From Macrostomum hystrix (Eukaryota; Animalia; Platyhelminthes), in assembly GCA_950097015.1 (NCBI GenBank), contig CATNEN010000007.1:806001-870000 (forward strand): DNA of 64,000 nt, written 5' to 3'. Below the pieces are notes generated by a model that worked only from the letters and a program-made list of their open reading frames with translations, did not search any database and was not told the DNA's origin. The position numbers and the translations under genes were made by a program. Numbering within the stretch: position 1 is the stretch's first letter; every line of letters starts with the position of its first letter. Below, one piece after another: positions 1 to 64,000 of the stretch.

Positions 1-325
1 GTAACTATGTTCCCGGAGCTATCAATCATGGCCTGTGACAATTTGTCAATTGCAGTTAATAAAAGATGCGCGCTGATAAACTGAGAGAATATCTTCTATG
101 AAGTAGATTACTGGAACACATTGTTAAACCAGTGTATTCAGAGACATCGAACTTTGGAAGCATCGACAAATTATTGTTTTGTAAAAACTGCGTTCTTTGT
201 GCTTCAACTCGTTTTTTTGCTGAGATTCTGCATCTTCAATAAAAATTTGTGCTTCTTGGTAAGCTGTGGTCTGATAGGACCCAGAAACTAGGACTTTTGG
301 GTGGGCTCTAGGAGTTTTGAGTAGT

Positions 326-1712
326 CAGTAGTAGTTTCTGGGTAGGCAGTGGGTTTCTGGGTAGGCGGTAGAAGTTTCTGGGTAGGCTGTGGGTTTCTGG
401 GTAGGCAGTGGGTTTCTGGGTAGGCGGTAGTAGTTTCTGAATAGGCAGTGGGTTTCTGGGTAGGCGGTAGTAGTTTCTGAATAGGAAGTGGGTTTCTGGG
501 TAGGCGGTAGCAGTTTCTGGGTAGGCAGTGGGTTTCTGGGTAGGCAGTGCGTTTCTGGGTAGGCAGTGGGTTTCTGGGTAGGCGGTAGTAGTTTCTGGGT
601 AGGCTGTGGGTTTCTGGGTAGGCAGTGGGTTTCTGGGTAGGCGGTAGTAGTTTCTGAATAGGCAGTGGGTTTCTGGGTAGGCGGTAGTAGTTTCTGAATA
701 GGAAGTGGGTTTCTGGGTAGGCGGTAGCAGTTTCTGGGTAGGCAGTGGGTTTCTGGGTAGGCAGTGCGTTTCTGGGTAGGCAGTGGGTTTCTGGGTAGGC
801 AGTGGGTTTCTGGGTAGGCGGTAGTAGTTTCTGGGTAGGCAGTGGGTTTCTGGGTAGGCGGTAGAAGTTTCTGGGTAGGCTGTGGGTTTCTGGGTAGGCA
901 GTGGGTTTCCGGGTAGGCGGTAGTAGTTTCTGAATAGGCAGTGGGTTTCTGGGTAGGCGTTAGTAGTTTCTGAATAGGAAGTGGGTTTCTGGGTAGGCGG
1001 TAGCAGTTTCTGGGTAGGCAGTGGGTTTCTGGGTAGGCAGTGGGTTTCTGGGTAGGCAGTGGGTTTCTGGGTAGGCTGTGGGTTTCTGGGTAGGCAGTGG
1101 GTTTCTGGGTAGGCAGTGGGTTTCTGGGTAGGCGGTAGCAGTTTCTGAATAGGCAGTGGGTTTCTGGGTAGGCGGTAGCAGTTTCTGAATAGGCAGTGGG
1201 TTTCTGGGTAGGCGGTAGTAGTTTCTGAATAGGCAGTGGGTTTCTGGGTAGGCGGTAGTAGTTTCTGAATAGGCAGTGGGTTTCTGGGTAGGCAGTAGTA
1301 GTTTCTGAATAGGCAGTGGGTTTCTGGGTAGGCGGTAGCAGTTTCTGGGTAGGCTGTGGGTTTCTGGGTAGGCAGAAGTAGTTTCTGAATAGGCAGTGGG
1401 TTTCTGGGTAGGCTGTGGGTTTCTGGGTAGGCGGTATTAGTTTCTGGGTAGGCGGTAGTAGTTTCTGGGTAGGCGGTAGTAGTTTCTGGGTAGGCGGTAG
1501 TAGTTTTGGGTAGGCGGTAGTAGTTTCTGGGTAGGCGGTAGTAGTTTTGGGTAGGCTGTGGGTTTCTGGGTAGGCTGTGGGTTTCTGGGTAGGCTGTGGG
1601 TTTCTGGGTAGGCTGTGGGTTTCTGGGTAGGCTGTGGGTTTCTGGGTAGGCTGTGGGTTTCTGGGTAGGCTGTGGGTTTCTGGGTAGGCTGTGGGTTTCT
1701 GGGTAGGCAGTT
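326..1712. repeat. Minisatellite of mixed 18-bp (GGGTTTCTGGGTAGGCAGT-like) and 21-bp (GGTAGTAGTTTCTGGGTAGGC-like) units
   Basis: Units read directly; explains the repetitive 501-aa minus ORF. Confidence 0.95.
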
Positions 1713-2280
1713 GTAGTTTCTGCGTAGGCAGCGTGAGTTTTTGCAGTACTGTTAACTGTTAGAGGTGATTCGTTTGTTTTTATGAGGGTTTCGTGTTGCG
1801 CAACCATACGCAAACTACATGATGGGTTGCTGAGAAATGAGAAGCTAGATAAACAAAAACCCTTTTCTTCTACTTACAGTAGCTAGCCACAGTCGAGACT
1901 CTAGATCGCGTACCTGATCATTTAAAACTACTCAACCGAGGTAAACTAATCTGAACCCACGATACTTAAGTCTGTCTCCTTTTAGTATTTATTTTCAGTT
2001 GAACATGTCAATCTGAATGTGGGTTGAATACTAATTCTCATGTATATCCAGTACAGTTTAGTTAGCTGATAGATACATAAGGTAATGCAGTGCATTTTGG
2101 TGCGTAAGTACTCTTTACGAGGTATTTTTTGTTTTATTCGAAGTCTCCAATTTTGTGAGACCGTCACGTACGAGTACTCTGCGAGTTGGCTCAGCTTTTT
2201 ATCTGAGCAGCAATGATTGCTTAAACATTATATTACTGCACCATCAGTCATTTTAGTGCTGAGCCAGACTGACTGCAAAA

Positions 2281-2940
2281 GGACTGAATGTCCTGATGGG
2301 ATTATAACTAGCACTGAATGTCTTGATGGGATTATAACTAGCACTGAATGACCTGATGGGATTATGACTAGCACTGAATGACCTGATGGGATTATGACTA
2401 GCACTGAATGTCTTGATGGGATTATGACTAGCACTGAATGTCCTGATGGGATTATGACTAGCACTGAATAACCTGATGGGATTATGACTAGCACTGAATG
2501 ACCTGATGGGATTATGACTAGCACTGAATGACCTGCTGGGATTATGACTAGCACTGATTGACCTGATGGGATTATGACTAGCACTGATTGACCTGATGGG
2601 ATTATGACTAGCACTGAATGACCTGATGGGATTATGACTAGCACTGAATGTCCTGATGGGATTATGACTAGCACTGAATGACCTGATGGGATTATGACTA
2701 GCACTGAATGACCTGATGGGATTATGACTAGCACTGAATGACCTGATGGGATTATGACTAGCACTGAATGACCTGATGGGATTATGACTAGCACTGAATG
2801 ACCTGATGGGATTATGACTAGCACTGAATGACCTGATGGGATTATGACTAGCACTGAATGACCTGATGGGATTATGACTAGCACTGAATGACCTGATGGG
2901 ATTATGACTAGCACTGAATGTCGTCGTGGGGTGATGACTA
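2281..2940. repeat. 30-bp tandem repeat GCACTGAATGACCTGATGGGATTATGACTA, about 22 copies
   Basis: Exactly two units per 60-bp line. Confidence 0.97.
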
Positions 2941-3809
2941 ACATTTCATTACCTCAATAGCTAAAATATCAGATAACAGCGCTAAATTTTGTAGCTGAAA
3001 TTTTTCTAAATAGATCCATAATTTAACTAGAATTAGGAAAAGTATTGAGTTTAGTAAAACGAATTACTTAGCGGTTGATCACCAACCAGATAGAAAAATG
3101 ATGCAGCTGGCTCACTAGGTGAGTGATTTATCGTCTGTTGAGCTGCAGGAAAATCACACAACGAGATCAAGTATAGTCACAAACACAATGCATTTCCTGA
3201 ATCAAAATAGCTTAAATGGAAAAGCATTCCATTCGATTCCAATTCTCGATAACTGGTCGTAAATTTTCTGGAATTTAAATTTATAATTTCTAGGAAATCA
3301 AAGCTAAGGCCCAGCTCCGCTGAGCACAGTGCAATGCGCCAGTAACAAGTCATGGCGCCACTTAAGTGCTGCTTCAAAATAGGCCCTTCATTGACAAGAC
3401 TCAGTGCTCATAATGGCAAGATGCAGTGCTACACAATGTCAGTTGAGCGTTTTTGTTAGATGTACAAAATTTGCAGGAAGTGTAGACTGGATTCTTAATT
3501 CTTAGAATCCTACAGATTCGCGCATTGTTGCGACATTCCCGAGAAAAAAACGGAGAAAATTGCACATCCTGCACTGAACTACAACTGCAGTTTGAGTTTG
3601 AGTCAGTTTGAACTGCAAATGTCAAATCATCTAAAGCAATTTATTTACACCCTTGACCTCTAAGCTATGTAACATTGAATGCTTCTAATTGTGTGACATC
3701 AAATGCTAGACCAGGGAAAGCGACTAAAAAGTGAAATTGAACTGAAAGGAGCTGAATAGAAATGCAATTTTGTTGAGAATATATATAATATACAATAACA
3801 TCATTGCAC

Positions 3810-4023
3810 TAACTCCTGAGCACACACACACAGGAGTGTGCTCATCGTTAGGCAGTGTACACTTTCACTGTCCTGGAGGTTGGCCCTAAAGGGCGTAAAT
3901 TGCACGACATACTCCCAAGCCTTCTCTCCGCGGCTGCGCCCCAAATGAATGTGGCCTCGCCGCGGAATCGAGCTCAGGGACCTTGGTGCGAGAGGCAAAC
4001 GCTCTGCCACTCACCCCATTGAG
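3810..4023 (-). mobile_element. tRNA-derived SINE-like element
   Basis: Minus strand reads AGTGGCAGAGCGTTTGCCTCTCGCACCAAGGTCCCTGAGCTCGATTCC: A-box/B-box-like spacing without a sound cloverleaf, followed by a non-tRNA body. Confidence 0.5.
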
Positions 4024-4824
4024 ATTAGAGCTCTATCTTACTTTACAATCGAAGTGTATTTTTTCCTATTTACTGCACAGAAACATTCGTTGTCGAAATT
4101 ATTTCCCAAAAATTAGAGGCCAAAAAAGAATGGAAATCCCATCTGGAACACTGAGGAAGGGATCGCATGTCCACTTGTTGCTAAAGAAGGCTAGGAAAGA
4201 GAATTAGTTAGGGCCGCATGCGGGATGCTGCAGAGATGCCCACTTTAGCTGGGAGTGAGTGACTGCAGGAACAATGGCTCAACCCCCTTCTTGAGGCCCT
4301 TCTTGAGGAGCAGAGAGGCTTCCGCCCTTCCCTTAGCAGTTGCCTCAATTACAGCTCTTATAGGACATTATGGAATTTTGTTTTCTAATTTTAAATTCCA
4401 ATGGACACTCCCTTAGTTCTGCTTTCAGCTAGAAATGCATTTGTTATTGGCCTCTCCAAGTTTTATTTTTAAGCTACGGAAGCTTTCAGTTAGTTATTGA
4501 GTTGATTGTTTGAAACACTGAATCCAGATCTTCGAGTATATTAAAAGGGGAGAGCGTGTGTCAGTCAGGCACTCGATGATCTGAGTAAATACGAGCTAGT
4601 ACAATCGATTATCAGAAAATAGGTGCAGAACTTTCACACTTCTTAAAATACTAGAAGTATGATTCAAATTTTCTTGTTCTTAAGAAGCGAAAAAATTGAG
4701 AATGGAAATTTAACCCACTGTCTGTGCAGAAAACTCTGCAACGAAAGCATTTTGCGCACGGTTGGTCCTGGCGCTCGTATGATTGACATGAAATTTCAAT
4801 TAGAGATGAGAATAGGATTTTAAA

Positions 4825-5050
4825 GAGGGAGAGAGGAGAGAGAGTAGCGAGAGTAGAGAGGGTAGAGAGGAGAGAGGAGACAGTAGAGAGAGTAGAGAGG
4901 AGACAGTAGAGAGAGTAGAGAGAGTAGAGAGGAGAGAGTAGACAGTAGTGAGAGTAGAGAGGGAGAGAGTAGAGAGGAGATAGTAGAGAGAGAAGAGAGG
5001 GAGAGAGTAGACAGGAACAGCTACTTAAGGGAGAGAGTAGTGAGTAGAGT
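4825..5050. repeat. AG-rich degenerate microsatellite (GAGAGTA/GAGAG)
   Basis: Direct reading. Confidence 0.85.
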
Positions 5051-5654
5051 TAGATTTGATGACGAATTTCAGCTATATGCCAGTAAATCAGCGAGGTGAC
5101 ACCTGATGACTAGTCACTTTGAAAACATTGATAAGCAAGCCATGATCTCAAATGCGGACTCAAGATGCCGGTCTCTATTCTAGATTCTAGATCCCGGGAA
5201 TCAAGTCTCCGTCTTGAATCCCTTGTGGAATTATTTTCTCAATTTTGAGAGGGAGACAGCTAGGCGCAATGAGAGGCCCGGATCAAAGGATTTTACCAAG
5301 TATCAGGATGATGAAATCCTCCCCACACAGCCAGCAATAAGGTGGCTGGGATTCGCCGACTTGCTTCCTTAATTCCTGAGCCTGATTGAGAAAGGGCGGG
5401 CCGGCCGATCACCAGGGACGAAAGGGGGGCCGAACCGCGTGGGGAGGAGGTAACGAGGCCGCAGCTGTTTCCCAAATAACTATAGCCTCGCTATCTTTGG
5501 CGAACTTTTTATTTCGATACAAAAATACAGATACACACTTTATGCACATTTCTCACCCTCTTTCGACAGCCTCACATGTATATATCCCGTTTTTTCAACC
5601 CCGTTGAAAAACAGTTGAATCTCAGTTTTTTCCAGTGATTTTTCAATCTCAACC

Positions 5655-6345
5655 CTCTTTCCCCTCTCCATCTCCCCTTTCCTCTCTCCATCTCCTCTTT
5701 CTCCTCTCCATCTCCTCTTTCTCCTCTCCATCCCCTCTTTCCCCTCTCCCTCTCCCCTCTTCCCCCTCTTTATCTCCCCTCTTTCCCCTCTCCATCTCCT
5801 CTTTCCCCTCTCCATCTCCTCTTTCCCCTCTCCATCTCCTCTTTCCCCTCTCCATCTCCTCTTTCCCCTCTCCATCTCCTCTTTCCCCTCTCCATCTCTT
5901 CTTTCCCCTCTCCATCTCCTCTTTCCCCTCTCCATCTCCTCTTTCCCCTCTCCATCTCCTCTTTCCCCTCTCCATCTCCTCTTTCCCCTCTCCATCTCCT
6001 CTTTCCCCTCTCCATCTCCTCTTTCCCCTCTCCATCTCCTCTTTCCCCTCTCCATCTCCCCTCTTCCCCCCTCTTTAACTCTCCTCTTCCCCCTCTTTAT
6101 CTCCCCTCTTTCCACTCTCCATCCCCTCTTTCCCCTCTCCATCCCCTCTTTCCCCTCTCCATCCCCTCTTTCCCCTCTCCATCCCCTCTTTCCCCTCTCC
6201 ATTCCCTCTTTCCCCTCTCCATCCCCTCTTTCCCCTCTCCATCCCCTCTTTCCCCTCTCCATCCCCTCTTTCCCCTCTCCATCCCCTCTTTCCCCTCTCC
6301 CTCCCCTCTTTCCCCTCTTTCCCCTCTCCATCTCCTCTTTCTCCT
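5655..6345. repeat. 20-bp pyrimidine minisatellite CTCTTTCCCCTCTCCATCTC
   Basis: Three units per 60-bp line; source of several ERGKRR-type ORFs. Confidence 0.95.
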
Positions 6346-6717
6346 AATCAGTTTTCTTAAGTTTCGCATAGTAGTTGATCTATTGCTCAAAGTCAGCGGT
6401 CATTCTGCCTATTCAATTATTTTCCAATCCTTTCCAATCCTCAAGGATATTCCATGACTTTGAGGCGTGTGGATCAATGCTAGTTTCCAATCCAGAAACT
6501 TTGATCTATCCATGCAGCGCACTGGGAAAATGTGCCAGTGAAATTTTCTATTGCCATTCGAATCAACTTGTGCAGCGGTGCGTTAGAAGTCTTGGAGATC
6601 ATGAAACTCCTGCTAGCTGCTTTGATAGCATTAGCTCTGTGTGTCTGGGTCTGTTTACCTCTGACATAATAATTTTCTAACCTCAACCTCAAGCTTCATG
6701 CACATTGAGCTCGAGTC

Positions 6718-8153
6718 TGAGAGTAGAGACTAGACAAAGTAGATAGTGTGAGAGTAGACACTAGACAAAGTAGATAGTGTGAGAGTAGAGACTAGACAAA
6801 GTAGATAGTGTGAGAGTAGACACTAGACAAAGTAGATAGTGTGAGAGTAGAGACTAGACAAAGTAAATAGTGTGAGGGTAGAGACTAGACAAAGTAAATA
6901 GTGTGAGAGTAGAGACTAGACAAAGTAGACAGTGTGAGGGTAGAGATTAGACAAAGTAAATAGTGTGAGAGTAGAGAGTAGACAAAGTAAATAGTGTGAG
7001 AGTAGAGAATAGACAAAGTAGATAGTGTGAGGGTAGAGACTAGACAAAGTAAATAGTGTGAGAGTAGAGACTAGACAAAGTAAATAGTGTGAGAGTAGAC
7101 ACTAGACAAAGTAAATAGTGTGAGGGTAGAGACTAGACAAAGTAAATAGTGTGAGGGTAGAGACTAGACAAAGTAAATAGTGTGAGAGTTGAGACTAGAC
7201 AAAGTAAATAGTGTGAGAGTAGAGACTAGACAAAGTAGATAGTGTGAGAGTAGAGACTAGACAAAGTAAATAGTGTGAGAGTAGAGACTAGACAAAGTAA
7301 ATAGTGTGAGAGTAGAGACTAGACAAAGTAAATAGTGTGAGAGTAGAGACTAGACAAAGTAAATAGTGTGAGAGTAGAGACTAGACAAAGTAGATAGTGT
7401 GAGGGTAGAGACTAGACAAAGTAAATAGTGTGAGAGTAGAGACTAGACAAAGTAGATAGTGTGAGAGTAGAGACTAGACAAAGTAAATAGTGTGAGAGTA
7501 GAGACTAGACAAAGTAAATAGTGTGAGGGTAGAGACTAGACAAAGTAGATAGTGTGAGAGTAGAGACTAGACAAAGTAGATAGTGTGAGGGTAGAGACTA
7601 GACAAAGTAGATAGTGTGAGAGTAGAGACTAGACAAAGTAAATAGTGTGAGGGTAGAGACTAGACAAAGTAGATAGTGTGAGAGTAGAGACTAGACAAAT
7701 TAGATAGTGTGAGAGTAGAGACTAGACAAAGTAGATAGTGTGAGAGTAGAGACTAGACAAAGTAGATAGTGTGAGGGTAGAGACTAGACAAATTAGATAG
7801 TGTGAGGGTAGAGACTAGACAAAGTAGATAGTGTGAGAGTAGAGACTAGACAAAGTAGATAGTGTGAGAGTAGAGACTAGACAAAGTAAATAGTGTGAGA
7901 GTAGAGACTAGACAAAGTAAATAGTGTGAGAGTAGAGACTAGACAAACTAAATAGTGTGAGAGTAGAGACTAGACAAAGTAAATAGTGTGAAAGTAGAGA
8001 CTAGACAAAGTAGATAGTGTGAGGGTAGAGACTAGACAAAGTAAATAGTGTGAGAGTAGAGACTAGACAAAGTAAATAGTGTGAGAGTAGAGACTAGACA
8101 AAGTAAATAGTGTGAGAGTAGAGACTAGACAAAGTAAATAGTGTGAGAGTAGA
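6718..8153. repeat. 31-bp minisatellite GAGAGTAGAGACTAGACAAAGTA(A/G)ATAGTGT, about 46 copies
   Basis: Direct reading. Confidence 0.96.
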
Positions 8154-8430
8154 GGTATGATAGTGTAATTATAGTTTTTATAGAAAACAAAATTTTCAAA
8201 TAATTCATAAAATGATTGAATTTAGCAAAGCAGTTAGTCATTGTCATCTTGCTAGTTTTATTTTAATTAAATAACAAAAACGTTTATTTTGTGTACCATT
8301 CGTTTAACTGAGACAATGTACAGTAGTTCATAACAAATTCCTGTTATTAAGTGTTTACTTATTTGTTAGATACTCTGATTTAGGTCAAATTTGAAAGGTG
8401 CGAAGAAAAGTTTTCTTAGAAAACGAGTTA

Positions 8431-8436
8431 TTTATT
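8431..8436 (-). promoter_or_regulatory. Candidate polyadenylation signal of the protocadherin
   Basis: AATAAA on the minus strand about 80 nt after the stop at 8516. Confidence 0.4.
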
Positions 8437-8515
8437 GAAATGCAAATCCGTTTAAAATGAATGAGTCTAATTTTTATTTGCGCAGACTTTACATTGGAAT
8501 AAGGTACAATTAGAA

Positions 8516-8851
8516 TTACACAAATGAAGAACTAACCAAGCTAAATGGCTTGGAAGGCTGCTGCTGCTGCTGCTGCTGCTGTTTGAGCAGTTGCTTCTGC
8601 TTGTTTTGCAGCCGATTCTCGCCTCTATCAACCTGCAAACTGCCGGTCCGCTTCCAACGGGGCGCGGCGCCACCTGGCATTGTTGGACAGGCGGGCTGTT
8701 GCAGCATCTGGTAATTGTGCCGGTCCGATGCGACCTCCACCGCTTGGTAGTCTTCCAGGAGGCGAGAGTCCGAGAACTGCTCTTCACCCACCGGGATTCG
8801 ATAATCTGCCGATTCGGTGGAGGGGTTAATGTATCGTCGATTACTAATGCA
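8516..8851 (-). CDS. Protocadherin terminal exon (cytoplasmic tail, poly-Q, ends ...VSSSFV*)
   Basis: Acceptor TATTTTAG at 8852; frame open CISNRRYINPSTESADY...SSSFV*; class I PDZ-type ending S-x-V; phase 0 matches the exon-4 donor. Alternative acceptors exist. Confidence 0.7.
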   Translation of the reverse strand, partial: CISNRRYINPSTESADYRIPVGEEQFSDSRLLEDYQAVEVASDRHNYQMLQQPACPTMPGGAAPRWKRTGSLQVDRGENRLQNKQKQLLKQQQQQQQQPSKPFSLVSSSFV

Positions 8852-8869
8852 CTAAAATACTAACGAAAG

Positions 8870-9349
8870 GACAAAAGGACCGGAGTACAAAGGACAGGAG
8901 GACCGGAGGACCAAAGGAACGGAGGACCGGAGGACCAAAGGACCGGAGGACCGGAGGACCGGAGGACCAAAGGACTGGAGGACCAAAGGACCGGAGGACC
9001 AAAGGACCGGAGGACCAAAGGACCGGAGGACCAAAGGACCGGAGGACCAAAGGACCGGAGGACCAAAGGACCGGAGGACCAAAGGACCGGAGGACCAAAG
9101 GACCGGAGGACCAAAGGACCGGAGGACCAAAGGACCGGAGGACCAAAGGACCGGAGGACCAAAGGACCGGAGGACCAAAGGACCGGAGGACCAAAGGACC
9201 GGAGGACCAAAGGACCGGAGGACCAAAGGACCGGAGGACCAAAGGACCGGAGGACCAAAGGACCGGAGGACCAAAGGACCGGAGGACCAAAGGACCGGAG
9301 GACCAAAGGACCGGAGGACCAAAGGACCGGAGGACCAAAGGACCGGAGG
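8870..9349. repeat. 16-bp minisatellite GGACCGGAGGACCAAA, about 30 copies, filling an intron
   Basis: Direct reading. Confidence 0.96.
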
Positions 9350-9355
9350 ACTCAC

Positions 9356-9473
9356 ACGTATTCGAGTCACCACTAGCCAAGGGTCTCATTGTCCTGATTC
9401 CGGCCGCGCCATGCAGCTGATTTGAGAAGTGCTCAGCATGCGGAGACTGGGGCATAGGCAGGGTTGCGAATCT
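9356..9473 (-). CDS. Probable small cytoplasmic exon of the protocadherin (RFATLPMPQSPHAEHFSNQLHGAAGIRTMRPLASGDSNT)
   Basis: Acceptor TTTCTGAATTTCAG| in phase 0 with the exon-4 donor; strong GTGAGT donor at 9355 (alternative GT at 9357); unique GC-rich sequence between repeats. Confidence 0.55.
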
Positions 9474-9964
9474 CTGAAATTCAGAAAGTGGAGAATCATT
9501 CTATTTTAACAAAGTTTACTTCATTCTATAAAATGAAGCCAAGGATATTCACTTCTTGAAGATACCCGCAACCAGCACTCAACAAAGGCTATTAAGAAGT
9601 CGCTACTTTTGCAGTCAAATCTTCAGTAGTGAGTGTTTTTACCTTAATTTAAAAGACAGTACTGAACTAAGAGAAATGGTAAATAGCTAGCACTGTGAGA
9701 GAGAAGTGAAAATTATTTGGCAATAAGCCATTTAGCTACAAATGATTGCTTTGAATTGTTTTACTCTAAAAGCCCTGTGACTCACGTGTCACCACTAATT
9801 AAGTATTCTCATCTAGGCACGGTGCGTAATTTTTATTACAGCCGAGTGATGCCAGCTCATTCACACTGCATGCACTGGCCTTGTCGGCTAGCTGGGTGCA
9901 GAAAGAATGTTGCTTTCTCATTTACTTGAAGCTGAGAAACTGCTGTCTTGGATAGAGGATAGTC

Positions 9965-11655
9965 AGGATGGGGAGAGAGTCAGAAAAGGGGGTGGAAAGC
10001 CAGGAAAGGTAGGGGTCAGGAGGGGGGTAGGGGAGAGAGTCGGGAAGGGGGTAGGGGAGAGAGTCAGGAAGGGGGTGGGGAAGAGAGTCGGGAAGGGGTG
10101 GGGAAGAGAGTCGGGAAGGGGGTAGGGAAGAGAGTCGGGAAGGGGGTAGGGGAGAGAGTCGGGGGGGGTAGGGAAGAGAGTCGGGAAGGGGGTAGGGGAG
10201 AGAGTCAGGAAGGGGGTGGGGAAGAGAGTCAGGAAGGGGTGGGGAAGAGAGTCAGGAAGGGGGTAGTGGAGAGAGTCGGGAAGGGGGTAGGGGAGAGAGT
10301 CGGGGGGGTAGGGAAGAGAGTCGGGAAGGGGGTAGTGGAGAGAGTCGGGAAGGGGGTAGGGGAGAGAGTCAGGAAGGGGGTGGGGAAGAGAGTCAGGAAG
10401 GGGGTGGGGAAGAGAGTCGGGAAGGGGGTGGGGAAGAGAGTCGGGAAGGGGGTAGGGGAGAGAGTCGGGAAGGGGGTAGTGGAGAGAGTCGGGAAGGGGG
10501 TAGGGGAGAGAGTCAGGAAGGGGGTGGGGAAGAGAGTCAGGAAGGGGTGGGGAAGAGAGTCAGGAAGGGGGTAGTGGAGAGAGTCGGGAAGGGGGTAGGG
10601 GAGAGAGTCGGGGGGGTAGGGAAGAGAGTCGGGAAGGGGGTAGTGGAGAGAGTCGGGAAGGGGGTAGGGGAGAGAGTCAGGAAGGGGGTGGGGAAGAGAG
10701 TCAGGAAGGGGGTGGGGAAGAGAGTCGGGAAGGGGGTGGGGAAGAGAGTCGGGAAGGGGGTAGGGAAGAGAGTCAGGAAGGGGTGGGGAAGAGAGTCAGG
10801 AAGGGGGTAGTGGAGAGAGTCGGGAAGGGGGTAGGGGAGAGAGTCGGGGGGGTAGGGAAGAGAGTCGGGAAGGGGGTAGGGAAGAGAGTCAGGAAGGGGG
10901 TGGGGAAGAGAGTCAGGAAGGGGTGGGGAAGAGAGTCAGGAAGGGGGTAGTGGAGAGAGTCGGGAAGGGGGTAGGGGAGAGAGTCGGGGGGGTAGGGAAG
11001 AGAGTCGGGAAGGGGGTAGTGGAGAGAGTCGGGGGGGTAGGGGAGAGAGTCAGGAAGGGGGTGGGGAAGAGAGTCAGGAAGGGGGTGGGGAAGAGAGTCG
11101 GGAAGGGGGTAGGGGAGAGAGTCGGGAAGGGGGTAGGGAAGAGAGTCAGGAAGGGGGTGGGGAAGAGAGTCAGGAAGGGGGTGGGGAAGAGAGTCAGGAA
11201 GGGGTGGGGAAGAGAGTCAGGAAGGGGGTGGGGAAGAGAGTCGGGAAGGGGGTAGGGGAGAGAGTCGGGAAGGGGGTAGGGGAGAGAGTCGGGAAGGGGG
11301 TAGTGGAGAGAGTCGGGAAGGGGGTAGGGGAGAGAGTCGGGAAGGGGGTAGTGGAGAGAGTCGGGAAGGGGGTAGGGGAGAGAGTCAGGAAGGGGGTGGG
11401 GAAGAGAGTCAGGAAGGGGTGGGGAAGAGAGTCAGGAAGGGGGTAGGGGAGAGAGTCGGGAAGGGTGTAGTGGAGAGAGTCGGGAAGGGGGTAGGGAAGA
11501 GAGTCAGGAAGGGGGTGGGGAAGAGAGTCAGGAAGGGGGTAGGGAAGAGAGTCAGGAAGGGGGTAGGGAAGAGAGTCAGGAAGGGGGTGGGGAAGAGAGT
11601 CAGGAAGGGGGTGGGGGAGAGAGTCAGGAAGGGGGAAGGAGGGAAGAGAGTCAGA
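9965..11655. repeat. About 24-bp G-rich minisatellite GGGAAGGGGGT(A/G)GGG(G/A)AGAGAGTC
   Basis: Direct reading; intronic. Confidence 0.95.
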
Positions 11656-12129
11656 GAGTTAATTGGTACAGCATGATAAGACTAGAATACCGTTTCCTTC
11701 TCGCGAGATTGCCAACTTAACAGAAGTTAGCATTTGTCAAAATTAGATTCATTTAGATTTGCCAGCGTCAAATATTGGGTTGAAATGTTTTGCCAAAATA
11801 ACTATTCGGAACGTGATCAACCAGAAATTTGCGCTTTGTTTTAAACATCGCCTCAAATGTGCCCTTGAAATCTAGTTTGGATAAAATGCATCAACAACGG
11901 AGAATATGATCCGTTGCGGATGGGATAAATGTTTGCCGTTCGTTATAGACACAGGTTTTAGATTTCGAGTGGATACCGTTTGAGCATAGGAGATAGTTGA
12001 AGTGGGCCCACTTGACTGGTTCTCAAGGGGCAACGGGTAAGCAGAAGCCACGCTTTGGTTGAAAGAAAAACGGACGATTCTATCAGTTCTTTTCTGAGAT
12101 ACGTTGGGCGCCAAAAGAGTGGTTGAGCA

Positions 12130-15100
12130 CAATGCATTAGTGTCAGAAGTAGAGGGTCAGTGCATTAGTGTCAGTAGATGGGTCAATGCATTAGTGTCAG
12201 TAGATGGGTCAGTGCATTAGTGTCAGTAGTAGAGGGTCAGTGCGTTAGTGTCAGCACTAGTGGGTCAGTGCGTTAGTGTCAGTAGTAGAGGGTCAGTGCG
12301 TTAGTGTCAGTAGTAGAGGGTCAGTGCGTTAGTGTCAGTAGTAGAGGGTCAGTGCGTTAGTGTCAGCACTAGTGGGTCAGTGCGTTAGTGTCAGTAGTAG
12401 AGGGACAGTGCGTTAGTGTCAGTAGTAGAGGGACAGTGCGTTAGTGTCAGTACTAGTGGGTCAGTGCGTTAGTGTCAGTACTAGTGGATCAGTGCATTAG
12501 TGTCAGAAGTAGAGGGTCAGTGCATTAGTGTCAGAAGTAGAGGGTCAGTGCATTAGTGTCAGAAGTAGAGGGTCAGTGCATTAGTGTCAGAAGTAGAGGG
12601 TCAGTGCATTAGTATCAGAAGTAGAGGGTCAGTGCATTAGTATCAGAAGTAGAGGGTCAGTGCATTAGTGTCAGAAGTAGAGGGTCAGTGCATTAGTATC
12701 AGAAGTAGAGGGTCAGTGCATTAGTATCAGAAGTAGAGGGTCAGTGCATTAGTATCAGAAGTAGAGGGTCAGTGCATTAGTATCAGAAGTAGAGGGTCAG
12801 TGCATTAGTATCAGAAGTAGAGGGTCAGTGCATTAGTATCAGTAGTAGAGGGTCAGTGCATTAGTATCAGAAGTAGAGGGTCAGTGCATTAGTGTCAGTA
12901 GTAGAGGGTCAGTGCATTAGCGTCAGAAGTAGAGGGTCAGTGCATTAGTATCAGAAGTAGAGGGTCAGTGCATTAGTGTCAGAAGTAGAGGGTCAGTGCA
13001 TTAGTATCAGAAGTAGAGGGTCAGTGCATTAGTATCAGAAGTAGAGGGTCAGTGCATTAGTATCAGAAGTAGAGGGTCAGTGCATTAGTGTCAGTAGTAG
13101 AGGGTCAGTGCATTAGCGTCAGAAGTAGAGGATCAGTGCATTAGTGTCAGTAGTAGAGGGTCAGTGCATTAGTGTCAGTAGTAGAGGGTCAGTGCATTAG
13201 CGTCAGAAGTAGAGGGTCAGTGCATTAGTATCAGAAGTAGAGGGTCAGTGCATTAGTGTCAGTAGTAGAGGGTCAGTGCATTAGTGTCAGAAGTAGAGGG
13301 TCAGTGCATTAGTGTCAGAAGTAGAGGGTCAGTGCATTAGTGTCAGTAGTAGAGGGTCAGTGCATTAGTATCAGAAGTAGAGGGTCAGTGCATTAGTGTC
13401 AGTAGTAGAGGGTCAGTGCATTAGTATCAGTAGTAGAGGGTCAGTGCATTAGTGTCAGTAGTAGAGGGTCAGTGCATTAGTATCAGTAGTAGAGGGTCAG
13501 TGCATTAGTGTCAGTAGTAGAGGGTCAGTGCATTAGTATCAGAAGTAGAGGGTCAGTGCATTAGTGTCAGAAGTAGAGGGTCAGTGCATTAGCGTCAGAA
13601 GTAGAGGGTCAGTGCATTAGTATCAGAAGTAGAGGGTCAGTGCATTAGTATCAGAAGTAGAGGGTCAGTGCATTAGTATCAGAAGTAGAGGGTCAGTGCA
13701 TTAGTATCAGTAGTAGAGGGTCAGTGCATTAGTATCAGAAGTAGAGGGTCAGTGCATTAGTATCAGAAGTAGAGGGTCAGTGCATTAGTATCAGTAGTAG
13801 AGGGTCAGTGCATTAGTGTCAGTAGTAGAGGGTCAGTGCATTAGTATCAGAAGTAGAGGGTCAGTGCATTAGTGTCAGAAGTAGAGGGTCAGTGCATTAG
13901 CGTCAGAAGTAGAGGGTCAGTGCATTAGTGTCAGAAGTAGAGGGTCAGTGCATTAGTATCAGAAGTAGAGGGTCAGTGCATTAGTATCAGAAGTAGAGGG
14001 TCAGTGCATTAGTGTCAGTAGTAGAGGGTCAGTGCATTAGTATCAGAAGTAGAGGGTCAGTGCATTAGTATCAGAAGTAGAGGGTCAGTGCATTAGTGTC
14101 AGAAGTAGAGGGTCAGTGCATTAGTGTCAGAAGTAGAGGGTCAGTGCATTAGTGTCAGAAGTAGAGGGTCAGTGCATTAGTGTCAGTAGTAGAGGGTCAG
14201 TGCATTAGTGTCAGAAGTAGAGGGTCAGTGCATTAGTGTCAGAAGTAGAGGGTCAGTGCATTAGTATCAGAAGTAGAGGGTCAGTGCATTAGTATCAGTA
14301 GTAGAGGGTCAGTGCATTAGTATCAGAAGTAGAGGGTCAGTGCATTAGTATCAGAAGTAGAGGGTCAGTGCATTAGTGTCAGAAGTAGAGGGTCAGTGCA
14401 TTAGTATCAGTAGTAGAGGGTCAGTGCATTAGTATCAGAAGTAGAGGGTCAGTGCATTAGTATCAGTAGTAGAGGGTCAGTGCATTAGTGTCAGAAGTAG
14501 AGGGTCAGTGCATTAGTGTCAGAAGTAGAGGGTCAGTGCATTAGTGTCAGAAGTAGAGGGTCAGTGCATTAGTATCAGAAGTAGAGGGTCAGTGCATTAG
14601 TATCAGAAGTAGAGGGTCAGTGCATTAGTGTCAGAAGTAGAGGGTCAGTGCATTAGTATCAGAAGTAGAGGGTCAGTGCATTAGTATCAGAAGTAGAGGG
14701 TCAGTGCATTAGTATCAGAAGTAGAGGGTCAGTGCATTAGTATCAGAAGTAGAGGGTCAGTGCATTAGTGTCAGAAGTAGAGGGTCAGTGCATTAGTATC
14801 AGTAGTAGAGGGTCAGTGCATTAGTGTCAGAAGTAGAGGGTCAGTGCATTAGTGTCAGTAGTAGAGGGTCAGTGCATTAGTATCAGTAGTAGAGGGTCAG
14901 TGCATTAGTATCAGAAGTAGAGGGTCAGTGCATTAGTATCAGAAGTAGAGGGTCAGTGCATTAGTATCAGTAGTAGAGGGTCAGTGCATTAGTGTCAGTA
15001 GTAGAGGGTCAGTGCATTAGTATCAGAAGTAGAGGGTCAGTGCATTAGTGTCAGAAGTAGAGGGTCAGTGCATTAGCGTCAGAAGTAGAGGGTCAGTGCA

Positions 15101-16205
15101 TTAGTGTCAGAAGTAGAGGGTCAGTGCATTAGTATCAGAAGTAGAGGGTCAGTGCATTAGTATCAGAAGTAGAGGGTCAGTGCATTAGTGTCAGTAGTAG
15201 AGGGTCAGTGCATTAGTATCAGAAGTAGAGGGTCAGTGCATTAGTATCAGAAGTAGAGGGTCAGTGCATTAGTGTCAGAAGTAGAGGGTCAGTGCATTAG
15301 TGTCAGAAGTAGAGGGTCAGTGCATTAGTGTCAGAAGTAGAGGGTCAGTGCATTAGTGTCAGAAGTAGAGGGTCAGTGCATTAGTGTCAGTAGTAGAGGG
15401 TCAGTGCATTAGTGTCAGTAGTAGAGGGTCAGTGCATTAGTATCAGAAGTAGAGGGTCAGTGCATTAGTGTCAGAAGTAGAGGGTCAGTGCATTAGCGTC
15501 AGAAGTAGAGGGTCAGTGCATTAGTATCAGAAGTAGAGGGTCAGTGCATTAGTATCAGAAGTAGAGGGTCAGTGCATTAGTATCAGAAGTAGAGGGTCAG
15601 TGCATTAGTATCAGTAGTAGAGGGTCAGTGCATTAGTGTCAGAAGTAGAGGGTCAGTGCATTAGTATCAGTAGTAGAGGGTCAGTGCATTAGTATCAGAA
15701 GTAGAGGGTCAGTGCATTAGTATCAGTAGTAGAGGGTCAGTGCATTAGTGTCAGAAGTAGAGGGTCAGTGCATTAGTGTCAGAAGTAGAGGGTCAGTGCA
15801 TTAGTGTCAGAAGTAGAGGGTCAGTGCATTAGTATCAGAAGTAGAGGGTCAGTGCATTAGTATCAGAAGTAGAGGGTCAGTGCATTAGTGTCAGAAGTAG
15901 AGGGTCAGTGCATTAGTATCAGTAGTAGAGGGTCAGTGCATTAGTATCAGAAGTAGAGGGTCAGTGCATTAGTATCAGAAGTAGAGGGTCAGTGCATTAG
16001 TATCAGAAGTAGAGGGTCAGTGCATTAGTGTCAGAAGTAGAGGGTCAGTGCATTAGTATCAGTAGTAGAGGGTCAGTGCATTAGTGTCAGAAGTAGAGGG
16101 TCAGTGCATTAGTGTCAGTAGTAGAGGGTCAGTGCATTAGTGTCAGTAGTAGAGGGTCAGTGCATTAGTATCAGTAGTAGAGGGTCAGTGCATTAGTGTC
16201 AGAAG
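12130..16205. repeat. 28-bp minisatellite TCAGTGCATTAGT(A/G)TCAG(A/T)AGTAGAGGG, about 145 copies
   Basis: Period 28 counted; intronic. Confidence 0.98.
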
Positions 16206-16752
16206 TTAAGTAAGAAAAGCGACGGTAAAGCACAGCTGATTGCTTTCATTCAATCATATTCTGTGACCGAGTGTCTCATTCATCATCAGCAACCTTTCTA
16301 TTCAGCTTTACTCAGCCACAAGTTCGAGAGTGTTTAAAAACTTCTAGAAGTCTCAGCTAGATGGGGAAAGCAACAGGATTTGGGATCAAAATTGAGCAAG
16401 TAGAAGTTTTTGCACCCTCGGGAATACGACCCTACTGTACATAATGTTGCAATCCTTTTATTTCTCAAAAACGACTCTAAGAAGATTGAGTACTCTGTGT
16501 TACTCACTGGATAAGAGATTTTCGGTGGGCAGGAAGGCTTTCAGATTAGAATGAGTGAATTTTCAGACCGAGTCTCTGCAGGATCATGGAAAAATCTATA
16601 TGCGCTCTGCTTTGGGCATTTGTAAGACACACTTCTTTAACAGCCCCACGCACATAAAATGTAGACTGTAAAACATTTTATATGATAATATTATACTATA
16701 TTGACTATTGGGAAAATATTAAAATAGATAACTCACAACTGCCTCCGAAATA

Positions 16753-19150
16753 CCCTTCCTCCCATTCCTCATATCCCATCCTCCCATTCCTCACATCCCA
16801 TCCACCCATTCCTCATATCCCATCCTCCCATTCCTCATATCCCATCCTCCCATTCCTCACATCCCATCCTCCCATTCCTCACATCCCATCCTCCCATTCC
16901 TCATATCCCATCAGCTCCCATTCCTCACATCCCATCCACCCATTCCTCATATCCCATCCTCCCATTCCTCATATCCCATCCTCCCAATCCTCATATCCCA
17001 TCCTCCCATTCCTCATATCCCATCCTCCCATTCCTCAAATCCCATCCTCCCATTCCTCATATCCCATCCTCCCATTCCTCATATCCCATCCTCCCATTCC
17101 TCAAATCCCATCCTCCCATTCCTCACATCCCATACTCCCATTCCTCACATCCCATCCTCCCATTCCTCATATCCCATCCTCCCATTCCTCATATCCCATC
17201 CTCCCAATCCTCAAATCCCATCCTCCCATTCCTCACATCCCATCCTCCCAATCCTCATATCCCATCCTCCCATTCCTCATATCCCATCCTCCCATTACTC
17301 ATATCCCATCCTCCCAATCCTCATATCCCATCCTCCCATTCCTCATATCCCATCCTCCCATTCTTCATATCCCATACTCCCATTCCTCATATCCCATCCT
17401 CCCATTCCTCAAATCCCATCCTCCCATTCCTCACATCCCATCCTCCCATTCCTCATATCCCATCCTCTCATTCCTCATATCCCATCCTCCCATTCCTCAA
17501 ATCCCATCCTCCCATTCCTCACATCCCATCCTCCCATTCCTCACATCCCATCCTCCCATTCCTCATATCCCATCAGCTCCCATTCCTCACATCCCATCCA
17601 CCCATTCCTCACATCCCATCAGCTCCCATTCCTCACATCCCATCAGCTCCCAATCCTCATATCCCATCCTCCCATTCCTCATATCCCATCCTCCCATTCC
17701 TCAAATCCCATCCTCCCATTCCTCATATCCCATCCTCCCATTCCTCATATCCCATCCTCCCATTCCTCAAATCCCATCCTCCCATTCCTCACATCCCATA
17801 CTCCCATTCCTCACATCCCATCCTCCCATTCCTCACATCCCATCCTCCCATTCCTCATATCCCATCCTCCCATTCCTCAAATCCCATCCTCCCATTCCTC
17901 ATATCCCATCCTCCCAATCCTCATATCCCATCAGCTTCCATTCCTCACATCCCATCAGCTTCCATTCCTCACATCCCATCAGCTCCCATTCCTCATATCC
18001 CATCCTCCCATTCCTCATATCCCATCCTCTCATTCCTCATATCCCATCCTCCCAATCCTCATATCCCATCAGCTTCCATTCCTCACATCCCATCAGCTTC
18101 CATTCCTCACATCCCATCAGCTCCCATTCCTCACATCCCATCAGCTCCCATTCCTCACATCCCATCAGCTCCCATTCCTCATATCCCATCAGCTTCCATT
18201 CCTCACATCCCATCAGCTTCCATTCCTCACATCCCATCAGCTTCCATTCCTCATATCCCATCAGCTTCCATTCCTCACATCCCATCAGCTTCCATTCCTC
18301 ATATCCCATTAGCTCCCATTCCTCACATCCCATCAGCTTCCATTCCTCACATCCCATCAGCTTCCATTCCTCACATCCCATCAGCTCCCATTCCTCACAT
18401 CCCATCAGCTCCCATTCCTCATATCCCATCCTCCCATTCCTCATATCCCATCCTCCCATTCCTCACATCCCATCAGCTTCCATTCCTCACATCCCATCAG
18501 CTTCCATTCCTCACATCCCATCAGCTCCCATTCCTCACATCCCATCAGCTCCCATTCCTCACATCCCATCCTCCCATTCCTCACATCCCATCTTCCCATT
18601 CCTCATATCCCATCAGCTCCCATTCCTCACATCCCATCAGCTCCCATTCCTCACATCCCATCAGCTCCCATTCCTCATATCCCATCCTCCCATTCCTCAT
18701 ATCCCATCCTCCCATTCCTCATATCCTATCCTCCCATTCCTCATATCCCATCAGCTCCCATTCCTCATATCCCATCAGCTCCCATTCCTCATATGCCATC
18801 CTCCCATTCCTCACATCCCATCAGCTTCCATTCCTCATATCCCATCAGCTCCCATTCCTCATATCCCATCCTCCCATTCCTCACATCCCATCCTCCCATT
18901 CCTCACATCCCATCCTCCCATTCCTCACATCCTATCCTCCCATTCCTCATATCCCATCAGCTCCCATTCCTCATATGCCATCCTCCCATTTCTCATATCC
19001 AATCAGCTCCCATTCCTCATATCCCATCCTCCCATTTCTCACATCCCATCCTCCCATTCCTCATATCCCATCCTCCCATTTCTCACATCCCATCCTCCCA
19101 TTCCTCATATCCCATCCTCCCATTCCTCACATTCCTCAATTTCCATCCCC
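16753..19150. repeat. C-rich 22/24-bp minisatellite (CCCATCCTCCCATTCCTCATAT / CCCATCAGCTCCCATTCCTCACAT)
   Basis: Direct reading; source of the 896-aa H/P/S/I ORF. Confidence 0.96.
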
Positions 19151-19158
19151 AATCTCAC

Positions 19159-19830
19159 CTTCAGGCTCATTCCAGACTGTGCATCCACGCTGTCAGATTC
19201 TGTTTTGACTGCCACAGCTGCCGCAGTCAGTGCCTGGTGCTGTTGCAGCTGCTGTTGTTGCTGTTGCTGCCCGGATCTCCTAGTCCTCAGCCAGAGCAGT
19301 CCGACCAAGAACACCACAGCCAATAGAGCTCCGAATGCGGCCAAACAGACGATGAGCACAAGACTTCTCTGATACTGCTGCTGCTGCTGCTGCTGATTGT
19401 TCAAACGGCGATCAATCTCAGACTGTCCCCTGCCGACCAAGTCGAAGCGTGAGTCGCCCTGGCCGACGTCTTGCTCAGTTGGCAGCGCCGGAACATTTCT
19501 AACCAGCACGGTGAGCACGGCTGCCGAGCTGAGCTGCGGGGCGCCGAAGTCGGAGGCTTCAATCAGCAGGGGGTATCGGCCGCAGTCGGCGAGATTCAAC
19601 CGTCTGGCCAGGGTCAGGTGTCCCGTCTCCGCCTGCAGGCTGAAAAGGCCGGCGCTGTTGCCGCCGACAATGCGAAACTGTAGTCGCGAGTTCGATTCCT
19701 CGTCGGCGTCTTTCGCCTGCAGATCGGCCACTGGCGATCGTGCGAGGTTGTGGCAGGAGGTCTCAACCTGGGTGGCGTTGCCAGAGCTGGGATAGATGAA
19801 CCTGGGCGGGTTGTCGTTGAGGTCCGTCAC
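19159..19830 (-). CDS. Protocadherin exon 4: end of EC6, EC7, transmembrane helix, start of tail
   Basis: Acceptor CCGCAG|GTG joins VVVR to VTDLNDNPP; DYE-type and ASDFG motifs; TM LVLIVCLAAFGALLAVVFLVGLLWL; donor AAG|GTGAGA phase 0. Confidence 0.92.
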
Positions 19831-19979
19831 CTGCGGATTAGCAATCGATTTTGTGTTATAATTAACGCTTTTTAACAATAAAAAGTTCATAGGGCTATTT
19901 CAAATGCCTACATTTTAGTTTTCTGTATCTCATTTGACTCATCATATCTTAAAATGTTCAACAGATCGTCATGAAAATC

Positions 19980-20100
19980 CAGAACATGGGCTAAAATTTT
20001 CTATCCGATGAAACAACTTCCAGAATCACAAAACATATTCGTCGAGATATTCAAAGATTCTCGTCCGGCTGTCTGGTGGCAAAAACCACCAGTATAAACC
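19980..20100 (+). repeat. Interspersed repeat, copy A of an inverted pair inside protocadherin intron 3
   Basis: Reverse complement matches 23506-23645, including a 30-bp core with one mismatch. Confidence 0.8.
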
Positions 20101-21134
20101 CCTCGTCCTTGTCACCAGGTCCTCGACAAGAATTGCTGAATTTCTCGACGATGCTGACGTCGGACAGTTTTAAGAAGTTTGTTTCCAGGAATCGTATTTT
20201 AAGAGTTTCCATTCTTCGAAATAGTTTTTTAAGTTATCCATTTCTAAGAAATCCTTCATGTGGAGCTGTCGTGTCAATCACAAGAAAACTTCTGGGTGTC
20301 GAAATAAGAATTTTCTAAACAACCCGAGAGACCAGCTGGTGTTGCCGACATTATCTGTGGCTCATTGCAAAATCAACAAAAATTTGAGAAAAAATGAACT
20401 AGAACCAACGTGGAGGCTGGAATTCGTGCACTCTTCAATAGTATACGAGCTACGAATATCTGCAGAAATTCTCAAATTTTCCTTTTGGGACTAAAGAAAA
20501 AATAACTGACCGATTCCCGCGAGCTCCCACAGTCCGCCCGAGTCCTTCTGCTCCTAATTCGGGAAAATTCCCCTTCTTTTTGCCTCCGAGACCAGCTGCA
20601 ATGGGTGGGGGTGGTGGGCTGGACTGCCGCCTGAAATTTATTAATTATGCCAAGTCCGACAGACTGACAGAGAGGGGGGCAGAGAGACTAGGAGAGAGGA
20701 TGGATGGAGATATTGTGCGGCGTCAAGTGGCGTGGACTGAGCTGGTGCGGCATGTGCTCAGACCAGTCTCCCAATTTAGTCATTCGCATAGCGGTGACAA
20801 ATTGAAAAATTCTGACCGAACATCAGGCCGAGCCAACTAGAAATGCTGTTGCAATTTTTTCTTGTAAATTGAAGCCTAAGAAATTCTGCAAACTTAACCC
20901 ACAAGTGGCACTCGTTGTTGCCAGCTGACAGTGAAGCTTTTCAAGTGACCTTAAGTTGTTTTTTTTTCTTCAAGCGTATTAATATATAATGCTGTATTTT
21001 AGTTGATCAATAAATAGTTTCAATTCCGTGTGTCATCCTCAAGCCTGGCCTAGGTCTGCTAAAAAAACTTTTTAAGATCAGCTATCTGCTATAAACACGT
21101 CATGATACATACAGTTGCTCTATGTGAACTGCCT

Positions 21135-21480
21135 CACAGGTCATTCTGTACATCATCGGTCATTCAGTACATCATTGGTCATTCAGTACATCATCGGTCA
21201 TTCAGTATGCCATCGGTCATTCAGTATGCTATCGGTCATTCAGTATGCCATCGGTCATTCAGTACGCCATCGGTCATTCAGTACATCAATGATCATTCGG
21301 TACATCATTGGTCATTCAGTACATCATCGGTCATTCAGTATGCCATCGGTCATTCAGTATGCCATCGGTCATTCAGTATGCCATCGGTCATTCAGTACGC
21401 CATCGGTCATTCAGTACATCAATGATCATTCGGTACATCATTGGTCATTCAGTACATACTGGTCATTCAGTATGTCATCG
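21135..21480. repeat. 19-bp minisatellite CATCGGTCATTCAGTA(T/C)(G/A)(C/T)
   Basis: Direct reading; intronic. Confidence 0.9.
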
Positions 21481-23505
21481 GTATTCAGTTATTCAGTTAT
21501 CAGTTATCAAGCATTCAGTTATTCTGATAATATTTTTTCTGATTTTATTGGAAAAAAGGACTGAGATTTTATCTGAGAACTGTCTTTCCACCTGATAATG
21601 ATTTTCATCTGACATGAAGTTGCAAGCGAGTAAGGATTAGTGTCTGCTCGATTTTCCTCGAGTGGGGTTGGGGCATTTCTGCAACTCGCCAAAGAGTGAA
21701 GGGTCAATTATCCAACGGGACGTGACTAATAAAGCGGGACAAGATTCTGGAGGTGAAGAATGCCTCATCACCCACTGCCCTCACCGGATTTGCGAAATCT
21801 TCCAGCCTCACCTCCTTCTCTCTTCCCTCTCCTAACCCTGCGCTCAGATCCCAGCTGACTTCCGGAGTTCCTAACTCCCTACTCATTGTTGCAGGCATAA
21901 TAATGTGAGGAGAATTGTTATAGTCGCTAACTATAATAGTGCTGCCACACAAAAATGAGAAATAGTTTGTCCGTGAGTATTGTAAAAATTTCTTCTACGA
22001 CACTTGTTTTGTTATAGTTTTTCATCATTTAAAATGCTTGCTTTAGAAACGTGCCGTCTGCGTGGAGACCAGCGATTTGAACACCAAGCGATATTAGCAT
22101 CATCATAAAAAGCCGAATGATGTTATTTGGACTTTGTCGTGCAATTTACTCAAATGAGGGCCAACCTCCAAGGCACACCTGTGTGAGTGTGCGCCCGTGT
22201 ACAGTATCTATGGGCAGAATTGCCTCCTCACAGGCTGCGGGACAAGGGATATAGTCAGTGCCCCGCGTCCTCTAATAATCATCGAATAACTTTCGCCGAT
22301 TAAGTTTAGAAAAGCAAAAGAATAAAAAGTAAAAAGCCATGAAGGAAGACTGATTTCATCATTGAACTCCAGAATCAACAGAATGCCAAGAAACATTTTC
22401 AAATGCTTTCTCATATCAGATCCATCCATAACCTTTCATCATAACCATTTGAAAGGTCCTTAGACAAAAATTTCTTTTCAAAGTCTGCAGTATTGTAAAT
22501 AATCTTTGATAAATATTCTTTAGAAAAGTGCACAAGCACTTATATGCACAGACACTCCCATGGCAAGATATAGTCTGGAAAACCACTTTTAGTACAACGC
22601 GACCTGCACACAACAATGAGAAGCGTTGATTCTTGCCCAGTCCGGCGTGAAACAGTTTTTAGCTGTCCATATTATAACAGCCAGGTTTTTCTTTAACGTG
22701 TAAGTTTTTCATTAAGAATTGAATAAGAATTGCATTTTGTCGGCTGGTCTTCCTGAGGAGCATTTTTCTGGTACAGCCTTCCCTTTGTCCTTCTAAATGT
22801 AACTACGTCTCAGACCGTTTCTCACCGTTTCTGCTTTAAGTGCTCATCTCTAAGACTCCCTCTTCCATTATCGAATTCTCCACTCTCTCTCCCTCTCTAT
22901 CTATAATTTTTCCCGAAATCTCCAATTCTCCCCAGTTACCCAATGTCAAATAGCTTGCGTGTATCGCTGAAGCATGTGCTGGCAATGGCCACTCCCTGAT
23001 TGAATGGGTTGTCAAATTTACGCTTGGTTGCCTCATTTCAGTTAGCTATACAGCTGCGATAAGGGCATTCCATTGTGTAAAGATCCATTATTTGTTATTA
23101 TTGCGGACCAGATCCCTACTCAAACTGCTTGTCAATCTGATTTTGCCACGGATACTGTGCAGTAGCAAATGCGCCTGGCTATTCTCAGTTCAGTTGGTAA
23201 ATGCCATGAAATATTATTGCTGAAAACAGAAGGCAGTTATGACGGCAGTATCCATCAATGGTAAGCCAAATAAACAAATATGGCTGGTGGGTTTGTTGAC
23301 TCACGGGCTCAAGCCGTGCTCAATTTGGTTGCATCTCAGGGGCACCCAGGGAACGAGCAAGCACACACCTCTGGCAATGATAATTCAGAACGACAGAACA
23401 GTTTGTCTGTCACCGCCACTTTTTCCATGTAAAAAACAATTTAATTAATCCAAAATAGTCAGCCGACATGGTTACATGACGAAATTTTGTGAGCAAGACA
23501 ATTAT

Positions 23506-23645
23506 GTTTAAACTGGTGGTTTTTGCCACCAGACACCCCGGTGAAAAGAATAGTTGAATATCTCGATGATGCCGATGTTTTGTGATTCTGGAAGTTGTTT
23601 CATCGGAAAGAGCAGAAAATGTTAGCCCGTCTTCTGCATTTTCAA
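23506..23645 (-). repeat. Interspersed repeat, copy B (inverted relative to 19980-20100)
   Basis: GTTTAAACTGGTGGTTTTTGCCACCAGACA and TTTGTGATTCTGGAAGTTGTTTCATCGGA shared with copy A. Confidence 0.8.
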
Positions 23646-23906
23646 GGTGATTGGTTGAATATTTTGGGGGGACACAGAAAAAAGAATATTGTGGGTGTTT
23701 GAAACACCCCCTTGTCTTTCTACTGCTAACACAGCCCGGCTACCGCAAGCTCTGGCCCAAACAGTCAAGTTCCATCACGCTGCCATCGCGGGCCTACATG
23801 GATTAGCAGAATGAGCGTCCCCGCTGTGTCCAAGGACCACCCTGCAGCTAAGTCAAGTTAGTCAAGTAAAAAATCCGCAATCTGACAGAAAGAAAATTTC
23901 TCTCAC

Positions 23907-24186
23907 CCTGACGACGACCGACGCGGTGCCGGACCTCCTGGGAGAGCCATTGTCGAACGCGATGACGGTGAAGCTGTATGTCGCCCGGGTCTCGCGGTCC
24001 AATCTTTTCAGCGTCGAAATTCGCCCGTCGTCAATGCCGACGCTGAACACGGAGCGAAGGCTGACCTCGGCCAGGCTGTAGGTGACGCGACCGTTGGCGC
24101 CCTCGTCCGCATCGTGAGCGGTCAGGACGCCAACCAGCTCGCCAGCTGGTTGCTCCTCGGCAATGCGGAACTCCAAGCGATTGTTT
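23907..24186 (-). CDS. Protocadherin exon 3 (EC6)
   Basis: Acceptor CCAG|A phase 2; AEEQ, AHDADEG, LDRE, AFDNGSP motifs; donor AGG|GTGAGA phase 0. Confidence 0.93.
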
Positions 24187-24258
24187 CTGGCGTAGTGAGG
24201 AATGGGAAATTAGACAGACATGGCACAATTCCTGAACACAACTTTCCCCGAGACTCAC

Positions 24259-25361
24259 CCGCAACCGCTATTCGACGTTGGAACACCAGCGGCAGCTTCG
24301 GAGCAGAAGCTCGGCGCGTTGTCGTTCTCATCGACGACGCGAACTGTGATGTCCAACGGCTGCGACATCATCGTCGGCTGTCCATTGTCTCTCGCTGACA
24401 CTCGCAGCTGGTAGCTGTCTACCCGCTCTCGGTCCAGGCTCTCCCGAGTCAGCAGGAGGCCGTTCTGTTCTCCCAGACTGAACAGCCGACTGTCCGGAGT
24501 TTCCTCGAGAATGTAGGTCACCCGATCGCCGTCTGCGTCCGAAGCGTTGAACGCGTGCACGAGGGCGCCCGGCGGACGGTTCTCGGCGACTCGAACTGTC
24601 AGAATCGGAGCTGCCGACGTGGAGGTCAGACTGGCAGTTTCGGCGAACACCGGCCGGTTGTCGTTGACGTTGCCGACGCGAACTAAGAGACGATGTCGAG
24701 TGGTCAGGACCGGTTCGCCGCCGTCGGAGCAGTTCAACCAAAGCTGATGCAGCGGCGCTGCTTCTCGGTCCAGGGGTCTCGCAGTTCGCAGCTCGAACTC
24801 CCGCTGCTGTCCGCGGCCGCTGCCAACCCCGCCGCCACCGATGCCGCCGCGGCGAGGCAGCAGTCGGAAGGATCGCAGCGAATTGGCATCCGCGAGCAGG
24901 CCACAGTCCAACCGGGCCGGACCGCCATCAGCGTCAGTCGCGGTCACCCAGGCTACCAACTCGTCGCTGACGCCGTTCTCCATCACAATTACCTCACCAC
25001 TGCTGCCGCTACCAGCCTTCGCTGGTGTGACATCAATCGCTGGACGCTCGTCGTTTCTGTCCAAGACGCTAACGGTGAGGGTGGCGCTGCCGGTTTTGGG
25101 TCCGACGCCGCTGGAGTCGCGCCTGCCGTCTCTGTCCACAGCTTCTAGCACCAGCACGTGCGTCCGAAGGTGCTCGTAGTCGAGCCTGCGACGCAAGAAC
25201 ACGCCGCCTGTGCTGGGGTTGACTCCGAACACGCCGGCGCCTCCGCCAACTTCGCTCAATCTGTAACGGATCTGGGCGTTGAGGCCCTCGTCCGGATCGC
25301 TGGCGTTCATTGTGATGAATTCGGTGTGCAAAGGCTGGTCCTCAGGCACGTGTGTCGTCAC
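24259..25361 (-). CDS. Protocadherin exon 2 (EC3-EC5)
   Basis: Acceptor CACCAG|GTG restores the PRFFAEQ-VTTHVPED spacing; LDYE, LDRE, DENDNAP motifs; donor GG|GTGAGT phase 2; flanking introns are 79 and 72 bp. Confidence 0.93.
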
Positions 25362-25440
25362 CTGGTGAGTCGTATTTGCATTCACTAATTATAAAGTATA
25401 GATAAAATTTAAATAAGTCATATTACGACCGCTGACCGAC

Positions 25441-26331
25441 CTGTTCAGCAAAGAACCTCGGCCTCTCGTCGTTCTGATCAACCACCCGGACGTCAATCAA
25501 CAAGCTACCAGTCAGGGGCGGACTGCCGCCGTCCTTGGCCAGCAGTGCCAGTCTGATTCGCGAGATTCTCTCCCTGTCCAGCTCCCTGGCAACAATCAGC
25601 CTCGGCTCGAGTCGTCCGTCGCCGAGGTCTTTGGTGCCGATTCGAAAGTACGGCTCCCCCATCCCAAAGTCCTGCCCGTCAGGAGCAGGGACCAGGGTGT
25701 ACTCCCGCACCCCAAATGGTTCGGCATCGGCATCGGCGGCCAGCGGCAGGCGAAATTCCGCGCCGATGAGCGGATGCTCGTCGATGCTGAGCTGGTACTC
25801 GCTCTGCTTGAAGGCTGGCGCGTTGTCGTTAAGGTCGCGCACCCGAACAACCACCTCAATGATCTGACTGGCGTCCGGATTTTCGGAGTCGATGGCTCTC
25901 ACCTGCATCGTCAGCTGGCATTCGTCGGATCCTGACAGAGTTGCCATCGAAGTCGACAGCAGCACAGACGGCGAACGCCGACGTTGCAGTCGGCGCGGCT
26001 GTCGGCAGCACCGGTGTACCCGGTCGCACATTCGGTCCCGATCGAGGCTGACATTGGGCGCAGTGCTGACCACGCCGGTTTCCTGATCGACGACAAAGTA
26101 CACGAGGCCCGGATAAGTCTTGGGCTGGCCTTGGACAACGAAGGCGGCTCCGCGCTGCCCGCCCGAGATGCCGGTCTGTCCGGCAAGTCGCCCGATTTCG
26201 CGTGGTCGCTTCGGTGGCCGCTCGCCGAAGTCTTCGTCAGCTTCGAATGTGACGCGAAGCAGGGCGTAACTGGTCAGCGGGAGCAGCAGCAGAGACAGGA
26301 GGAAGTGAAGTCTTGCACCGGCTGAGTACAT
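25441..26331 (-). CDS. Protocadherin exon 1 (signal peptide, EC1, EC2)
   Basis: ATG 26331 followed by hydrophobic FLLSLLLLPLTSYA; LDRD.MC, DLNDNAP, LDRE, DQNDERP; donor CAG|GTCGGT phase 0. Confidence 0.92.
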
Positions 26332-27381
26332 GATCTGGCTGCTTGCGAAGTTAAACTGCTTTAAGCAGCCTGCGAATTGGGATTCTACGTATGATAAATT
26401 TGGAGACTTCAACAAGCAAATTAGTGCTCGATATGTATATGAGAGGCACCTTCTACTCTTCCACTCAGCTCTACCGAGCACCCTCCCAGTTGAGCTGTTT
26501 CCTCTCCGCCAACCAGAGCAGTCAGGTTGCTCTCATTGGCTCAAAGTGTTCTGGGTCAAGACTGAGAGCCAAAAGTCATGCACAGCTGCGTCTAAATTCA
26601 AATGCGCTACTCAAAGCAATGTGTCTAGCCCCCATCTGATCAGCATGTTTCTCATTCGTTGTGAAAGCAATGCTCCAGCGGTTTCTCTATGCTCAATTTG
26701 TTTGATAGAGAGAGAACAGGTACGCGTCCCGTGTCACAGTTTGATGTAGCGAAGCTCTGGCCCAGGAAACAAAACAAAGTTGGAAAAGACACCGCCGCGG
26801 AACAGCAGAACATCAAATTTCAGCCGCTCAAATGGTGGCCGGGCATGAAATCTAGGCCAGGGGATTATTTCGGCAAGAAATCGTACCAAAAGCACGACTT
26901 CCTCTTCCCAATAATGTCGCTATATCTTTCTTCCAACCGCGCGGCTCTGAAAGTGGGACACTGGGCTTATGAAATAGAACCTGTTTCTTTATTAATTGCT
27001 TCACAATCTGCATCCACTCAGGCAGACTTCCTGCTTTGTTCGTCTCGCATGTGACTGGAAATAACTAGAAAAAGTTTCTTTGTCATATTCGAGTTGGCTT
27101 GATTCATTATTATGAGAGCTTCTCTTGAGCTTTTTGTTCGTTTTGTTCTGAGACTTTTTATGAGACTGATAGTCGTAACCAGGAGATTCATATACTTTAT
27201 TAATAGCTAACGTGATTTTGGAATGCCATGCGATTTTAATAAATTAAAACTACAGACTCATACATTCCTGCATAATCGGCCTGGGACTAAACTGTAGAAA
27301 GAAACTTACTTGTCAAATGTTTTCCCTTTACGAGTACCACATCCGTGGGCTGTTTTCCAAAAACATCCCGAATATAACATG

Positions 27382-27708
27382 CAAAAGTTCGCATATTTTT
27401 CCTGCGATAACATGTTACCGTGTTACAGAATTCGAGCATTTCTATGAAAGTAAATCGTGAAAGCAAACGTATAAATTGTATTTTCTATAGTATTCTATAG
27501 TATTCTATATACTAGTCTATAGTATTCTATAGTATTTGTATACATTTCTACATTTCTTAAGTATTTTGACATATTTTAAGCCGCAGAAAGTATTCATTAA
27601 TATAAATTATGTTTTTAATTTATTATTTATTGTTACGTTTATAATAAATTATAATGTAACTGTAACACGGTAACATATGTTATCGCAGGATAAATATGCG
27701 AACTTTTG
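27382..27708. mobile_element. MITE-like fold-back element with about 47-bp inverted arms
   Basis: 27382-27428 is the reverse complement of 27660-27708 (1 mismatch, 2-bp indel); AT-rich spacer; no TSD seen. Confidence 0.6.
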
Positions 27709-29068
27709 TTGCGAACTTTTATGCGATATGCGAACATCCCCATTTAGCGTCAGTGGTAAATTAACTGTATACATATTCTATACTTTAATTTGCTTTAATT
27801 TAATCAAATATGAACAATAAGCTAAGCAACAATCTCAATGCAGTAGCATAGTACATGTATTAAGAAACCAGTGAACTACAGAAGGCTAGCGCCTTATCCT
27901 GTTAAGTACGAGCGCGTAATATTTGTTTGTAAGTAATGTTTTATTTTAGTGCATCTGCAATTTTGGAATGCTAAAATTCGTGAGAAAGTATAGTATATTA
28001 TAAGTACTGTAAAATATGCTACAATTTATAACAAATCCAAACGATTTCAAACGTGTTAAATATGTTAGCTATATATATACGTAGAAATCACGATTAGCAG
28101 AAATGTTATTGTAGGAAAAGATTCACACATTCAAAGCACAATGTAAACAGAATTTGTTTAAAAATGTTAACAGAAGACAATATAAAAGCGACAATCATAA
28201 AGGGTTTGTAATTTGCTAACATTATAGGCTCATCGCAAAGTATAACAAAAATACTTGTTTAAATACAAATACAGTTGAACAAAGCTGGTCAGTAATTTTT
28301 TCAGCAGTAAAAATTGTCAAACTTAAAATAAAGTTCTTTTAAAAACTGAAATACGCTTTTCGGGGAATTTCTTTTATAAATCATAATAAATACTTCGGCG
28401 AACACGAGTCAAGAGACTTATTCTAAAAAACAAAAAGAATATATTTTGCTTGTGCTACTCATAGTGCAGTTGAGTACAATTGTAGATGCTAGTTGAAGAA
28501 ACATTCTGTTTAACATGAGGTGTTCAAAATATTACTTAAAGTAGTAAATTAGTTGATACTTAAAGTAGTACATTCACTGAAGAGTCGCTATTGTTGTTTA
28601 ATTTAGATAATAACTAATTGAAAATTTTCTAAAATACCGTCTTATCCCCTTAAATTATTTTCTTATAAGGTCTGTTAGTCTTAGAATGCACCACTTAAAG
28701 TTCCCATCGTTGCTGTCACTAATTTATTTTTAGTGACAAGCCATGTATTTAATTTTTATCGTAGGCCTCGATCAAACCTTAATACCATGGAAATACGCTA
28801 CTCGCATTTACATGTACCAGCTCAGCATTATAATTAGTTCATACTGTAACATTTGATTATGTTTTTCACGCTTTACTGCAATATTTTGAATTCGCACTAA
28901 CATTACGGCTAAAATCGTTGTTCCGCAAAAAGTTGTTTAAGCCCAAAAAATTGCGATTCAAAAAATTGAAATTATTTCGTTATCCGATTAAACAATTAAA
29001 ACGCCACAATTTAAAATCATTGAAAACGTACGAAATTTATGTTCCTGAAAATTAATAAACTATAGCAA

Positions 29069-29672
29069 TTAGTACCCGCCGTAGCTCTGGTTTACTGGAA
29101 TTCTGGGCAGGCGGCCGCTGTGAGTGCTCTGCACTCCTCCGCTCACGTTGCTGAAGTTGTCAAACCGCGCGGCTGGTCCACCCGTGACGGAGTACGGCTG
29201 CAGCTGGTGCATCGGCTGTGCATCGTTTCCGGCTTTGCTTGCACTTCCCGTTGGCGCGTAGGGCGAATCGAAGCCGCTGGAGGCCGGCTTGGACTGGCTT
29301 CTGGCCAGGGCCACGCCGATGAGGTTAGTGCCGGCTGCGGCAAGGCAGGTGCTGAACGCGGCCAAGGCGATGTAATAAGAAGCGCCAGGTGTCACTCGGG
29401 TCGCCAGCTGCAGATTGGAAGGCCAGGCATTGTATATGGAGATTGCAGCTGTGGCAGCCGCCGTGGTGCCCTTGATCGGCGGCAGCAGCTCGCGCATCAG
29501 GGTGTTGTTGAAGGTGATTAGAGCGCCAAACTGCAGGCCGGCTGCCAGCAGACTCAGGCCCACCGGGGCCACCAGGCCCGTGTAGTCGGCTGCCCTGGCT
29601 AGGCAGAGCACGCAGACCAGCAGAGCCACGCACAGAACGCAACCTGAGGCAATGTGCAGCCCGATGTGCAGC
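29069..29672 (-). CDS. Claudin/PMP22/EMP-superfamily tetraspan protein, exon 2 (TM2-TM4 and tail)
   Basis: Acceptor CTTGACAG|G phase 2; three hydrophobic segments; GASYYIA before TM4 is typical of the superfamily. Confidence 0.85.
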
Positions 29673-29760
29673 CTGTCAAGGATTGAGAGAGTTTCGATTT
29701 GCGCCTGAAGACCTGAAGCTTATTTCGTTCGTTTTTTATTCTGTTTTTTGACACCTTCAT

Positions 29761-30060
29761 TATGTACAATTATCTAATTCATCAGCCCTTGCCCAGGCTC
29801 TTTCTATCAAAGCATGTACATTTATCTGATTCATCAGCCCTTGCCCAGGCTCTTTCTATCAAAGCATGTACATTTATCTGATTCATCAGCCCTTGCCCAG
29901 GCTCTTTCTATCAAAGCATGTACATTTATCTGATTCATCAGCACTTGCCCAGGCTCTTTCTATCAAAGCATGTACATTTATCTGATTCATCAGCCCTTGC
30001 CCAGGCTCTTTCTATCAAAGCATGTACATTTATCTAATTCATCAGCCCTTGCCCAGGTTC
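29761..30060. repeat. 52-bp tandem repeat, about 5.7 copies, in the claudin-like intron
   Basis: CATGTACATTTATCTGATTCATCAGCCCTTGCCCAGGCTCTTTCTATCAAAG repeated. Confidence 0.93.
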
Positions 30061-30224
30061 TTCCTTTCCTTGCATGACAGTTATGCGATCCACAAACCCA
30101 CTCTCATGTCCCTTACCGGAATATACATTTAAGCTATGTCAACACAGCCTAGTGTTCACTCAAGACCACCACCCCACTCCGCGTATCGATTGGCCCAACG
30201 TCGCGCCGGTTCTTTAAGACTCAC

Positions 30225-30571
30225 CGCCGCAGTACCAGGATGGTTTCCGCTTCCGAACCCAGGTAGCTGGCCATGCTGCTGTTGATATTGCCGCCTAGAT
30301 CCAAGTCCAGGCAGCTGCTGTACTTCACCTGGGCAGCGAAGGCTGCCGCGGACAGCGGCGGAGACGTGACTTCCCACAGGCAGGTGAGGAATGCTCCCCT
30401 GCTGCGGTTATAATACTCTAAGCCAGTGAAATTTGACAAGCCGCTGCGATCCACTTCAAAGTTCAGCCAGTAGGGAATCGCCAGCGAGACAATGTTGAGC
30501 ACAATGGCTGCCAGAAGAGCTGCCACGGCCAGGAAGCCGACAAGCCTACTAGCAAAGCTGCCTTTCTGCAT
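30225..30571 (-). CDS. Claudin/PMP22/EMP-superfamily tetraspan protein, exon 1 (TM1 and first extracellular loop); spliced product about 316 aa
   Basis: TM1 then PYW...RGAFLTC...C (variant of W-GLW-C-C); donor CG|GTGAGT phase 2 matches exon 2. Confidence 0.85.
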
Positions 30572-31151
30572 ATTCTGATAGAAATCGCTGAAGCTATGCG
30601 AGTGAGAGCTAGCAGGCGTTGCCTTCTTCAGGTCGGTGCTTTTTATGGGCGGGAATGCTCAAACCCCAAGCACAGTCTCCACTGCAGCCTCAAACCTTCA
30701 GCCCATTGTCTTGAGAGTAGAATGACATTCTTGTGTGTGGCCTGTCTTGAAATATTTAGGCTATTAGATGGGCTGCGCTGTGACTGTTCTCAACTCCGCT
30801 CTAGGACCTTGAGGGCATGTCTCTGTGTGCATCAATTTCTTTACTTCTTAACCCAATAGCGACCATGTTTGGTACCTGTGTGTCCCTTGAGCTGTGCCCC
30901 CGGTTGGCCGAAAAATAACAGCTCAACACTAATCTCAACACTAACTCAGCATTTCCGACCCGAGTTAGACAGAGATAGAGAAAAAGCAGGAAATGAAAAT
31001 TGAATAGAAAATGAGAAACGACCTGCGCACTGCGTGCTTTCAGAATGCAAAATTAAAAATACTTTCTTCTACTCATAGTAGTAAAATGCACTCAGACACT
31101 GATTGAGAATTAGGTCTACTTGTAATCTTGTAAAAACTGAAATCTGATAAG

Positions 31152-31255
31152 GCAGACGGACAGACAGACAGACACACAGCACAGACGGACAGACAGACAG
31201 ACACACAGCACAGACAGACAGACAGACAGACACACAGCACAGACAGACAGACAGT
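31152..31255. repeat. (GACA)n-type compound microsatellite
   Basis: Direct reading. Confidence 0.9.
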
Positions 31256-32016
31256 CAAAATGACTGTGGGGTCAAAAAGCGGTCTAATCTTGATTTCAGA
31301 ATTAATTCAATCACTGAAACAGTTGAAGACCGAATTCGGAAGGCAAATTATTGGCTAAAATTCTGAAAACGCATAGTTAAAACTTTCCTTCTTCAAGCGT
31401 GGGAAAGTTTTTAAGCATTTTTCAATCTCAAATTAATTAATTGCCAGAAGAAATCCCGCTTAAAAGTTCCCCCAGAAGTAGTAGCCCTTCCACTCCCTGA
31501 TTTACCGTGCCGTGCACTTTATTCCCATGAGAATGAGGCATCTAACACGATTGATATCCATTTCCTCTCTCCCTAGGGAATCTCTCACTAATACATTCTC
31601 CCACGAGTCGTCTATCTTGAGTCTTGGGCAATCGGGGGGGATTTTGATCAAAGTTTTTTGCCTAGATTTATCCCATGAAAAGCACAAAGAAAATTGCGGT
31701 TAAGCGATGCATAATCAGAAGTTTGTCTGCTTGTGCGACGAATCAAAAAAATTAATTGCGTTGCCTAGAAATACTGGAGTCCCTGCGCCTGGAGTCAAAG
31801 AACCTTTGTACATGGCACGATTTGTAGGATTTTCATATTCATTGTTAATCACCACAAACTGACACATTCTATTACAAAAGCAAATTAGCTTTTTTTAATA
31901 AATTGATTTCGATTCTTTGGATTTGATTTGATTTAGACTAAAGTCCTTTGAGGACATTGTCGAGTACAATGACAACGAATCATTTGACGAATTGAAGTTT
32001 TTACAATGTCTACAAC

Positions 32017-33105
32017 CAATGCCCCCCAGTAGGCAACCAATGTCCCCCCAGCAGGCAACCAATGTCCCCCCAGCAGGCAACCAATGCCCCCCAGCAGGCA
32101 ACCAATGCCCCCCAGCAGGCAACCAATTTCCCCCCCGCGTAGGCAACCAATGCCCCCAGCAGGCAACCGATGCCCCAAGCAGGCAACCAATGCCCCCCAG
32201 CAGGCAACCAATGCCCCCCAGCAGGCAACCAATTTCCCCCCCGTAGGCAACCAATGTCCCCCCAGCAGGCAACCAATGCCCCCCAGCAGGCAACCAATTT
32301 CCCCCCAGCAGGCAACCAATTTCCCCCCCGTAGGCAACCAATGCCCCCCAGCAGGCAACCGATGCCCACCCCAGCAGGCAAGCAATGTCTCCCCAGCAGG
32401 CAAGCAATGTCTCCCCAGCAGGCAAGCAATGTCCCCCCAGAAGGCAAGCAATGCCCCCCAGCAGGCAACCAATGCCCCCCAGAAGGCAACCAATGCCCCC
32501 CAGCAGGCAACCAATGCCCCCCAGAAGGCAAGCAATGTCCCCCCAGAAGGCAAGTAATGCGCCCCCAGCAGGCAACCAATGCCCCCCAGCAGGCAACCAA
32601 TGTCCCCCCAGCAGGCAACCAATGCTCCCCCAGCAGGCAACCAATGCCCCCCCAGCAGGCAACCAATGCCCCCCAGAAGGCAACCCTTGCCCCCCAGCAG
32701 GCAACCAATGCCCCCCAGAAGGCAAGCAATGTCCCCCCAGAAGGCAAGTAATGCGCCCCCAGCAGGCAACCAATGCCCCCCAGCAGGCAAGCAATGTCCC
32801 CCCAGCAGGCAACCAATGTCCCCCCAGCAGGCAACCAATGCCCCCCCAGCAGGCAACCAATGCCCCCCCAGCAGGCAAGCAATGTCCCCCCAGCAGGCAA
32901 CCAATGTCCCCCCAGCAGGCAACCAATGCCCCCCCAGCAGGCAACCAATGCCCCCCCAGCAGGCAAGCAATGTCCCCCCAGCAGGCAACCAATGTCCCCC
33001 CAGCAGGCAACCAATGCCCCCCCAGCAGGCAACCAATGCCCCCCCAGCAGGCAAGCAATGTCCCCCCAGCAGGCAACCAATGCCCCCTCAGCAGGCAAAC
33101 AATTT
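32017..33105. repeat. 20-21-bp minisatellite CCCCCAGCAGGCAACCAATG
   Basis: Direct reading; ORFs open in many frames on both strands. Confidence 0.96.
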
Positions 33106-33581
33106 ACTGAATCAATCAATTTTACTTCTCATTTTTGTCTTTCAGTTATTTGCTGAAATTTGTTTCTAAACTATGTTGCAAATTCAAATACCTTTAGCTT
33201 GCTTAAACAGAATTTAAATTTAATCGACGAAGGCATTGGTTTTGAAATTTTAGCGAAAAAATGTAACATGACAGAGCTCTTGAAATATAACATTCTGCCA
33301 ATCCGACTGCAATACAAACACTCCTACATCTCCTTTATAGTCATCCCATGTCTGATGTCTGTTTGCACAATGCGCCTTTCCTAAATGCATTTTACTGCTT
33401 TAAGTTGATGTGCAAATCGAGAAAGCCAGTGTACCATCCCTTGGGGGTTGATGGGCTGTTTGCGATTCCACTTCTGTTGTTGATTTCGGCCCACGAAATA
33501 TTTGTACCAAACTGACCTCGCTTGGTTTAACTCGTTACCATGCACTAGCATGTACACAGGCGACATTGCATAGTAAGCAAC

Positions 33582-33748
<167 letters not shown>

Positions 33749-34264
33749 GAAAGTGGGGAAAAAAGTTTGCAACTTAGCTAGTCCGGGGATCTCTCTGAAC
33801 AGGACGGGATGAGTTTTATAAATTGGGCAAACGCATGTTGGGCTGTCGGGTAGGCGAGAGGACTCAATCAGGCACCGACTAGGCTGCGTGGGTGTGAGCA
33901 CACTCAAACTAGTGCTGAGAGGGCCTGGGAATAAGAAAAATAAATGAGCATGGCGATGAGCAGACAGACCGATGGAGCTGCTGCTGCGTGAATCTGAAGC
34001 TGTCACGGCATTGCTGCAGTAAATTGCATATTATGCGAAGCAAGCAGAAAGATTGGGCAAAGGTAGAAAGTAAGCTAGCAAAAAGCCTGTCGAGTGGAGA
34101 ATCACAGACCTGATGCTAATGACAGAACTGGGAACTGCCCCTCCTGTGCTGGAATAGAAGATAAATGTATAGAAAATATAATTAGAGAAGCCAGTCATTG
34201 CACAGCATCTACTTTTCTCCAAACAGGCACCTGTGCACAGCCTACATTTGGATAATTTCCAGGA

Positions 34265-34548
34265 GTCTGTGTTACTGAGTCTTTGTTACTGATTCTGTGG
34301 GTTACTGAGTCTGTGGGTTACTGAGTCTGTGGGTTACTGAGTCTGTGGGTTACTGAGTCTGTGGGTTACTGAGTCTGTGGGTTACTGAGTCTGTGGGTTA
34401 CTGAGTCTGTGGGTTACTGAGTCTTTGTTACTGAGTCTGTTGGTTACTGATTCTGTGGGTTACTGAGTCTGTGGATTACTGATTCTGTGGGTTACTGATT
34501 CTGTGGGTTACTGATTCTTTGGGTTACTGAGTCTGTGGGTTACTGACT
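34265..34548. repeat. 16-bp minisatellite GTGGGTTACTGAGTCT
   Basis: Direct reading. Confidence 0.93.
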
Positions 34549-35425
34549 CTTAACGAGATGGTACACGTTAATTTTCTACGCATTTGCTTCATTCTAAAGG
34601 CATTAAATATTCGAAAAAGCAGTAATTTTCTGCTATACTTTTAAGGTCATTTTTACATCTTTAGTATAGGGCCTGACACTGTCTGTTTTATTTCATTGCT
34701 ACGGTGCTTTTCCTCACCCGCGCGTGCGTTAGTAGCACAGATGTCCGATTCTCTCAATTGAATGGGATTGCGTCACTGCTTTTCTCGCCCGCAAGTGTAT
34801 TAGCAGAACAGAGGGCCCGATACCGCCACTGAATGGGATTGCGTCACTGTTTTTAGCACCCGTACGTGCGTTTATATTTTTGTCTCTTGTCTGATTGAGT
34901 GATTTGATTTGAATAAGAAAAACAAACTGTCAAACCTTGTCTCGACTTCGATCATTGTGCCGCTTTCTTTTCATATAGCTCTGAAGTAAAGTACTTTTAT
35001 TATTTTGCTGAATGCGGGTCAAATTTCAGCATCAGTTTTGATACTGCTTCTTTTTCTTCTAATCTTCTATCATCAACAGTGAAAAACGTATAAGTTCCTG
35101 TTGATTGTTTTTTTATTTGGCTTTTTTGGTTCGAGTATAAATAGTAAGCGCTTAGCTAATGTTAAAGCGAATATTTGTTTGTTTTTTTATTACTCTTCAA
35201 TAACTCAATTAACTCAATCAGGGGATGCATTATCAGGGAATAGCATGTATTAACGAGGGTGTAGCATGAATTATCGAGGGAAAAGCATAAATTGAGGAGG
35301 TAGCATGCTTTGTCGACGGATAGCATGATATATCAACGGGGTAGTATGATTTGTCGAAGAGATATCAGGAAAAAAATAATAGTTTCTATGTAATTCATTT
35401 TTTTCTTTTCTTCAAAGCGTGATTT

Positions 35426-35735
35426 CCCCCCCAAAGGGGGTATTGGTTGCTAGTCTAATATACCAAAAAAGAAAATCTTGCTTGCTTGCTTGCTTGCTTG
35501 GTTGTAATTGATTTTCTCCCGAACGGCTCAACCGATTTTCACCATTTCTTCACCAAAAGATGCCAAATATGTGGACAATTATACACGTATTTTTTTATTG
35601 AGCTTAACTTCATTGCTAAGGGGATTAAATATTCGAAAAACTGTTTTAGATGGGATTTTTAGATAGGAAATTGGTTCTCTGCTGCTGGGGGGACATTGGT
35701 TATTTGCTGCTGAGGGGACATTAGTTCTCTGCTGC
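35426..35735. mobile_element. Possible non-autonomous Helitron/Helentron (HINE/DINE-like) fragment
   Basis: CCCCC-CAAA-GGGGG hairpin then CTAG-T; (CTTG)n followed by CTCCCGAACGGCTCAACCGATTTT; segment 35582-35642 recurs near 34563-34625. Confidence 0.35.
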
Positions 35736-36139
35736 TGCTATAGTTAAAGGCTGCCTTTTCGCATCGGCTACCGAAGGGAGCAGTGCTAGCTACAATAGCA
35801 CAGTTGCACATAGAATAGAACAACAACTGATTTAATTAGCCGAAGCCCTGTGGATTGGAACAAGCGAGAGTTCGCGTCATGCATGAAAATGGAGAACAGC
35901 GAGAGTTGGGTGGGGGAAATTAGCGAGTTACATCTTTGTGAGCAGAGTAGGGAGATGCGTGCCGAGCATGGCTTGAGTAGGTGACTTAACGAGCCTACTG
36001 AGTTTGCGAGGGAGTGGAATGAGAAGCGTTTGAGAATGGGGCGGTGAAGTTGCTGACGTGAGAGAAAAAAAGCAGATTGCAGTTCAGAGTGAATTTCTAG
36101 ATTTAAAGACAGTAGGTTGGACTTGAAGAGACATGGAGA

Positions 36140-36350
36140 GATAAGGAGAGATTAGGAGAGATTAGGAGAGATTAGGAGAGATTAGGAGGGATTAGGAGAG
36201 ATTAGGAGAGATTAGGAGGGATTAGGAGAGATTAGGCGAGACAGAGAAAGAAAGGGACAGATAAGATGATAAATAAAGAGATAAGGAGAGAGAGGGAGAG
36301 ATTAGGAGAGGAAGGGAGAGATAAGGAGAGATTAGGAGAGATAAGGAGAC
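36140..36350. repeat. 10-bp repeat ATTAGGAGAG
   Basis: Direct reading. Confidence 0.85.
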
Positions 36351-36824
36351 ACTGGAAGAGATAGGCCCAATGACCCAGCACAAGACGTCGAGAAGGATAG
36401 TGTGGGTATCAGAATAAGATCATGTCATTTCAGATACGATGAAGGAGAGAAAACTACATTGTCTGCCTGAATGGCTGATCTGACGACAAGCAGCGGAAAA
36501 GCAGGTGTCAAGAATTGAGCAGCTAAAAGTACAGCGGACATAACTTGTATCAAATCAGATCTGACAGCTTTGATCTGTCGGGAAAATGCGAGGAGTAAGT
36601 CTGCTTTTTAGAAGCTTAAGACAGAAGGGGATAAACCGGGATGAAACGATATTAGAAATATTATGAAAAAATATTAGAAACGACTTATCCTTATGAGGTG
36701 CTGCATAAGTAAAATAATTATAATTAGTAACTGAAATTCATTAGCAAAATTTGCTAGTTAGGAAGAACAGACTCTGACTAGATTGAAGAAACGGATGAAA
36801 AAATTAGAAATTGAATGAGAAAGA

Positions 36825-38520
36825 AGAACCTCTGATAAGAAAGAGGAGACGCTGATAAGAAAGGAGAACCCCTGATGAGAAAGAAGAACCCCTGATGAGA
36901 AAGGAGAACCTCTGATGAGAAAGGGGAGCCTCTGATGAGAAAGAAGAACCTCTGATGAGAAAGAAGTACCTCTGATGAGAAAGGGGAGCCCCTGATGAGA
37001 AAGAAGAACCCCTGATGAGAAAGGAGAACCTCTGATAAGAAAGGAGAACCTCTGATGAGAAAGAAGAACCTCTGATGAGAAAGAAGAACCTCTGATGAGA
37101 AAGAGGAGCCTCTGATGAGAAAGAAGAACCCCTGATGAGAAAGGAGAACCTCTGATAAGAAAGAGGAACCCCTGATGAGAAAGAAGAACCCCTGATGAGA
37201 AAGGAGAACCTCTGATGAGGAAGAAGTACCTCTGATGAGAAAGGGGAGCCTCTGATGAGAAAGAAGAACCTCTGATGAGAAAGAAGTACCTCTGATGAGA
37301 AAGGGGAGCCCCTGATGAGAAAGAAGAACCCCTGATGAGAAAGGAGAACCTCTGATAAGAAAGGAGAACCTCTGATGAGAAAGAAGAACCTCTGATGAGA
37401 AAGAAGAACCTCTGATGAGAAAGAGGAGCCTCTGATGAGAAAGAAGAACCCCTGATGAGAAAGGAGAACCTCTGATAAGAAAGAGGAACCCCTGATGAGA
37501 AAGAAGAACCCCTGATGAGAAAGGAGAACCTCTGATGAGAAAGAGGAACCCCTGATGAGAAAGAAGAACCCCTGATGAGAAAGGAGAACCTCTGATGAGA
37601 AAGAGGAACCTCTGATGAGAAAGAAGAACCTCTGATGAGAAAGAGGAGCCTCTGATGAGAAAGAAGAACCCCTGATGAGAAAGGAGAACCTCTGATAAGA
37701 AAGAGGAACCCCTGATGAGAAAGAAGAACCCCTGATGAGAAAGGAGAACCTCTGATGAGAAAGAGGAACCTCTGATGAGAAAGAAGAACCTCTGATGAGA
37801 AAGAAGAACCTCTGATGAGAAAGAAGAACCTCTGATGAGAAAGAGGAACCCTGATGAGAAAGAGGAACCCCTGATGAGAAAGGAGAACCTCTGATGAGAA
37901 AGAAGAACCTCTGATGAGAAAGGAGAACCTCTGATAAGAAAGAGGAACCCCTGATGAGAAAGAAGAACCCCTGATGAGAAAGGAGAACCTCTGATGAGAA
38001 AGAGGAACCTCTGATGAGAAAGAAGAACCTCTGATGAGAAAGAAGAACCTCTGATGAGAAAGAAGAACCTCTGATAAGAAAGAAGAACCTCTGATGAGAA
38101 AGAAGAACCTCTGATGAGAAAGAAGAACCTCTGATGAGAAAGAAGAACCTCTGATAAGAAAGAAGAACCTCTGATGAGAAAGAAGAACCTCTGATGAGAA
38201 AGAAGAACCTCTGATAAGAAAGAAGAACCTCTGATGAGAAAGAAGAACCTCTGATGAGAAAGGAGAACCTCTGGTGAGAAAGGAGAACCTCTGATGAGAA
38301 AGGGGAGCCTCTGATAAGAAAGAAGAACCTCTGATGAGAAAGAAGAACCTCTGATGAGAAAGGAGAACCCCTGATGAGAAAGAAAAACCTCTGATGAAAA
38401 AGGAGAACCTCTGATGAAAAAGGAGAACCTCTGATGAGAAAGGGGAGCCTCTGATGAGAAAGAAGAACCTCTGATGAGAAAGAAGAACCTCTGATGAGAA
38501 AGAGGAACCCCTGATGAGAA
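36825..38520. repeat. 20-bp minisatellite GAGAAAG(A/G)(A/G)GAACC(T/C)CTGAT, about 85 copies
   Basis: Three units per line; minus strand stop-free in all frames. Confidence 0.97.
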
Positions 38521-38941
38521 GGACGAACCTGTAATGAGGAAAACATTGCTGCAAAAACGACAGGTAACACAAGTGCAAAGGTTCACGATAAGAAGCCATT
38601 GAGAGCGCATTGTTTTTATAAACCAGCAGCATTTTCCGTTTTTTGTCTAAACTTTAGCTTGCTTAAGCAGCTATTAATTTTAATGACGGGCAGCCACACT
38701 CAGTCTCAGTCTAACTCATAAAATCCCCGCCGTCCTGTCCCGACTCTGTTATCCCCGTTCCTCAAAATATCCCTAGCACATGCAGGTCGGTGTTTACCCT
38801 TCTATCGGATTCGTATCAAATACGTTGCCATAGCATTCATTAATCATTAGATATTTTTGTGCTATTTGAAATAACACACTGGCGGGTCGATTGAGTTCAT
38901 GAAGCATGCTTTGGAATGATTTATTATATTTAACTCGGTAG

Positions 38942-39157
38942 TGTCATGCCGTAGTCTAATAGCACTCACGTATCGCTTTGCCGGTCAATCTAATATGTAC
39001 ATATCACTAACTCTCGCTCACTATGTACATGCCCCCCACGCGCACGTTGATCGTATCGGTTGCACGTTGAGGCAAATATATAAATACTGTCTCGCCCTAC
39101 TTGGAGGGCTCACCTTTTTCTTCGCACCTCACACAGCGTGACTCTTGAGCTATTACA
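38942..39157 (+). repeat. 5' LTR, 216 bp
   Basis: TGTCATG...ATTACA; identical by eye to 43277-43492; contains ATATATAAAT TATA-like box. Confidence 0.97.
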
Positions 39158-39158
39158 T

Positions 39159-39171
39159 TGGCGTCGCAAGG
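39159..39171 (+). other. Primer-binding site TGGCGTCGCAAGG
   Basis: TGG (complement of tRNA CCA) one base after the LTR; cognate tRNA not identified. Confidence 0.7.
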
Positions 39172-39178
39172 CCGAACC

Positions 39179-42100
39179 ATGGCCTTCCTACAACTGCCTC
39201 CACCAGCCCACTTTAGCATCAGAGACGACCCTCACTCTGTAAGCAAGCGCTGGCAGGAGTGGTCGACCAACCTTCTGCGGTACCTGGCGGCAACCGGCAT
39301 CAAAGATGAGACGCAGAAACGCCAGATCCTTCTGTATACGGCAGGCAAAGAAGTGAGCGACCTGTACAACGAGATCGCCACCCAGTCGCAGCAACAAGAA
39401 GGCGAGCCCGCAGCCGAGCCCACGGTCGACCAGCTGATCGCACAGTTCAGCACGCACTTCCAAGGCCGCGATAACGTCGTCTTCATTCGATACCAGTTTC
39501 GCCACTGTCTCCAGGAAGAAGGCGAATCCATAGACGCTTGGCACAGCAGACTGTGGAGCGCCTCGGAAACCTGCAAGTTCGAGGGTCTCCGCCAGTCGCT
39601 CATCAGGGACCAAATCGTGGCCAGCTGTCGCAGCGAGTCACTGAGGAAGCGCCTGCTGAATATCCCCAACATCAGCCTGTCGGACACTCTCCAGCTGGCC
39701 AGGACGCACGAGGCAGCAGAGAAGCAGGCGGCCATCATGACCAGGACAGCGGCAGCCTCTGAGGAAGTGGCGCAACTGCGCCGCCAGCGCCACCCGCTGC
39801 CGGAACCTTCGCGTGAGTCGCAGCAATTTGCTAAGTGCATCCGGTGCGGCGAGCTGGGCCACAAGAGCTGCAGCAGGGCGCAAGGCAAGCGATGCAGCAG
39901 CTGCGGCAAGGCCAACCATCTGGCCAAGGCCTGCCTCAGCAGCCGCTCGAAGATTAACTCACTGCAGCCCGAGCAGGACCAGTCAGCCGACCAACCACCC
40001 AACGAGGTGTTCTGCACGCTCAGCGGCAAGGACGACAGCGCCAAGTTCGTCATCAGAATCAACGGCAGTCCGGTCCGCACACTGATCGACAGCGGAGCGA
40101 GCTGCAACGTGTTGGACATGGCGACGTTCCACAGAATCTGCCGGCCCGGCACGCCGCTTTCGCCGTCCAGCACCACAGTCTTTGCGCTTGGTGCCAGCGA
40201 GCCACTGAAGACAGCCGGCCAAACAACGCTCACTGTCAGAGCGAACCACCGCGAATTGCAGGCCAATTTCATCGTCATCAGCAGCAACTGCACACCGATT
40301 CTCGGAAGATCGTCCAGCACAAAGCTCGGCATGCTGAGAGTCGGACCTGAAGTCAGCACGAACTCTGCGGTGGTGGCCAGCCTAGCTAAGCCGGCCAGCA
40401 GTGAGGACCAGCACCTGCCCAAGCAGCTGCAACTTCAGACAATCCTGGCGGAATTCAGCGACTGCTTTCAAGGCATCGGATGCGTGAAGGGAGTCAGCGT
40501 CACTATCAGGCTCAGGCCGGATGCCACTCCAGTCTGCCAGCCGCCATCCCGAGTGCCCGTTCACCTAAGGAATGCTGTAATCAAGGAGCTGGAAGATCAA
40601 CTGGCACTGGGAATCGTCGAACGAGTGCGTGGTCCAACAGCCTGGTGCTCCAGAATGGTCGCAGTTCCAAAGGCCGAGCAGGGCGAGGTTCGCATCACCC
40701 AGGACCTCCGCGAGGTGAACAAGTACGTCATCCCAGAGAAGCAGCCTATACCCACATTCGAAGAGGTGACGGACGAGATGGCGGGCGCGACGTATTTCTC
40801 GGAGCTGGACGTCGCCAAAGCCTTCCACCAAATTGAAGTCGCCGAGGAGTCTAGAGACCTGCTAACGTTCTCATCACCCATCGGGCTCCTGCGGCTGCGC
40901 CGGCTCTGCATGGGCTTCACATCCGCCTCCGAGATCCTCCAGCGGGTGATGACCTCCGTCCTGAGTGGCCTCCCCGGCGTCCGCTGGGTGCACGACGACA
41001 TCCTGGTGTACGCGAAAAACATTGAAGAGCACAACCAGCGCCTGCGAGACTGCCTGGCCCGGTTGAAGGCTAGCAACATCACGTTGAACCCCAAGAAGTG
41101 CCGCTTCGCCCGGCCAGAGGTCGACTTTCTCGCCATGCGGCTCTCTGCATGCGGCATTCACCCAAGCGCCGAGAAAGTAGCGGCCATCAACAACTTCAAG
41201 CGGCCGACCAACGCAACCGAGGTGCGCTCCTTCCTCGGCCTCGTCACCTTCGTAGCGCGCTTCATCAGCAACCTGTCTGACAGGGCCCGGCCACTCCGCG
41301 AGCTGACAAGGCAGGCCGCCGAGTGGACGTGGGGCGAAAAGCAAGAGGCCGCATTCAACGACATCAAACAGACGATCGCCAGCAGCCACGCGCTGGCATT
41401 CTTCAATAGTGAGCTGCAGACTCAGCTGATCGTGGACGCCAGCCCCACGGGTGTCGGCGCCATCCTTGCCCAAGTTCAGCCAGACGGATCGACGCGGCCG
41501 GTGGCATACGCGAGCCGCAGCCTCAGCCCGACCGAGCAGCGCTACTCCCAGACGGAGCGAGAGGCCCTCGCGGTGAAGTACGGCGGCCTGAAGTTCTACC
41601 ACTACCTCAGCGGGGGTGGCAGTTTCAAGGTCATCACCGACCACAAGCCGCTGATATCCCTGTTCAGCACGGGGTCTCGGCCGCCACCCCGCATTGAGCG
41701 CATGGCGCTGCGACTGCAAGACCTTGTCTTTCGGGTCGTGTACCAGCCCGGCGCCGGCAACCCGTCTGACGTCCTGAGCCGCCAGCCGCTGCCAATGCCA
41801 CCAAACAACGTCGGCGAGCAGGCGGACGCGATCTACGTGGCCACGGCAGTCCAAGCTGCCACTCCGGTGTCCATCAGCCTGGGCACAATCAAGGCGGCCT
41901 CCGAACGAGACGGCACGGTACAAGCAGCGCTACACGCCATCCGCGGCCACCAATGGGACAAGAGTGACACGTGCCTGCAGGGACTCCATGGCGTATCCCA
42001 CGAACTATCCGAGCTGAACGGCCTGCTGCTGCGCGGCAGTCAGCTGTACATGCCGACGACTCTGCGATACCGGTGCATGCAGCTGGCCCACCAGGGACAC

Positions 42101-43162
42101 CAGGGCGTCAAAAAAACGCTCGACCGCTTGCAAGCGAAGGTCTGGTGGCCAGGCATGCGAGCATCCGTGGAGGCGCACGTAGCAGCCTGCACCAGCTGCC
42201 TGACCTGCACCAGCGAGACCTCGCCGAAAGCCACGCCGCTAAAGCCGACCGAACTGCCGGAGGGCCCCTGGCTCGAGCTGGGGCTCGACTTCCTCGGACC
42301 GATAAACGGCAAGTCGCTGCTCGTCTGTACGGACCACTTCTCCAGGTTCCCGCTCGTGGAGGTCATGGCCAGCACCACCGCCTCCGCCGTCATCAACGTG
42401 CTACGCCGGTGGTTTAGCATCTTCGGGCAGCCGACAAAGGTGACCACAGACAATGGCCCACCCTTCGCATCGGCCGAGTTCAGCAGCTTCCTGATGGATC
42501 AGGGCGCACGGCACCATCGGATCACCCCTCTCTACCCTCAGGCCAACGGCGCAACGGAGCGGTGCAATCAAGGGCTGAACAAGGCTATCCGCGCAGCGAT
42601 CGTCGAAGGCAGGGACTGGACACTGGCCCTGGACGAGTACCTGGCAGCGTACAGACGCACTCCGCACTGCTCCACGGGCGTCGCGCCGGCCAGTCTGTTA
42701 TTTGGCAGGCAGATCAACGATGTGATCCCGAGTCTCCGACACTCGCAGCCCGTCGACGCGACTCGAGCGGCCATTGCCGACAGCGACAGACAGGCCAAGG
42801 AGGCTATGAAGCGGCACGCCGACCGACGCTTCAGAGCCGCCGACCACGGCATTCGCGCCGGCGACCGCGTCCTCAGGCGCCAGCAGCCCCGGCAAAAGAC
42901 CGACGCCTTCTACGAGTCGGCGCCGTTGACCGTGGCCGAGGTGCAAGGCGACTCCCTGCTCATGCAGCGCGACGACGTCGTCTGCCGCAGGCACGCCACG
43001 CAGGTCAAGCGGCTGCCCGGGCAGCCTGAGCAGTCCGATCAGCAGCCGCTCGAACCTCCCGACGCCCCTGAGCTCACGGAGCCAGTCGCAGCCCGGCTCC
43101 ACCCACGGCGGGCGAAGGACCCAGAGAGGAACTACAGAGAACCCGACCTGCGCAGAAGCTGA
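39179..43162 (+). CDS. gag-pol: Gag-Pol polyprotein, 1327 aa from the first ATG
   Basis: Two Cys/His knuckles, protease LIDSGAS, RT WVHDD, RNase H DAS/EREAL/TDHKPL, integrase HHCC and D-D-E (LDF, TDNG, NGATER); no stops or frameshifts. Confidence 0.96.
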   Translation: MAFLQLPPPAHFSIRDDPHSVSKRWQEWSTNLLRYLAATGIKDETQKRQILLYTAGKEVSDLYNEIATQSQQQEGEPAAEPTVDQLIAQFSTHFQGRDNVVFIRYQFRHCLQEEGESIDAWHSRLWSASETCKFEGLRQSLIRDQIVASCRSESLRKRLLNIPNISLSDTLQLARTHEAAEKQAAIMTRTAAASEEVAQLRRQRHPLPEPSRESQQFAKCIRCGELGHKSCSRAQGKRCSSCGKANHLAKACLSSRSKINSLQPEQDQSADQPPNEVFCTLSGKDDSAKFVIRINGSPVRTLIDSGASCNVLDMATFHRICRPGTPLSPSSTTVFALGASEPLKTAGQTTLTVRANHRELQANFIVISSNCTPILGRSSSTKLGMLRVGPEVSTNSAVVASLAKPASSEDQHLPKQLQLQTILAEFSDCFQGIGCVKGVSVTIRLRPDATPVCQPPSRVPVHLRNAVIKELEDQLALGIVERVRGPTAWCSRMVAVPKAEQGEVRITQDLREVNKYVIPEKQPIPTFEEVTDEMAGATYFSELDVAKAFHQIEVAEESRDLLTFSSPIGLLRLRRLCMGFTSASEILQRVMTSVLSGLPGVRWVHDDILVYAKNIEEHNQRLRDCLARLKASNITLNPKKCRFARPEVDFLAMRLSACGIHPSAEKVAAINNFKRPTNATEVRSFLGLVTFVARFISNLSDRARPLRELTRQAAEWTWGEKQEAAFNDIKQTIASSHALAFFNSELQTQLIVDASPTGVGAILAQVQPDGSTRPVAYASRSLSPTEQRYSQTEREALAVKYGGLKFYHYLSGGGSFKVITDHKPLISLFSTGSRPPPRIERMALRLQDLVFRVVYQPGAGNPSDVLSRQPLPMPPNNVGEQADAIYVATAVQAATPVSISLGTIKAASERDGTVQAALHAIRGHQWDKSDTCLQGLHGVSHELSELNGLLLRGSQLYMPTTLRYRCMQLAHQGHQGVKKTLDRLQAKVWWPGMRASVEAHVAACTSCLTCTSETSPKATPLKPTELPEGPWLELGLDFLGPINGKSLLVCTDHFSRFPLVEVMASTTASAVINVLRRWFSIFGQPTKVTTDNGPPFASAEFSSFLMDQGARHHRITPLYPQANGATERCNQGLNKAIRAAIVEGRDWTLALDEYLAAYRRTPHCSTGVAPASLLFGRQINDVIPSLRHSQPVDATRAAIADSDRQAKEAMKRHADRRFRAADHGIRAGDRVLRRQQPRQKTDAFYESAPLTVAEVQGDSLLMQRDDVVCRRHATQVKRLPGQPEQSDQQPLEPPDAPELTEPVAARLHPRRAKDPERNYREPDLRRS

Positions 43163-43276
43163 ATTGCTTGATTGACAGACTAAAGTTACAAGGACTGTTC
43201 TAAAAACAATTATATTGTTGCCTGCTACTACTTCTTTCATTTTATTCCCTTAATTTTTCATCCACTTGAGGAGGAC

Positions 43277-43492
43277 TGTCATGCCGTAGTCTAATAGCAC
43301 TCACGTATCGCTTTGCCGGTCAATCTAATATGTACATATCACTAACTCTCGCTCACTATGTACATGCCCCCCACGCGCACGTTGATCGTATCGGTTGCAC
43401 GTTGAGGCAAATATATAAATACTGTCTCGCCCTACTTGGAGGGCTCACCTTTTTCTTCGCACCTCACACAGCGTGACTCTTGAGCTATTACA
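43277..43492 (+). repeat. 3' LTR, 216 bp
   Basis: Identical by eye to the 5' LTR; preceded by short purine run GAGGAGGA. Confidence 0.97.
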
Positions 43493-43601
43493 GGTAGTGC
43501 ATAAAAGCGTTCTGCATCATGAACTCTAAAAGCTGAAATTAGAAGCCATGGAAGTTTCCTGCTGATGCGCCCCGCGAAGTAGTCTTGGCGATGTTAATTT
43601 T

Positions 43602-43890
43602 GAGAGGAGAAGGGAGGAGAGGAGAGGAGAGGAGAAGAGAAGGAGAGGAAAGGAAAGGAGAGGAGAGGAGAGGAGAGGATAGTAGAGGAGAGTAGAGGAA
43701 GGGATAGGAGAGGAGAGGAAAGGAGAGGAGAGGAGAGGAGAAGAGAGCAGAGGAGAGGAGAGGAGAGGAGAGGAAAGGAGAGGAGAGGAAAGGAGAGGGG
43801 AGGAGAGGAGAGGAGAGGAGAGGAAAGGAGAGGAGAGGAGAGGAGAGGAGAGGAGAGGAGAGGAGAGGAGAGCGGAGGAGAGGAGAGAAG
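43602..43890. repeat. (GGAGA)n microsatellite
   Basis: Direct reading. Confidence 0.93.
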
Positions 43891-44291
43891 AGCTTAAGAG
43901 ACAATAAAGATAAATTTTGAGTGAATAATGCGAATAAAGCGATAGAGAGAGAAAATTGAAAGAGGGTGCAGCATGTTAGGCAGGCAGTGGAATCCCTGAG
44001 CAATATTCAAGCAAATGATATTTAGAAAGGCTTCAATCATTGTCAAGGAAGCGGAGACCCCCAGCAGAAAATCAGGCATCTGGGTAAAACGGCGAATCAC
44101 TTTGAATTCCGGGCAGCGCTGGCCGAGAAGGGGGCCGCACTCTGCAAACGAGGGCAATTGATTTTCTTCCCAGCCTTCCTTCAAGTCCTTCAAGGCCACT
44201 GAGAGAGCGCGGCCAGCGGGAGCGGAGAAAGGGAGTGGGAGAAATGTCCCATCACCCCAGCGCAAACTTCCATCCGCGATGTCGGCTTTAT

Positions 44292-44368
44292 TGACTGAGC
44301 TTGTTAAGGGCAAAGAGAGACTGACTCTCAAGCCAATGGTCCTGAGTTCGAATCTGTCGCTAGGTCAC
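44292..44368 (+). mobile_element. Possible degenerate tRNA-derived head (SINE or pseudogene)
   Basis: TGACTGAGCTTG (A-box-like) and GAGTTCGAATC (B-box-like); no convincing cloverleaf. Confidence 0.3.
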
Positions 44369-44875
44369 AATAGGCAGAGTTATATCCGCAAGTAGACGCA
44401 TATACATGCACTAGAAGTGTGCTAATTTTCCGCTTGAATTAACTGCATCTGATTAGCACCTTCGCCTGATTAGCCTGGCCAAAATATTGGAGAAAATGGA
44501 CAGCCCCGAGACAACGGCTCTTGTAAATGATTCCCTGGCTGCAAAACAGCGAACAAAACATATGAGAAAAGAAGAGAGCTGGAAGAGAGCCTGTGACATT
44601 GTTGTTTGGCCCTCGAAGGCGGATCCCAGTGTATTGTGTTTTTTGACTTTAGCCAATTCATCGGCAGGTCAAAACTAGAGCGAAATGTTCAATGCTATGT
44701 TACACGTACGGTCCTGACCGCTGAAATCTGATTTAATCTGCTGGGCCAAGAAAATGATGCGCAGTGGGTAGTTGCGGCTTGGGCTGCTGCGGTCTTAAGT
44801 TTGTTCTCAAAAGTGAGTTTTTTGTTATAATGTTAAATCAGATCGATAAAGGAGGCCGAGTTGTTTTTGTTATAA

Positions 44876-45150
44876 TTAGTCGCTTCCGGCATGGACGCTG
44901 CGCTTCTTGCGATAGGAGCTGCGGTAATAGCGATTGTAGAACTCGCCCAGGATGGTGTCCACATCTTTCTCGCTCTTGGCTTGACACTCGTCCCGGCAGG
45001 ACCGGATGCTGGCGCCGCGGTAGCCGATGCTGGAGCTCACGCAGCAGCGGCCGGGCGGACAGTCAGAGTCCGATTGGCAGTCGATGCGGCGCGGCAAGTT
45101 GAAGTCGTCGAAGCCGCGCGGAATTTCGCGTTCGCAAATGCCGCCGTATC
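44876..45150 (-). CDS. Secreted cysteine-rich peptide, exon 3 (last Cys of module 1, module 2, RKKR tail)
   Basis: Acceptor CTCCCCAACAG|GA phase 1; YGGICERE...CQSDSDCPPGRCC...CRDEC...RKKRSVHAGSD*. Confidence 0.82.
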
Positions 45151-46459
45151 CTGTTGGGGAGGTTCGGATTGGTTTCTATTTTTAGCTTTTTGGGGTTTTC
45201 TCGAGGTGGGTGTGAATCGTATGGTTTTGTGCCTTAATTCTTATTGGACACGATTTTTAGCACCAGGGGTTCTCTATGGTTTTAAATGAAATATATTTTT
45301 GTTTCTTAATTCTAATTGGTTGCTATTTTTAGCGTCTGGGCTTTCCTTGGAGTGGGTGCGAATCGTATGAGTTTAATGTCTTAATTTTTATTGGACACTA
45401 TTTTTTAGCATCAGGGGGTTTCCTTTAGTGGTAATGAAGAATCTGCTCCTGAATTCTCCTTTTTTCAACTGGATTAAATTGGATTTCATTTTTAGTATGG
45501 TTGGTATATTTAGATATATATACTGGGTTTAGGACATAATTTCTGCTTCAAGTTTCAGAGGCCGATCGAGTAAAGAGACACTCAAGAATGAAAGTTGATA
45601 CATTTCGCATATAAGCCCACCATTTATATACATATAAATGGCCGATATACAGTATTCCTGAGGGAAATTTTCGACTCCGAACCGGGAACGGTCGAAGCGA
45701 AGCCAATTGACGAAATAAAACGAGGCCCGGGGTATCTGGCAGGATTGGCGGATTGAGTTTAGCGTTAATAAACTCGATTGCCGAGACCAATTTACCGACT
45801 AGCTAAGCGAGGAATGAAAAATGCGAAACTGAATGCATTGAAAAGATTGTTAAAGATTCTGGAGCTGTCTTCTGGACCCGGGAGCTAAAATAGCCTTCCA
45901 TTACCCGCTTCAAATTCAACCGTTGTGGTGGAGTTAATGAAGTTTTTTGCTGCTAAAAGAATTACGACTGTGAGAAGGCAGAAAAAAGGGGAGATTTTCC
46001 TTGCTAATTTTCTGCTTCTTCTCCTAGAAGGAATGCCGAACTGAGAAGTGAGTCGCATAAGCCTCTCAAACTGTTGATGGCATGCGGTCTGGCGATTATA
46101 AAGAATGAGAATACATGCAAAATTTAACAGCCTAAACGGAGACTTCAGTAAGGGTGTGTCGGAGAAGACACAAGGCGTCTAAATTTAGACGGCTGAAGCA
46201 GGAAAAGAATTTTATTCGTGTCCATGGCGATTTGCTGCCGAAAAGCCGGGGGCTCGGGGTTGGTGGAAGAAAACGGAAGCGCGGATGCTGGGACTAAAAA
46301 GTGGCTGGGCAGTTTTTTCCTCAGTTTAGGGGATGTTGTCTTTAGCTTTGTCGACTTCTAAACTTAAGCTTAGCCACGCTTGGTTTATTACTGCCTATTA
46401 GTTTTCCGGAAACTGTTCTGAGTGCATGTAAAACTGCTTTTTTAATTAGAGGAAATGGA

Positions 46460-47778
46460 GGTAGAGAGGAAGTGGAGCGAGAGAAAGGAAAAAAGAGAGA
46501 GGAGAGAGAGGAGGGAGAGGAGAGGAGGGAGAGGAGAAAGAGGAGAGAGGGGGGAAGAGGAGAGGAGGGAGAGGAGAGAGACAGGGGGAGGAGATTAGGG
46601 AGAGGAGAGAGAGGAGAGAGAGGGGGGAGAGGAGAGGATGGAGAGGAGAGAGAAGAGAGAGAGGGGGAAGAGGAGAGGATGGAGAGGAGAGAGAGGGAGA
46701 GGAGAGAGAGGAGAGAGAGGGGGAAGAGGAGAGGAGGGAGAGGAGAGAGAGGGGGAGAGGAGAGGAGGGAGAGGAGAGAGAGGAGAGAGAGGAGGAAGAG
46801 GAGAGGAGGGATAGAATAGAGAGGGGGAGAGGAGAGGAGGGAGAGGAGAGAGATGAGAGAGAGGGGGAAGAGGAGAGGAGGGAGAGGAGAGAGAGGGGGG
46901 AGAGGAGAGGAGGGAGAGGAGAGAGAGGAGAGAGGGGGGAGAGGGGGGAGAGGAGAGAGAGGGGGAGAGGAGAGGAGGGAGAGGAGAGAGAGGAGAGAGG
47001 GGGGAAGAGGAGAGGAGGGAGAGGAGAGAGACAGGGGGGAGGAGATGAGGGAGAGGAGAGAGAGGAGAGAGGGGGGAGAGGGGGGAGAGGAGAGAGAGGG
47101 GGAGAGGAGAGGAGGGAGAGGAGAGAGAGGAGAGAGGGGGGAAGAGGAGAGGAGGGAGAGGAGAGAGACAGGGGGGAGGAGATGAGGGAGAGGAGAGAGA
47201 GGAGAGAGACGGGGGAGAGGAGAGGAGGGAGAGGAGAGAGAGGAGAGAGAGGGGGAAGAGGAGAGGAGGGAGAGGAGAGAGAGGGAGAGGAGAGAGAGGA
47301 GAGAGAGGGGAAGAGGAGAGGAGGGAGAGGAGAGGAGGGAGAGGAGAGAGAGGAGAGGAGGGAGAGGAGGGATAGAAGAGAGAGGGGGAGAGGAGAGGAG
47401 GGAGAGGAGAGAGATGAGAGATAGGGGGAAGAGGAGAGGAGGGAGAGGAGAGAGAGGGGGAGAGGAGAGGAGGGAGAGGAGAGAGAGGAGAGGAGGGAGA
47501 GGAGGGATAGTAGAGAGAGGGGGAGAGGAGAGGAGGGAGAGGAGAGAGATGAGAGAGAGGGGGAAGAGGAGAGGAGGGAGAGGAGAGAGAGGGGGCGGAG
47601 GAGATGAGGGAGAGGAGAGAGAGGGAGAGAAGCGAGAGGAGGGAGAGCAGAGAGAGGGGGAGAGGAGAGGAGGGAGAGGAGAGAGATGAGTGAGAGTAGG
47701 GAGAAGAGGGAGGAGAGGGAGAGGTGGGAGAGAAGGGAGAGAAGGGAGAGGAGGGAGAGAAGGCAGAGGGGGAGAGAA
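46460..47778. repeat. AG-rich low-complexity satellite in intron 2 of the peptide gene
   Basis: Direct reading. Confidence 0.93.
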
Positions 47779-47933
47779 GAAAGCGGGCAGGTAGTAAATA
47801 AGAAAGACGTGTTAGATCGGAGGAAATCAGAACAGTTAAGAAATCAGTTAAAGTGCTGACAAAAGTTCGAGCACGGCAATATTTAAGCGCCACCCCTAGG
47901 AGCAGGTTGCACGTGTCACACAGCCGCACTCAC

Positions 47934-48009
47934 TCTTGTAGCCGTATCGGCAGACCAGTCCTGAGCAGCAGACTGTGTCGGAATAGCAATAGGAGCCTTC
48001 AAAGCCGCA
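47934..48009 (-). CDS. Secreted cysteine-rich peptide, exon 2 (CGFEGSYCYSDTVCCSGLVCRYGYK)
   Basis: Acceptor CTGACTTTCAG| phase 0; donor AAG A|GTGAGT phase 1. Confidence 0.82.
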
Positions 48010-48205
48010 CTGAAAGTCAGATGAAAAAAGGAAAGTCATCGTGACCTCGACGATTAGTATGAAATGATAAATTCTGCCTAAAGATTGGTGACTGTAGGAT
48101 TTTGCGTCAGAAAATCGGTTAATCTTCTGAAATCTAATATCTTTCAGCGAGCATTTGCACCAGCAGTTTAGAAACACCATTTTTAGGTGGAGTCGCATAT
48201 TGTAA

Positions 48206-48497
48206 GACTGAGAATCGAGTCCCTGAAGGACTGAGAATCGAGTCCCTGAAGGACTGAGAATCGAGTCCCTGAAGGACTGAGAATCGAGTCCCTGAAGGAC
48301 TCAGAATCGAGTCCCTGAAGGACTCAGAATCGAGTCCCTGAAGGACTGAGAATCGAGTCCCTGAAGGACTCAGAATCGAGTCCCTGAAGGACTGAGAATC
48401 GAGTCCCTGAAGGACTCAGAATCGAGTCCCTGAAGGACTGAGAATCGATTCCCTGAAGGACTCAGAATCGAGTCCCTGAAGGACTCAGAATCGATTT
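48206..48497. repeat. 23-bp minisatellite GACT(G/C)AGAATCGAGTCCCTGAAG in intron 1 of the peptide gene
   Basis: Direct reading. Confidence 0.93.
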
Positions 48498-48552
48498 CAT
48501 GAAGCACAGGGTCGTACAGAGTCCATTTACGGTGCCAAAAATAACTGCTCAC

Positions 48553-48660
48553 ATTGATATCGGAGTCACCCATGATGCGAATGAAGCCGCAAGCTTGTCG
48601 CGGACCCAGCAACACAGACAGGGCCGCTAGCAGAGCCACCAGACAAGACGCCGTAGGCAT
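48553..48660 (-). CDS. Secreted cysteine-rich peptide, exon 1 (signal peptide)
   Basis: MPTASCLVALLAALSVLLGPRQACG-FIRIMGDSDIN; donor AAT|GTGAGC phase 0 matches exon 2. Confidence 0.78.
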
Positions 48661-48949
48661 GCCGTCAGTAGATGTATATAATTTCTAGATTTTTTAATAC
48701 ACAGAGATGATAAGACCTCAGTTAATATCTACTCTCCTTTTTTAGAGGCAAGCGGGATTTGAATAGCATAGGATTCGCATTTTTATAGGCAAAAGGTTTA
48801 GGGCTACGAATCGGGTTGAACCAATCAGGAATAAGGAGGAGCTTAGGAGGAAAACTGCTTTTGAATTTCAGAGGTCTTGACTGAAGGCCAGAATATTAGG
48901 CAAGAAAAGCAGACAGGCACGTAAACACAGAATAACAGAAATGGCATAT

Positions 48950-49290
48950 TGACAAAGTGACAAAATGACAGAATGACAGAAGGCCAAAAATGACAGACTG
49001 ACAGCAATGACAGAAGGCCAAAAATGACAGACTGACAGCAATGACAGAAATGACAGAAATAACATAAATTACAGAATGAGAGAAATGGCAGAATGACAGG
49101 CATCAGGAACAGACAGAATGACAGGCATCTTAAACAGACAGAATTACAGGCATCTTAAACAGACAGAATTACAGGCATCATGAACAGACAGAATGACAGG
49201 CATCAGGAACAGACAGAATGACAGGCATCTTAAACAGACAGAATGACAGGCATCAGGAACAGACAGAATGACAGGCATCATAAACAGACA
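48950..49290. repeat. Degenerate ACAGAATG-based repeats, including a 25-bp unit ACAGACAGAATGACAGGCATCAGGA
   Basis: Direct reading. Confidence 0.85.
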
Positions 49291-49729
49291 TAAAAACAGC
49301 CGAATTGAACAGACAGTTGGACAGACTTTGACATTGCTTGCTGGCTTCATAGTCATTCAATACTGTTTACACTAATAAATTCAAGGTGGCAAATGTTGAG
49401 ACTCGACCACATAAGCTTGGAAGCAGAGAGCTCAGCTGTAAATAAATTTGCCACAATTTTCTAGGCTTCTCGCACTTTGTAGCCGGGAGCAGGAAAAAGC
49501 CTTTGCCACAGAAATTGCCCCATTGTGGCTTGGCTCTGTTTTGCTTGATTAATAATCAAAGCACTGGGCTATCCGGCGGGGGCAGAAGCCGGGTCGATAA
49601 ATGTAAAAATGCGAGCTGCGCCACAACAGGTGGCGATTGTCCCACAGGAGGAAATTATCCTCACCTACCAGGCCCATCGATTGGTGAATTTATTCTAAAT
49701 TTTGAAGGATATAAATAGAATTGCTGAGG

Positions 49730-50452
49730 CCGACAGACTGAATGCAGGGTGTGGGAAGGCATGTGACAGACTGAATGCAGGGTGTGGGAAGGCATGTGAC
49801 AGACTGAATGCAGGGTGTGGGAAGGCTTGTGACAGACTGAATGCAGGGTGTGGGAAGGCTTGTGACAGACTGAATGCAGGGTGTGGGAAGGCTTGTGACA
49901 GACTGAATGCAGGGTGTGGGAAGGCATGTGACAGACTGAATGCAGGGTGTGGGAAGGCTTGTGACAGACTGAATGCAGGGTGTGGGAAGGCTTGTGACAG
50001 ACTGAATGCAGGGTGTGGGAAGGCATGTGACAGACTGAATGCAGGGTGTGGGAAGGCATGTGACATACTGAATGCAGGGTGTGGGAAGGCTTGTGACAGA
50101 CTGAATGCAGGGTGTGGGAAGGCTTGTGACAGACTGAATGCAGGGTGTGGGAAGGCTTGTGACAGACTGAATGCAGGGTGTGGGAAGGCATGTGACAGAC
50201 TGAATGCAGGGTGTGGGAAGGCTTGTGACAGACTGAATGCAGGGTGTGGGAAGGCATGTGACAGACTGAATGCAGGGTGTGGGAAGGCATGTGACAGACT
50301 GAATGCAGGGTGTGGGAAGGCTTGTGACAGACTGAATGCAGGGTGTGGGAAGGCATGTGACAGACTGAATGCAGGGTGTGGGAAGGCTTGTGACAGACTG
50401 AATGCAGGGTGTGGGAAGGCATGTGACAGAGTGAATGCAGGGTGTGGGAAAG
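49730..50452. repeat. 33-bp minisatellite GACAGACTGAATGCAGGGTGTGGGAAGGC(A/T)TGT, about 22 copies
   Basis: Period 33; yields 11-aa repeat ORFs in four frames. Confidence 0.97.
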
Positions 50453-51173
50453 CATCGGTAGAAAAGAACTGAAGCTGAAAACCAAGCAAAAAAGCAATTA
50501 ACAGAAATGACAACTTGCATTGACTCTAACGCGGATGTATGCTGGCAATAGTGTATATTTGCAGAGGATGACTATGGTTATTATGAAATCGAATGCACAT
50601 TTTAAACAGGTGACTTTCCCCAGCTGCCTAGGAGGCTGCAGTGATAACAACAATATGCATTGCGAGATAAACACACTTAGCACGGACCGGAATTTCACCT
50701 GGCAGACAAAGAAGCAAGCGAGTATTCAATATTCTTTTAGAAGCAGAAAAGGAAGCGATTAGCGCGGAAAGCAACATGCGAAGCGGGAATTTTCATTAGA
50801 ATTAAAATAAATTACACATGCAAAATAAAGTTATGTAAATGAGATAATAATGAAACTCAATGGAAAAAATTAACAGTTAATTTTCAGCATCTACTCGTAG
50901 AAGATAAGAGAAATCACTGAGATCTGTCGATTCACAAATAAACTTTTTGGGGAAGGATAGACAGGCGTCAGGGGTTTAGCTTGGTTTTATTATATTAAAC
51001 AATTAACTCATCTGAAAAGACACACACACAAACATAGCTACTGAGGTTAGTAGCATAATACGAGAATTATCGTTTTAATTTAAAACATTAACAATGAACA
51101 AATAGGCAAACTTGGCACTGGGAATTCAGAGTAGAATTTCTAACAGAGTTGAAGGTTAAAGAAGAATTCGGTC

Positions 51174-51818
51174 TCACAGCTGGTGCCGGAAACGACAGGA
51201 AGCCCCGCGTGTACAGGCGCCCCGGTGCCGGCCGCCGTGGAACCACATTCGACAGACACCCCTAGGTGGATGCGGCAAGTGCTGCTGCTGCGGTGGCAAC
51301 GGACCGCCTGCGGCGTGCTGGAATCGCGGATGATGCAGAGGCGGATGAGTCTGGCTGAATGGAGCCGGGGCAAGGCCGCGGCCACGGTGGGCCGGGCCGG
51401 GGCGCGGAAACTGATGCGGCTGATGATGCGGCGGTGGCGGTAGCGGATGGTAGCCTCCGCCGGGCGGCACCGGGCCCACTTGAAATGGCGGCTGCGGCTG
51501 TGACGGTGGTGGAGGCGGCGGCGGCATCGGGTGTCCGGGCGGGAACACGGCCCGCAGGACCTGGGAGAACATGCCGCTGGCGGCTAATTCTCCGCGCAGC
51601 GGTTCCAACAATTGGCGAATCCTATCGACTGTGAGATCCTCGGATTGGGTGCTCAGGTCCGGATAGCGCGACTTTAATAGATTCCACAGCATCTCCTTCA
51701 CCGAGCTGGCTGATGCTGGAGCTCCGGCCGGGTCGGGCGGCGGCTGCGGCTGCGGCGGTGGGACCGCTGCTGACGCTGCTGATATACCGCTGGTGACTTG
51801 CTTCAGGATGTCGGCAAT
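51174..51818 (-). CDS. PPP1R10: PNUTS last exon (Pro/His/Gly-rich region, C-terminal CCCH zinc finger)
   Basis: Acceptor CTAG|ATT phase 0; ends CRMWFHGGRHRGACTRGASCRFRHQL*. Confidence 0.85.
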   Translation of the reverse strand: MADILKQVTSGISAASAAVPPPQPQPPPDPAGAPASASSVKEMLWNLLKSRYPDLSTQSEDLTVDRIRQLLEPLRGELAASGMFSQVLRAVFPPGHPMPPPPPPPSQPQPPFQVGPVPPGGGYHPLPPPPHHQPHQFPRPGPAHRGRGLAPAPFSQTHPPLHHPRFQHAAGGPLPPQQQHLPHPPRGVCRMWFHGGRHRGACTRGASCRFRHQL

Positions 51819-51879
51819 CTAGATTATGTATAGGGTCAAGTGACGTATGAACTCCGTATTGAAACTTGGGATCAGGCAA

Positions 51880-52080
51880 GATGACTCAAACTGAGGATCT
51901 GGTAAGACAAATCAAAATTAGGATCTGGGAAGGTACCTAAACTGAGGATCAGGCAAGATGACTCAATATGAAGATCAGGTAAGACGACTCAAACTGAGGA
52001 TCATGTTAGACGACTCAAAATGAGGATCTTGTAAGATAAATCAAAATTAGGATCCGGGAAGGTGCCTAAACTGATGATCT
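51880..52080. repeat. Degenerate repeats (AAACTGAGGATC / GACTCAAA) filling a PNUTS intron
   Basis: Direct reading. Confidence 0.7.
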
Positions 52081-52104
52081 GGGAAAATGCGTGAAAAACC
52101 TCAC

Positions 52105-52591
52105 CTCTGGCTTCAAGGAGATGCCGCCACCGCCAGTGGTGTCTCGGACTGCCTGCAGCAGCTGATGTGTTGTCGGCTCAGACACTGGCGCAGGGCCATT
52201 GGTGCCAGCTACAGGCGGGGTTAAAGCGGAGAAAGTCGCAGGAACAGGGGCTGCAGTCGATGCCACAGTCGTCACTGTCGTTGAAGAACCCGAAGCGGCA
52301 GCAACTGTAGCCGCAGTCTCCGACGCTGACGCAGTAACAGTAGCAGTGGAATCGACGGCCTCTAGGACTGGGCCATTGACTGTGTTAGGCGCGTTCGCAC
52401 TGGTGGCAGCAACCGCGGCTACAGCAGACACGCTCTCCAACGGAATGACAGTCGGCTCTTCGGCGTCGAAGTGCTCAACGTCTGGCTCAGCGGGGCTGGG
52501 CGGAGTGGCCGCCAGGCTGAAATAGATCACCTGCAGCATGGTCTCCTGTCGCTTGGCCTGCTTCGCACGCTCCGTTGATTTGGCACCGGAT
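52105..52591 (-). CDS. PPP1R10: PNUTS middle exon
   Basis: Acceptor CCAG|A phase 2; SGAKSTERAKQAKRQETMLQVIYF...PPSPAEPD matches the recalled PNUTS S.E...Q..RE...L...SP.EPD block; donor GAG|GTGAGG. Confidence 0.87.
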
Positions 52592-52644
52592 CTGGCGCGA
52601 ATTTGAATTTGCGAGCGGACGGTTGGGAAAATGTAAACTCATGA

Positions 52645-53150
52645 TTTGTCGCTAATGAAACAATCAGACCTCTTCCTTAGAATGAAACAATCAGACCTCT
52701 TCCTTAGGAGGAAACCAGGATTTGTTACTATTGTAACAATCAGACCTCTTTCTTAGGAGGAAATCAGGATTTGTCGCTAATGAAACAATCAGAACTCCTT
52801 CTTCGGAGGAAATCAGGATTGGTTGCTAATGAAACAATCAGAACTCCTTCTTGGGAGGAAATCAGGATTTGTCGCTAATGAAACAATCAGAACTCCTTCT
52901 TTGGAGGAAATCAGGATTGGTTGCTAATGAAACAATCAGAACTCCTTCTTGGGAGGAAATCAGGATTTGTCGCTAATGAAACAATCAGAACTCCTTCTTT
53001 GGAGGAAATCAGGATTGGTTGCTAATGAAACAATCAGAACTCCTTCGGAGGAGGAAATCAGGATTTGTCGCTAATGAAACAATCAGAACTACTTCTTCGG
53101 AAGAAATCAGGATTGGTTGCTAATGAAACAATCAGAGCTCCTCTTTAGGA
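52645..53150. repeat. 49-bp tandem repeat, about 10 copies, in a PNUTS intron
   Basis: AGGAAATCAGGATT(TGTCG/GGTTG)CTAATGAAACAATCAGAACTCCTTCTT. Confidence 0.92.
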
Positions 53151-53267
53151 TAAAATCGGATGCATAATTAGGTTTCGTTGTGATTATAAAAATTCATAAC
53201 TTCACCCAGGAAACCGGATACAAAACCTGGATATTCTACGCTTTGGAATTCACCCCACAACACTCAC

Positions 53268-54724
53268 CGATGCAAAGTCGAGTAATCCGGCATTCCATGA
53301 ATTCTGTGCGGCTTGTACCACACAATGGCTTTGGTAACATCGGCGCCGTATTCGTCGGAGCCGGTACCTCCACTACGTCTAGCTCTGGTGAGCAGCTCGC
53401 ATTCTCTTTCGTGCTCCCGCCGGGCCATCTCCTCGACGCTGGAGCCCTCAGAGCCAACCGGCAGCTGCTGGACGGCGGACGAAATCGTCGACCGACGCTC
53501 ACTGGGATCCAATTCAAAATAGAACACCTGCTCCAGTGAGTCGAAATGAGCCCATGTAACACGCTTGCGATACTTCTGCTGCTGCTGCTGCTGTTTTACA
53601 GGCTTGCTAGGCTCAACAGCTTCAACTTTCTCTACTGTAGGCTTGACAGGAACAGCTGGGGTTGCTGATGAAGTCGGCGTCGATTCGACACTTGACGCCG
53701 CCGACGCTAAAGGCGAGGTAGCCGACGCTGCTGGTCGCTTTTTGCGAACAATCTTTGGCAGAGCGGATCGACTAACGCCAAACAGTGAGTCCATGAGAAA
53801 CTGGGAGCCGTCAGTTTTAGCTGTGGATGATTTGGACTCCGGCTCCATCGACGCCGGTGGATGAACCTCGATTGACGAATGTATGGACTCCAGATCGCTG
53901 CTCTGCTGCTGCTGTTGCTCCAAGCGGCTGCGCTTGGCCGGCAAAGCAGAAGATTGCTCACCAACCAGCTGGCTTTGCTGCTTTCTTTTAGTCGCATTGC
54001 CGGGCTGCTGCCGCTTCTGGTCAGATTGACTGTTCATCACTACAAGTTCATCCAGTGCCAGCAGGTTGGTGTCGCGAAAATTAGCTGGAGCTGTACGCAC
54101 AGTGGACAATGCCTGCTGCTGAACCGGCTCCTCCTTGTCCGGCTTTTCTTTTTTCTTTCTCTTCTTCTCTTTTTTGTCCTTTTTCTTTTTCTGTTTGACA
54201 GCTTCGGAGCCGGAGGTGTTCGCAGCTGAACGCTCGTCGCCGCTATCGGCCCTGGCGGCGACAGCGGCTGCGGCCTCCTCCTCTGCGGCGGCCTTGATGC
54301 AGGCCAGCCAGCGCTCCACCACATTGGCCGCCAGTGGAGCCAGCTCTGAACCGGTGAGGCGAGCGATCTGCTTCACGAGCTTGGCGGAGTTGTTGGCCTG
54401 AAGCATTTCAACACCAACTGGCAGGCGAAGAAACACATCCAAAAGTAGTTTCTGCAGCGAAGTGTCAGACTGTGAATAGGCAAGGTTTAACCAGTCGTTA
54501 AGCAACTTCCAGCCATCTTGACGGCAGAACTCAGCTAATAGTGCAGTGTCAACCGTGTACTTTAATATGTTGAGCATTATGGTCTTGTTAACGAGCTTAT
54601 GGGCTTGCTGCATGACAGCACAGAGTTGCGCTACGGAATCGCGCGAACGGATGCCGCCGCGATCGTCAATGAGGCCATCGCGGGCCAGCTGAGTGACGAG
54701 TTCCAGATTCTGCGCCTCAGACTC
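53268..54724 (-). CDS. PPP1R10: PNUTS large exon (TFIIS N-terminal-like domain, Lys-rich NLS, PP1-binding KRVTW)
   Basis: Acceptor TTTCAG|GAG; LNIL...GWKLLNDWL...LLLDVFLRLPV; RKRVTW...FYFELDPSER; donor CG|GTGAGT; initiator Met not located. Confidence 0.9.
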
Positions 54725-55796
54725 CTGAAATAAACGGACGAATAAATATTTATTTTAACTTCATTTCCTTTTTTTCTCCGACCACTTTAAAAGGTAAATA
54801 TTCTAAGCTGGCCTACTTACTTAGTAGTATGAAGCGACTACTAAGGAAATTTTACAGTTTTTCTTTTTATATAATAAATATCACTTTGCAACGTTTTTGC
54901 CTAAAAATATAGTAAGCTGATATCGTTCTTAGTTCACGATTTTATCAGCGCACAGGTGTCTACTAAAGTACGAGACGAATGACTTTATTATTAACTATTT
55001 TCCTTTGCCTTTTGGTAGGTAGCATTGTTTGTTTCAAATTCTGTTTATGCGGAAAGTACAGCTATATACGAATTAGATACAAAATTGCTCCGTTTTTTTG
55101 CTTTTTTAGTCAGTAAAACATAGTTTTTTGTTTTGAAAGGCAAATGAAAACTATCCAACCCGAAGAGTTGCTCATTGAAATATCCCAAACACTGGAAGCC
55201 TTTGGGATAAATAAGCTTGTTAAAGTGGTGGACTTCCACTTTAACAAGGTGCGGTTTATTTTTAATAAAAGACAAAAAATACAAATGAAACAAGCAGGTT
55301 TTCTTTGAAAACTGTTCTGTATAAAACTGGATTTTAGCGAATGTGTTAAGGATAGACAGAATTCAAATGAATATAGAAAAAAAACAAAAAGCTGACAAAT
55401 AATAAATATCTCGCTACTAATAAAATAAAAAGTCAATATTGATTTCTTAATGGAAGCAATGTTATAAAATGTTTCGCAAATTGTCTTGGTCAAATTATTT
55501 TGGTTCGTTGAAACTATTTACAGTAAAAAAACAAGACATTGGATAGAAAAAACATTGGAATGTTATCGCCGGGGTTAGCACAAAATGGAACGGACGCTAC
55601 ATGTCAAACAGCCTTTTCAGATATAGAAGTATTATACCGAAGTAAATAATAAAACACTAATTTGAAGGTCATAATTGAGTTAGATGGAAACTGGTAGCAA
55701 CACAAATTAAGATGCAAAAAGGACAAACCTTACAATATAGCACGCAAATAACGTTCCTAAAATCCCTTGGTATTGATGATCAGGTGAATGGGCAGT

Positions 55797-56640
55797 CAGG
55801 GATCTGATGTTTGGAAGTGGAGACCTAATGATTGGAAAGTGGGGATCTGATGATTGGGAAGTGGGGATCTGACGATTGGGAAGTGGGGATCTATGATTGG
55901 GAAGTGGGGATCTGATGTTTGGAAGTGGGGATCTGATCATTGGGAAGTGGGGATCTGATGATTGGGAAGTGGGGATCTGATGTTTGGAAGTGGGGATCTG
56001 ATGATTGGGAAGTGGGGATCTGATGATTGGGAAGTGGGATCTGACGATTGGGAAGTGGGGATCTATGATTGGGAAGTGGGGATCTATGATTGGGAAGAGG
56101 GATCTGATGATTGGGAAGTGGGGATCTGATGTTTGGAAGTGGGGATCTGATCATTGGGAAGTGGGGATCTATGATTGGGAAGTGGGGATCTAATGTTTGG
56201 AAGTGGGGATCTGATGATTGGGAAGTGGGGATCTGATGATTGGGAAGTGGGGATCTGACGATTGGGAAGTGGGGATCTATGATTGGGAAGAGGGATCTGA
56301 TGATTGGGAAGTGGGGATCTGATGTTTGGAAGTGGGGATCTGATGATTGGGAAGTGGGGATCTATGATTGGGAAGTGGGGATCTATGATTGGGAAGTGGG
56401 GATCTGATGTTTGGAAGTGGGGATCTGATGATTGGGAAGTGGGATCTGACGATTGGGAAGTGGGGATCTATGATTGGGAAGTGGGGATCTATGATTGGGA
56501 AGAGGGATCTGATGATTGGGAAGTGGGGATTTGATCATTGGGAATTGTGGATCTGATCATTGGGAATTGGGGATCTGATGATTAGGAAAGTGGAGATCTA
56601 ATTTAAATGGGTAAGGGGATCTGATGATTGGGGATCTGAT
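55797..56640. repeat. 22-bp G-rich minisatellite GATTGGGAAGTGGGGATCTGAT
   Basis: Direct reading. Confidence 0.95.
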
Positions 56641-56795
56641 GATGGAAGCAAGAAATATTAAGACAGTAAAACCTGCTTATTAATTTTTCATCTACACCAA
56701 AAAATTAAAGAACATAAACTCCAATAGCTACGATTTGGACCTAGCAACAAAGCACACCAGTCATAATTTCAGAGCATATAATCCTTTTCAGATAC

Positions 56796-57052
56796 TCAAG
56801 AAGCCGAACTGAACGATCGCAGCATTAGCCAGATGGTGCCCAAGCCGGCAGTGACAATGGCATTGAACTGGAAGCCTCCGCCAAGCCTGCTAGCGGCATT
56901 GCAGCCGTGCTTGTTGTTGCAGTGGCAATAGCGCATCTTCACTCGCAAAGTGCCCAATCGTTCTGTGCACCAGCGGCCCTCCTCCTGACCAATTTCGCCG
57001 TGCACTGCGCAGTCGCGAATGTAGCGCCTGTCCCAGCTGCCGTCGAAATAGG
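56796..57052 (-). CDS. crok: Crooked-like Ly6/uPAR three-finger protein, last exon with GPI-type hydrophobic tail
   Basis: Acceptor TTGCCCAG|CC phase 1; RYIRDCAVHGE.G...R.C..R.G...YCHCNNKHGCNAA then a hydrophobic end; identity from recalled motif pattern. Confidence 0.8.
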
Positions 57053-57109
57053 CTGGGCAAGGGGGAACAGCGAGTTATAAAAAAATTGTCTTGCGATTTT
57101 TTCCGACTA

Positions 57110-58260
57110 TCTGAGATTCACATTCCAATTTTAAAGATCCCTATTCCAAATACTTAAGATCCCATTACAGATTTCAAAGATCCCCATTACAGATATTAAA
57201 TATCCCCATTACAGACATTAAAGATTCCCATTCCAGATACTAAAGATCCCGATCCCGAATATGAAAGATCCCATTCCAAAATTAAAGATCCCGATCCCGA
57301 ATATGAAAGATCCCATTCCAAAATTAAAGATCCCCATCCCGAATATGAAAGATCCCACCCCAAAATTAAAGATTCCCATCCCGAATATGAAAGATCCCAT
57401 TCCAAAATTGAAGATTCCCATCCCGAATATGAAAGATCCCATTTCAAAATTGAAGATTCCCATTTCAAAATTGAAGATTCCCATCCCGAATATGAAAGAT
57501 CCCATTCCAAAATTAAAGATCCCCATCCCGAATATGAAAGATCCCATTCCAAAATTGAAGATTCCCATCCCGAATATGAAAGATCCCATTCCAAAATTGA
57601 AGATTCCCATCCCGAATATGAAAGATCCCATTCCAAAATTGAAGATTCCCATCCCGAATATGAAAGATCCCATTCCAAAATTGAAGATTCCCATCCCGAA
57701 TATGAAAGATCCCATTCCAAAATTGAAGATTCCCATCCCGAATATGAAAGATCCCATTCCAAAATTAAAGATTCCCATCCCGAATATGAAAGATCCCATT
57801 TCAAAATTAAAGATTCCCATTCCAAAATTGAAGATTCCCATTCCAAAATTGAAGATTCCCATTCCAAAATTGAAGATTCCCATTCCAAAATTAAAGATTC
57901 CCATCCCGAATATGAAAGATCCCATTTCAAAATTGAAGATTCCCATTCCAAAATTAAAGATTCCCATCCCGAATATGAAAGATCCCATTTCAAAATTGAA
58001 GATTCCCATTCCAAAATTAAAGATTCCCATCCCGAATATGAAAGATCCCATTCCAAAATTGAAGATTCCCATTCCAAAATTGAAGATTCCCATTTAAAAC
58101 ATTAGAGATCCCTTTCCGAATATTAAACATCCCATTCCGAATATTAAACATCCCATTCCGAATATTAAACATCCCATTCCGAATATTAAACATCCCATTC
58201 CGAATATTAAACATCCCATTCCGAATATTAAACATCCTATTCCGATCATTACAGATCCAC
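57110..58260. repeat. 21/42-bp minisatellite (AAGATTCCCATTCCAAAATTG and AAGATTCCCATCCCGAATATG units) in the Ly6 intron
   Basis: Direct reading; source of the IPKLK/IPNMKD ORFs. Confidence 0.95.
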
Positions 58261-58633
58261 ATTCTGAATATAAAATATCCTATTACATTTTACATGCCCT
58301 GCCTAGTTGCAGCGAACTCCAATCTAATAGTAAAGCATACGCAAATCACACAACAATCTCGCCAAAAATTTACTCAATGTAGGAACTATTTATCGAATTG
58401 AAAGCTACAACCAATTAGTATTCGAATAGCATTTTCAATCCGCGAATTAGTTCCTATTGTTGTTCAATTTATTGTTTGGCACGCGTCTTATAATTCCATT
58501 TCACCATCTCACCGATATTATAGGAAATGGAATAAAGTTTTTATTGCATGCCACTGTTTTTTATTTGCTATAAAATTATAATAATCGGAAAGCTGCTCAA
58601 TGCCAAGTTAAAGGCCTTGCTAAAGAACACAAA

Positions 58634-58708
58634 TAGTTCCAGTGGACTCGGGAATCGAACCACTGACTTTCACGTCGTAACTCTGACGCTCTAAGCACTA
58701 GGCTACAA
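58634..58708 (-). pseudogene. Degenerate tRNA-like sequence (SINE head or tRNA pseudogene)
   Basis: TAGCCTAGTG (A box) and GGTTCGATTCC (B box); anticodon stem does not pair. Confidence 0.45.
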
Positions 58709-58764
58709 TTCACCTTTGATTGTGAGCTTAGTAAATAGTTTAAACAAAAATATTGCAAACTCAC

Positions 58765-58911
58765 TCTCTTGAATGATCTTTCTGCACATTGTGTAGTTCT
58801 TGTCGCCGGGGCAGGGTTCAATGAGGCGGGTCCTATTATCGAAGAAGTCCACACAGCGGTGGTCCAGAAACGAATTGCAAATGTAGCAGTGGAAGACTGT
58901 GTTGTTGGTTG
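58765..58911 (-). CDS. crok: Crooked-like Ly6/uPAR protein, internal exon
   Basis: Acceptor AACCCAG|CA; FHCYICNSFLDHRCVDFFDNRTRLIEPC...TMCRKIIQE; donor GAG A|GTGAGT phase 1 matches the last exon; signal-peptide exon not found. Confidence 0.8.
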
Positions 58912-61815
58912 CTGGGTTAAAGAAAAAAATAATATGATTATCTATGTCAGATAAAGCAATAAGCAATAAAGCAACAAAAATAATGAGATTTTATTAGGAA
59001 AAAGTTTCTTTAAATGTTCTCCTATTTACCAAAAATACCTAAATAACTTACTGAAATTTATTGCTACAATTAAAACGTTTATTTCAATGGACATACGAGT
59101 ACAAGAATTGTTTCGCAAAAATAAGAATCATAATGTAGGAACCATTTATCAAATTGAAAGTAAGACAAAAAAGCATTTCAATTTGCGCATTAGCTCCATA
59201 GCAACAAATGCATATAATATAGCACACAGATTACTCCATGCTACTCACTATATTAGACAATAGGATCTAGCTTTTAATGTGTGCAAGTGTTTAAATAGAA
59301 GAAAGACCTGGCTGTCCACAAAGTAATTAGAGAAGGCATATAAAAAATCAAATGAATATGAATTTTAAAATATACGAATTTCTACAAAATGTATTTTTTT
59401 AAATACATTAATGGCAGTCTGTAAGCCATGAAACATGTCTTTTTAAAAGGTTTCCAAATCCTTTAGATTTAGAATTTTTGTGTTTCAGGTAATATGACTT
59501 AAAATGTTAGAAAACAGAATTAGGTGATTTGGAACCATTAAAAGGGCATCTTAAGAAGAAACATATCATTTCTAAATCAAAATCTTATTTACTGCTATTT
59601 ACCATAAAAAATAAGCATGTTTTTCAAAGCTAAACTTTTTAAAGGCAACTATTTTTGAGGATAAAGAAATACAGTTTTCTTATTTTGTGCTTTTATATTC
59701 TACACTTCATTGTAGACCACATCCATACTTTCCTCTCTATTATGTAATAAAGTCTGAATGCAATTCCAACAGTAACTTCAGTCACCAACTTAGGCAGGCA
59801 AACAAGCTAGCAGTTGCAATGCCAGCAAGCAAGCAGTTGCATGCCAGCTAAATATTTAGATAGCAATTAGGTCTCAATAAAAATCTTTTAATAGGCAGTT
59901 AAATAAATAAGAAAAAAGTATATAGTTTGAACCTAAATTTAGGGGCACAGCTGCCATGCCAATAAGCTGCAATGTGGACATGGCTGCTATGTTCATTTTA
60001 TGGAGACATGGCTTGCTTATAATATGGTGCTATCTATAATTCCAGAACTTATAAGCAAGCCACAAACCCATATTAGGGAGATGGCAACTGTCAACAATAT
60101 TGACTCATGGCAGTTATTGCTTAGGGATATAAGGATAGAAAATTGCAGAATTAAAATGATGTTTATGTGCTACTTATGTGCTACTAAATATGACAATTTG
60201 CTTAGTAGCAGCCAGCACTGCAAATATCCTTATATACCCAGACACCACAAATACAAGTATCTCTTGCACACTATTCAATGAGTTAACAGCTAAGGTATGT
60301 AGTATCCATATAGCTGGAGCCTAACTAAATTTGTCAATAAATGAACTACAACTTGTTATACTGTACAGTGCACCATGGTGTTGTGGTACAAGGCTATAGA
60401 GCTTTTGCTATTATCTAATAATAAAATTGTAGTACATGCAATTGATCATGCATTATGGCCACTGTGCTTCTAATGTCTAGCATTATAGGTATGCTGGGCC
60501 ATGCTCCTATGTACTCAGCATTTTAAAACATAGCAAAAAAATTAAGGAAAAGCAAAAATTTTAGTGAAAAAATGAAAGTTTTGAAACTAATCAATTTCAA
60601 TTTCTTTACTTTAATAACTGTCTATAAAAAAGAATATTTAGAGTTTTAAACTAAAAAGAGAAGAAACTTTTTCTGAAACATAGACTTTGAGTTACTTTAA
60701 AAAAATTTAGCAATAGGCTGAAATCAATGAAATATCAAACCAAAAGCAGTATCATAATTTATATAATTTATGTACCCCTTATATAATGATTTTATAGTAA
60801 ACTAGACCTAATATTACAAGTTAAAAGTACAAAATTAGCCAGTTATGCTCCCGATTGGAATACAATTTCAGATCCTGCAGATGTACAACATGGGTTCAAA
60901 AGCATTATGCTTAGGTGCTGAGGATGTTAATTGCAAAATATAAAAGTGTTGGAATGGTGCAGCATGGCATGCCTTATTTAACTGATCTAGCAGTGGATGG
61001 TAGTACACTATCTATACAGATTTATTCTGATATGGGTTATGCATAAAAAACTTACTTTTTTATCTGGCAGAGAAGACATTTCAGATAATAATCAAATGTA
61101 GAGAAATTGACTATACCATATATATTGTCAATAGTACTCTATAGGTTATGTAAGGTAACAAACTAAAAATAAATAACCAAATTAAATCATCTTATACAAC
61201 ATAATACTAGCCACTACACTTGCTAAATAATGTATTACTATATTTTGTGGCAAGAACAATAACTGAAGCAGTGAAGCAGCAACTAGAAATATAAACATTT
61301 TTTTATTATCATAGCAAGCTTAGCTATAGAGCATAGTCAAATATAACAATTTGTTTGGAGAACATGTATGAAGGACTTACAATACAATGTATGTCAATGT
61401 CAATGTCATAGATAAGTATCATTTACAATCAAATAATAAGCTAACTATGAGAAGAACCTAGACAGGACAGTCCATAGTGTCAACATAATATTATGTAAAA
61501 GGGTAGACTAATGAATGAAATGTTTTTTATCAAGATAAAAAAGTAAGAAATAATGGTGACACACTTCATAGAGAGTACACCTAAGTTATTTGCATTACTT
61601 TAAATTCTTAATATACATTTAAAAATTTTTTGGACATAAGTTAAGTTTATTTAGTCCTTTGGCCAGCTCAGTCCTAGAAAAGTGAGTTTGATTTAGTCAG
61701 CACTTGAAGTTTACCGTAGACAATAGTAAAGAAATGAAATTGATTTAGTCAACTGCCACATTTTTAAACCATTCCATGACTTGATTTTAGTCAAAGTGAA
61801 TTATAGTTAGTCATC

Positions 61816-62110
61816 ATGGTGATAGCTATAGGCATTCTCAGAGTTACAATTTCTGAGCAGGACCGGCAAAGACTCATCAATGCTTTTTTGGCAATGTCAA
61901 TTGGCAGCAACTAGCCAGACAGCTAAACATTCCACGTTAGTCTGCCAGAAATGTAATCGTAAAATACAAACCAAGTGGACGCATTCAGGCATTGAGACAA
62001 GGTGGAAATAAGCCAGAAGCTTTAACTGAAGCTATGCTTGACAGCCCTGTTGAATTTGTTGGTGAAACACCCACCATGACGCTTAATGGCATGCGGCAGC
62101 TAGGCAACAG
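61816..62110 (+). pseudogene. Remnant of a Tc1/IS630-like transposase N-terminal HTH
   Basis: ISEQDRQRLINAF / WQQLARQLNIPR*SARNVIVKY...GGNKP..LT across one frameshift and a stop; no DDE domain seen. Confidence 0.5.
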
Positions 62111-62313
62111 GAATGCTGCCAATGCACTTGGCATCAAACTTCAAGAACACCACACCCGCATTCTTGAGAGCGAAATGGAGGTGAGTATGGCAGCTGTCAC
62201 ACAGCCTCACTACCAAGCCTGGCATCATGAGAGCCTTCGGTACATACCCCGTTGCATTGCCATGGAAGACATTATTGATTAAATTGAAAAGGGGAAGTGT
62301 TGTGACGTATAGA

Positions 62314-62433
62314 ATAATACCCCCCTGATTTCATTTCTTTGGCCTAGGAATGGCTGAGGACGCGTTTCTTGGCCCAGAAGCGCAGTCCAAAGCCGTTCCT
62401 AGGCTATAAACAACAATTTCAGGGGGGTATTAT
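62314..62433. mobile_element. 120-bp nested palindrome (possible Crypton end structure or mini-element)
   Basis: ATAATACCCCCCTGA pairs with TCAGGGGGGTATTAT; GCCTAGGAATGGCT pairs with AGCCGTTCCTAGGC (1 mismatch). Confidence 0.65.
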
Positions 62434-62613
62434 AGTATTTAATCCTAAAGATTGGCCTGGCTCCCCAGCCTTGCGGGGGTGTGGGGGCAGAGCCCCCACA
62501 GTTTAGCCATAGACAAATTTAAAGAAGTTTTAGAAAATTAGGCAAGAGCAAGACTATAAAACAACAGGAAAAGAAAGGCACAGCATTTGCATAGCTGGAA
62601 CGATTCACAAAAC

Positions 62614-63876
62614 ATGGACAGTGAACTATTGGATATTCTGCCACTAGATCTCAAGATTGATGAAGAATTGTTAAACTTTGTCATTGGTGCAGAAAACAAA
62701 CAAGCTACCTTTGACGAGCGGCCTTCAAGATACAAGGTTCTATTGGAAGACGATATCTAAAGGGCCATCATTGAGTCAACACCTGAAATGACTAGGAAGA
62801 AGTCTCAATGGGCAATAAAGATTTTCACCGATTGGCATTCTGGAAAAAATCTCAATGGGCTACAGGTGGAGGTATGATGGTCCTGAAGGAGGTCAAGGAA
62901 ATGAGCAAGTTGGATATGAATTATTTACTGAAGTTCTTCATTCTAGAAGTGCGCAGTGTCTGGTGAGAGATACAAGGGTGCATCTACATTGAAGGATTTG
63001 TTTTCCATGATACAATACTATTTACAAAATACTCTACATTTTAACTGGAGCTTGTGGAAAGACGTTGCCTTCATTGATAGCAGGCATGCCTTGGACGCTA
63101 CTATGAAGCTTTCAACCAAGGATGGAAAAGGTGCCAGTCTCTGAAAGTCCGAGCCAATTCCTGACATGGTTGAGGATTCACTTTGGACAGAGCAAGTTCT
63201 AGCAGACAGTTCGCTGCATCAGCTACAGTGCTCCCTAATCTGGCTTGTTGCGAAGCACTTTGCTCTCTGTGGCAGAACTGAACTGCGTAATCTTGAGTAT
63301 GATTGTCAGCTTCAACTGGAAACAGTTGGTAGAGAGGAGACTCTTAAGTACGTCGAGAATAATGTGACCAAAAACAATCAAGGTGGTCTGATCAGACTGC
63401 GCTGTGCTCCCAAAATTGTCCAGGCATTTCACACAGATGGACATGAATGCTGTCTCGTCTGTTTGTACAAGTTGTACTCATCGAAGTGTCCTTCTGGATC
63501 TCCCGGCACACTGTTTCTAGCGTGTAACCAGAATTGGACAAGTGACCCGTCATTGCCATGGTTTTGTAGAACTCCAATTGGTTGCCATACACTGGCCAGC
63601 ATGGTGAAGGACTTGTGCAAGGAAGTCGCTCCCAACAAAGGTGGAAAATTTACCAACCAGAGTCTTTGAAAGACTTGTGCAACACATTTGAATGAAGCTG
63701 GACTTCAGCGTGCTGAGATCTGTCACATTACCGGACATAGTAGCATGGCAGTTGAGCACTACATAACCGATTCTGTGGCTATGCAGAAACATGCGAGCGA
63801 CTTTGATAGCAGTGTTGTTCCCCATGCCCAACCACATCAGACAAGTGAGTCAACATGTGACTTCACTATTGATTAG
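62614..63876 (+). pseudogene. Crypton-type (DUF3504-like) tyrosine recombinase pseudogene
   Basis: KSQWAIKIFTDW, EVR..GERY, HFALCG.TE, KNNQGG, WF...PIG.HTL, FTNQSL*KT, ITGHSS...HY; several stops and frameshifts. Confidence 0.82.
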
Positions 63877-64000
63877 CTGTCAGCCAAGAAAATCAGAATT
63901 TTGGCATGCGGTGACACTAACAAGGTAGTTATCAGCTTTGAATAGATTGTCATAAAGTATCTGCTTTTTCACTAACTCACTGAGTGTTAACTTTGTTAAG

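Follow-up and report, generated by a model that had tools for sequence, protein, structure and literature searches.

In a 64,000-nucleotide stretch of Macrostomum hystrix DNA (the window), three minus-strand coding segments lie apart from one another, and they raise the question of whether they form a gene for a secreted, cysteine-rich peptide and, if so, to which family its product belongs. A first-pass annotation, made from the letters alone, had joined them into one reading frame and had not recognised the family. Here, we examined the exon structure, the relatives of the product, its modelled fold and its possible kinship with known precursors.

Gene structure and conservation

The three exons (Table 1) are flanked by canonical GT/AG sites and join in phases 0 and then 1. 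Their residues sum to 36 + 25 + 1 + 90, giving a predicted product of 152 amino acids, and the codon split by the exon 2/exon 3 join is AGA (Arg). This is the three-exon join that had been claimed, and the exon translations, the splice sites, collinear orthologues and an intron-free contig all agree with it. The contig (L010; 925 nt), which comes from a publicly deposited sequencing run on a related species, is missing both introns, and its joins correspond by blastn to exactly 48553|48009 and 47934|45150. Genomic loci of M. lignano have introns at identical positions and phases for both joins; the counterpart of intron 2, at the matching site and phase, is 2.1–2.5 kb long. Two full-length orthologues cross both joins: P0001 from M. 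lignano (149 aa, annotated as a hypothetical protein) and P0020, a 154-aa ORF on L010. With exon 3 as the sole query, P0001 was matched at E 1.6e-33, and the identity of exon 3 to P0020 and P0001 is 69–70%. The dN/dS ratio against the orthologues is approximately 0.05 for exon 2 and 0.27–0.40 for exon 3. No mention of Mlig005172 or SRR28338164 was found in the literature, and a study of neoblasts and the germline did not have the M. lignano gene IDs in the two supplementary files searched. No part of the window resembled human sequence.

The locus is almost certainly a real gene that belongs to a real family. That the segments are instead a pseudogene or a chance arrangement of ORFs, with no functional gene behind them, is extremely improbable. 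Every frame is intact, the sites of splicing are canonical as well as conserved, two other species have orthologues, and dN/dS lies clearly under 1. The cross-species comparison effectively refutes it.

Table 1 Features of the gene, in coordinates of the window
Feature	Position	Strand	Remarks
TATAAA, possible core promoter	48782–48787	−	127 nt 5′ of ATG; pattern match only, weak
Exon 1	48553–48660	−	36 codons, phase 0 end; opens with ATG; then GTGAGC
Signal peptide (predicted)	48589–48660	−	Exon 1; about residues 1–24
GFIRIMG motif after signal peptide	48568–48588	−	Exon 1; then DSDIN
Intron 1	48010–48552	−	GTGAGC...TTTCAG
Minisatellite in intron 1	48206–48494		23-bp unit, 12.6 copies
Exon 2	47934–48009	−	25 codons + 1 base; preceded by TTTCAG, then GTGAGT
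Exon 2 content			Cys1–Cys5 of module 1 (C-x6-C-x5-CC-x4-C)
Intron 2	45151–47933	−	GTGAGT...CAACAG, phase 1
Simple-repeat block in intron 2	46494–47776		~1.28 kb, CT-rich (+ strand: GA-rich)
Exon 3	44876–45150	−	Preceded by CAACAG; completes Arg codon; stop TAA
YGGIC (Cys6 of module 1)	45134–45148	−	Exon 3
Linker	45080–45133	−	Exon 3
Module 2	44984–45079	−	Exon 3
Tyr-rich conserved tail	44912–44953	−	Exon 3
RKKR	44900–44911	−	Exon 3
C-terminal peptide SVHAGSD	44879–44899	−	Exon 3
TAA stop	44876–44878	−	Exon 3
ATTAAA, possible poly(A) signal	44732–44737	−	141 nt past stop; pattern match only, weak

The product and its Macrostomum family

The predicted protein has a hydrophobic core at residues 6–18, across which Kyte-Doolittle 9-residue windows peak at 3.0, followed by GFIRIMGDSDIN up to Cys1 (exon 1). 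This hydrophobic stretch is a putative signal sequence and fits the earlier description of the product as a secreted peptide. Module 1 has the spacing C-x6-C-x5-CC-x4-C-x10-C, with its sixth Cys encoded in exon 3, and module 2 has C-x5-C-x4-CC-x14-C-x3-C; both spacings are an exact match to those first read. The C-terminal region is ILGEFYNRYYRSSY-RKKR-SVHAGSD, and the Tyr/Arg-rich tail with this ending can likewise be read in the exon 3 translation. A helix is predicted for the Tyr-rich part. RKKR is kept in all three orthologues, which is consistent with the proposed furin-type tail, and is followed in each by a short C-terminal peptide of variable, unconserved sequence (SVHAGSD in the window protein, SVNEN in P0001 and SSGSSDDRN in P0020).

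A search for paralogues found seven dispersed loci with the identical exon split in the M. hystrix genome. Exon 2 begins at the first Cys codon, directly after the AG, in all seven, and at every locus the fixed exon structure puts Cys5 and Cys6 of the knot on different exons. phmmer and word-index searches added four further paralogue groups in M. lignano, and the groups correspond one-to-one between M. lignano and the M. hystrix genome. At the position of GFIRIMG, which is identical in P0001 and P0020, the paralogues carry [FY][IL]x[IL][MIV]GG. The ILGxYYxRYY / LFxQYYS motif of the tail is kept in all paralogues, and nearly all family members have an R-K/R-R cluster near the C-terminus followed by short unconserved tails. 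As judged from sequence comparison, this is a seven-gene family under purifying selection.

Database searches delimit the family to the genus. Searched with P0001 against 1.84 billion representatives, phmmer returned the four M. lignano paralogue groups only and no non-Macrostomum relative; word-index protein searches with exon 3 and two profiles found nothing outside Macrostomum; and a Pfam scan of each exon, both orthologues and 13 family members gave no family at threshold. One extra row in the phmmer output, a repeat protein from an ENA record, is apparently spurious. Because no curated family matches, the initial failure to recognise the family was fair; the protein is, however, no orphan but one of a seven-member Macrostomum family. 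A full-length match to a characterised family was found neither in Pfam nor among the 1.84 billion representatives. The public names given to M. lignano members (ixodegrin, WAP, calglandulin, prokineticin and ITG-like), all of them automatic, are misleading.

Modelled folds and alternative affiliations

Pfam, PDB and fold runs used single exons, with P0001 and P0020, orthologues of naturally full length, standing in for the complete product. The AF2 model of P0001 is of low confidence overall (pLDDT of about 60), rising to 70–76 over residues 33–77. This segment matches almost exclusively ICK peptides, with Hc3a as the best (Z 4.8, rmsd 2.5 Å over 38 residues, VIA-align). Foldseek on module 1 gave rows for Xt3a, tachystatin B and DkTx. 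A family profile matched the double-ICK toxin Xt3a in the PDB at E 0.0026, with module 1 aligning to both knots, and tachystatins at 0.13; exon 2 gave sub-threshold Pfam matches to Toxin_12 (E 0.0026) and Conotoxin_I2. Exon 3 alone had no match among PDB sequences, and Foldseek with both AF2 models yielded none at E ≤ 0.001. Module 1 carries the C-C-CC-C-C framework that had been ascribed to it and models as an inhibitor cystine knot, the AlphaFold check suggested with that claim having been run on the orthologue. The protein is probably secreted, disulfide-rich and knottin-containing.

Module 2 gives a less definite picture. The AF2 model of exon 3 has a pLDDT of 60 and weak structural matches to WAP, Dkk and ISTX-I rows (Z ≤ 2.7, Foldseek E > 1), and its Pfam matches (WAP, Dickkopf_N and Prokineticin) are all sub-threshold. 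The resemblance of its start to prokineticin- and Dickkopf-type domains, noticed in the first-pass annotation, is borne out at the level of the motif: C-x5-C-x4-CC occurs as in prokineticins and matches the CxxDxDCxxGxCC motif of prokineticins, colipases and Dickkopf proteins.

These likenesses would allow the product to be a cytokine of colipase-like fold, of the prokineticin/astakine or Dickkopf type, built on module 2 and perhaps also module 1, with the N-terminal motif as a counterpart of AVIT. Prokineticins and Dickkopf proteins are small secreted Cys-rich ligands, as the window protein would be too, and the family has a conserved motif directly behind the signal peptide. UniRef gives one paralogue the name 'Prokineticin domain-containing', and colipase-like, astakine/prokineticin and Dkk clusters are ESM Atlas neighbours at 0.79–0.83, where scores below 0.9 serve as leads only. 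We nevertheless consider this reading improbable. The 12 Cys are arranged as 6+6, as opposed to the 10-Cys colipase pattern, and Dickkopf has two ten-Cys domains in place of the two six-Cys modules here. AVITGA is absent, and 12–13 residues, rather than 6, separate the N-terminus from the first Cys. Every Pfam match is below its cut-off: PF04706 (Dickkopf_N) scores 12–18 bits on fragments of both modules against a cut-off of 25, and PF06607 (Prokineticin), unlisted for exon 3 of the window, reaches E 0.071 in a single one of the 13 scanned family members. Colipase and Dkk structures match weakly (Z ≤ 2.8), and a broad survey reported prokineticins as missing from Platyhelminthes (PMC6425005).

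Still less probable, and in our view very unlikely, is a small protease inhibitor, WAP-like or otherwise, or the integrin-blocking ixodegrin that a database name implies. UniRef lists the M. lignano orthologue as 'Ixodegrin protein' and has 'WAP domain-containing protein' among the names in the family, Pfam WAP matches the CxxDxDCPxGxCC stretch at E 0.015–0.028, and SLPI, omwaprin and nawaprin appear as weak structural rows (Z 2.2–2.7). However, a WAP domain requires eight Cys and a short CC-x3-5-C, as against six Cys and x14 in module 2, and the scores are all under curated cut-offs; PF00095 (WAP) scores 15.2 bits over 18 motif residues, compared with a cut-off of 20.8. Ixodegrins, putative disintegrins of tick saliva, resemble the window protein in being small, secreted and Cys-rich and in having a prokineticin-like Cys motif; their defining feature is an RGD or KGD tripeptide (PMC3386632). 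No RGD or KGD was found in the exon translations, P0001 or P0020, and the architecture here is two-domain. Therefore, the ixodegrin label is unsupported, and the name seems to have been transferred automatically.

The modelled knot of module 1 also bears on a different possibility, namely that the gene encodes a lineage-specific double-knottin peptide of gland cells, with a defensive, antimicrobial or prey-directed role, which has converged on C-C-CC-C-C and is unrelated to prohormone-3. Relatives occur in Macrostomum only, module 1 is similar to Xt3a, tachystatins and spider ICK toxins, and seven paralogues with a moderately fast exon 3 (dN/dS 0.3–0.4) are common for secreted effector families. 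ITG-like proteins are, moreover, abundant in a spider venom (PMC7407881). Two successive six-Cys C-C-CC-C-C modules are found in remipede phi-xibalbin3-Xt3a, tarantula DkTx and funnel-web Hi1a, as here, a likeness of framework. What differs from these double-knot toxins is module 2, whose x14 loop is unusual, whose last loop is x3 and which was not modelled as a knottin; the window protein also has a conserved helical Tyr-rich tail and N-terminal motif. Module 1 is strongly constrained (dN/dS ~0.05), and the one-to-one paralogue groups are not recently expanded. The N-terminal and tail motifs are kept in all paralogues, which suggests a shared partner. M. hystrix is not known to be venomous. 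On balance, we regard such a gland product as rather unlikely.

A possible link to prohormone-3 / ITG-like precursors

Prohormone-3, discovered in the honey bee in 2006, is an orphan 'ancient protostome' prohormone; the prohormone-3 / ITG-like precursors occur in arthropods, annelids and molluscs and have no known receptor or function. ESM Atlas placed both orthologues with the arthropod 'ITG-like peptide' as the top cluster, at 0.86 (173 shared features) and 0.85 (167), scores that again count as leads only, and one paralogue is named ITG-like in UniRef. In Platynereis prohormone-3, the first module reads C-x6-C-x5-CC-x4-C-x10-C, and a later module reads C-x5-C-xn-CC-x13-C-x8-C with a basic loop (PMC3890597 supplement). 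Compared by eye, the module 1 spacing of the window protein is the same and fits the wider first-module pattern of these precursors, C-x(4-6)-C-x5-CC-x4-C-x(9-10)-C, under which wasps have x4/x5/x4/x9. The later x13 module with its basic loop is like module 2 (x14); Platynereis prohormone-3 and the Macrostomum paralogues also have GGxCFTxxxCC in common. Prohormone-3 and the window protein further agree in the layout of their ends: a signal peptide leads into a short Cys-free peptide region at the N-terminus, and in the C-terminal tail a dibasic site has a short peptide behind it. The window protein, with 12 Cys, lacks the middle 4-Cys module found in 16-Cys prohormone-3 forms; only 12 Cys are reported for the precursors of oyster, scallop and lobster (PMC8398477; PMC4018349).

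Several observations set the family apart. No prohormone-3 was among the phmmer matches of P0001 at E ≤ 0.001 in 1.84 billion representatives. The motif CCxGxxC is frequent in unrelated ICK toxins too, Xt3a being one, which counts against the link. The N-terminal region is unlike WGGLFNRF of insects or WSKYYEDSF of Platynereis. The window protein has no counterpart of the arthropod ITGQGNR[IL]F peptide, which follows a KR site; according to the literature, the ITG peptide is not present in all prohormone-3 members. The Tyr-rich ILGxYYxRYY / LFxQYYS motif was seen in none of the insect and annelid prohormone-3 sequences compared, and seven genes in Macrostomum are an expansion relative to prohormone-3. 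A QY..SG..KR likeness to the insect ITG-like tail was rejected as probably due to chance because it is absent from the annelid sequence.

We tentatively view the family as kin to prohormone-3 / ITG-like precursors, at a little short of even odds; it would then be a divergent 12-cysteine flatworm branch of these protostome precursors. It is also possible, though we hold this more loosely, that it is the first platyhelminth member, in a stripped-down 12-Cys form made of a knottin, a six-Cys domain and a Tyr-rich helix. No report of a flatworm prohormone-3 / ITG-like precursor was found in the literature searched.

Our best guess is that the product serves as a secreted, hormone-like ligand, with RKKR as its trimming site. 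The signal peptide would be removed first. A furin or prohormone-convertase enzyme would then cleave at RKKR, and a carboxypeptidase would remove the basic residues. This would release a two-domain protein of ~104 residues with six disulfides, which may act as an extracellular ligand of hormone- or neuromodulator-like character. Two other processing schemes were considered and rejected: cleavage between the modules at PRR, because the site is not conserved (PPR in P0020), and RF-amide/NPF-type processing of paralogue tails (PRRFGR, RKRFG), the family-wide feature being the basic cluster and not Gly-amidation. Taken as a whole, the explanation that we prefer, a functional secretory preproprotein gene with an inferred ligand product and a place in a prohormone-3 branch, has in our estimate a probability of roughly 0.55.

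On its own, the gene is unremarkable, one well-behaved member of a small family of secreted proteins. The family, in turn, is cleanly definable by its seven loci, its fixed exon structure and its N-terminal and Tyr-rich tail motifs, and its 'ixodegrin' database label has been shown to lack support. The link to prohormone-3 is testable and concerns a conserved protostome precursor. If the link is false, the family is one more lineage-specific group of Cys-rich secreted proteins. If it is true, Macrostomum would be a convenient model for de-orphanising prohormone-3, a tractable one for its function and receptor because M. lignano is amenable to RNAi and transgenesis.

The three-exon gene and its orthologues

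The first-pass annotation had joined three minus-strand exons into a gene of 152 residues, and both the joins and the length are borne out: the borders are canonical GT/AG, and the exon translations sum to 36 + 25 + 1 + 90 = 152 residues. Its cysteine spacings are reproduced exactly, with C-x6-C-x5-CC-x4-C-x10-C in module 1, whose sixth Cys is encoded by exon 3, and C-x5-C-x4-CC-x14-C-x3-C in module 2 (exon 3 translation). The C-terminal tail is ILGEFYNRYYRSSY-RKKR-SVHAGSD.

Table. Exons and intron repeats of the gene (window positions) and related loci in the same genome (contig positions)
Feature	Position	Strand	Remarks
Exon 1	48660-48553	-	Translates to MPTASCLVALLAALSVLLGPRQACGFIRIMGDSDIN (36 residues); GTGAGC directly 3'
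Exon 2	48009-47934	-	CGFEGSYCYSDTVCCSGLVCRYGYK (25 residues) plus one base; preceded by ...TTTCAG, followed by GTGAGT
Exon 3	45150-44876	-	After ...CAACAG; completes AGA (Arg) codon, 90 further residues, TAA stop
23-bp minisatellite, intron 1	48206-48494		12.6 copies, 96% matches
(GA/CT)-rich imperfect array, intron 2	46494-47776		CT-rich simple repeat, 1.28 kb; higher-order periods of 72 and 137 bp
Six paralogue loci (L015-L020 with L021-L027)	C38:28.76 Mb, C38:31.46 Mb, C25:0.74 Mb, C25:7.12 Mb, C13:0.33 Mb, C1:21.41 Mb		Exon split as in the window gene

Full-length comparisons rest on natural orthologous proteins, and the window gene was searched and folded exon by exon. With exon 3 alone as the query, a word search of 5.8 billion sequences returned one protein (E 1.6e-33), P0001, a 149-aa hypothetical protein of M. 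lignano (PAA53895, PAA74677, and PAA82649; UniRef 'Ixodegrin protein'). All three exons are collinear with P0001, and both joins are crossed uninterrupted (...SDSN/CGFEG... and ...YGYK/R/YGGVC...). A profile search added P0020, whose 154-aa ORF is carried by a contig of 925 nt, assembled from the public run SRR28338164. This contig has no introns, and its positions 226 and 302 align to window positions 48009 and 45150 (blastn), so that its junctions 225/226 and 301/302 are the annotated joins. On the simplest reading, it would be a spliced mRNA from a related species. Both introns recur, in position and in phase, in the three genomic copies of M. lignano, where their donors are GTGAGT, and protein identity to M. 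lignano is ~60-90% per exon. By the Nei-Gojobori method, applied to each exon separately, dN is 0.06-0.12 and dS 1.1-2.2 in exon 2 (dN/dS ~0.05), and dN is 0.19-0.21 and dS 0.52-0.72 in exon 3 (dN/dS 0.27-0.40). Exons 2 and 3 are under purifying selection, and module 1 is under strong constraint. Because the orthologues are collinear over the joins, share the intron positions, and show purifying selection, the three-exon gene is, judged from sequence, real and constrained, and that there is no gene here at all is scarcely credible.

The surrounding sequence is eukaryotic in character, and no part of the window resembled human DNA. On the strand opposite the gene and 1.7 kb downstream of it, an uninterrupted 1334-aa ORF (39158-43162, +) encodes aspartyl protease, RT, RNase H, integrase zinc-binding, and integrase core domains (best E 4e-29); it is apparently the intact pol of a Ty3/gypsy-type LTR retrotransposon. 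Purine-rich blocks similar to the intron 2 array account for the extreme GC skew between 10 and 16 kb in the window. An ATG-started 896-aa ORF (16682-19372, +), which has no Pfam match at E <= 1, sits where the GC skew is strongly negative.

Paralogues within Macrostomum

A phmmer search with P0001 against 1.84 billion representatives (E <= 0.001) returned five proteins: P0001, three M. lignano paralogue groups, and P0005, a repeat protein that is apparently a spurious match. P0021, found by a profile word search, brings the M. lignano paralogue groups to four, and neither of two profile word searches found relatives outside the genus. A paralogue search had been proposed as a check in the first-pass annotation; searching the assembly that holds the window (220,453,370 bases, 42 contigs) with a profile now gives seven dispersed loci with a matching exon split, namely the window gene on C7, two loci each on C38 and C25, and one each on C13 and C1. 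Each combines an exon-3-like match with an exon-2-like match 0.3-4 kb upstream. Where inspected, exon 2 opens with the first Cys codon right after AG and carries Cys1-5, and the next exon opens with ...[YF]G[GR]xC, supplying Cys6.

The signal peptide and the twelve Cys in two modules are common to the family. Directly after the signal peptide stands a hydrophobic motif (GFIRIMG in the window protein, [FY][IL]x[IL][MIV]GG in paralogues), and a conserved Tyr-rich segment, ILGxYYxRYY or LFxQYYSxL, is predicted to be helical. A basic cluster (RKKR, RKR, or RR) precedes a short, unconserved C-terminal end. By these shared features, the window gene is a family member and not an orphan. Several paralogue tails in the window's genome end in ...RKRFR, ...FRKRDQ..., or ...LFR, and M. 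lignano counterparts in ...PRRFGR or ...RKRFG. RF-amide signals were rejected here, as the likeness is superficial and a shared basic processing site fits better.

Fold of the two modules and database names

No family member reaches the cut-off of any Pfam model; the only matches are sub-threshold (Toxin_12, Conotoxin_I2, Dickkopf_N, WAP, and Prokineticin, E 0.003-0.07). Against the PDB, the family profile matched the remipede double-ICK toxin Xt3a (E 0.0026) and tachystatins (0.13). An AF2 model of P0001 with the family alignment has a pLDDT of 60 overall and 70-76 across module 1. In an exhaustive structural comparison, the matches to its residues 33-77 were nearly all knottins, led by Hc3a (Z 4.8, rmsd 2.5 A, 38 residues); Foldseek also gave knottins, at non-significant scores. 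On this model, we accept module 1 as knottin-like, as the first-pass annotation had suggested; the secretory signal and the furin-type RKKR tail that it described are likewise present and conserved. Exon 3 folded alone (pLDDT 60) gave weak WAP, Dkk, and ISTX-I rows only (Z <= 2.7), so a 'double knot' would be conjectural.

UniRef names within the family ('ixodegrin', 'WAP', 'calglandulin', 'prokineticin domain', 'disintegrin domain', 'CC domain', and 'ITG-like peptide') are automatic and mutually inconsistent. Two M. lignano entries, P0002 and P0019, look like mis-predicted orthologue models, one a 380-aa fusion with an upstream Pro/Gln-rich gene and the other a 193-aa version running into intron 2 and beyond the stop; some of the odd names may stem from such models. 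What defines ixodegrins is an RGD or KGD motif (PMC3386632); the window protein has neither, which leaves that label unsupported. A protease inhibitor or disintegrin, as the WAP and disintegrin names would have it, is very improbable. In an ESM Atlas feature search, the arthropod 'ITG-like peptide' cluster was top for both orthologues (0.86 on 173 shared features for one, 0.85 on 167 for the other), scores that the tool's calibration treats as leads only. Next in rank were colipase-like, astakine/prokineticin, and Dickkopf clusters; a colipase-fold cytokine appears improbable.

Possible relation to prohormone-3 and proposed processing

ITG-like peptide precursors, or prohormone-3, were discovered via honey-bee brain peptidomics and are viewed as an ancient protostome prohormone family (PMC3890597, PMC6425005) expressed in ganglia (PMC8398477, PMC4018349). 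We compared precursor sequences from two paper supplements, one of them PMC3890597. The precursor consists of a signal peptide, a short N-terminal region, a C-C-CC-C-C module, a 4-Cys module, and a C-x5-C-xn-CC-x13-C-x8-C module, the last having a basic loop and being comparable to module 2. The Platynereis protein has the spacing of module 1 exactly, and its GGxCFTxxxCC also occurs in Macrostomum paralogues. Oyster, scallop, and lobster precursors have only 12 Cys (PMC8398477, PMC4018349), as does the window protein. However, the window protein lacks the ITG peptide of insect precursors, which end in ...KR-ITGQGNRLF-KR, and differs in its N-terminal and tail motifs; the CCxGxxC motif is not specific, since unrelated ICKs such as Xt3a carry it. 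The phmmer search with P0001 (1.84 billion representatives, E <= 0.001) gave no significant similarity to prohormone-3, and we found no report of a flatworm prohormone-3 in the literature searched. From these sequence patterns, we put the probability of kinship at roughly 0.45. ITG-like proteins are also abundant in one spider venom (PMC7407881), and a gland-derived defence or toxin-like peptide, with which the knottin-like module 1 would agree, is somewhat unlikely.

In the proposed processing, the signal peptide would be removed co-translationally, probably before GFIRIMG by analogy with orthologues, in which small residues precede the motif, and six disulfides would form. Furin or a prohormone convertase would then cut at RKKR and a carboxypeptidase would trim the end, releasing a two-domain protein of ~104 residues whose target, outside the cell, would be a receptor or channel. 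The processing machinery is present in the genus, since M. lignano has a PC2 homologue, which is required for development (PMC4490696). Conservation of the motifs at both ends in all paralogues suggests a common class of binding partner. The Macrostomum genes form a family of two-domain, Cys-rich secreted proteins that is flatworm-restricted in the databases searched and may be a divergent prohormone-3.
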